A stretch of DNA of 32,000 nt. It comes from Candidatus Heimdallarchaeota archaeon. Lineage in GTDB: Archaea > Asgardarchaeota > Heimdallarchaeia > Heimdallarchaeales > Heimdallarchaeaceae. Each line of letters opens with the position of its first letter. Position 1 is the stretch's first letter. The position numbers were made by a program, and so were the translations under genes. The stretch is taken from NCBI GenBank assembly GCA_030668875.1, contig DAOVER010000008.1, positions 1 to 32,000 on the forward strand, in the 5' to 3' direction. The notes under the pieces are model-generated. The model was not told where the DNA came from, did not search any database, and saw only the letters and a list, made by a program, of their open reading frames with translations. Shown here piece after piece: positions 1 to 32,000 of this stretch.

Positions 1-138
1 TTCCAAACTCGCTGCCCCCTTGTTTCTGACATTTGTCGTCTTGAAGAGCCTCCTGCCAAATGGTATAGTGCTACTCATGTCGCTTACTGCCACAACATTG
101 AAGGTGGAGAGGAAGACCCACAAGTTTACGTTAAGTAA
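1..138 (+). CDS. 3' end of an oligopeptide/dipeptide ABC transporter ATP-binding protein (OppF/DppF-type), truncated by window start
   Basis: Frame 1 reads FQTRCPLVSDICRLEEPPAKWYSATHVAYCHNIEGGEEDPQVYVK* (TAA 136-138), matching the F-x-x-R-C-P...C...P...H...C-H C-terminal signature of peptide ABC ATPases. Not in the ORF track. Confidence 0.72.
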   Translation, partial: FQTRCPLVSDICRLEEPPAKWYSATHVAYCHNIEGGEEDPQVYVK

Positions 139-842
139 TCCTCTATCTTTTCTTTTCCTTTTTCTTTTCTCTTATTGTTATAGTACTTATTGTAAATTAG
201 CAGAGTTATTAACACTACTTCTACTGCCGTCATCACTAGCAGTATAGTTGTTTGCCAGTCTAATGGAAAATATGTTATTTTTCCCCAATTTGCAGGTGTA
301 CTCTGATATGATATTGTAGATGAATTGTCATTGAATTCAACAACTGTTTTGTAAACCCTCACCCCAAATGTGTAGTGCTCCTCGCTATATCCATCTATCT
401 CATTTCTAAAATTATATCTTCCATCTGGTGGTGTAGTTTCATTGTAATTTTCAATGTATAGATCAACATATGACCCAAATATATTAAGTCCCGGAGCTAT
501 TTTATGTATAGTACATACAAACATTGCAAAATAACTTACATGATAGATATACTCCTCTTCTGCCCAGTCTATTACCACTTTTGGGTCAAAAAGATTCGAA
601 TGGCCTGTTCCAATTTCTAATTCATGATTGTTAGGGTTCCATATTTCGTTCCACATATTAATTCTAAAAGATACACTTGTACCTGATTGATGTGGGGGAT
701 ACGTTAGAAAATCAATTTCCAAAGTTTTTATATAAATATCAGAGTTTTTTCTAATAGAAGTGGGGTATCCTACAGCTAAAACGATGAATAAAATTATTGA
801 TAAAGAGATAAGAACCCTTTTTGTTTTTTTGTTTATCCTCAT
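126..842 (-). CDS. Hypothetical membrane-anchored protein
   Basis: 238 aa ORF with a basic N-terminus then a hydrophobic helix (VLISLSIILFIVLAVG), and a C-terminal helix (TILLVMTAVEVVLITLLIY) followed by a basic tail. Overlaps the previous gene convergently by 13 nt. Confidence 0.7.
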   Translation of the reverse strand: MRINKKTKRVLISLSIILFIVLAVGYPTSIRKNSDIYIKTLEIDFLTYPPHQSGTSVSFRINMWNEIWNPNNHELEIGTGHSNLFDPKVVIDWAEEEYIYHVSYFAMFVCTIHKIAPGLNIFGSYVDLYIENYNETTPPDGRYNFRNEIDGYSEEHYTFGVRVYKTVVEFNDNSSTISYQSTPANWGKITYFPLDWQTTILLVMTAVEVVLITLLIYNKYYNNKRKEKGKEKIEDYLT

Positions 843-1093
843 TGTTCATTATATTATGCTCTCTTTCTTATTAAAACTATTACTTATCTTTTTCTTCTTT
901 CCTTTCTTAAAAAAATGAAACATTCATAATAAGTTAGATAATATTTCAACATCATTAAGCATAAGACAGCTTATGAATTTTTTAGTAAATGTCACTTTAT
1001 TTTCAGCTAGGGTTTTAACAAGGTTTATTAATTTAGTTTCAGAGTATTAGTTGTTAATTATTCACAGAATTAAGGTTTTGTGAGGAATACATC

Positions 1094-1846
1094 ATGAGTA
1101 GAGTAAATCTTGAATCAGCTCAAAATAATGTTGAGCGTGTGACTAGTAATCTTAGCGAGTTACATCAGATTCTTTCTAGTAAGAAAGATGAAGTAACGAC
1201 CAAGATTAATGAAATCAACGAAATTCTATCTACTTACTTCAAACAAGCTGATGATCTCAATCAACTTATTGCTCAAGAAGAAGAGAAGAAGAGCAATAGT
1301 GCCACTGAATTAGATCAATTTAATCAGAAATTACAAGAACTTACCCATAGTAAAGACGTTCTTCAGTCAGAAATCTCAAGTAAGCAGAAAGATATCCAGC
1401 AGCTTTTGAATCTTATTATGGAAAGGGAACAAATTTCTACCGAGCTTAATATGCAAGTAGATTCTCTTAATGAGAAGATGTCTGGTTTCAAAAGAAAAAT
1501 TGAAGAATTAGATGTTCTTAGTAAATCAATTTCTAGTGAGACATCTGGAGCGATTAGAAATAAAGAGATTCAATTAGCCAACTTGAACGGTCAATTTACA
1601 CAGATGATTTCACGTTCAAAAGCTTTGAAATATTTAGTCCAGAAGGATATTGTGGTTTTACCTGAAGTTCAAGTTATCCGTAGTTTAACTACCCCAGGCA
1701 TAAACACTGAGGAAAATCTTAAGAAAATGTCTGGAGTTTCTGAAGAGATTATCAGAAATATTCTTGTCGAACTTGCTAAACGGGAAATAATTTCCTATGA
1801 ACCACATACAGGAAGATTCCAAGTTATATCGGAGATCGATATTTAG
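1094..1846 (+). CDS. Coiled-coil protein with C-terminal winged-helix-like domain (paralog A)
   Basis: About 185 aa of heptad-rich E/Q/K/L sequence, then LKYLVQKDIVVLPEVQVIRSL...SGVSEEIIRNILVELAKREIISY...GRFQV (helix-turn-helix plus beta-hairpin pattern). GAGGA lies upstream of the ATG. Confidence 0.8.
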   Translation: MSRVNLESAQNNVERVTSNLSELHQILSSKKDEVTTKINEINEILSTYFKQADDLNQLIAQEEEKKSNSATELDQFNQKLQELTHSKDVLQSEISSKQKDIQQLLNLIMEREQISTELNMQVDSLNEKMSGFKRKIEELDVLSKSISSETSGAIRNKEIQLANLNGQFTQMISRSKALKYLVQKDIVVLPEVQVIRSLTTPGINTEENLKKMSGVSEEIIRNILVELAKREIISYEPHTGRFQVISEIDI

Positions 1847-1855
1847 GTGATTGAT

Positions 1856-2611
1856 ATGTCAGAAGAAGAAAGAATGATAAAAATTATTGGCGACATCAAA
1901 CAAGATGTAGAGGAATTAACTTCACGAAATACTTCAGTTATTTCTAACACTAATCAAACATTAGAATCTGTAATAGATGATCTTAGAGCAATTCCTGAGT
2001 ATATTATTGCACTCAAAAGGAATCTAGAAGAGCTAAGGCAATCTAATTCAGACTTAGAGCAAAAAATAATTCAAACTAATCAAGCAATTGAAACAGTTAC
2101 TGCTGAAATTGAGATTAATGATAGTAAGAAACATGAGTTAGATGAAACTGAGATTAATAAGAGAAATAAAAAACAGGAGCTTGAAACTAGCATATCTAAT
2201 CTACAAAATGACAAGAATAGGTTGGAACAAGAGTTCGAACATCTTTCAAGCTCGGCAAAGAATAAAGAAGAAGCTTACACTCATCTCGAAGCAAAATATA
2301 GGCAAGATCTGGAAGACATGGAACAAAAAATCATCGAATCTCAAGCATTTCTTGCACAAGCAAAAGAAGATAACAAGCTTATTGTTTATCTAATGGATGC
2401 TGGATTACTTGATGTTCCAGAAGCTGAAATTGTGTCAATTGTTGCTTCCTCTCCAGATGGATTGAAGCTTGATGAAATTAAGAGTAAGGTTACTATGGCT
2501 ACAGTAAGAGTTCAACCTGTTCTTAATAACTTACTTGAGAAAGTACTAGAATATGATAATTATTCAGATTCCTATAGAATTCTAGAAGCACTAAGAAAAG
2601 AATTCCACTAA
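1856..2611 (+). CDS. Coiled-coil protein with C-terminal winged-helix-like domain (paralog B)
   Basis: Same architecture as the previous gene; C-terminus IVYLMDAGLLDVPEAEIVSIV...LKLDEIKSKV...VQPVLNNLLEKVLEYD...SYRI. ATG 1856 follows AGGTGA (1845-1850); GTG 1847 is an alternative start. Confidence 0.8.
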   Translation: MSEEERMIKIIGDIKQDVEELTSRNTSVISNTNQTLESVIDDLRAIPEYIIALKRNLEELRQSNSDLEQKIIQTNQAIETVTAEIEINDSKKHELDETEINKRNKKQELETSISNLQNDKNRLEQEFEHLSSSAKNKEEAYTHLEAKYRQDLEDMEQKIIESQAFLAQAKEDNKLIVYLMDAGLLDVPEAEIVSIVASSPDGLKLDEIKSKVTMATVRVQPVLNNLLEKVLEYDNYSDSYRILEALRKEFH

Positions 2612-2629
2612 GTATGATTTAAACACTAG

Positions 2630-4087
<1,458 letters not shown>

Positions 4088-4095
4088 AAATTTAT

Positions 4096-4136
4096 TTCGA
4101 CATTAAGTCGAATTTTCTTTTCTTTCTCTATTTTTG
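4096..4136 (+). terminator. Hairpin plus T-tract between convergent gdhA and the PEP-synthase-like gene
   Basis: TTCGAC-ATTAA-GTCGAA stem-loop (4096-4112) followed by TTTTCTTTTCTTTCTC. Confidence 0.5.
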
Positions 4137-7067
4137 TTTATGAGGTTTAATTATCATTCCTTCTCCCCTTTGGGCATCGATGGCAATCGTTAATGGTTTT
4201 CTAGTTCTAACATGACGAACATATGTTAAATTGTTTATACTCTTTTGATTAGCTAACCAATCCCAATCAATTTTGTGTTGTTCTGAATTGTGTTTAATAT
4301 GGAAATACCCTATATTTGCTGTAATAATGTTATGGAAAAAGTGACTACCTTGAGAGAAATCTACACTGAAATCATCTGTCGTAGCTTCAATGATAGTTTT
4401 TGCTCCACTAATATTATTCCATTTTGCAGGAATCCCAAGAAAACGATCTGCTGTTCCCCATCGACCAAAACCCATTAACAAATATGGTCGTTTTTCTTTT
4501 AACATTTGGGCGTTTAACTTATCAATTTCCTCAACAATATCAAGCGTAGCTGTTTTGTCAAACATTTCAGGTTTAACATAGATAATATCCTTTACATCTT
4601 TCATTATTAGGTTCCCGGAAACTTGTGTAGAATACGCGAGTACCTGTTTCAAATCCACTGATTCAAAGTCTTCTTTGGAGATAAGTTCTTGATGTAAAAA
4701 CGGTCTTATTTGTAAAATATGAAATGTATCCACGTCACCTTTTTGTTCTCCGAAATTGCAAGCATATTCAATTTCTATTGAACTACCAAATGCTTTCTCA
4801 CCCACTGATAACAATCGAGTAATAAGCTTAGCTAAAGGAAATGTTTCAAATTTTAGCTGATTATTGAAAGTGATTACGGGAGAACCTTCCCCGAAAAAGC
4901 CTGAATTCAATGTCTCCGAATTGAAATTATATGTGTCTGCGATTCTGGGTAACGTTCCATCCTCTATTGCATCAGATAGATTAAGTTTAACAAGATAAGG
5001 ATCATCATCCAATATATCAAAGTCATCCCTTGTCAAGTCAACTGCATAGTAATGTCTTTGACTCTGTTTGAGAAGAATTTCTGGAGTTGAATAAAAATTC
5101 ATTTTAGGATATTTGGGGCAGAATCTTAGTGCAGATTCACCTTCAACGATCGTTTTTCCAAGACCCAATGCGACATGAGCTATTCTGTCTTCAGGTTTCA
5201 TATACTCGCCAAACGGGTAGTAATTATATGAAGAAGCTGTACCTGAGAAATCTGGATATAGCCGGTTGTTGTGTTCCTTTCCTACTACTTGCTGGATAAC
5301 TACAGCCATTTTTGATTCTTCAATTGTTTGATTAATAGTCTCTGCATAAGACATAGCTAGAGATAAGAACTGAGATGCATACACTAATTTGATAGCTGTA
5401 CATAATTGATTCAATTTTTCATTTTCACTAGAAGAATTATTAGGAATCATGTAAGTGTTGAATATACCTGCAAAGGGCTGATAAGCAGAATCTTCTAATA
5501 GACTTGAAGACCTCACTGCAATAGGTCCGTCGATGTCTTTTAAAAGAAATTTTAAATCAGATTTAATACTCTTAGAGAGTTTTGATTTTACAAATTTCTC
5601 TTTAATCTGCTGATCTGATACCCCAGATAATGCAAAAGTGAAAAGATTATTATCTTCCATAAAACGGTCATATTCATCAGTTCCAATTACTATAGTTTGA
5701 GGAATTTCAATTGAAATATTTTTAAATTCTTTTTGGAACAAAAGAGAGTTAATCAAGAACATAAGAAAGGCTAAACCTCGTCCTTTACCACCAAGAGAGC
5801 CAGGACGTAGTCTTAAAAACAAAATTTCTGAATGGTAATTTTCTCTACTGAAATCATTAACAATCCCTCGTGTTTTTTCAACCACTACATCCTTTATGGT
5901 AGAAAGCAAAAAGTCTCTGAGTTCTTCTCCTACAAATTCAGAAACCTTGCGCGGTCGTAATTTCTCAGCTATCTCAAATTCTCCCCTTGCACTCAACCAA
6001 TTTGAGAAATAATCACTTTGACCATGGTAAGCTAGAGATTCAAATGGGACGCGCTCAATTTCTTTGTAAAAATTAATTATATCACTAGATCTTCCTATCT
6101 CTTTACCGTCAGCATCTCGAAAAACGAAGTCACCGAAACCTACTCTATCAAGCAACCACTTTCGTAAATCCAAAAGCATACTATGTGATCTCTTATAAAG
6201 AAAGGAAATACCTTTCTTATGTGCCTTTTCGCGGTATTTTTCCTTTGATGATTGCAGAATCATTGGCATGTTAGGATAATCCTCTTTAACCTTTCTAGCA
6301 AATAAGAAACCAGCTTGTTTATCCAAAATATCATTGCGAGGAAATTCAACATCACAAACGATACCTAATACACTACGCTTATACTTCTTGTAGAGCATCA
6401 GTGCCTCTTCATAAGTCTCAGCAAGAAGAATCTTGGGTCTGATTCTCATTTTCAGCAAATCTTGAAAGTCATTGGTACCCTCTGTAATCAGACGATGTGT
6501 TTGACGCATAATTTCGCCATACATTTCAGGTAGAAGTAAGGAATAGAAACGTATTGAATCTTCGACAAATATGAACACTTTAACTTGACCAGCATTCGTA
6601 TCATATTCAGCATTTATTTTATCTTCAAGATGTTTAATAATTGCAACAAATATCTTAGAATCACCATTCCAAACAAAGGTGCGATCTATCCCTTCACGTT
6701 TGGAAATTTCTGGGATGTATTTAATCTCAACAACACTATTTAAGAGCAATATTACTGGTATATCTCTGATTTCCTTTACACTTTTTCCAAAAGAAAACAC
6801 ATCCATATCACCAAGTCTTCGCATAGTTATAACCAAATCAAAATTACTCTCATGTAATAAGGTTAAAGCTTCTTTTGCGGAAGAAACTCTTGTTATCCTA
6901 GGTAAAGTTCGAAGGTTAAGATTGTGAAATTCCTCGTAAATTTGATCAGAGAGGCGTCCATCCTCTTCAAGCATAAAACTATCATAAACACTGGAAACGA
7001 GTAAAACATTGCTCATTCTTACAGCCATTAATTCATGAAAAACCTTGAATTTGGGCTTATATTCCAT
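4128..7067 (-). CDS. Receiver-domain-fused PEP/pyruvate-binding (PPDK_N, ATP-grasp) protein
   Basis: N-terminal receiver-like domain (FDLVITM...IPVILL), second receiver domain (LGIVCDVEFP...AGFLFA...PMILQSS), then GSLGGKGRGL, AVRSSSLLEDS..QPFAGIF and MAVVIQQVVG of the PEP synthase/PPDK nucleotide-binding domain. ATG 7067 preferred; GTG 7109 is an alternative. Confidence 0.85.
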   Translation of the reverse strand: MEYKPKFKVFHELMAVRMSNVLLVSSVYDSFMLEEDGRLSDQIYEEFHNLNLRTLPRITRVSSAKEALTLLHESNFDLVITMRRLGDMDVFSFGKSVKEIRDIPVILLLNSVVEIKYIPEISKREGIDRTFVWNGDSKIFVAIIKHLEDKINAEYDTNAGQVKVFIFVEDSIRFYSLLLPEMYGEIMRQTHRLITEGTNDFQDLLKMRIRPKILLAETYEEALMLYKKYKRSVLGIVCDVEFPRNDILDKQAGFLFARKVKEDYPNMPMILQSSKEKYREKAHKKGISFLYKRSHSMLLDLRKWLLDRVGFGDFVFRDADGKEIGRSSDIINFYKEIERVPFESLAYHGQSDYFSNWLSARGEFEIAEKLRPRKVSEFVGEELRDFLLSTIKDVVVEKTRGIVNDFSRENYHSEILFLRLRPGSLGGKGRGLAFLMFLINSLLFQKEFKNISIEIPQTIVIGTDEYDRFMEDNNLFTFALSGVSDQQIKEKFVKSKLSKSIKSDLKFLLKDIDGPIAVRSSSLLEDSAYQPFAGIFNTYMIPNNSSSENEKLNQLCTAIKLVYASQFLSLAMSYAETINQTIEESKMAVVIQQVVGKEHNNRLYPDFSGTASSYNYYPFGEYMKPEDRIAHVALGLGKTIVEGESALRFCPKYPKMNFYSTPEILLKQSQRHYYAVDLTRDDFDILDDDPYLVKLNLSDAIEDGTLPRIADTYNFNSETLNSGFFGEGSPVITFNNQLKFETFPLAKLITRLLSVGEKAFGSSIEIEYACNFGEQKGDVDTFHILQIRPFLHQELISKEDFESVDLKQVLAYSTQVSGNLIMKDVKDIIYVKPEMFDKTATLDIVEEIDKLNAQMLKEKRPYLLMGFGRWGTADRFLGIPAKWNNISGAKTIIEATTDDFSVDFSQGSHFFHNIITANIGYFHIKHNSEQHKIDWDWLANQKSINNLTYVRHVRTRKPLTIAIDAQRGEGMIIKPHKQK

Positions 7068-7202
7068 AAAGAAGCTTTCATCATCAGTAAAAGTTGTCAA
7101 GAAACACACCCATTATCGTATCTATGTTGTAAAATGTGTATCTAACAATTTAAAGATGTTGTAAAGCAGAAAAATGGAAAAAGGGAAAAAAGAGTAGTTA
7201 AC

Positions 7203-8660
7203 TTACTCTGCTAATGGTTCGATTTTTTCAGGTTTTTCTTCTGGAAGGTCTCCAGATTCTCCTTCAACACCAGTTTTCTTAACAAAGAATATTAAAATTC
7301 CAGCGATTAAGAAGAATATTACAGCAAAAAGGAAAAGAAACTTGTATTGTTCACCTTCTGCTAGATCCAATCCGAAGTTTAGTAGATCCAAAACTCCACC
7401 TATGATTACAGGCCCAGTAATAGCTGCAGCGGCTGAGAAGAAGTAATAAATCCCTGTAGCCATACCAATTTTATCCTTTCCAGATAATTCCCAAACAATT
7501 ACAATACTGTTGATATTCACAAATGCCCAACCCACACCTACAAAGAAGAAACATCCAGCATACAATAGTGCTAAGTAGGGTAAATCCATACCAATAAAAG
7601 TTGTTCTAACAGCTAGAGCTGGCAAATTGGCCAATGAGAAGATAGTTGAAATTCCTAGAAAGAATACTATTAATCCAAGACCAATTAGGATAGTTGTTCT
7701 TCTTCCAATCTTTTTAGCAATCAAACCTGCTGGAAATGCAAAAATAATAAATGCTAATGCCACTACTCCAAATATCATACTGATATCAGCTGGAACCATG
7801 AGAAGAACATCTTCACCATAATTGGAAAAGAATGTTTCAATTACGTTGTAACCAAAGAACCATGAGAAGATTGCAAATAGAATAAACAATAAACTTTTAT
7901 CTTTTTGTTTGAATACTTCCTTTAATGCGGGAATAATTTTCACATGCTCTTTTTTCTCAACATCTTTAAGCGTTTCAGGTTCTTTAATTGTGAAGTATAA
8001 AATCACTAGACAAATAAGCAGTACAATTGAAACAAAGATGTATGCCAATATCGTGTTAGACTTTTCTATCATAGGAAATACAAACAAACCTATTAAAGCG
8101 CCAATACCTCCAAGCAGGTTAATAAAACCATTTCCTCGACTTCGAAACTCCTTTCCTACTAAATCAGGCATTAAAGATACTACAGGAGATCTGTAGAGAG
8201 CCATGCTGATATTGAAACCTCCTATGACAAGGAGAAGAAGTATAAAACCTAAGAAAAGAGAATCTGAGCCAGATGCAAATAATACATCAAAACCAAAGAC
8301 ACCTATTAAAATAAAGAATACAGCTGCCAAAGGTATTCCTATAACTAGGAATGGCATTCTACGACCCTTTTTGTTTGGACCATATCTTTTCCAAGTTCTA
8401 TCGCTGACGTGTCCAATCCAAGGTTGCATCAGTACAGCTATGATATTATCTATAACCATAATAGAACCAATAATGAAAGTTTCAAGAGGCAAAGTTCCCC
8501 ACACTTCTCTTAAGTAGCCCTTAAGATAAGTTGGAATATACACATTATATATCACCCAAGTTATTGCTGTAGTGAAAAAACCTAAACCAATAATCGCTGT
8601 AAAAAGATAAGAAAAGCGCTTGCTTTCTTGGGCTTCTTTAAATTTCTCTGAAAATGTCAT
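7203..8660 (-). CDS. MFS transporter, maltose/sucrose (SLC45/MalT-like) type
   Basis: About 12 hydrophobic helices; QPWIGHVSDRT...GRRMPF, PVVSLMPDL and AGLIAKKIGRR motifs. ATG 8660 preferred over the track start 8699. Confidence 0.85.
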   Translation of the reverse strand: MTFSEKFKEAQESKRFSYLFTAIIGLGFFTTAITWVIYNVYIPTYLKGYLREVWGTLPLETFIIGSIMVIDNIIAVLMQPWIGHVSDRTWKRYGPNKKGRRMPFLVIGIPLAAVFFILIGVFGFDVLFASGSDSLFLGFILLLLVIGGFNISMALYRSPVVSLMPDLVGKEFRSRGNGFINLLGGIGALIGLFVFPMIEKSNTILAYIFVSIVLLICLVILYFTIKEPETLKDVEKKEHVKIIPALKEVFKQKDKSLLFILFAIFSWFFGYNVIETFFSNYGEDVLLMVPADISMIFGVVALAFIIFAFPAGLIAKKIGRRTTILIGLGLIVFFLGISTIFSLANLPALAVRTTFIGMDLPYLALLYAGCFFFVGVGWAFVNINSIVIVWELSGKDKIGMATGIYYFFSAAAAITGPVIIGGVLDLLNFGLDLAEGEQYKFLFLFAVIFFLIAGILIFFVKKTGVEGESGDLPEEKPEKIEPLAE

Positions 8661-8873
8661 AATGAAAACAAACGACTGTTGTTTAAATAGTTTACTCAAA
8701 ATTGGTGGTTATTGATAAATCAACATAATTCAAAGAAAAATGTTTCATTCTTATAGGAGTATTTATTCCAATAATTGAAATTGATTAGAAAGATATTTTA
8801 ATAATGATGACAAATTTATTCTAAGAAGGTTACATTAATAGCCCTAGTGGTAACAAGCATCAAAGTGATAACA

Positions 8874-9533
8874 ATGACTAACAGAGATGAACAAAATGAA
8901 GATTACAGTCCTTCAGAAGACATAGGTTCAGGATTCTCTGTAAACCATGATGTTTCACTAAGAGATAGTTCTATTGTTGAATTATATGATGAGGGTAAGT
9001 CAACCTACCAGATTGCTGAAGAATTAGAACTTAATAGACACACTGTTTCTAAGGTCTTAAAGAAAAATCAAATTGAAACAAGAACTATTGCTGATTATCA
9101 TAAGCTTAAACATGAAGAAGTAGTTGAACATTTCAATAAAGGTAAAGATAAAAAGGAAATTGCTGTGATTTTAGAATTAACCGATTATACAGTTCGCAAA
9201 GTGCTAGAAGAAAGGGGATTATTGTTAAAGAAGAAAGACAGAGATACAATACTTATTGCCAGATATGTCCAAATGAAGAATAAAGGTTATGACAATGAAT
9301 CAATCTCGATTTTTCTTGGTATCACACAAAAACAATTGAACAAACATATCAGAAATTCTGGAGTCAATGTAACAGCTGTTAGACACAAAACGAAGACAAT
9401 TGAAAATATAGCTGATCTTATAAGAAAAAGGTTAGAGGGCTTCAAAGTAACTGATCTGTCTCTTGAATATGGATTAGATCTTCTGCTCTTAAGAGAAATA
9501 TTCTATGATTTTGGGTTGTGTTGTGAAGTTTAG
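8874..9533 (+). CDS. Protein with four tandem helix-turn-helix repeats
   Basis: Repeats IVELYDEGKSTYQIAEELELNRHTVSKVLKK / VVEHFNKGKDKKEIAVILELTDYTVRKVLEE / YVQMKNKGYDNESISIFLGITQKQLNKHIRN / IRKRLEGFKVTDLSLEYGLDLLLLREIF. ATG 8874 follows AAGTGA; GTG 8847 is an alternative. Confidence 0.75.
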   Translation: MTNRDEQNEDYSPSEDIGSGFSVNHDVSLRDSSIVELYDEGKSTYQIAEELELNRHTVSKVLKKNQIETRTIADYHKLKHEEVVEHFNKGKDKKEIAVILELTDYTVRKVLEERGLLLKKKDRDTILIARYVQMKNKGYDNESISIFLGITQKQLNKHIRNSGVNVTAVRHKTKTIENIADLIRKRLEGFKVTDLSLEYGLDLLLLREIFYDFGLCCEV

Positions 9534-9667
9534 TACCTAGTTGGTTTTTTTTCTCTTCTAAGTATGAATATTATACTGTTAGTTGTTAATAGTGAAATCT
9601 GAAAGAAGTACAATACTTTAAAATATTAACATTGTTTGAAGATATAAGAAAGGGTTGATTGGCGGAA

Positions 9668-11263
9668 ATGGAGTTACCAGCAGATTTTGAAGAAAGCTTA
9701 GAAGGATTAACAATAGAACATAGAGAATACCAAATAAGTGCTGTCAGTGAGATAATGGAAAAACTCTCTGAAGGTTCAATTCTTCTAAACTATCCATACG
9801 GTACAGGAAAGACAATCATCGCATTATTAACCTTTTATGCTATTAGACAGAACAACCCTAATGCTAAATTTCTATTCACTTCTGCAAGAGAAGCAGCAGG
9901 ACTTAGATGCCGTCAAGCACTAGAGATGGGTAAAAAGTTTGGATTTATTGACAAGTTAGGCTATTTTTATGACCCCAGTGGTAAAGGCATCAGCTTAAGA
10001 CAAAAAAGCAAGATGTATGAAGCTTCAACAGCTATTTTTGCACCTATTACATCGTTAATGAATGACTATTATGAGATGAAAACTAAACTAAGAGTCAATA
10101 TCTTGGAAAATATTACTATGTGCATTATAGATGAAGCAACTGATGTTTTGGCAAGAGATATGGCAGGTTTTCGTCTAAGCAAGTATTTTGATGGATTATT
10201 CAAATTCAGAGAAAAGGGGTTTGCTTTTCCTATCTTAGCCATGACTGGAACAAGAGATGGGGTACGTGCTAAAGCTGTTCTCAAATTATTGGGTAAGAAT
10301 ACTGCTTTAATGCAGAGGCTTGATTTATCACCCTATGAAACTGTCACAAAAATTCATAAAATCCGAAGGGAAGATTACATAAAAATAGATCAGCAAATAT
10401 CAATACAATTAACTAAACCAATAGAAATCATTCAAAAACATCTGGATGTAAAACTTTCACGCTTAGAAATCATCAAAATGTCGTATAGTGGAGTTTTAGA
10501 TCGGCTTGAAAATTTAAAGAATTTTCCTGCAAAATTGAATAAGTATCAGGTAAAGGATGCAGAAGCAAAGACTGCACTCATACTTGCTTTTAGAAGATTA
10601 TTCAAACTAAGTCATGCCAGATTATTATTACTTGAATCTACTCCAGGCGAATTTTTGAAATATATTGAATTAGATGAAAATAAGGATATTTTTAGAAGCA
10701 TTCATGAACCAAGTAAGGAACTCATAACTTACAGAGTTGATTTACCCAAATACGAAAACCCTGAAGAGAAAGTGACACGAGCTTTGGTACAACCAAAAAT
10801 CTATACAGCAATAGATATCATTCATGAGCATTTATTCAGAGGAGCGCAAATTCTGCTTTTCACTCGTTATCTAGCATTAGGTAGTTATCTTAATAGACTC
10901 CTCAATAATCTTGGTTTTCCTGAAGTTAAGTATTTATCAGGTCAAACAACGGAGGACATGAGGAGGATAGTTCTGAAGAATTTTGATGAAGGTAATGTTA
11001 ATGTTCTAATCTTTACACCTTTAGGAGGAAGAGGACTGAATTTAGAAGCAGCGGATGTAGTCATCCACCTTGACATCACAACAAACATAGATGATATGAT
11101 ACAAAGACGTGAAAGAGCTCGAGGATGTCTTGAATATGTGCTAGTTTTAGAAGAAACTAGTGAAGAAGGAAAGGTCAAAGATTACAAGAAACTGATAGAC
11201 AAAGATGAAGATAGAGAGGAAGAAAAAACAGACGAAGTTAATGATAACAAGAATATAGAATAG
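9668..11263 (+). CDS. Divergent superfamily 2 helicase, Hef/FANCM(ERCC4)-like helicase domain without nuclease domain
   Basis: Q motif REYQ, Walker A YPYGTGKT, motif II IIDEAT, III AMTGT, IV ILLFTRY, V VLIFTPLGGRGLNL, VI IQRRERARG; acidic tail. TTG 9659 is an alternative start. Confidence 0.75.
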   Translation: MELPADFEESLEGLTIEHREYQISAVSEIMEKLSEGSILLNYPYGTGKTIIALLTFYAIRQNNPNAKFLFTSAREAAGLRCRQALEMGKKFGFIDKLGYFYDPSGKGISLRQKSKMYEASTAIFAPITSLMNDYYEMKTKLRVNILENITMCIIDEATDVLARDMAGFRLSKYFDGLFKFREKGFAFPILAMTGTRDGVRAKAVLKLLGKNTALMQRLDLSPYETVTKIHKIRREDYIKIDQQISIQLTKPIEIIQKHLDVKLSRLEIIKMSYSGVLDRLENLKNFPAKLNKYQVKDAEAKTALILAFRRLFKLSHARLLLLESTPGEFLKYIELDENKDIFRSIHEPSKELITYRVDLPKYENPEEKVTRALVQPKIYTAIDIIHEHLFRGAQILLFTRYLALGSYLNRLLNNLGFPEVKYLSGQTTEDMRRIVLKNFDEGNVNVLIFTPLGGRGLNLEAADVVIHLDITTNIDDMIQRRERARGCLEYVLVLEETSEEGKVKDYKKLIDKDEDREEEKTDEVNDNKNIE

Positions 11264-11269
11264 ATTTGT

Positions 11270-11512
11270 CTACCCCCCTCCGATAGGTGGAAACAACGAT
11301 AATATGCCGTTATTATCACTTATTGATGTTTCGGGTTTAATTTTTCTACCATTAAGTAGTATCAAATGTATCTCTGATATTTGAAAATCTAATTTTTTGA
11401 TAATTTCTTTTGCTGTAACTCCTTCTTCAAATTCCAGCACTAGAGGATTCATATCATTAATCTCTGGGTATTTTTTGCGCAACGTCGCAAAAACCTTGAC
11501 TAACACTTTCAT
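11270..11512 (-). CDS. MoaD/ThiS/SAMP-family ubiquitin-like sulfur carrier
   Basis: 80 aa, MKVLVKVFATLR...ILLNGR...LSLFPPIGGG with a C-terminal di-glycine; directly downstream of aor. Confidence 0.92.
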   Translation of the reverse strand: MKVLVKVFATLRKKYPEINDMNPLVLEFEEGVTAKEIIKKLDFQISEIHLILLNGRKIKPETSISDNNGILSLFPPIGGG

Positions 11513-11591
11513 AATTTTTCATTTTAGGATTAAAAGAAACTCGTTTAATAGCTTTGTTAAAAGAGAAAAAAAAGAAGAGGAAACTTCGATG

Positions 11592-13424
11592 TTAATTTAG
11601 TCCAAGCTCAGATATCTTGCTTACTGTGGGGATTCCATCTTCCCAACCACGTAAATGATAATATTCTTGTTTCATTGTCTCAAGGTCAACTGTTTGTCCT
11701 TCTGATGGTCCGGATGGCATCTTTTCGTCTGTCAATCTCTTTGGTAGGGTATCGTCTTTTCCTGACAATCCCAATTTATTTAATATCATACGTTCAAGAT
11801 TTGTTATTCGTTCACCTGTTTTAAGTAATTCATCAGCATTGACATCCCAGCCAGTAATTGGGCCAATCATTTCTGCATACTCATCTAAACCTAATGCGAA
11901 GGTTAGGAATAAACAATTAACAGAAGAATTTACAATACTTGTGAAATCTTGGAATGTCTTTGTAAGCTCAGCTTTTCCTTCAATAGTAAATCTATCTACA
12001 TCTCCAAGAACCTCTGCTGCGATGGTATATCCGGTAACGTGACAACCTCCTCTATTGCTTGTTGCATAATTAAGACCTATCCCTTTGGCACCTCTTGGAT
12101 CATAAGCAGGCATTTCTAGCCCCTTTACTTCCATTGACAAATCAGGAGCCCCATAATGTTGACACATCTTTCTCGATCCTTCACCAATCCAATAGCCCAA
12201 ACCTTGTCTATAAGCTGTCATCCAAGCTAATTCAACAACAGCGTCTGGATTTCCGAATTCAACTTTCAAACCCTGTGAATCATCTTCAGGTATTTTACCA
12301 TTTTGTGTTAGTTCCATTGCAGCTGCAATTGTAGAACCCATGCTTATTGGATCCATTCCTAATATGTCACAATAATGGTTTGCTCGTATAACAGCACTCA
12401 TATCACTTACAGCTGTTGAACCACCTAAAGCCCAAATGGATTCATATTCTGGACCTTCAGTATAAGACGTCTTATAGTTTCCTTTGTCAACTTTAGTTTT
12501 TCTACCGCAAGCAACAACACAACCATAACATGGGTGTTTACTAATAAGGTATTCTTCGGTTAGAGTTTCACCAGAGAGTTTTTCTGCTTCATCAAATACT
12601 CCAGATTGCCAATTTTTTGTTGGAAACAACCCATTTTGATTAACAATATTAACCAAGACAGCTGTACCATATGTTGGAAGACCTTGTCCTGTTACACCAT
12701 TCTCTTTCAACTTTTCTACGTGTTCCTTAACTTTAGAACCAAATTCTTTAGGATTGGCAATTTCAGGTTTAGCTTTACCTTCAACTATTATAGCTTTGAA
12801 ATTCTTTGAACCCATTACCGCACCTAACCCTGTTCTTCCAGCAGCTCTGTGTTCTTCATTCATAATAACAGCAATTGGAACTAAGTTTTCACCAGCTGGA
12901 CCAATACATGAAACACCAGCTCGTTTTACATTGTGTTTAGTTCTCAACCAATCTGAGGTTTCTATTGAATTCTTTCCCCAAAGCTCTGTAGCATCATGAA
13001 GCTCAGCTTTTTTATCTATCAAAGATAGATATGTAGGGCGATCAGCCTTACCAACTACGATTATACCATCATATCCAGCAAACTTTAATTTAGCGCCCCA
13101 TCGTCCACCTGAATTTCCTGAACCAATCGATCCTGTTAGAGGAGATTTAAGTGCCATTACGTGGTGTCTCCCACTGTTGGGGGATTTTGTACCTGTTACA
13201 GGTCCTGTTGCAAAAACTAAGATGTTATCGGGAGAAAGTGCATCCATTTCTTGTAGATTAATCCTTTTTTCTTCTAGTTTTTTAGCATATTCCCACATAT
13301 AGTGAACCGCTATTCCCTTGCCTCCTATGAATTTTCTAAGTATTTCATCAGAAAAAGTGAACTCTTCAAGTTCTTGAGTCGTTAAATTTACTTTTAACCA
13401 CTTGTTCATATATCCTTTTACCAT
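11592..13424 (-). CDS. aor: Tungsten-dependent aldehyde ferredoxin oxidoreductase
   Basis: FIGGKG, KSPLTG, GRTGLGAVMGSKNFKAI, CYGCVVAC (Fe-S ligands), EGPEYE, GMDPIS, RGGCH and YYHLRGW motifs. Start MVKGYMNK at ATG 13424. Confidence 0.93.
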   Translation of the reverse strand: MVKGYMNKWLKVNLTTQELEEFTFSDEILRKFIGGKGIAVHYMWEYAKKLEEKRINLQEMDALSPDNILVFATGPVTGTKSPNSGRHHVMALKSPLTGSIGSGNSGGRWGAKLKFAGYDGIIVVGKADRPTYLSLIDKKAELHDATELWGKNSIETSDWLRTKHNVKRAGVSCIGPAGENLVPIAVIMNEEHRAAGRTGLGAVMGSKNFKAIIVEGKAKPEIANPKEFGSKVKEHVEKLKENGVTGQGLPTYGTAVLVNIVNQNGLFPTKNWQSGVFDEAEKLSGETLTEEYLISKHPCYGCVVACGRKTKVDKGNYKTSYTEGPEYESIWALGGSTAVSDMSAVIRANHYCDILGMDPISMGSTIAAAMELTQNGKIPEDDSQGLKVEFGNPDAVVELAWMTAYRQGLGYWIGEGSRKMCQHYGAPDLSMEVKGLEMPAYDPRGAKGIGLNYATSNRGGCHVTGYTIAAEVLGDVDRFTIEGKAELTKTFQDFTSIVNSSVNCLFLTFALGLDEYAEMIGPITGWDVNADELLKTGERITNLERMILNKLGLSGKDDTLPKRLTDEKMPSGPSEGQTVDLETMKQEYYHLRGWEDGIPTVSKISELGLN

Positions 13425-13568
13425 TTTTTTATCTCCAAAGTAATGAATTAGTATAAATATACACAAACAAGTAAATATCTTTTTCCCAAAATGTTTATTT
13501 TTAGACTTTAAGATCAGTAAAAAGTAAGGAAAATAAGTAATAAATATTTGATTGTTTTTAGTAAATTA

Positions 13569-14900
13569 ATGGAAGAAACAGTTCACCCAAAAATAATTCA
13601 AGTTGAACCAACAAATGTCTGTAATTTCTCTTGTTTAATGTGTTTAAACACTTATAGAAAGAATAAACCTCAAATATTTTTTAGTGATGATTTATTCCTT
13701 AAACTGGCAAAAGAGAATTTCTCTTTAATTGAAAGGTTGGTTCTTTATGGACTAGGAGAACCCCTTATGCATAGAAATTTTATAAAATTTCTAATTATCT
13801 CAAGAAAATACCTACCAGAAGAATCATCAATCTTTTTCTCTACAAATGGTTCTTTAATGGATAAAAAGAAAACTGACTACATTATTGAAAACAATTTAGC
13901 TGATGAGATAGCTTTCTCTTGTGAAGCATTGGATTGGCCTGATTCTTCTTCAGTAGGCCATTCTGAACAAATCACTTCTGTAAATTCAAATTTGAAATAC
14001 TTAGCTGAACACAAAAGAAGAGAGACCTTGAAATTAGGCGTAGAAACCGTTGTATTTGAATCAAATTTTAGACAGTTACCGAAATTTGTGAAACAAGTAG
14101 GAGACTTAGGAGCAGATTATTTATCAATAAGTCAAATTTACCCATTTAATTCAGTTTTTGCTAAACAAACTCTTTATACAATGATTACTAAAGAAGCATT
14201 AAGCATCTTGAAGGAGATTGGAGAGGGAGGGTGGAATCTTATACTTGGTTACTTACAAGAACGTTTTGCTGAAAAGACACAACACACTTACAAAAATATG
14301 TACAAATTTAAGGATAATATTGTAGAAAAGAAGAGACCTAAAGCTGATCTTTATTATAAATATTTTAATCGAGCTAAAAAAGAAAATGTTCATCTTAACA
14401 TCCCTCTCTTCATGGAAGAAAAAAATAAACTTCCATTATTAAAAGAGCTAGAAGAGGTATTTATGGAATGTATAAACATTGCAAATGATTATAAATTGAA
14501 ATTAAAACTTCCTGAAATTGTACCCTCATTCAAGAAGCGAGAATGCCCCTATATTTCTTCTGAAACTACTGTAATACGCTCGGATGGAGAGGTTGTACCA
14601 TGTTTTAATTATCTCTATGACCACAGATCATTTTTGAATCAACATGAAAGATATTCTCAAGCATTCTCATATGGAAATATTAAGAATGCATCATTGAAGG
14701 ATATTTGGAATACTCACAGCTACAAAAAACACAGAGCAAAACTTAAGAAAATAAATGAAAAGATTCCATATTGTGGAGACTGTGCACTCTCAACAAACAA
14801 TTGTTTTTATGCAACAGAAGGTACTTCAGATTGCTGGGGAACTGAACCCTTTTGCTCAGAATGTCCATATAGCTTAAACCTAACAAAATGTCTTCTTTAG
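13569..14900 (+). CDS. Radical SAM/SPASM protein, probable tungsten-cofactor oxidoreductase maturase
   Basis: CNFSCLMC (CxxxCxxC), GLGEPLMH, SPASM region RECPY...DGEVVPC, Cys-rich tail CGDC...C...DCWG...CSECPY...C. Divergent from aor. ATG 13569 preferred over TTG 13548. Confidence 0.88.
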   Translation: MEETVHPKIIQVEPTNVCNFSCLMCLNTYRKNKPQIFFSDDLFLKLAKENFSLIERLVLYGLGEPLMHRNFIKFLIISRKYLPEESSIFFSTNGSLMDKKKTDYIIENNLADEIAFSCEALDWPDSSSVGHSEQITSVNSNLKYLAEHKRRETLKLGVETVVFESNFRQLPKFVKQVGDLGADYLSISQIYPFNSVFAKQTLYTMITKEALSILKEIGEGGWNLILGYLQERFAEKTQHTYKNMYKFKDNIVEKKRPKADLYYKYFNRAKKENVHLNIPLFMEEKNKLPLLKELEEVFMECINIANDYKLKLKLPEIVPSFKKRECPYISSETTVIRSDGEVVPCFNYLYDHRSFLNQHERYSQAFSYGNIKNASLKDIWNTHSYKKHRAKLKKINEKIPYCGDCALSTNNCFYATEGTSDCWGTEPFCSECPYSLNLTKCLL

Positions 14901-15059
14901 TATGTGTAATTGCATAAGTATTAAGTAAGAATATTAGAAAATGACATTTCACTTTACACGATATTGAATAATAGGAATTGAATAAGTAAAATTGAGTAGA
15001 AGAAAAAACAAAATAGTAAATTAGTCCTTATTTCGCAAAAATATATTTAAAATTCTATA

Positions 15060-15310
15060 GGATAAGTAGTATTAGTGATTAGGGAGATTGAACTTACGTC
15101 CAATCTACCCTAAGACATTAAATGAAGTTCTTTCTAGCCACTAACTACTTAGTGTCTCGGGTATCCATACATTGTTACACTTATTATGATGCTTGTGTGA
15201 AGGAATACACACTGAAGAAAAGCCTGAAAGTGTAATAAGAAGTAAGCTTAAACTCCCTCCCGTTTATCCCTTGGTTTTTATCAAATGAAGTTCTTTCTAG
15301 CTGGTGCTAG
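15060..15310. ncRNA. Candidate structured non-coding element (ncRNA or MITE-like), unidentified
   Basis: Several nested stems: 15063-15077 with 15139-15151, 15081-15090 with 15101-15111, 15175-15182 with 15228-15235, 15195-15199 with 15208-15212. Lies between two converging reading frames; no family recognised. Confidence 0.35.
15120..15301. repeat. 19-bp perfect direct repeat AAATGAAGTTCTTTCTAGC
   Basis: Copies at 15120-15138 and 15283-15301, 163 nt apart. Confidence 0.9.
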
Positions 15311-15323
15311 CATGATATTGGTA

Positions 15324-15549
15324 TCAGAGTTCTAGCTCATAACGAGAGAACGCTGGTTTACCAAATTTGAAGGAAGCAGCTTTAACATAATCCTTCAATG
15401 CTAATCTTTCACCAAAGAGCCAGATTATAAAATCCTCTACGCCATTTTCCAAAGCTATGGTAGAAGCTTTTGCAATTAGTTGTTTGAAATATTTCCCTTC
15501 GGTAGCATAGGGGGGCTCAAGAGTATCAGATTCTATATGGAAAGGAAAT
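15324..15549 (-). pseudogene. Start-less 3' gene remnant directly behind the FAD oxidase gene
   Basis: Open minus frame ...SKFPFHIESDTLEPPYATEGKYFKQLIAKASTIALENGVEDFIIWLFGERLALKDYVKAASFKFGKPAFSRYELEL* (stop 15324-15326) with protein-like composition. The only start codons are late TTGs. Confidence 0.45.
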
Positions 15550-17178
15550 TTAGAGAGTAAACATGTTACCCCTATTGAAAATAGCTTGTGGATCTAATGC
15601 ATGCTTAACGGCACGCATCTGATTCACACCTTCTTCGCCATACATGATAAGAAGATATTCAATTTTTATTTTTCCGATACCATGTTCTGCGGAAACAGAG
15701 CCTCCAAATTCAACTGCTTTTTTAGCAAATATTTTGTAGAGTTTTTTACCTAAAGCTAATTCATCCATGTTACGTGGTAGGATGTTAAGATGAATATGAG
15801 AATCACCGATATGACCCCACATAACATACTCTAAACCATGTTCGAGCATTTTGTTATGATAAAGTTTCATCATTTCTCTAAAGTGTTGATGCTCTACAGA
15901 CATATCTGTACCAAGTTTGTGTATGCTAGGATACGCGTTCTTACGCTTTGCAATTATAGCATTTACTGTTTCTGGTACTGCATGACGCATAGCTTTGAAA
16001 CTCTCCTTTTCTACTTCGTCAAATGCTGACCAACATGAATCAATTGAAGAATTACATTCCATTGCTATTTCATCTAATTTTACAATGATATCTTCTAGGG
16101 TATCTTCACTGTAGGGAATTTCGAAGAAAATAGCTGTCTTAGCATCGGAAGGAATAGTCGAAAGATTTGCTAAAGCAGGACTTGTTTTCTGTTTGCTTTT
16201 CAGAAGTTCAAAAGAGTTCTCATCGAAGAATTCCATATATTCAACATTCAAATTTGGATCATCACGGAGTTTCTCAACGAAAAGCATAGAATCATCTTCT
16301 GCTGTAAAAAACATTACATTTGGTAAACCCATCGGTTTCTTTATTATCCACAAATCAACTTCAGTGATCATACCTAAAATACCCTCATTACCTACAAATA
16401 GATCTACTAAATCCATATCAGGGGTTGCAAAGAAACCAGCTGCATTCTTAGCTGTAGGCATCTTGTAAGTAGGCACTTTTACTACTATGTCTGCCCCAGA
16501 TTTTTTGAAAACAAAAATACCATTATCAGCTTTATATTCACCACGAGTTAAATCGAGAACTTCTCCAGAGTCTAGAACAATTCGTAAATGTCTAACCCAT
16601 GGACGCATAGCACCATACTTGAATGATCTGGCACCTGATGCATTTGCTGCAACTGAACCACCTACTGCTGCTGTCATTTCTGTTGGGTCAACGGGGAACA
16701 AGTATGTTTCAGACTCTTGTTTGAATTTCTTCACAATGTTATTATTTGGATCCAGATTATGCTCATCTGTGAATTCCTTATAACGGATAACATCATCTAA
16801 ATCTTTCAAGGTTATTCCGGGTTGAATTCTCACGAAATATTTTCCTACTTCCTTATCATAACCTATTCCAAGAACAGCGGTCATCTTATCTGTAGAGATA
16901 ACTGCACCATCAAATGGAACAGCTGAACCTACAATTCCAGTTCTTCCTCCTGAGATGGTTATGGGAATCTTCTCTTCACTCATTTTATTAATGATTGTAA
17001 CAACTTCGGATTCTTTTTTAGGGAAGAACAACCATTCAGCTGAACCTCCAGCAATCTTTGATTCATCAACAACATAATCAGCATTACTTGAAAGAATTGC
17101 TTCTTTTCCTTGAACTTTTTCAATCTCTTCAAATGTGCTTTTTTCGACTTTTAAAGCTGAAATAACGTTTGCTGTCAT
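15550..17178 (-). CDS. FAD-linked oxidase, D-lactate dehydrogenase/GlcD family
   Basis: SGGRTGIVGSA, FPVDPTE..AAVGGSVAANASG, FVGNEGILGMITE, GHIGDSHIHLN and SVSAEHGIGK motifs. Confidence 0.9.
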   Translation of the reverse strand: MTANVISALKVEKSTFEEIEKVQGKEAILSSNADYVVDESKIAGGSAEWLFFPKKESEVVTIINKMSEEKIPITISGGRTGIVGSAVPFDGAVISTDKMTAVLGIGYDKEVGKYFVRIQPGITLKDLDDVIRYKEFTDEHNLDPNNNIVKKFKQESETYLFPVDPTEMTAAVGGSVAANASGARSFKYGAMRPWVRHLRIVLDSGEVLDLTRGEYKADNGIFVFKKSGADIVVKVPTYKMPTAKNAAGFFATPDMDLVDLFVGNEGILGMITEVDLWIIKKPMGLPNVMFFTAEDDSMLFVEKLRDDPNLNVEYMEFFDENSFELLKSKQKTSPALANLSTIPSDAKTAIFFEIPYSEDTLEDIIVKLDEIAMECNSSIDSCWSAFDEVEKESFKAMRHAVPETVNAIIAKRKNAYPSIHKLGTDMSVEHQHFREMMKLYHNKMLEHGLEYVMWGHIGDSHIHLNILPRNMDELALGKKLYKIFAKKAVEFGGSVSAEHGIGKIKIEYLLIMYGEEGVNQMRAVKHALDPQAIFNRGNMFTL

Positions 17179-17562
17179 TAATGTCTCATCTGTTCTTTAC
17201 TGTCACTTTGTCAGTTTCAGAGTATTAGAATAAAAAGATTCACATTTTATGGAAATTATCTCTAAATATGTTTCCAGTTTAGTACGATCATTAGTTAAAA
17301 TAGAATTTTGTTGTTTCCTACATGATATTATGATCTGTCGAATTATTTTAGATTAATTCAATCAATTCCTTCATAGGCAAATGTCTGAAATTCTTTTACT
17401 GTAATATGCTCGTTTTACTGTTAAATTGTCTACAAGAAAATTTGCAGGAAGTAATGTTTTCTGTCCTTTTTATATACACGTAAGTGGGTTCTCCTTGTAA
17501 ACATAGTCTAGTTCATATTTAATGGGTAGGAAAGAACAAAAATAAAGAAGAAGAAAGAAAAT

Positions 17563-20703
<3,141 letters not shown>

Positions 20704-20773
20704 TCATATTGTCATATTAAATGTATTGTTAATCAATTTAACAAGAGTGCAATAGATGAATATTACGGGGGTT

Positions 20774-20780
20774 TTTATAA
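20774..20780 (+). promoter_or_regulatory. Archaeal TATA box of tnpB (leaderless spacing)
   Basis: TTTATAA at -28 to -22 from ATG 20802; the same heptamer at identical spacing precedes ATG 26260. Confidence 0.5.
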
Positions 20781-20801
20781 GAAAATCAGACTAAAAAAGC
20801 G

Positions 20802-22049
20802 ATGAACAAGGTCTTACGTGCTGAATGTATAGAAGTAGACTTTCATCCACAGTTAAGCAAGCTTTGTCATCTAGCTAAAAATCTCTATAATCGAACAAAT
20901 TTTCTGATTAAAGAATCTCTGAGGAAGAAAAACAAACTCTTGTTTTATGAAGATTTAGATAAATTGCTGAAGAAGGAAGACTGTTATCGTGCCCTCCCAG
21001 CTCACACAGCACAACACACAATCAAACGTCTGTGTGGGGATTGGAAAGGATACTTTCGAGCGAAAAAAGAATGGAAAAAAGATCCAACATTGTTTTTTGC
21101 TAAACCTCAATCACCTAATTACAAGAAAAAAAAGGGAGAAATAATAGCCATCTTCAGCAACCAACAAGCAAGGATAATTAATGGTTGGTTAGTTCTACCC
21201 AAGAAAGCAGGATATTGGCACAAGACAAGATTAACGGAACAGGTAGATTTGAGAGAGGTGAGGATTGTTCCAAGGAGACCAAGATATACTCTTGAATTAG
21301 TCTATAGGAAGACCTTGCCTAAGATTATTAAGAAGAGGATTAGAAAAGGAGGAGTAGATTTAGGGATGGACAACCTTGCCGCTTTTGTGGATAACCAAGG
21401 TGGGCAACCGATTGTTATCAAAGATGCAGGGAAAGGAATAAAATCAATAACACAATATTATTTGAAAGAACAGAAGAAGTTACAAGTACAGTATAGCCAG
21501 CAGCAGAGAAAGCAACTGAAAGGAAACAATCGATTGGTATATGGTCAAACTTACTATAAACTTAAAGAGAAATGGAGGAGGAAACTGAAAGATGCTATCC
21601 ACAAATTAACCAAATATTTGGTTGATGTGTGGGTGGAAAGAGGACTCCATGAGGTGGTGATAGGTTACAACCCTCTCTGGAAACAGAATCTTCATTTCTG
21701 GAAAAAAACCACCCAGATGTTCGTCACCATCCCTTTTCTAAGAATTATCAATATTCTAAAGTACAAAGGAGCAGAACGAGGAATAAAGGTGGAGACTATC
21801 CCTGAGAAGTACACTTCCAAATGCAGTTTCTTAGATAATGAATTTCCTAAATTTCACAGGAAGTATAAGGGGAAAAGAATCTATCGAGGGTTGTTCCGAA
21901 CTGCTCAAGGACACTTAATCAATGCTGATGTTAATGCTGCTTACAATATTTTAGTTAAAAGCGATCCGAAAGCCTTGCCTAAACGCACGGTGAACGGGGT
22001 AGGAGGATACGTGATGTATCCCCAGAGAGTGAGTATAGAACTACTCTAG
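20802..22049 (+). CDS. tnpB: IS200/IS605-family RNA-guided endonuclease TnpB
   Basis: AKNLYN, GVDLGMDN (RuvC-I Asp), VVIGYN..WKQ, PEKYTSKCS (rearranged RuvC-II Glu), RGLF...INADVNAAYNI (RuvC-III Asp). Confidence 0.92.
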   Translation: MNKVLRAECIEVDFHPQLSKLCHLAKNLYNRTNFLIKESLRKKNKLLFYEDLDKLLKKEDCYRALPAHTAQHTIKRLCGDWKGYFRAKKEWKKDPTLFFAKPQSPNYKKKKGEIIAIFSNQQARIINGWLVLPKKAGYWHKTRLTEQVDLREVRIVPRRPRYTLELVYRKTLPKIIKKRIRKGGVDLGMDNLAAFVDNQGGQPIVIKDAGKGIKSITQYYLKEQKKLQVQYSQQQRKQLKGNNRLVYGQTYYKLKEKWRRKLKDAIHKLTKYLVDVWVERGLHEVVIGYNPLWKQNLHFWKKTTQMFVTIPFLRIINILKYKGAERGIKVETIPEKYTSKCSFLDNEFPKFHRKYKGKRIYRGLFRTAQGHLINADVNAAYNILVKSDPKALPKRTVNGVGGYVMYPQRVSIELL

Positions 22050-22232
22050 TTCTATATGCCGACCTCTATGAACCTAGCTCAACCAATGTAGTCTACTATA
22101 ACTACATGACAAAAACCCATCATGAATTGTTGTTATTCAAACTTTTTGTTTTATTTAATTCTGATGTAAAAAGAACTAATCTATTTTGAACGCAGACAAA
22201 TTTCTTATTAATGAATACATATTTGTTGATAT

Positions 22233-23033
22233 ATGACCAAAATAAACCCTCTAAAGCTCACTGAATCTATCTGGGATTATGCATCAAGTGAGAAATCCTC
22301 ACACATATCCTTCATCGACTTTGACTCCTATTTAGTGATGGTAGATACAGGGATGGATGTTGAAAAAACAAAAGAGTTCAGAAAATTTGCTGAAAAGACT
22401 ACAGATAGAATCTTCCAGAAGGTTATCATAACACACTATCATGGTAATCACACCTTTGGTACTAATGTTTTCAAGGATTGTGAAATTATTTCTACTCAAG
22501 CAACAAGAGATCTTCTTGCTCAAGAAGTGGAAGGTGATTACAAAGATAAAAATATCATCTTACCTAACAAAACATTTTCTGGTGAATACGAGCTTAAAGA
22601 AGGTAATAAAACCATAAAAATAATTGAAACAAATGGTCACACAAAGGGTAGTGCTTTTGTGTATCTTCCAGAAGAGGGAGCAATTTTGACTGGAGATTTG
22701 CTGTTTGCAGATATGTTTCCTTTTGCTGGGGACCCCACTGTTAATCCCTATGAATGGATTGATGCTTTACAAAAAATGATTGACTTAAAACCTAACATCG
22801 TAATTCCTGGTCATGGTCACATTAGTTCCATAACTGAATTAAAATCACAGAAAAAAGTGTTGGTGAACTTAGTTAAAATCATCGAAGACATGATGACACA
22901 GAAATTGAGCGTTCAAGAAATAAAGAAATCTCCAAGATTACCCAGGTATGATCATGATGTCAATGAAAGATGGTTCAATATGACAGTTGACCGTTTTTAT
23001 GAGGTAATTAAAGAAAAAAGGAAAGAGAAATGA
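22233..23033 (+). CDS. Metallo-beta-lactamase-fold hydrolase
   Basis: VMVDTG, THYHGNH (HxHxDH variant), GHTKGS, TGDLLF and IPGHG motifs. Confidence 0.88.
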   Translation: MTKINPLKLTESIWDYASSEKSSHISFIDFDSYLVMVDTGMDVEKTKEFRKFAEKTTDRIFQKVIITHYHGNHTFGTNVFKDCEIISTQATRDLLAQEVEGDYKDKNIILPNKTFSGEYELKEGNKTIKIIETNGHTKGSAFVYLPEEGAILTGDLLFADMFPFAGDPTVNPYEWIDALQKMIDLKPNIVIPGHGHISSITELKSQKKVLVNLVKIIEDMMTQKLSVQEIKKSPRLPRYDHDVNERWFNMTVDRFYEVIKEKRKEK

Positions 23034-23729
23034 GAAGAAATTGGCTTCTTTCAGCTTGAATAATCCCTGTTGTAGCAGTTATCTCTTAAACACCAAAAAA
23101 TGTACGACAAACTTATTATATCAGAGACATCTTTTACTGAAATCGGTGATTATTAGACAACTAAAGTAGAAAAAATAAAAAAACCAAAAGGTGAAGACAA
23201 CTTCTTCGAAGATATTTTTGACTCATTTAAACAAGCTATAATCTTGCTTGTTATGCTTATAATCTATAATCTCATACCATTGGGGATTGCATTTGGTGGT
23301 TACTACTGGGCCTATATGTCAACAGCATTTACCACAGGCTATACAGATCTATTGAACCTAATCACTGGCATGCTAAGTGATCCCGCAAGTATTCTTTCAA
23401 CAACACTTGAATGGGGGCACTATATCATGGCAGTTGCAGCTATCTTAGCAATAGTTAGTACAGCTGCGGCATTCTTGTTCACTGCATCTCGCAATGATAA
23501 AATAGCTAAACCAGTAAGTTTCTTCAAAGGTTTCCTTGGAGCTTGGGGAATACTATTCACATATGCGATACTATTGGCAATCTTAGGAACAATATACTTC
23601 GTAATCGGCATGTATGTAACAAATGCTCTAGTAGTTAACATTGTATCAATTGTTATTTATGTTTTAGCAGCATTTGTTCCTCTAGCAATGGTGTTCAGAG
23701 TAATAGATTATCTTTTAGAATTAGAGTAA
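23030..23729 (+). pseudogene. Probably degraded membrane-protein gene; 23244-23729 is its intact 3' part
   Basis: The frame of the 161 aa hydrophobic ORF continues upstream to ATG 23100 through a single TAG (23154-23156). Further upstream, ATG 23030 starts a signal-peptide-like frame MRRNWLLSA*IIPVVAVIS*. Confidence 0.5.
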
Positions 23730-23795
23730 ATAATTTTACTCTTTTCATTCATTTTTTTCAAAACATTTATTTTTGACTACATTGCAGTGATAGTT

Positions 23796-24006
23796 ATGCT
23801 AAAATTTATAGCTAAGATTTGTGAAACTTGTCATCAAAAAAAACCAAGAAATTATAGACAGGATTTTTTCCGAACATTATAAGGTCCGAAGCTGGCATTC
23901 ATGTGAGATTTGTAAAGAAAAAACTCATTGGGAATTTTCAAATGAGTATGAATCTGAGCTAGAGTTCAAAGAAGCAGAACAGAAGTATCAAACTCTTATG
24001 GGTTGA
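23796..24006 (+). pseudogene. Small CxxC...CxxC zinc-ribbon protein split by a frameshift in an A8 run
   Basis: ATG 23796 reads MLKFIAKICETCHQK, A8 at 23836-23843, and the next frame reads NQEIIDRIFSEHYKVRSWHSCEICKEKTHWEF...LMG*. Removing one A gives one 69 aa ORF. Confidence 0.65.
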
Positions 24007-24018
24007 CCTTACATCTAT

Positions 24019-26160
24019 TTGGTTGATTTAAAGAAAATACAGTTTTTTCGACATAAGATTTATTATTTGAAGAACATACAAAATTATGTGAAAACCTTTG
24101 ATTATGAAGAGAATCTTGTAGAATCTCTTCTTTGTAAATTGAAGCTTAAGGAAAAATTCCAGTTGCTAACTGGTTATTTCTTTTTTCAAACACACACTGT
24201 TCCCAGATTGGGTATTAAAACTTTCAAGATTACAGACGGTCCTCTTGGTATCTCTCAACATTCAAGTTTTCTTCGAAAAAACACCTATTTTCCTGCAGGA
24301 ATAAACCTTGCTGCCGCATGGAATAGAGAACTAGCTTATGAATGTGGTGAGGCTATAGGAAAAGAAGCAAGAGCAATTGGAAGGTCATGTGTTCTAGGTC
24401 CAGGGATTAATATCGGAAGAACACCTTTCAATGGTCGTACATATGAATATTATAGCGAGGATCCATACCTAACTAAAGAAATGTCTATCCCGTTTGTTAA
24501 GGGAGTACAAAGTCAAAAAATCGCTGCATGTCCTAAACATTATGTAGCAAATAACCAAGAAACCGATAGATATACAGTAAGTGTAGAAGTTGATGAACGA
24601 ACATTGCATGAAGTTTATCTAAGAGCTTTCAAGGATACAGTTGAAGAAGCAGATCCATGGACTATAATGTCTTCATATAATCTCGTTAATTCAGAATATG
24701 TTCATGAGAGCTCAAAATTATTAAAAGAGATTTTAATTGAAAGATGGGGATTCTCAGGTTTTGTGATGACTGACTGGTGGGCAACAGCTAAAGGGGATAG
24801 TAAGAATAAAGAACCTTCGCAATCCCCACCTGAAATAGCAGTCAAAGCTGGTTTATCACTTGAAATGCCTAAAGGTTACCTTTATGAGCACAAACGACTT
24901 GAGGAAGCATATAGGAGCAAGAAATTTACAGAAAAAGATATTGATGAATTAGTAAGAAGAATCTTGCATGTTTATGTGAAAGTAGGCATGTTTGAAAAGA
25001 AAAAATTATTACCTAAGGGGGAACGAAATACAAAAAAACATCAAAATTTAGCACGAAGAATGTCAGAGGAAGGGATTGTTCTTCTGAAAAATCAAAATAG
25101 CATTCTACCACTAGATTCTGACAAAATCAAGACATTAACTGTTTTAGGATCTAACGCTAACAAAAAGTTTGGCAAATTACTATATGGTGGAGCTGCTGCA
25201 GTTACTCCTCCATATGAGATAACAGCTTTAAAGGGGCTCAAAGAAAAATGCAAAGGAAAAATTCTGATAACAGAAAATCCATCTGACTCGGATTATGTTC
25301 TTCTATTCATGGGGTTAAATCACGATTCACCCAAGAAAATAATGAGTGATAAAACCATAGAAGAAGGAATTGAATTCGGAAATGAATCAGAGAAAATGGA
25401 TAGGAAGCAATTTGGTTTATCCAAATCACAAATAAATCTGATTAAGAAAACAGTAACAATTAATCCTAACACAATTGTGATTCTTATAAATGGGAGTCCT
25501 ATTGCGATGGACGATTGGTTAGAAAACGTCCCAGCTGTTCTTGAAGTATGGTATCCAGGGATGGAGGGGGGAAGAGCTATAGCAGATGTTCTATTTGGTG
25601 ACGTTAATCCCTCAGGGAAACTACCTATGACTTTTCCAAAGAAGATAGAAGATTGCCCTGCTCACAAATCCGAGAGAACCTTTCCAGGAGTAGATCTCAA
25701 GGTTTACTATGAAGAAGGGATTTATGTAGGTTACAAACACTATGATAAAAAAAATATCAACCCACTATTTCCATTTGGGTTTGGTCTTTCATATACTGAG
25801 TTCAAATTTGAAGAAGTTGAAACTACTAATAAGAAAATAAAGACAATACATGGAACATTAGAGATTAATGTAAAAATAACTAATGTTGGAAATAGAGCTG
25901 GGAGCGAAGTTATTCAGGTTTATTCTGAAGATGTAAAAAGTTCAGTTGATCGACCAAAGATAGAACTGGTTGGGTTTGAAAAAGTGTTCCTAGAACCCAA
26001 AGAAACACAAATTGTCCCCATTGAAATTAAAGGTAAGGATTTAGCTTTCTATGATGTTTCAAGCGATGGTTGGAACTTAGAAAAAGGAGATTTTATCCTA
26101 CATATAGGTAGTTCTTCAAGAGACTTTCATCTAGAAGAAAAGATAACTGTAATTAACTAA
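24019..26160 (+). CDS. Beta-glucosidase, glycoside hydrolase family 3 with C-terminal Fn3-like domain
   Basis: DGPLGI, LGPGINIGRTPFNGRTYEYYSEDP, ACPKHYVAN, FVMTDW (nucleophile), IVLLKN, VWYPGMEGG, PSGKLPMTF and PFGFGLSYT motifs. Start uncertain (TTG 24019 or GTG 24088). Confidence 0.93.
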   Translation: MVDLKKIQFFRHKIYYLKNIQNYVKTFDYEENLVESLLCKLKLKEKFQLLTGYFFFQTHTVPRLGIKTFKITDGPLGISQHSSFLRKNTYFPAGINLAAAWNRELAYECGEAIGKEARAIGRSCVLGPGINIGRTPFNGRTYEYYSEDPYLTKEMSIPFVKGVQSQKIAACPKHYVANNQETDRYTVSVEVDERTLHEVYLRAFKDTVEEADPWTIMSSYNLVNSEYVHESSKLLKEILIERWGFSGFVMTDWWATAKGDSKNKEPSQSPPEIAVKAGLSLEMPKGYLYEHKRLEEAYRSKKFTEKDIDELVRRILHVYVKVGMFEKKKLLPKGERNTKKHQNLARRMSEEGIVLLKNQNSILPLDSDKIKTLTVLGSNANKKFGKLLYGGAAAVTPPYEITALKGLKEKCKGKILITENPSDSDYVLLFMGLNHDSPKKIMSDKTIEEGIEFGNESEKMDRKQFGLSKSQINLIKKTVTINPNTIVILINGSPIAMDDWLENVPAVLEVWYPGMEGGRAIADVLFGDVNPSGKLPMTFPKKIEDCPAHKSERTFPGVDLKVYYEEGIYVGYKHYDKKNINPLFPFGFGLSYTEFKFEEVETTNKKIKTIHGTLEINVKITNVGNRAGSEVIQVYSEDVKSSVDRPKIELVGFEKVFLEPKETQIVPIEIKGKDLAFYDVSSDGWNLEKGDFILHIGSSSRDFHLEEKITVIN

Positions 26161-26231
26161 AAACACAATTAGATTTTAGAGGTTATTTTGAATACAACCA
26201 ACCTAAGAAGTGCTTGAAATAAAATAACCCT

Positions 26232-26238
26232 TTTATAA
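26232..26238 (+). promoter_or_regulatory. Archaeal TATA box of the HAD gene
   Basis: TTTATAA at -28 to -22 from ATG 26260, preceded by an A-rich BRE-like stretch. Confidence 0.5.
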
Positions 26239-26259
26239 AACTAATAAAATCTACAATTG

Positions 26260-26991
26260 ATGAAATCTTTCCAGGTCATTGACACACTTCTTTTTGATAT
26301 GGATGGTACTCTTACAGACTTAGGGAAGAGATGGTGGGAACCTTTCTTCAGAGCTTTTGATAAATTAAAACCTAACTATGATCAACAGATAAAGCAAGAA
26401 GTTTTTGAAAAAGTCTTATCAAGAGTAATGGAAACAGGGATAGGAAGCGCTAAAATCTTAATATTGAAAATATTTCTTAAAGCAATTAAGGATTCAAAAG
26501 CTTCCCTGTTGGATATTTATAGACTTTTGAAGATGGTTAGAAAAGATCCTTTAGCGTTCAAAGAACTTGTTCCCATTGAAGGTGTTGCGGAAGTATTAGA
26601 GACTCTTCAATCACGTGGATACAAGATGGCTTTAGTAACTAACGCTGGAGATAAAACGGTTAACAGAGCTAAAAAGGTTTTGGACATTCTGAATAAATTC
26701 GATTTTATCGTTACACGAAATTCTGTTAAAAAAATTAAACCCTATCCAGAACCCATTCTTCTTGTATGTGAGGCTCTAAATAAACAACCAGGAACATGTG
26801 CGATGATAGGAGATTTTCCTCAAGATATCAGAGCAGGAAAAGCAGCAGGCACCAAAACTGTCGCAATTTTAGGAGTAAATGCCAAATACACACAAGATAA
26901 GATTAAAGAATTAGAACCAGATGTAACATTATTTTCAATAGGTGAATTACTTCATCTATTTCCAGGACCAGAACTCAATAATTTAGGATAG
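26260..26991 (+). CDS. HAD-superfamily hydrolase (phosphoglycolate-phosphatase-like)
   Basis: FDMDGTL (motif I), LVTNA (II), KPYPEP (III), MIGDFPQDI (IV). Confidence 0.92.
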   Translation: MKSFQVIDTLLFDMDGTLTDLGKRWWEPFFRAFDKLKPNYDQQIKQEVFEKVLSRVMETGIGSAKILILKIFLKAIKDSKASLLDIYRLLKMVRKDPLAFKELVPIEGVAEVLETLQSRGYKMALVTNAGDKTVNRAKKVLDILNKFDFIVTRNSVKKIKPYPEPILLVCEALNKQPGTCAMIGDFPQDIRAGKAAGTKTVAILGVNAKYTQDKIKELEPDVTLFSIGELLHLFPGPELNNLG

Positions 26992-27210
26992 AATCAAACT
27001 CATAATTGTTTCATACTTAATTTGATAATTAAACAATAAAACTATATCTTGTACCAGATTAACAGGAAAGTAGAAATAGAAAACAATTGCTGCACACACA
27101 TTCACCATGCGGTTTAAGATAGTAATATATATACCCCAGCAACAACTGGAATTGAACTTTGTGAAAAAAGAGGGTTCCATTGCTTTGATATCTTCTAAAC
27201 AGGTGATACC

Positions 27211-28248
27211 TTGACACAAGATACTAAACCATCAACTAGAGAAGTACTTACAAATGCAACTTTTATGGTTCTGTTTGCAGCACAATTTACTGAGAATATA
27301 GGTAGATCAATTTCGGGTTTAGCACTAGAATTTCTTATCTTTGGGCTTACTGAAAGTCCGTTGTTAATGGGGGTTCTCTCAATAATATGGTTACTTCCTT
27401 TTGTCATACTAGCACCAATAGCTGGAGCGCTAGCTGATAGATTTGATCAACGAAAACTTATGTTTTATTCCAATATTGTAAGTGCTATTGCATCACTAGG
27501 TTTTGTAATTATCTATTTATTCAATGATCAGTTAACACAAATACATTATTCGGTTGGACAACCTGTTCTAAATTACCTGAATGTAGCTGGACAGCCCATA
27601 CCAAATTACCTTCATGTTCTTTGGCCCTTATTCGTTCTTTGTTTCATAAATTCCTCATCAGCAGCATTCTTCTTCCCTTCAAGAAACGCATATACTCGAT
27701 TAATAGTTAAGAAAAAGAATCTACTAATAGCTAATTCAGTAGGATCCTCGGTTTTTCAAGTCGCAACAATTATTGGATTTGTTCTTGCAGGATTATTAGC
27801 TGCTAAAAGTTATTTGTTAAGTTTCATAGGTGATGCATCAACTTTCGCTGTATCAGGTATTTTGATAGGTGTCATTTTCTTCATAGGTAAGAAGTCCCCT
27901 GAGGTTGTAAGAGAGAAAAGCAAAAACATTAAGCAGGAAATGAAACAATTTAAGGAGGATATTGCAGTTGGGTATCGAACAATTCGCAAGCATCCCAAAA
28001 TATCTTACATGCTCTTAGTTTTCTCTTTCATTACCTTTTCATTTGGAGCTATTAGTGTTCTCTTCATTGTAATTCTTCAAGGTGAAATGGGGTTAGGTCA
28101 GACGTGGTACGGAATATAGCAAGCTTTAATGGGAACTTCTGGAATTATTACAGCTGTAACCCTTATGCGAATAGGGAGAATAAAACGCAAAATACTACTT
28201 CTAAATATCACTTTTAGTGCGGTAACGCACGTTATGAAACTTGGTTAA
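27211..28248 (+). pseudogene. Truncated MFS transporter (H+ antiporter/MefA-like)
   Basis: TTG start after AGGTGA; PIAGALADRFDQRKL motif A. In-frame TAG at 28117-28119, after which the frame stays MFS-like (QALMGTSGIITAVTLMRIGRIKRKILLLNITFSAV) until about 28222. The last helices are missing. Confidence 0.8.
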
Positions 28249-28500
28249 ACTTGCCAGAGGCGGTCTAACCGTCGTTTAAGTGGGTCCCCTCACGTGCGTT
28301 GAGGGGAAGAATCATGAGAATCATGAGTGGGGAAGGAAGGAAGGGAGTGCGCATTTACTCCGACAACATTCCTGCCATTGCGCATCGTGCTGTATGGTTC
28401 AAACTTTATTAACTGAGGGACAAGTGTTCAAACACTTGCGAACCATAAATATTGCGAGTTTTCGCCAAGCACTACCCATATATCAGCACTTTCCTATATA
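28220..28500. other. GC-rich, highly structured segment at the junction of two broken genes
   Basis: 63/120 G+C by hand count at 28261-28380, versus about one third in a sampled flanking line. Multiple perfect stems and short tandem repeats. Confidence 0.6.
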
Positions 28501-28513
28501 AACTCGTAGAAAA

Positions 28514-29713
28514 ATGGAAGAAAATTGGGATGATCCAGAAGATCACATCATCAAATATGCTGTTCCAGCAGATCTCAAAGAACCTAATTACTATGTGCTT
28601 TCATCATATTATGATTTACAATGGATGCAAGGTGTATATGGTTCTCCTGCTAAACGTGCCCCAGATACACACGTATGGGAGACTGAAATAGGTAGTAGTT
28701 GGACTGTCTCCGATATTATCAATGACAAAATTAACATTTCACTAACACTAGATCCCAATGCTAGATTTAGCAATGGTGACTATGTCTTGCCTTCAGATGT
28801 TGAATACAGCTATAAGTTACATATGACTCCTGCTGTTGGCTCTGGTTCATACGGAACTTATACATACTGGTTTGCTTCAAATGATTCAATTTCAGTTGTT
28901 GGTCCTGATGTGGCCGGTGGAGAACTTCTCTTCGAATTAACTGGTGTTTTCAATTTAGCTGAAAGCCTTCTATACAACCCTCTTATTCAAAAGACAACTG
29001 TTGAAGCAGCTATCAGCGCACATGGTTATGATATATTCAACGAAGTTCCATTAGACCCAGGATCAAATGTAGGTGACGCTCTAGTCATGTCTTGTGGTCC
29101 GATGATGTTAGCAGATTATGATCCAGTACTAAGTGTTGCACATTGCGTACCTAATCCATATTGGCATGGAACACCTTTAGTTCTGGAAGATTTCTATCTT
29201 ACCTACATTTCTGGTAAAGATAGTGCTGTTGCTTCATTAATTGCGGGTGAAATCGACATTATGGATGCACAATACTTCCCGGACCTATCTGATTTTGAAG
29301 GTGTTGCAAGTATTGAAGGTGTTTTAGTTAAAGACCCTTCACACCAGGAAATGTCAATTAATATGAAACATCCCGTCATGGGAACAGGAGAATTAACTCC
29401 AGTAGGAACTGCAGAAGCAGTTAAATTTATTAGACAAGCAATCAGTCATGCAACTCCTCGTGATATTATCGTTGACGAGATTTTGAATGGTCTTGGTGCT
29501 CCAGCTACAACTTCTGTACCTGATTCAGTCGTCGGTTATGATGCTACACTTGAACCATACACCTACGACTTAGATGTTGCTCGCTCTTTAGTTGAAGATG
29601 CTGGATTCCAAATAATATTTGAAATTCCAACAGAGGTTGGTGTTACTGGTCTAGTCTTTCTATCCTTCCTAGGATTAGCTGCTATGTTAGCTTTCAAGAA
29701 ATATAAAAATTAA
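28514..29713 (+). CDS. C-terminal part of a family 5 (peptide) ABC substrate-binding protein with C-terminal membrane anchor; 5'-truncated
   Basis: LDPNARFSNG..VLPSDVEYS, MSCGPMML, ASLIAGEIDIMD, INMKHP, IRQAISHATPRD.IV..IL.G and PYTYDLDVARSL motifs; C-terminal VTGLVFLSFLGLAAMLAFKKYKN. No signal peptide; in-frame TAA at 28499-28501. Confidence 0.8.
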   Translation: MEENWDDPEDHIIKYAVPADLKEPNYYVLSSYYDLQWMQGVYGSPAKRAPDTHVWETEIGSSWTVSDIINDKINISLTLDPNARFSNGDYVLPSDVEYSYKLHMTPAVGSGSYGTYTYWFASNDSISVVGPDVAGGELLFELTGVFNLAESLLYNPLIQKTTVEAAISAHGYDIFNEVPLDPGSNVGDALVMSCGPMMLADYDPVLSVAHCVPNPYWHGTPLVLEDFYLTYISGKDSAVASLIAGEIDIMDAQYFPDLSDFEGVASIEGVLVKDPSHQEMSINMKHPVMGTGELTPVGTAEAVKFIRQAISHATPRDIIVDEILNGLGAPATTSVPDSVVGYDATLEPYTYDLDVARSLVEDAGFQIIFEIPTEVGVTGLVFLSFLGLAAMLAFKKYKN

Positions 29714-29723
29714 CATACCCAAA

Positions 29724-29760
29724 TGCTTTTTCTTTTTTTCTTTTTTTTTCCCCCTTTTTT
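29724..29760 (+). terminator. Oligo(T) archaeal-type terminator
   Basis: CTTTTTCTTTTTTTCTTTTTTTTTCCCCTTTTTT-like T-tract right after the stop at 29713. Confidence 0.55.
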
Positions 29761-29907
29761 CCTAATTCTCCTTTACAGCTGCTATTAGAACCATTTCGCT
29801 CTATGCTTGATGAATTACTATTTTTGACTTCTTCTGCCACAGAGGAACATTTTAAAATCTGTGAAAATTCTCTATTCGTGATTATAGAAGCTATTGGTGT
29901 CAAATAG

Positions 29908-32000
29908 ATGGCAAAAGTCGTTTTATCCAAAATACAGATCCCGAAGGACAATACCTTAAGTTTACTTAGGAAAATTGTTACTTTACATTACTATGACCAG
30001 ATTATAGTCGATCCTCAAAGTCCAAAGGAGCAAGCAAGAATTCAAGAACTGAAAGATAACCTTGAAAATTATTTCTTACGCTTGGTAAAGATAGGCAATT
30101 TAATCAAAATACCTTTTGACGATTTTGCAAAAGAAGAGGAACACTCTTTTGAGACAACCTTAGACATTTCAAAACTGCAAAGTAAGATAGAATCTTTTCT
30201 TAGTCAATATGAAGAAAAAATGTCAACTCAAGTTGCTAAACATAAGCAATTAAAAAAAGAAGAACGCATTCTTGCAGGTTTAAACAAGTTCAAACGTCAA
30301 ATTGAAAAAGACAAATTTACAATTGACCTTTTATCTTCCAATTCAAGAACTTTTACTATTTACGGTGAGATTCCTTCATCCTATGAAGAAATCCTTCGTT
30401 TTTATTTAAATGAAATCACTGGTGGTAAGATATTCTTGTGGAGTGTTGCAACAGAAGGAAGAAAGACAAAAACAATAATTTGCATTTCCTTATTGGATTT
30501 CAAGGAAAATGTAGTAGAGATTCTTGAACAAAATTACTTTGAACCTACAATTTTAGACTTATCTTCTCTTAAAACCATTGATGACTATACCTCTTCTACA
30601 ACGGTAAGCGATCTTTATTCCATGATAAATTCTGACCTAGTAAAAATAGAGCAAGAATTAGAAGGGTATCTAACAGATTTAACCGAACAAATTGTTTTCT
30701 ACATTAACTCAATAAAAACTGAAGTCACTCTTCTAACATTAGAAGAGAAAGGTCGAACCGATGAAAAAATGTTTACAATCTGGGGATGGGTAGAGAAAAA
30801 AAATTACGACATTTTTGTAAATGAGATAGAGTTACTGAAAATGCAACCCAAATTCTTTGTTCTTGATGATGTTCCATTTTCATATCAGAAACCAAAGAAA
30901 GAGGAGGATGAGCTGAAAATAGCAAAACCTGAAGTTGTTCAAAAAGGAAAAGAGAAATATGTACCACATTTATCTCATAGTGGGGGTGAACCTGAAGGTG
31001 GGATGTTTTTCCCAAAAAAGGCTTCTTTTATAAAAATGGAGACCAAAAGTAAATACAACCGTCAGTTTATTTCATTTGTTCGTTCTTTGAATTTAATCCA
31101 TCCGATAAAAATTGGTTCTTTGGACAATATTACAATTGATTCTCTTACCAAGAGACGTATGGAACTTACACAGTATCTAGCAAGGGTAAAAAAAATCAGA
31201 GAAATGTTGAATCTAAAGAAATCATCTGGTGATTCTTGTGATCAATTCCAAATTGTTGATGATCTAGCTCATTCTAAAGCATTTATAGAGAACTTTCTCA
31301 ATGAATTCGAGAGAGAAGTTGAAGCAACCTTTACAGAGTATGATCAATTGAAAAAAGAGAGGGATCAGCTTAAACTATATCGACCTTCAATTGAAATAAT
31401 GAAAAATGAAGTTATGGAATTCATGCTATCTGAAGGAGGTTCTCAAACAGTTACATTCTTGGGTTCAATTCCAAAAAGCCATCTTAAAGCAGTTAAATTC
31501 TTTGTAAATGAAGTTACAGACAGTACTATTATGTTCCGGGCAACAGAGTCATTAGGTTCAAAAAAGAACGAGAAGAATTTGTTTATTTTAGCCTTAAAGG
31601 AATATGAAAACGCGATTTCCAGAGTTTTGAATGAATATTCATTTCAACCAATTGAATATGATTTGGACTTACTTCAGCAAGAAGATTCACTTGAGGAGAA
31701 AAAGAATGATCTCATTCTAAAGATTGAGAAATTGGAAAATAGATTAAGCGAATTTCCTAACGAAATCGGTGATAGAATATCAGCGGTAGAAGAACTAATC
31801 TCTGTAGAATTGGATAGGATTAAAACAGAAGAAATTTTTCAAGTTTCTGAAGGTAAGACGATTATGTGGGGATGGATTCCAGGGCATGCTATGGAGACTC
31901 TATTTGAGAAAAAGGAAGAATTGAATTTTAAGCTTAACATAACTGTAACAGACAACGTACCTCTTCCAAATCCATCTATTACAAAAAGAAGTCAGTTATT
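29908..32000 (+). CDS. atpI: A/V-type ATP synthase subunit I (subunit a) with tandemly duplicated N-terminal domain; runs off window end
   Basis: Stop-free frame 1 from ATG 29908 (697 codons), absent from the ORF track because its stop lies outside the window. Two copies of the subunit I cytoplasmic domain: TIWGWVEKK and IMWGWIPG (the GWVP motif), YGEIP/LGSIP and coiled-coil linkers. The second copy starts MFFPKK. The membrane domain is not visible. Confidence 0.72.
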   Translation, partial: MAKVVLSKIQIPKDNTLSLLRKIVTLHYYDQIIVDPQSPKEQARIQELKDNLENYFLRLVKIGNLIKIPFDDFAKEEEHSFETTLDISKLQSKIESFLSQYEEKMSTQVAKHKQLKKEERILAGLNKFKRQIEKDKFTIDLLSSNSRTFTIYGEIPSSYEEILRFYLNEITGGKIFLWSVATEGRKTKTIICISLLDFKENVVEILEQNYFEPTILDLSSLKTIDDYTSSTTVSDLYSMINSDLVKIEQELEGYLTDLTEQIVFYINSIKTEVTLLTLEEKGRTDEKMFTIWGWVEKKNYDIFVNEIELLKMQPKFFVLDDVPFSYQKPKKEEDELKIAKPEVVQKGKEKYVPHLSHSGGEPEGGMFFPKKASFIKMETKSKYNRQFISFVRSLNLIHPIKIGSLDNITIDSLTKRRMELTQYLARVKKIREMLNLKKSSGDSCDQFQIVDDLAHSKAFIENFLNEFEREVEATFTEYDQLKKERDQLKLYRPSIEIMKNEVMEFMLSEGGSQTVTFLGSIPKSHLKAVKFFVNEVTDSTIMFRATESLGSKKNEKNLFILALKEYENAISRVLNEYSFQPIEYDLDLLQQEDSLEEKKNDLILKIEKLENRLSEFPNEIGDRISAVEELISVELDRIKTEEIFQVSEGKTIMWGWIPGHAMETLFEKKEELNFKLNITVTDNVPLPNPSITKRSQL

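Follow-up and report, generated by a model that had tools for sequence, protein, structure and literature searches.

What does it mean for an archaeal ATP synthase to carry the collar domain of its stator subunit twice in one polypeptide, and does such a subunit have anything to do with the origin of subunit C of the eukaryotic V-ATPase? Stalk number and collar make-up are the chief architectural differences among the classes of rotary ATPase. There is one peripheral stalk in the F-type, two in the A-type and three in the V-type. The collar subunit C is known only from eukaryotes. The collar of A-ATPases is the N-terminal domain of subunit a, which holds both stalks, and the V-ATPase collar consists of the N-terminal domain of subunit a (a-NT) together with subunits C and H, which hold three (PMC6131620). 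The window considered here, by which we mean the whole stretch of DNA that was analysed, is 32,000 nucleotides from a Heimdallarchaeaceae archaeon. A preliminary description of it proposed that the window ends in a subunit I gene with a tandemly duplicated cytoplasmic domain, and that the first of the two copies is a possible precursor of subunit C. The gene and its parts are as follows.

29908..32000, plus strand: A-type ATP synthase subunit I/a gene, 5' part, with 697 of its 1065 codons in the window
29908..30882, plus strand: first copy (copy 1) of the N-terminal collar domain on the cytoplasmic side, aa 1-325, the extra and faster-evolving copy
30883..31002, plus strand: charged linker, aa 326-365, which connects the end of copy 1 with the start of copy 2
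31003..32000, plus strand: copy 2 of the cytoplasmic N-terminal domain, aa 366-~700, its last few residues past the window
aa ~700-1065, beyond the window end: membrane domain with R947
C91:33107-34099, beyond the window: subunit C/d gene, the next gene after subunit I

The subunit I frame starts at 29908 and is uninterrupted for 697 aa in the window, with no stop by 31998. On the contig the gene ends at C91:33105. The full product is 1065 aa, and it is ordered as copy 1, linker, copy 2 and membrane domain. PF01496 (V_ATPase_I) matches the whole protein at E 1.5e-34 with 119.6 bits, which passes the cut-off of 30.7, and a search of the genome with this profile gives an above-cut-off match to subunit I in two stretches. 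The NCBIfam subunit I models match the full protein as well (best E 5.6e-49). Their top score is 167.3 bits against the 670 bits required by the equivalogs of the PRK05771 series. Judged by sequence, the 1065-aa protein represents a lineage that has diverged within the subunit I family, and it is an equivalog of no curated NCBIfam subgroup. The gene product is the stator subunit I/a of a native A-type ATP synthase.

The part beyond the window was predicted to hold a membrane domain and, in it, the essential Arg, and it does. R947 in SFSRIMALLMVH lines up with the essential Arg that mammalian a1 has in SYLRLWALSLAH. We take this to be the residue that faces the c-ring, the equivalent of R735 in Vph1p. 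The string LRLHWVEF is also conserved between the long subunit I and mammalian a1, and the membrane domain is the best-conserved part of the protein (mean pairwise identity 67%). Other ATPase genes were expected nearby. The subunit C/d gene begins 1 nt after subunit I (PF01992, E 1e-29), an adjacency that recurs in six other long-form genomes, and a c subunit is encoded 7 kb downstream. The remaining subunits (A, B, E, H, F and a fragment of D) are on other contigs, and in the single-contig genome G015 the ATPase subunit genes are dispersed too. The set includes only one E gene and one H gene. The H gene is a candidate. PF16999 matches the C2 ORF weakly (E 0.17), and the PF03179 search for an H/G subunit gave no match. 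We accept this ORF as H, without family confirmation, on its sequence character, its place directly upstream of F and a phyletic pattern that is the same as that of E. A jackhmmer search for a second H/G subunit, started from the operon's H subunit, recovered only its own query.

Three comparisons agree that the N-terminal domain is present in tandem, as the preliminary description had it. It quoted several pairs of segments as alignable, and one BLASTP alignment, between aa 52-324 and aa 420-686, contains every one of them (25% identity, 47% positives, E 9e-18 as a single comparison). The charged linker that it placed between the copies is found at aa 326-365. Profiles of each half, built from 29 homologues each, align by hhalign over 319 columns with a probability of 100% and E 6e-42. 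Each half also has its own NCBIfam match. Copy 1 matches NF004428 at profile positions 103-326 (E 1.6e-7) and copy 2 matches NF004430 at positions 43-297 (E 8.3e-13), and both matches cover the N-terminal-domain positions of the subunit I models.

Copy 1 was expected to take the subunit a/I N-terminal fold, and its AF2 model (pLDDT 86.6, pTM 0.76) does so by both Foldseek and VIA-align. VIA-align places it on yeast subunit a (8eas_a) with Z 18.5 and an rmsd of 4.0 A over 306 aa, and on Thermus subunit I with Z 15.4. Foldseek gives E 2.5e-11 to a-NT and 9.5e-11 to 3rrk. For copy 2, modelled at pLDDT 79.8, the same two values are 5.6e-14 and 1.1e-12. On these models the hairpin domain, that is two alpha/beta lobes and a long coiled coil, is present twice in subunit I.

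How does this compare with the known enzymes? Prokaryotic subunit I is represented by structures from Thermus thermophilus (6r0z/5gar chain N), Meiothermus ruber (I-NT, 3rrk) and Enterococcus hirae (NtpI, 8wci). It shares the PF01496 family with the protein described here, it too joins a hairpin domain to a membrane domain in which the essential Arg lies, and an adjoining C/d gene is common to both. Each Heimdallarchaeaceae copy can be superposed on it along the whole length of the copy. However, the known subunits have one N-terminal domain and about 650-700 aa, whereas here there are two domains in 1065 aa. In sequence the Heimdallarchaeaceae protein is closer to subunit a of eukaryotes than to the Thermus or Enterococcus subunit I. 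Eukaryotic subunit a (yeast Vph1p/Stv1p, mammalian ATP6V0A1-4) includes the best sequence match of solved structure, Stv1p at E 1.3e-19. It is also the best structural match for both copies, and it has the Arg motif and LRLHWVEF in common with the long protein. In eukaryotes subunit a has just one N-terminal domain, and separate C and H subunits complete the collar, whereas here the extra domain is fused in cis. The doubled architecture was thought to be undescribed. Our literature search found no published description of a doubled subunit I.

The doubled subunit I is found in 27 of the 29 other Heimdallarchaeaceae genomes and in none of the 32 other Asgard families sampled. A tree of N-terminal domains was built without subunit a or subunit C from eukaryotes, and in it the two copies form sister clades with support of 99/99. 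All of the single-domain relatives fall outside this pair, and the pair sits inside the Heimdallarchaeales subunit I clade. Since the copies are sisters to the exclusion of the single-domain relatives, the most direct reading is one intragenic duplication in the Heimdallarchaeaceae. We conclude that an N-terminal domain of about 330 aa was duplicated in tandem within the gene, in a single event in the family's ancestor. Two divergent subunit a sequences from Cryptosporidium gave no match to the HMM of either copy.

It is also clear which copy is the canonical one. Single-domain subunit I from the sister families aligns only to aa ~366-1050 and scores higher with the copy 2 HMM than with the copy 1 HMM. 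The single-domain I-C gene pairs of these families match only copy 2 and the membrane domain. Copy 2 is therefore the canonical copy, continuous with the half-channel domain for protons or ions that carries R947. Copy 1 is the one that moved away. Its stem branch is 0.92 against 0.35 for copy 2, about 2.6 times faster. Its dN/dS of 0.15-0.21 is that of a sequence under purifying selection. It has 24 invariant columns among 29 homologues, and it has invariant motifs of its own that are absent from copy 2, such as DPQSP.EQARIQ. One invariant block specific to copy 1 covers aa 34-46.

What, then, does copy 1 do? We argue with moderate confidence that the best explanation is a duplication ancestral to the family in which copy 1 most likely became an added anchoring lobe for the E-H stalks. 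It is plausible that copy 1 anchors an extra stalk. The route would be as follows. Copy 1 retains the full two-lobed hairpin fold, whose two chain ends lie in the membrane-proximal lobe, so it would be tethered proximal lobe to proximal lobe of copy 2. Tethered in this way it could sit across the central stalk from copy 2. The collar would then grow from about one third to about two thirds of the circumference, and the added arc would be the place taken by subunits C and H in eukaryotic V-ATPases. One outcome would be a third stalk, for which the A3B3 head has three B-subunit sites. Another would be that the usual two stalks are re-distributed more symmetrically. Either way, copy 1 would be functionally analogous to subunit C, though tethered and of independent origin. 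The role proposed for copy 1 is also that of subunit C, an extra piece of the collar to which an E-G stalk is fixed. The fullest version of the idea is a single-chain collar of two subunit-a-type domains with three stalks, a V-ATPase-like design reached independently through duplication of a fold that is probably also ancestral to subunit C. We put this version forward tentatively, as possible though doubtful.

There are points that count against a stalk role. Gene content does not reveal how many stalks an enzyme has, and this subunit set includes a single E gene and a single H gene. The fast stem branch of copy 1 and its own invariant motifs could mark a different partner. A complex prediction of copy 1, residues 1-125 of E and the H candidate, all given as alignments and run without controls, returned 0.00 and is uninformative either way. 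One can imagine instead that copy 1 anchors no stalk and serves in regulation or docking, as a further N-terminal hub for lipids, regulators or other complexes, or in auto-inhibition of the enzyme. The long stem branch fits this, and so does an invariant residue set that differs from that of copy 2. The a-NT of eukaryotes acts as a signalling hub of this kind. PMC10313074 describes it as a regulatory hub. However, the entire fold has been kept, both lobes and the coiled coil, which is beyond the needs of a docking site, and no candidate partner was identified. We consider this reading unlikely, and our preference remains with copy 1 as an added anchoring lobe.

The anchoring reading takes copy 1 to stay joined to the rest of the subunit. 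It is conceivable that the gene makes two products, with an internal start or a cleavage in the linker that frees a soluble, subunit-C-like copy 1 and leaves a canonical subunit I of ~700 aa. In the source genome copy 2 does begin with Met, and the linker carries a conserved motif. This motif is common to several genera. Among the 29 long forms aligned it reads VPHLSHRG...GG and is followed by LFPKK, which opens copy 2, and the linker as a whole has a mean pairwise identity of 37%. However, in the same alignment the relatives have L, F, I or A in place of Met366, so the start codon is not conserved and we reject an internal start at this residue. Neither sequence search found a stand-alone copy 1 protein. 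The short matches to copy 1 (five in one search, P0048 and P0049 in the other) come from long forms that were cut off at a contig end or truncated in gene calling. The fusion is retained in all genera that have the doubled form. Two products are very unlikely in our view, and we continue to treat the subunit as one polypeptide.

The proposal that copy 1 is a precursor of V-ATPase subunit C, or an evolutionary intermediate on the way to it, fares worse still. It starts from a real likeness. Subunit C (Vma5p, 1u7l; ATP6V1C) is elongated, with two globular lobes and a coiled coil like both copies, and its resemblance to the a/I N-terminal fold, asserted in the preliminary description, is borne out by Foldseek, where 1u7l and mammalian C chains match significantly (1u7l at E 3.8e-7 for copy 1 and 4.7e-9 for copy 2). 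The source organism is also an Asgard archaeon. However, these values are no better for copy 1 than for copy 2, and if anything it is copy 2 that is more C-like. The Foldseek probability to 1u7l is 1.00 for both copies, yet the TM-scores to subunit C are low (0.23-0.33, and 0.27-0.29 to 1u7l) and the matches to a-NT are much better. Subunit C chains are absent among the 50 VIA-align matches listed, the lowest of which has Z 8.8, and this is not evidence that the folds differ. Our literature search found no statement of a shared fold or origin for subunit C and a-NT, so the likeness rests on Foldseek. As the models have it, likeness to subunit C is generic to the a-NT fold.

Sequence does not connect the two proteins either. 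The subunit C profile PF03223 has no match at E up to 1 in the whole protein or in either half, and none in a search of the whole genome. An exhaustive HMMER search of 1.84 billion representatives with the copy 1 profile returned only subunit I proteins and no subunit C. The duplication is restricted to one of 33 Asgard families, and copy 1 is sister to copy 2 within the Heimdallarchaeales clade of a tree that holds no subunit C sequences. Subunit C is a free soluble subunit with no sequence relationship to copy 1, which is covalently tethered and comes from a family-specific duplication. This is the outcome that the preliminary description itself gave as refuting the evolutionary link. The precursor reading is not supported, because there is no sequence link and copy 1 does not resemble subunit C in Foldseek more strongly than copy 2 does; we give it hardly any credence. 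The doubled domain should be a caution against reading ancestry of subunit C into it, because it is a parallel event specific to one family.

The idea that the locus is a mis-assembled repeat or a functionless, drifting duplicate can be dismissed as next to impossible: at 25% identity the copies are too unlike for assembly collapse or expansion, an independent Logan contig covers the doubled region without a joint or indel, two single-contig genomes are among the 27 carriers, the dN/dS of copy 1 is low, the frame stays open in genera whose copy 1 sequences are 29-86% identical, and we found nothing in its favour. The independent contig and the same architecture in 27 other genomes mean there is no assembly artefact.

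G015, G016 and G011, which include two single-contig genomes, encode no subunit I other than the long protein, and each has one A/B pair. Where a genome has a single rotary ATPase, then, no other subunit I is available, so the long form is the working stator, and in some Heimdallarchaeaceae the doubled subunit is part of the sole ATP synthase. The collar domain of subunit a was thus duplicated and retained throughout the history of one Asgard family. This shows that enlarging the stator by duplicating its collar domain is a viable route, and for a larger collar or a third stalk in a prokaryote the enzyme with the doubled subunit I is a concrete candidate. The proteolipids of eukaryotic V-ATPases have four helices; the c subunit that partners this stator is a single hairpin with one carboxylate, as in ATP synthases.

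The frame that begins at window position 29908 on the + strand is open to the window end, a run of 697 codons. The window makes up the opening 32 kb of a contig of 89 kb, on which the frame goes on to position 33105, giving a protein of 1065 aa. Its sequence, fold, catalytic Arg and gene context all put this protein in the subunit I/a family of A/V-ATPases. Pfam places it in V_ATPase_I (PF01496, E 1.5e-34, which exceeds the curated cut-off). NCBIfam subunit I models match aa ~408-1054 at E 5.6e-49, with scores far under the equivalog cut-offs. The essential Arg is preserved in the membrane domain: mammalian a1 has its own in SYLRLWALSLAH, and R947 of this protein, within SFSRIMALLMVH, aligns with it. 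The LRLHWVEF motif at the C-terminal end is also retained, and a subunit C/d gene (PF01992, E 1e-29) begins 1 nt past the stop. The long form differs from every other subunit I/a member found in having a second N-terminal domain.

Layout of the long subunit I (gene from window position 29908, + strand)
aa 1-325: copy 1 of the N-terminal domain
aa 326-365: linker
aa 366-~700: copy 2 of the N-terminal domain
after copy 2: membrane domain

Compared by BLASTP, aa 1-365 and aa 366-720 form a single alignment of 280 columns with 25% identity (E 9e-18), and every segment that the preliminary description quoted as repeated lies inside it. We aligned 29 full-length homologues, and also copy 1 and copy 2 separately. 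When the two alignments are compared with hhalign the probability is 100% (E 6e-42, 319 columns). This match runs from the first strand through the DVP motif at the domain end, so the duplicated unit is the entire cytoplasmic domain. Each copy alone matches the N-terminal-domain part of the NCBIfam subunit I models, copy 1 at E 1.6e-7 and copy 2 at E 8.3e-13. AlphaFold2 models built on the separate alignments are confident (pLDDT 86.6 and pTM 0.76 for copy 1, pLDDT 79.8 for copy 2) and have an identical order of secondary-structure elements. A Foldseek search of the PDB with copy 1 finds eukaryotic subunit a (E 2.5e-11), the Meiothermus I-NT crystal structure 3rrk (9.5e-11) and Thermus subunit I (5.5e-10); for copy 2 the values are 5.6e-14, 1.1e-12 and 5.0e-11. 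VIA-align superposes copy 1 on yeast subunit a with Z 18.5 and an rmsd of 4.0 A over 306 residues, and on Thermus subunit I with Z 15.4, covering residues 1-332. Both copies are thus predicted to adopt the subunit a/I N-terminal domain fold. The doubled domain that had been noticed in one frame is confirmed by BLASTP and hhalign, and its structural and architectural reading is supported by the fold of both copies and the domain layout.

The distribution of the doubled form was examined by searching copy 1 against 399 sampled genomes of the phylum, from 33 families, counting two copy-1 matches within one frame of ~1040-1070 aa as doubled. It is found in 27 of the 29 other Heimdallarchaeaceae genomes, across 4 of the 5 genera, and in no other family of this sample. 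Homologues of 1036-1076 aa, with identity down to 37%, are labelled Heimdallarchaeota or Heimdallarchaeaceae wherever a source label is given. Three other families of the same order give copy-1 matches (E about 1e-7) to nothing but subunit I proteins with one such domain, 684-732 aa long. The part of the long protein to which these align is aa ~366-1050, meaning copy 2 plus the membrane domain, and a C/d gene likewise comes after their genes. These are therefore the orthologues, with copy 1 added at the N-terminus.

A maximum likelihood tree of 51 N-terminal domains (LG+C20+F+G4 by PMSF) puts copy 1 in one clade (100/99) and copy 2 in another (99/92), and the two are sisters at 99/99. None of the single-domain relatives branches within this pair; closest to it is the protein P0051, at 81/86. 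This is the pattern that would be expected of one intragenic duplication in the ancestor of Heimdallarchaeaceae. Copy 1 has a stem branch of 0.92 and copy 2 one of 0.35, which means that copy 1 was the quicker to change once duplicated. Nearly all single-domain relatives score higher against the copy-2 HMM than the copy-1 HMM, which is consistent with this.

Selection, column conservation and gene content indicate that the doubled subunit I is functional. Pairwise dN/dS values from four close relatives run 0.15-0.21 in copy 1, compared with 0.07-0.36 in copy 2 and 0.09-0.13 in the membrane domain. An alignment of 29 copy-1 sequences shows 24 columns that never vary and another 29 that hardly do. 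Three other genomes of the family, G015 and G016 (both single-contig) and G011 (95% complete), have one A/B pair each and the long form as their only PF01496 protein, so the doubled subunit is the stator of the only rotary ATPase they have. In a further genome of the family (G014, genus g4, 89% complete), PF00006 (A/B), PF01496 (I) and the E and H candidate of the native gene set all go unmatched. Either this assembly lacks all of the ATPase contigs or the lineage does without a rotary ATPase.

The relatives have L, F, I or A in place of Met366, the first residue of copy 2, so there is no conserved internal start. Searches for a separately encoded copy-1 protein gave contig-end fragments and truncated gene calls only. 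Cleavage within the conserved linker is possible, though unlikely. The linker is charged and ~40 aa long. It is variable except at its end, which carries VPHLSHRG...GG (aa ~352-365; window 30985-31002 and homologues), kept across genera and followed by the LFPKK start of copy 2. This motif may serve in cleavage, in binding or as a hinge.

The preliminary description raised the possibility that the doubled domain is a precursor of eukaryotic subunit C. The likeness of subunit C to the a/I N-terminal fold, which it had pointed to, is borne out, since yeast Vma5p (1u7l) and mammalian C chains are significant Foldseek matches for both models (E 3.8e-7 for copy 1 and 4.7e-9 for copy 2, with TM-scores of only 0.23-0.33). 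In these models the likeness is generic to the fold and slightly stronger in the canonical copy 2 than in the extra copy 1. PF03223 matches neither the long protein nor either half at E up to 1, nor anything in the window's genome. An exhaustive HMMER search of 1.84 billion representatives with the copy-1 profile returned 32 proteins, all subunit I and none subunit C; they are long forms, their fragments, or single-domain proteins of 615-730 aa. These searches show no sequence link between copy 1 and subunit C. A lineage-specific duplication with no affinity to subunit C is what that description had itself set against the evolutionary link, which is not borne out. According to PMC6131620, neither A- nor F-type enzymes have a subunit C homologue. 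We propose that copy 1 may work like a subunit C, yet it is not one.

In A-type enzymes the collar is the subunit a N-terminal domain alone, which holds both E-G/H stalks, while the V-ATPase collar of a-NT, C and H holds three (PMC6131620). In both models the first and last strands sit together in one lobe, so the linker ties the proximal lobe of copy 1 to that of copy 2. Copy 1 would then carry the collar round to the opposite side of the central stalk and give E-H stalks one or more extra lobes to sit on. Since the A3B3 head has three equivalent B sites, a third stalk could be accommodated sterically. Alternatively, two stalks could be redistributed symmetrically. A multi-stalk function is a plausible prediction.

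The window's genome (G000) has two rotary ATPase gene sets.

Set 1, compact operon, G000 C40:46498-56995 (locus L013:4499-14995): A, B, D, a Usp-family gene, E, a 676-aa subunit I, a duplicated c subunit
Set 2, dispersed: A-B; long I and C/d; single-hairpin c 7 kb downstream; E; H candidate and F; D fragment at a contig end

The single-hairpin c subunit of set 2, with one carboxylate, suggests a synthase rather than a V-type pump. Its E and H candidate share the same phyletic pattern in the family (28/29 genomes). The set-1 operon is patchy in Heimdallarchaeaceae, with none in G015, G016 or G011, and its subunit I is nearest to Enterococcus hirae NtpI (E 2.5e-28), which suggests a horizontally acquired V-type pump.

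No description of the doubled subunit I was found in the literature searched, which took in ATP synthase phylogeny papers, a 2026 preprint on rotary ATPase evolution, the peripheral-stalk review (PMC6131620), an Asgard eukaryogenesis paper and the Heimdallarchaeum genome paper (PMC8813620), but few subscription journals. The last of these papers reports two circular Ca. Heimdallarchaeum genomes and leaves the ATP synthase aside. It is a conserved, previously unremarked change in the stator of an Asgard ATP synthase. It makes a clear structural prediction and has no direct bearing on eukaryogenesis.

The native A-type genes lie at at least 5 loci without a single operon (contigs C12, C38, C2 and C91 of G000). 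They are likewise dispersed in G015:C1, at 1.61, 1.81, 1.845 and 2.22 Mb, and since that genome is a single contig this is no assembly effect. The set-1 A subunit is a 1165-aa frame in which an intein-sized insert interrupts the PF00006 match. In the single-contig genomes the only A subunit is in a 1096-aa frame, also with an intein-sized excess (G015:C1:1845540-1846127 and G016:C1:1975248-1975835). The window's genome is reversed: its native A (599 aa) is without the insert and the operon A has it.

Upstream of the long gene, window 27211-28119 holds an MFS-type frame (PF07690) of 302 aa; this seems short for the family, and the gene may be truncated. After a gap of ~400 nt comes a family-5 solute-binding protein with a hydrophobic C-terminal tail (PF00496, window 28514-29713). 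About 9-11 kb past the window end (G000:C91:40906-43459, locus L002:11407-13960) lie two Snf7/ESCRT-III genes (PF03357, E 1.4e-18 and 3.1e-23) and, after them, a gene for a Vps4-type AAA ATPase that has both MIT and Vps4_C domains. These genes directly adjoin the c-subunit gene of the ATP synthase and are divergently oriented from it.
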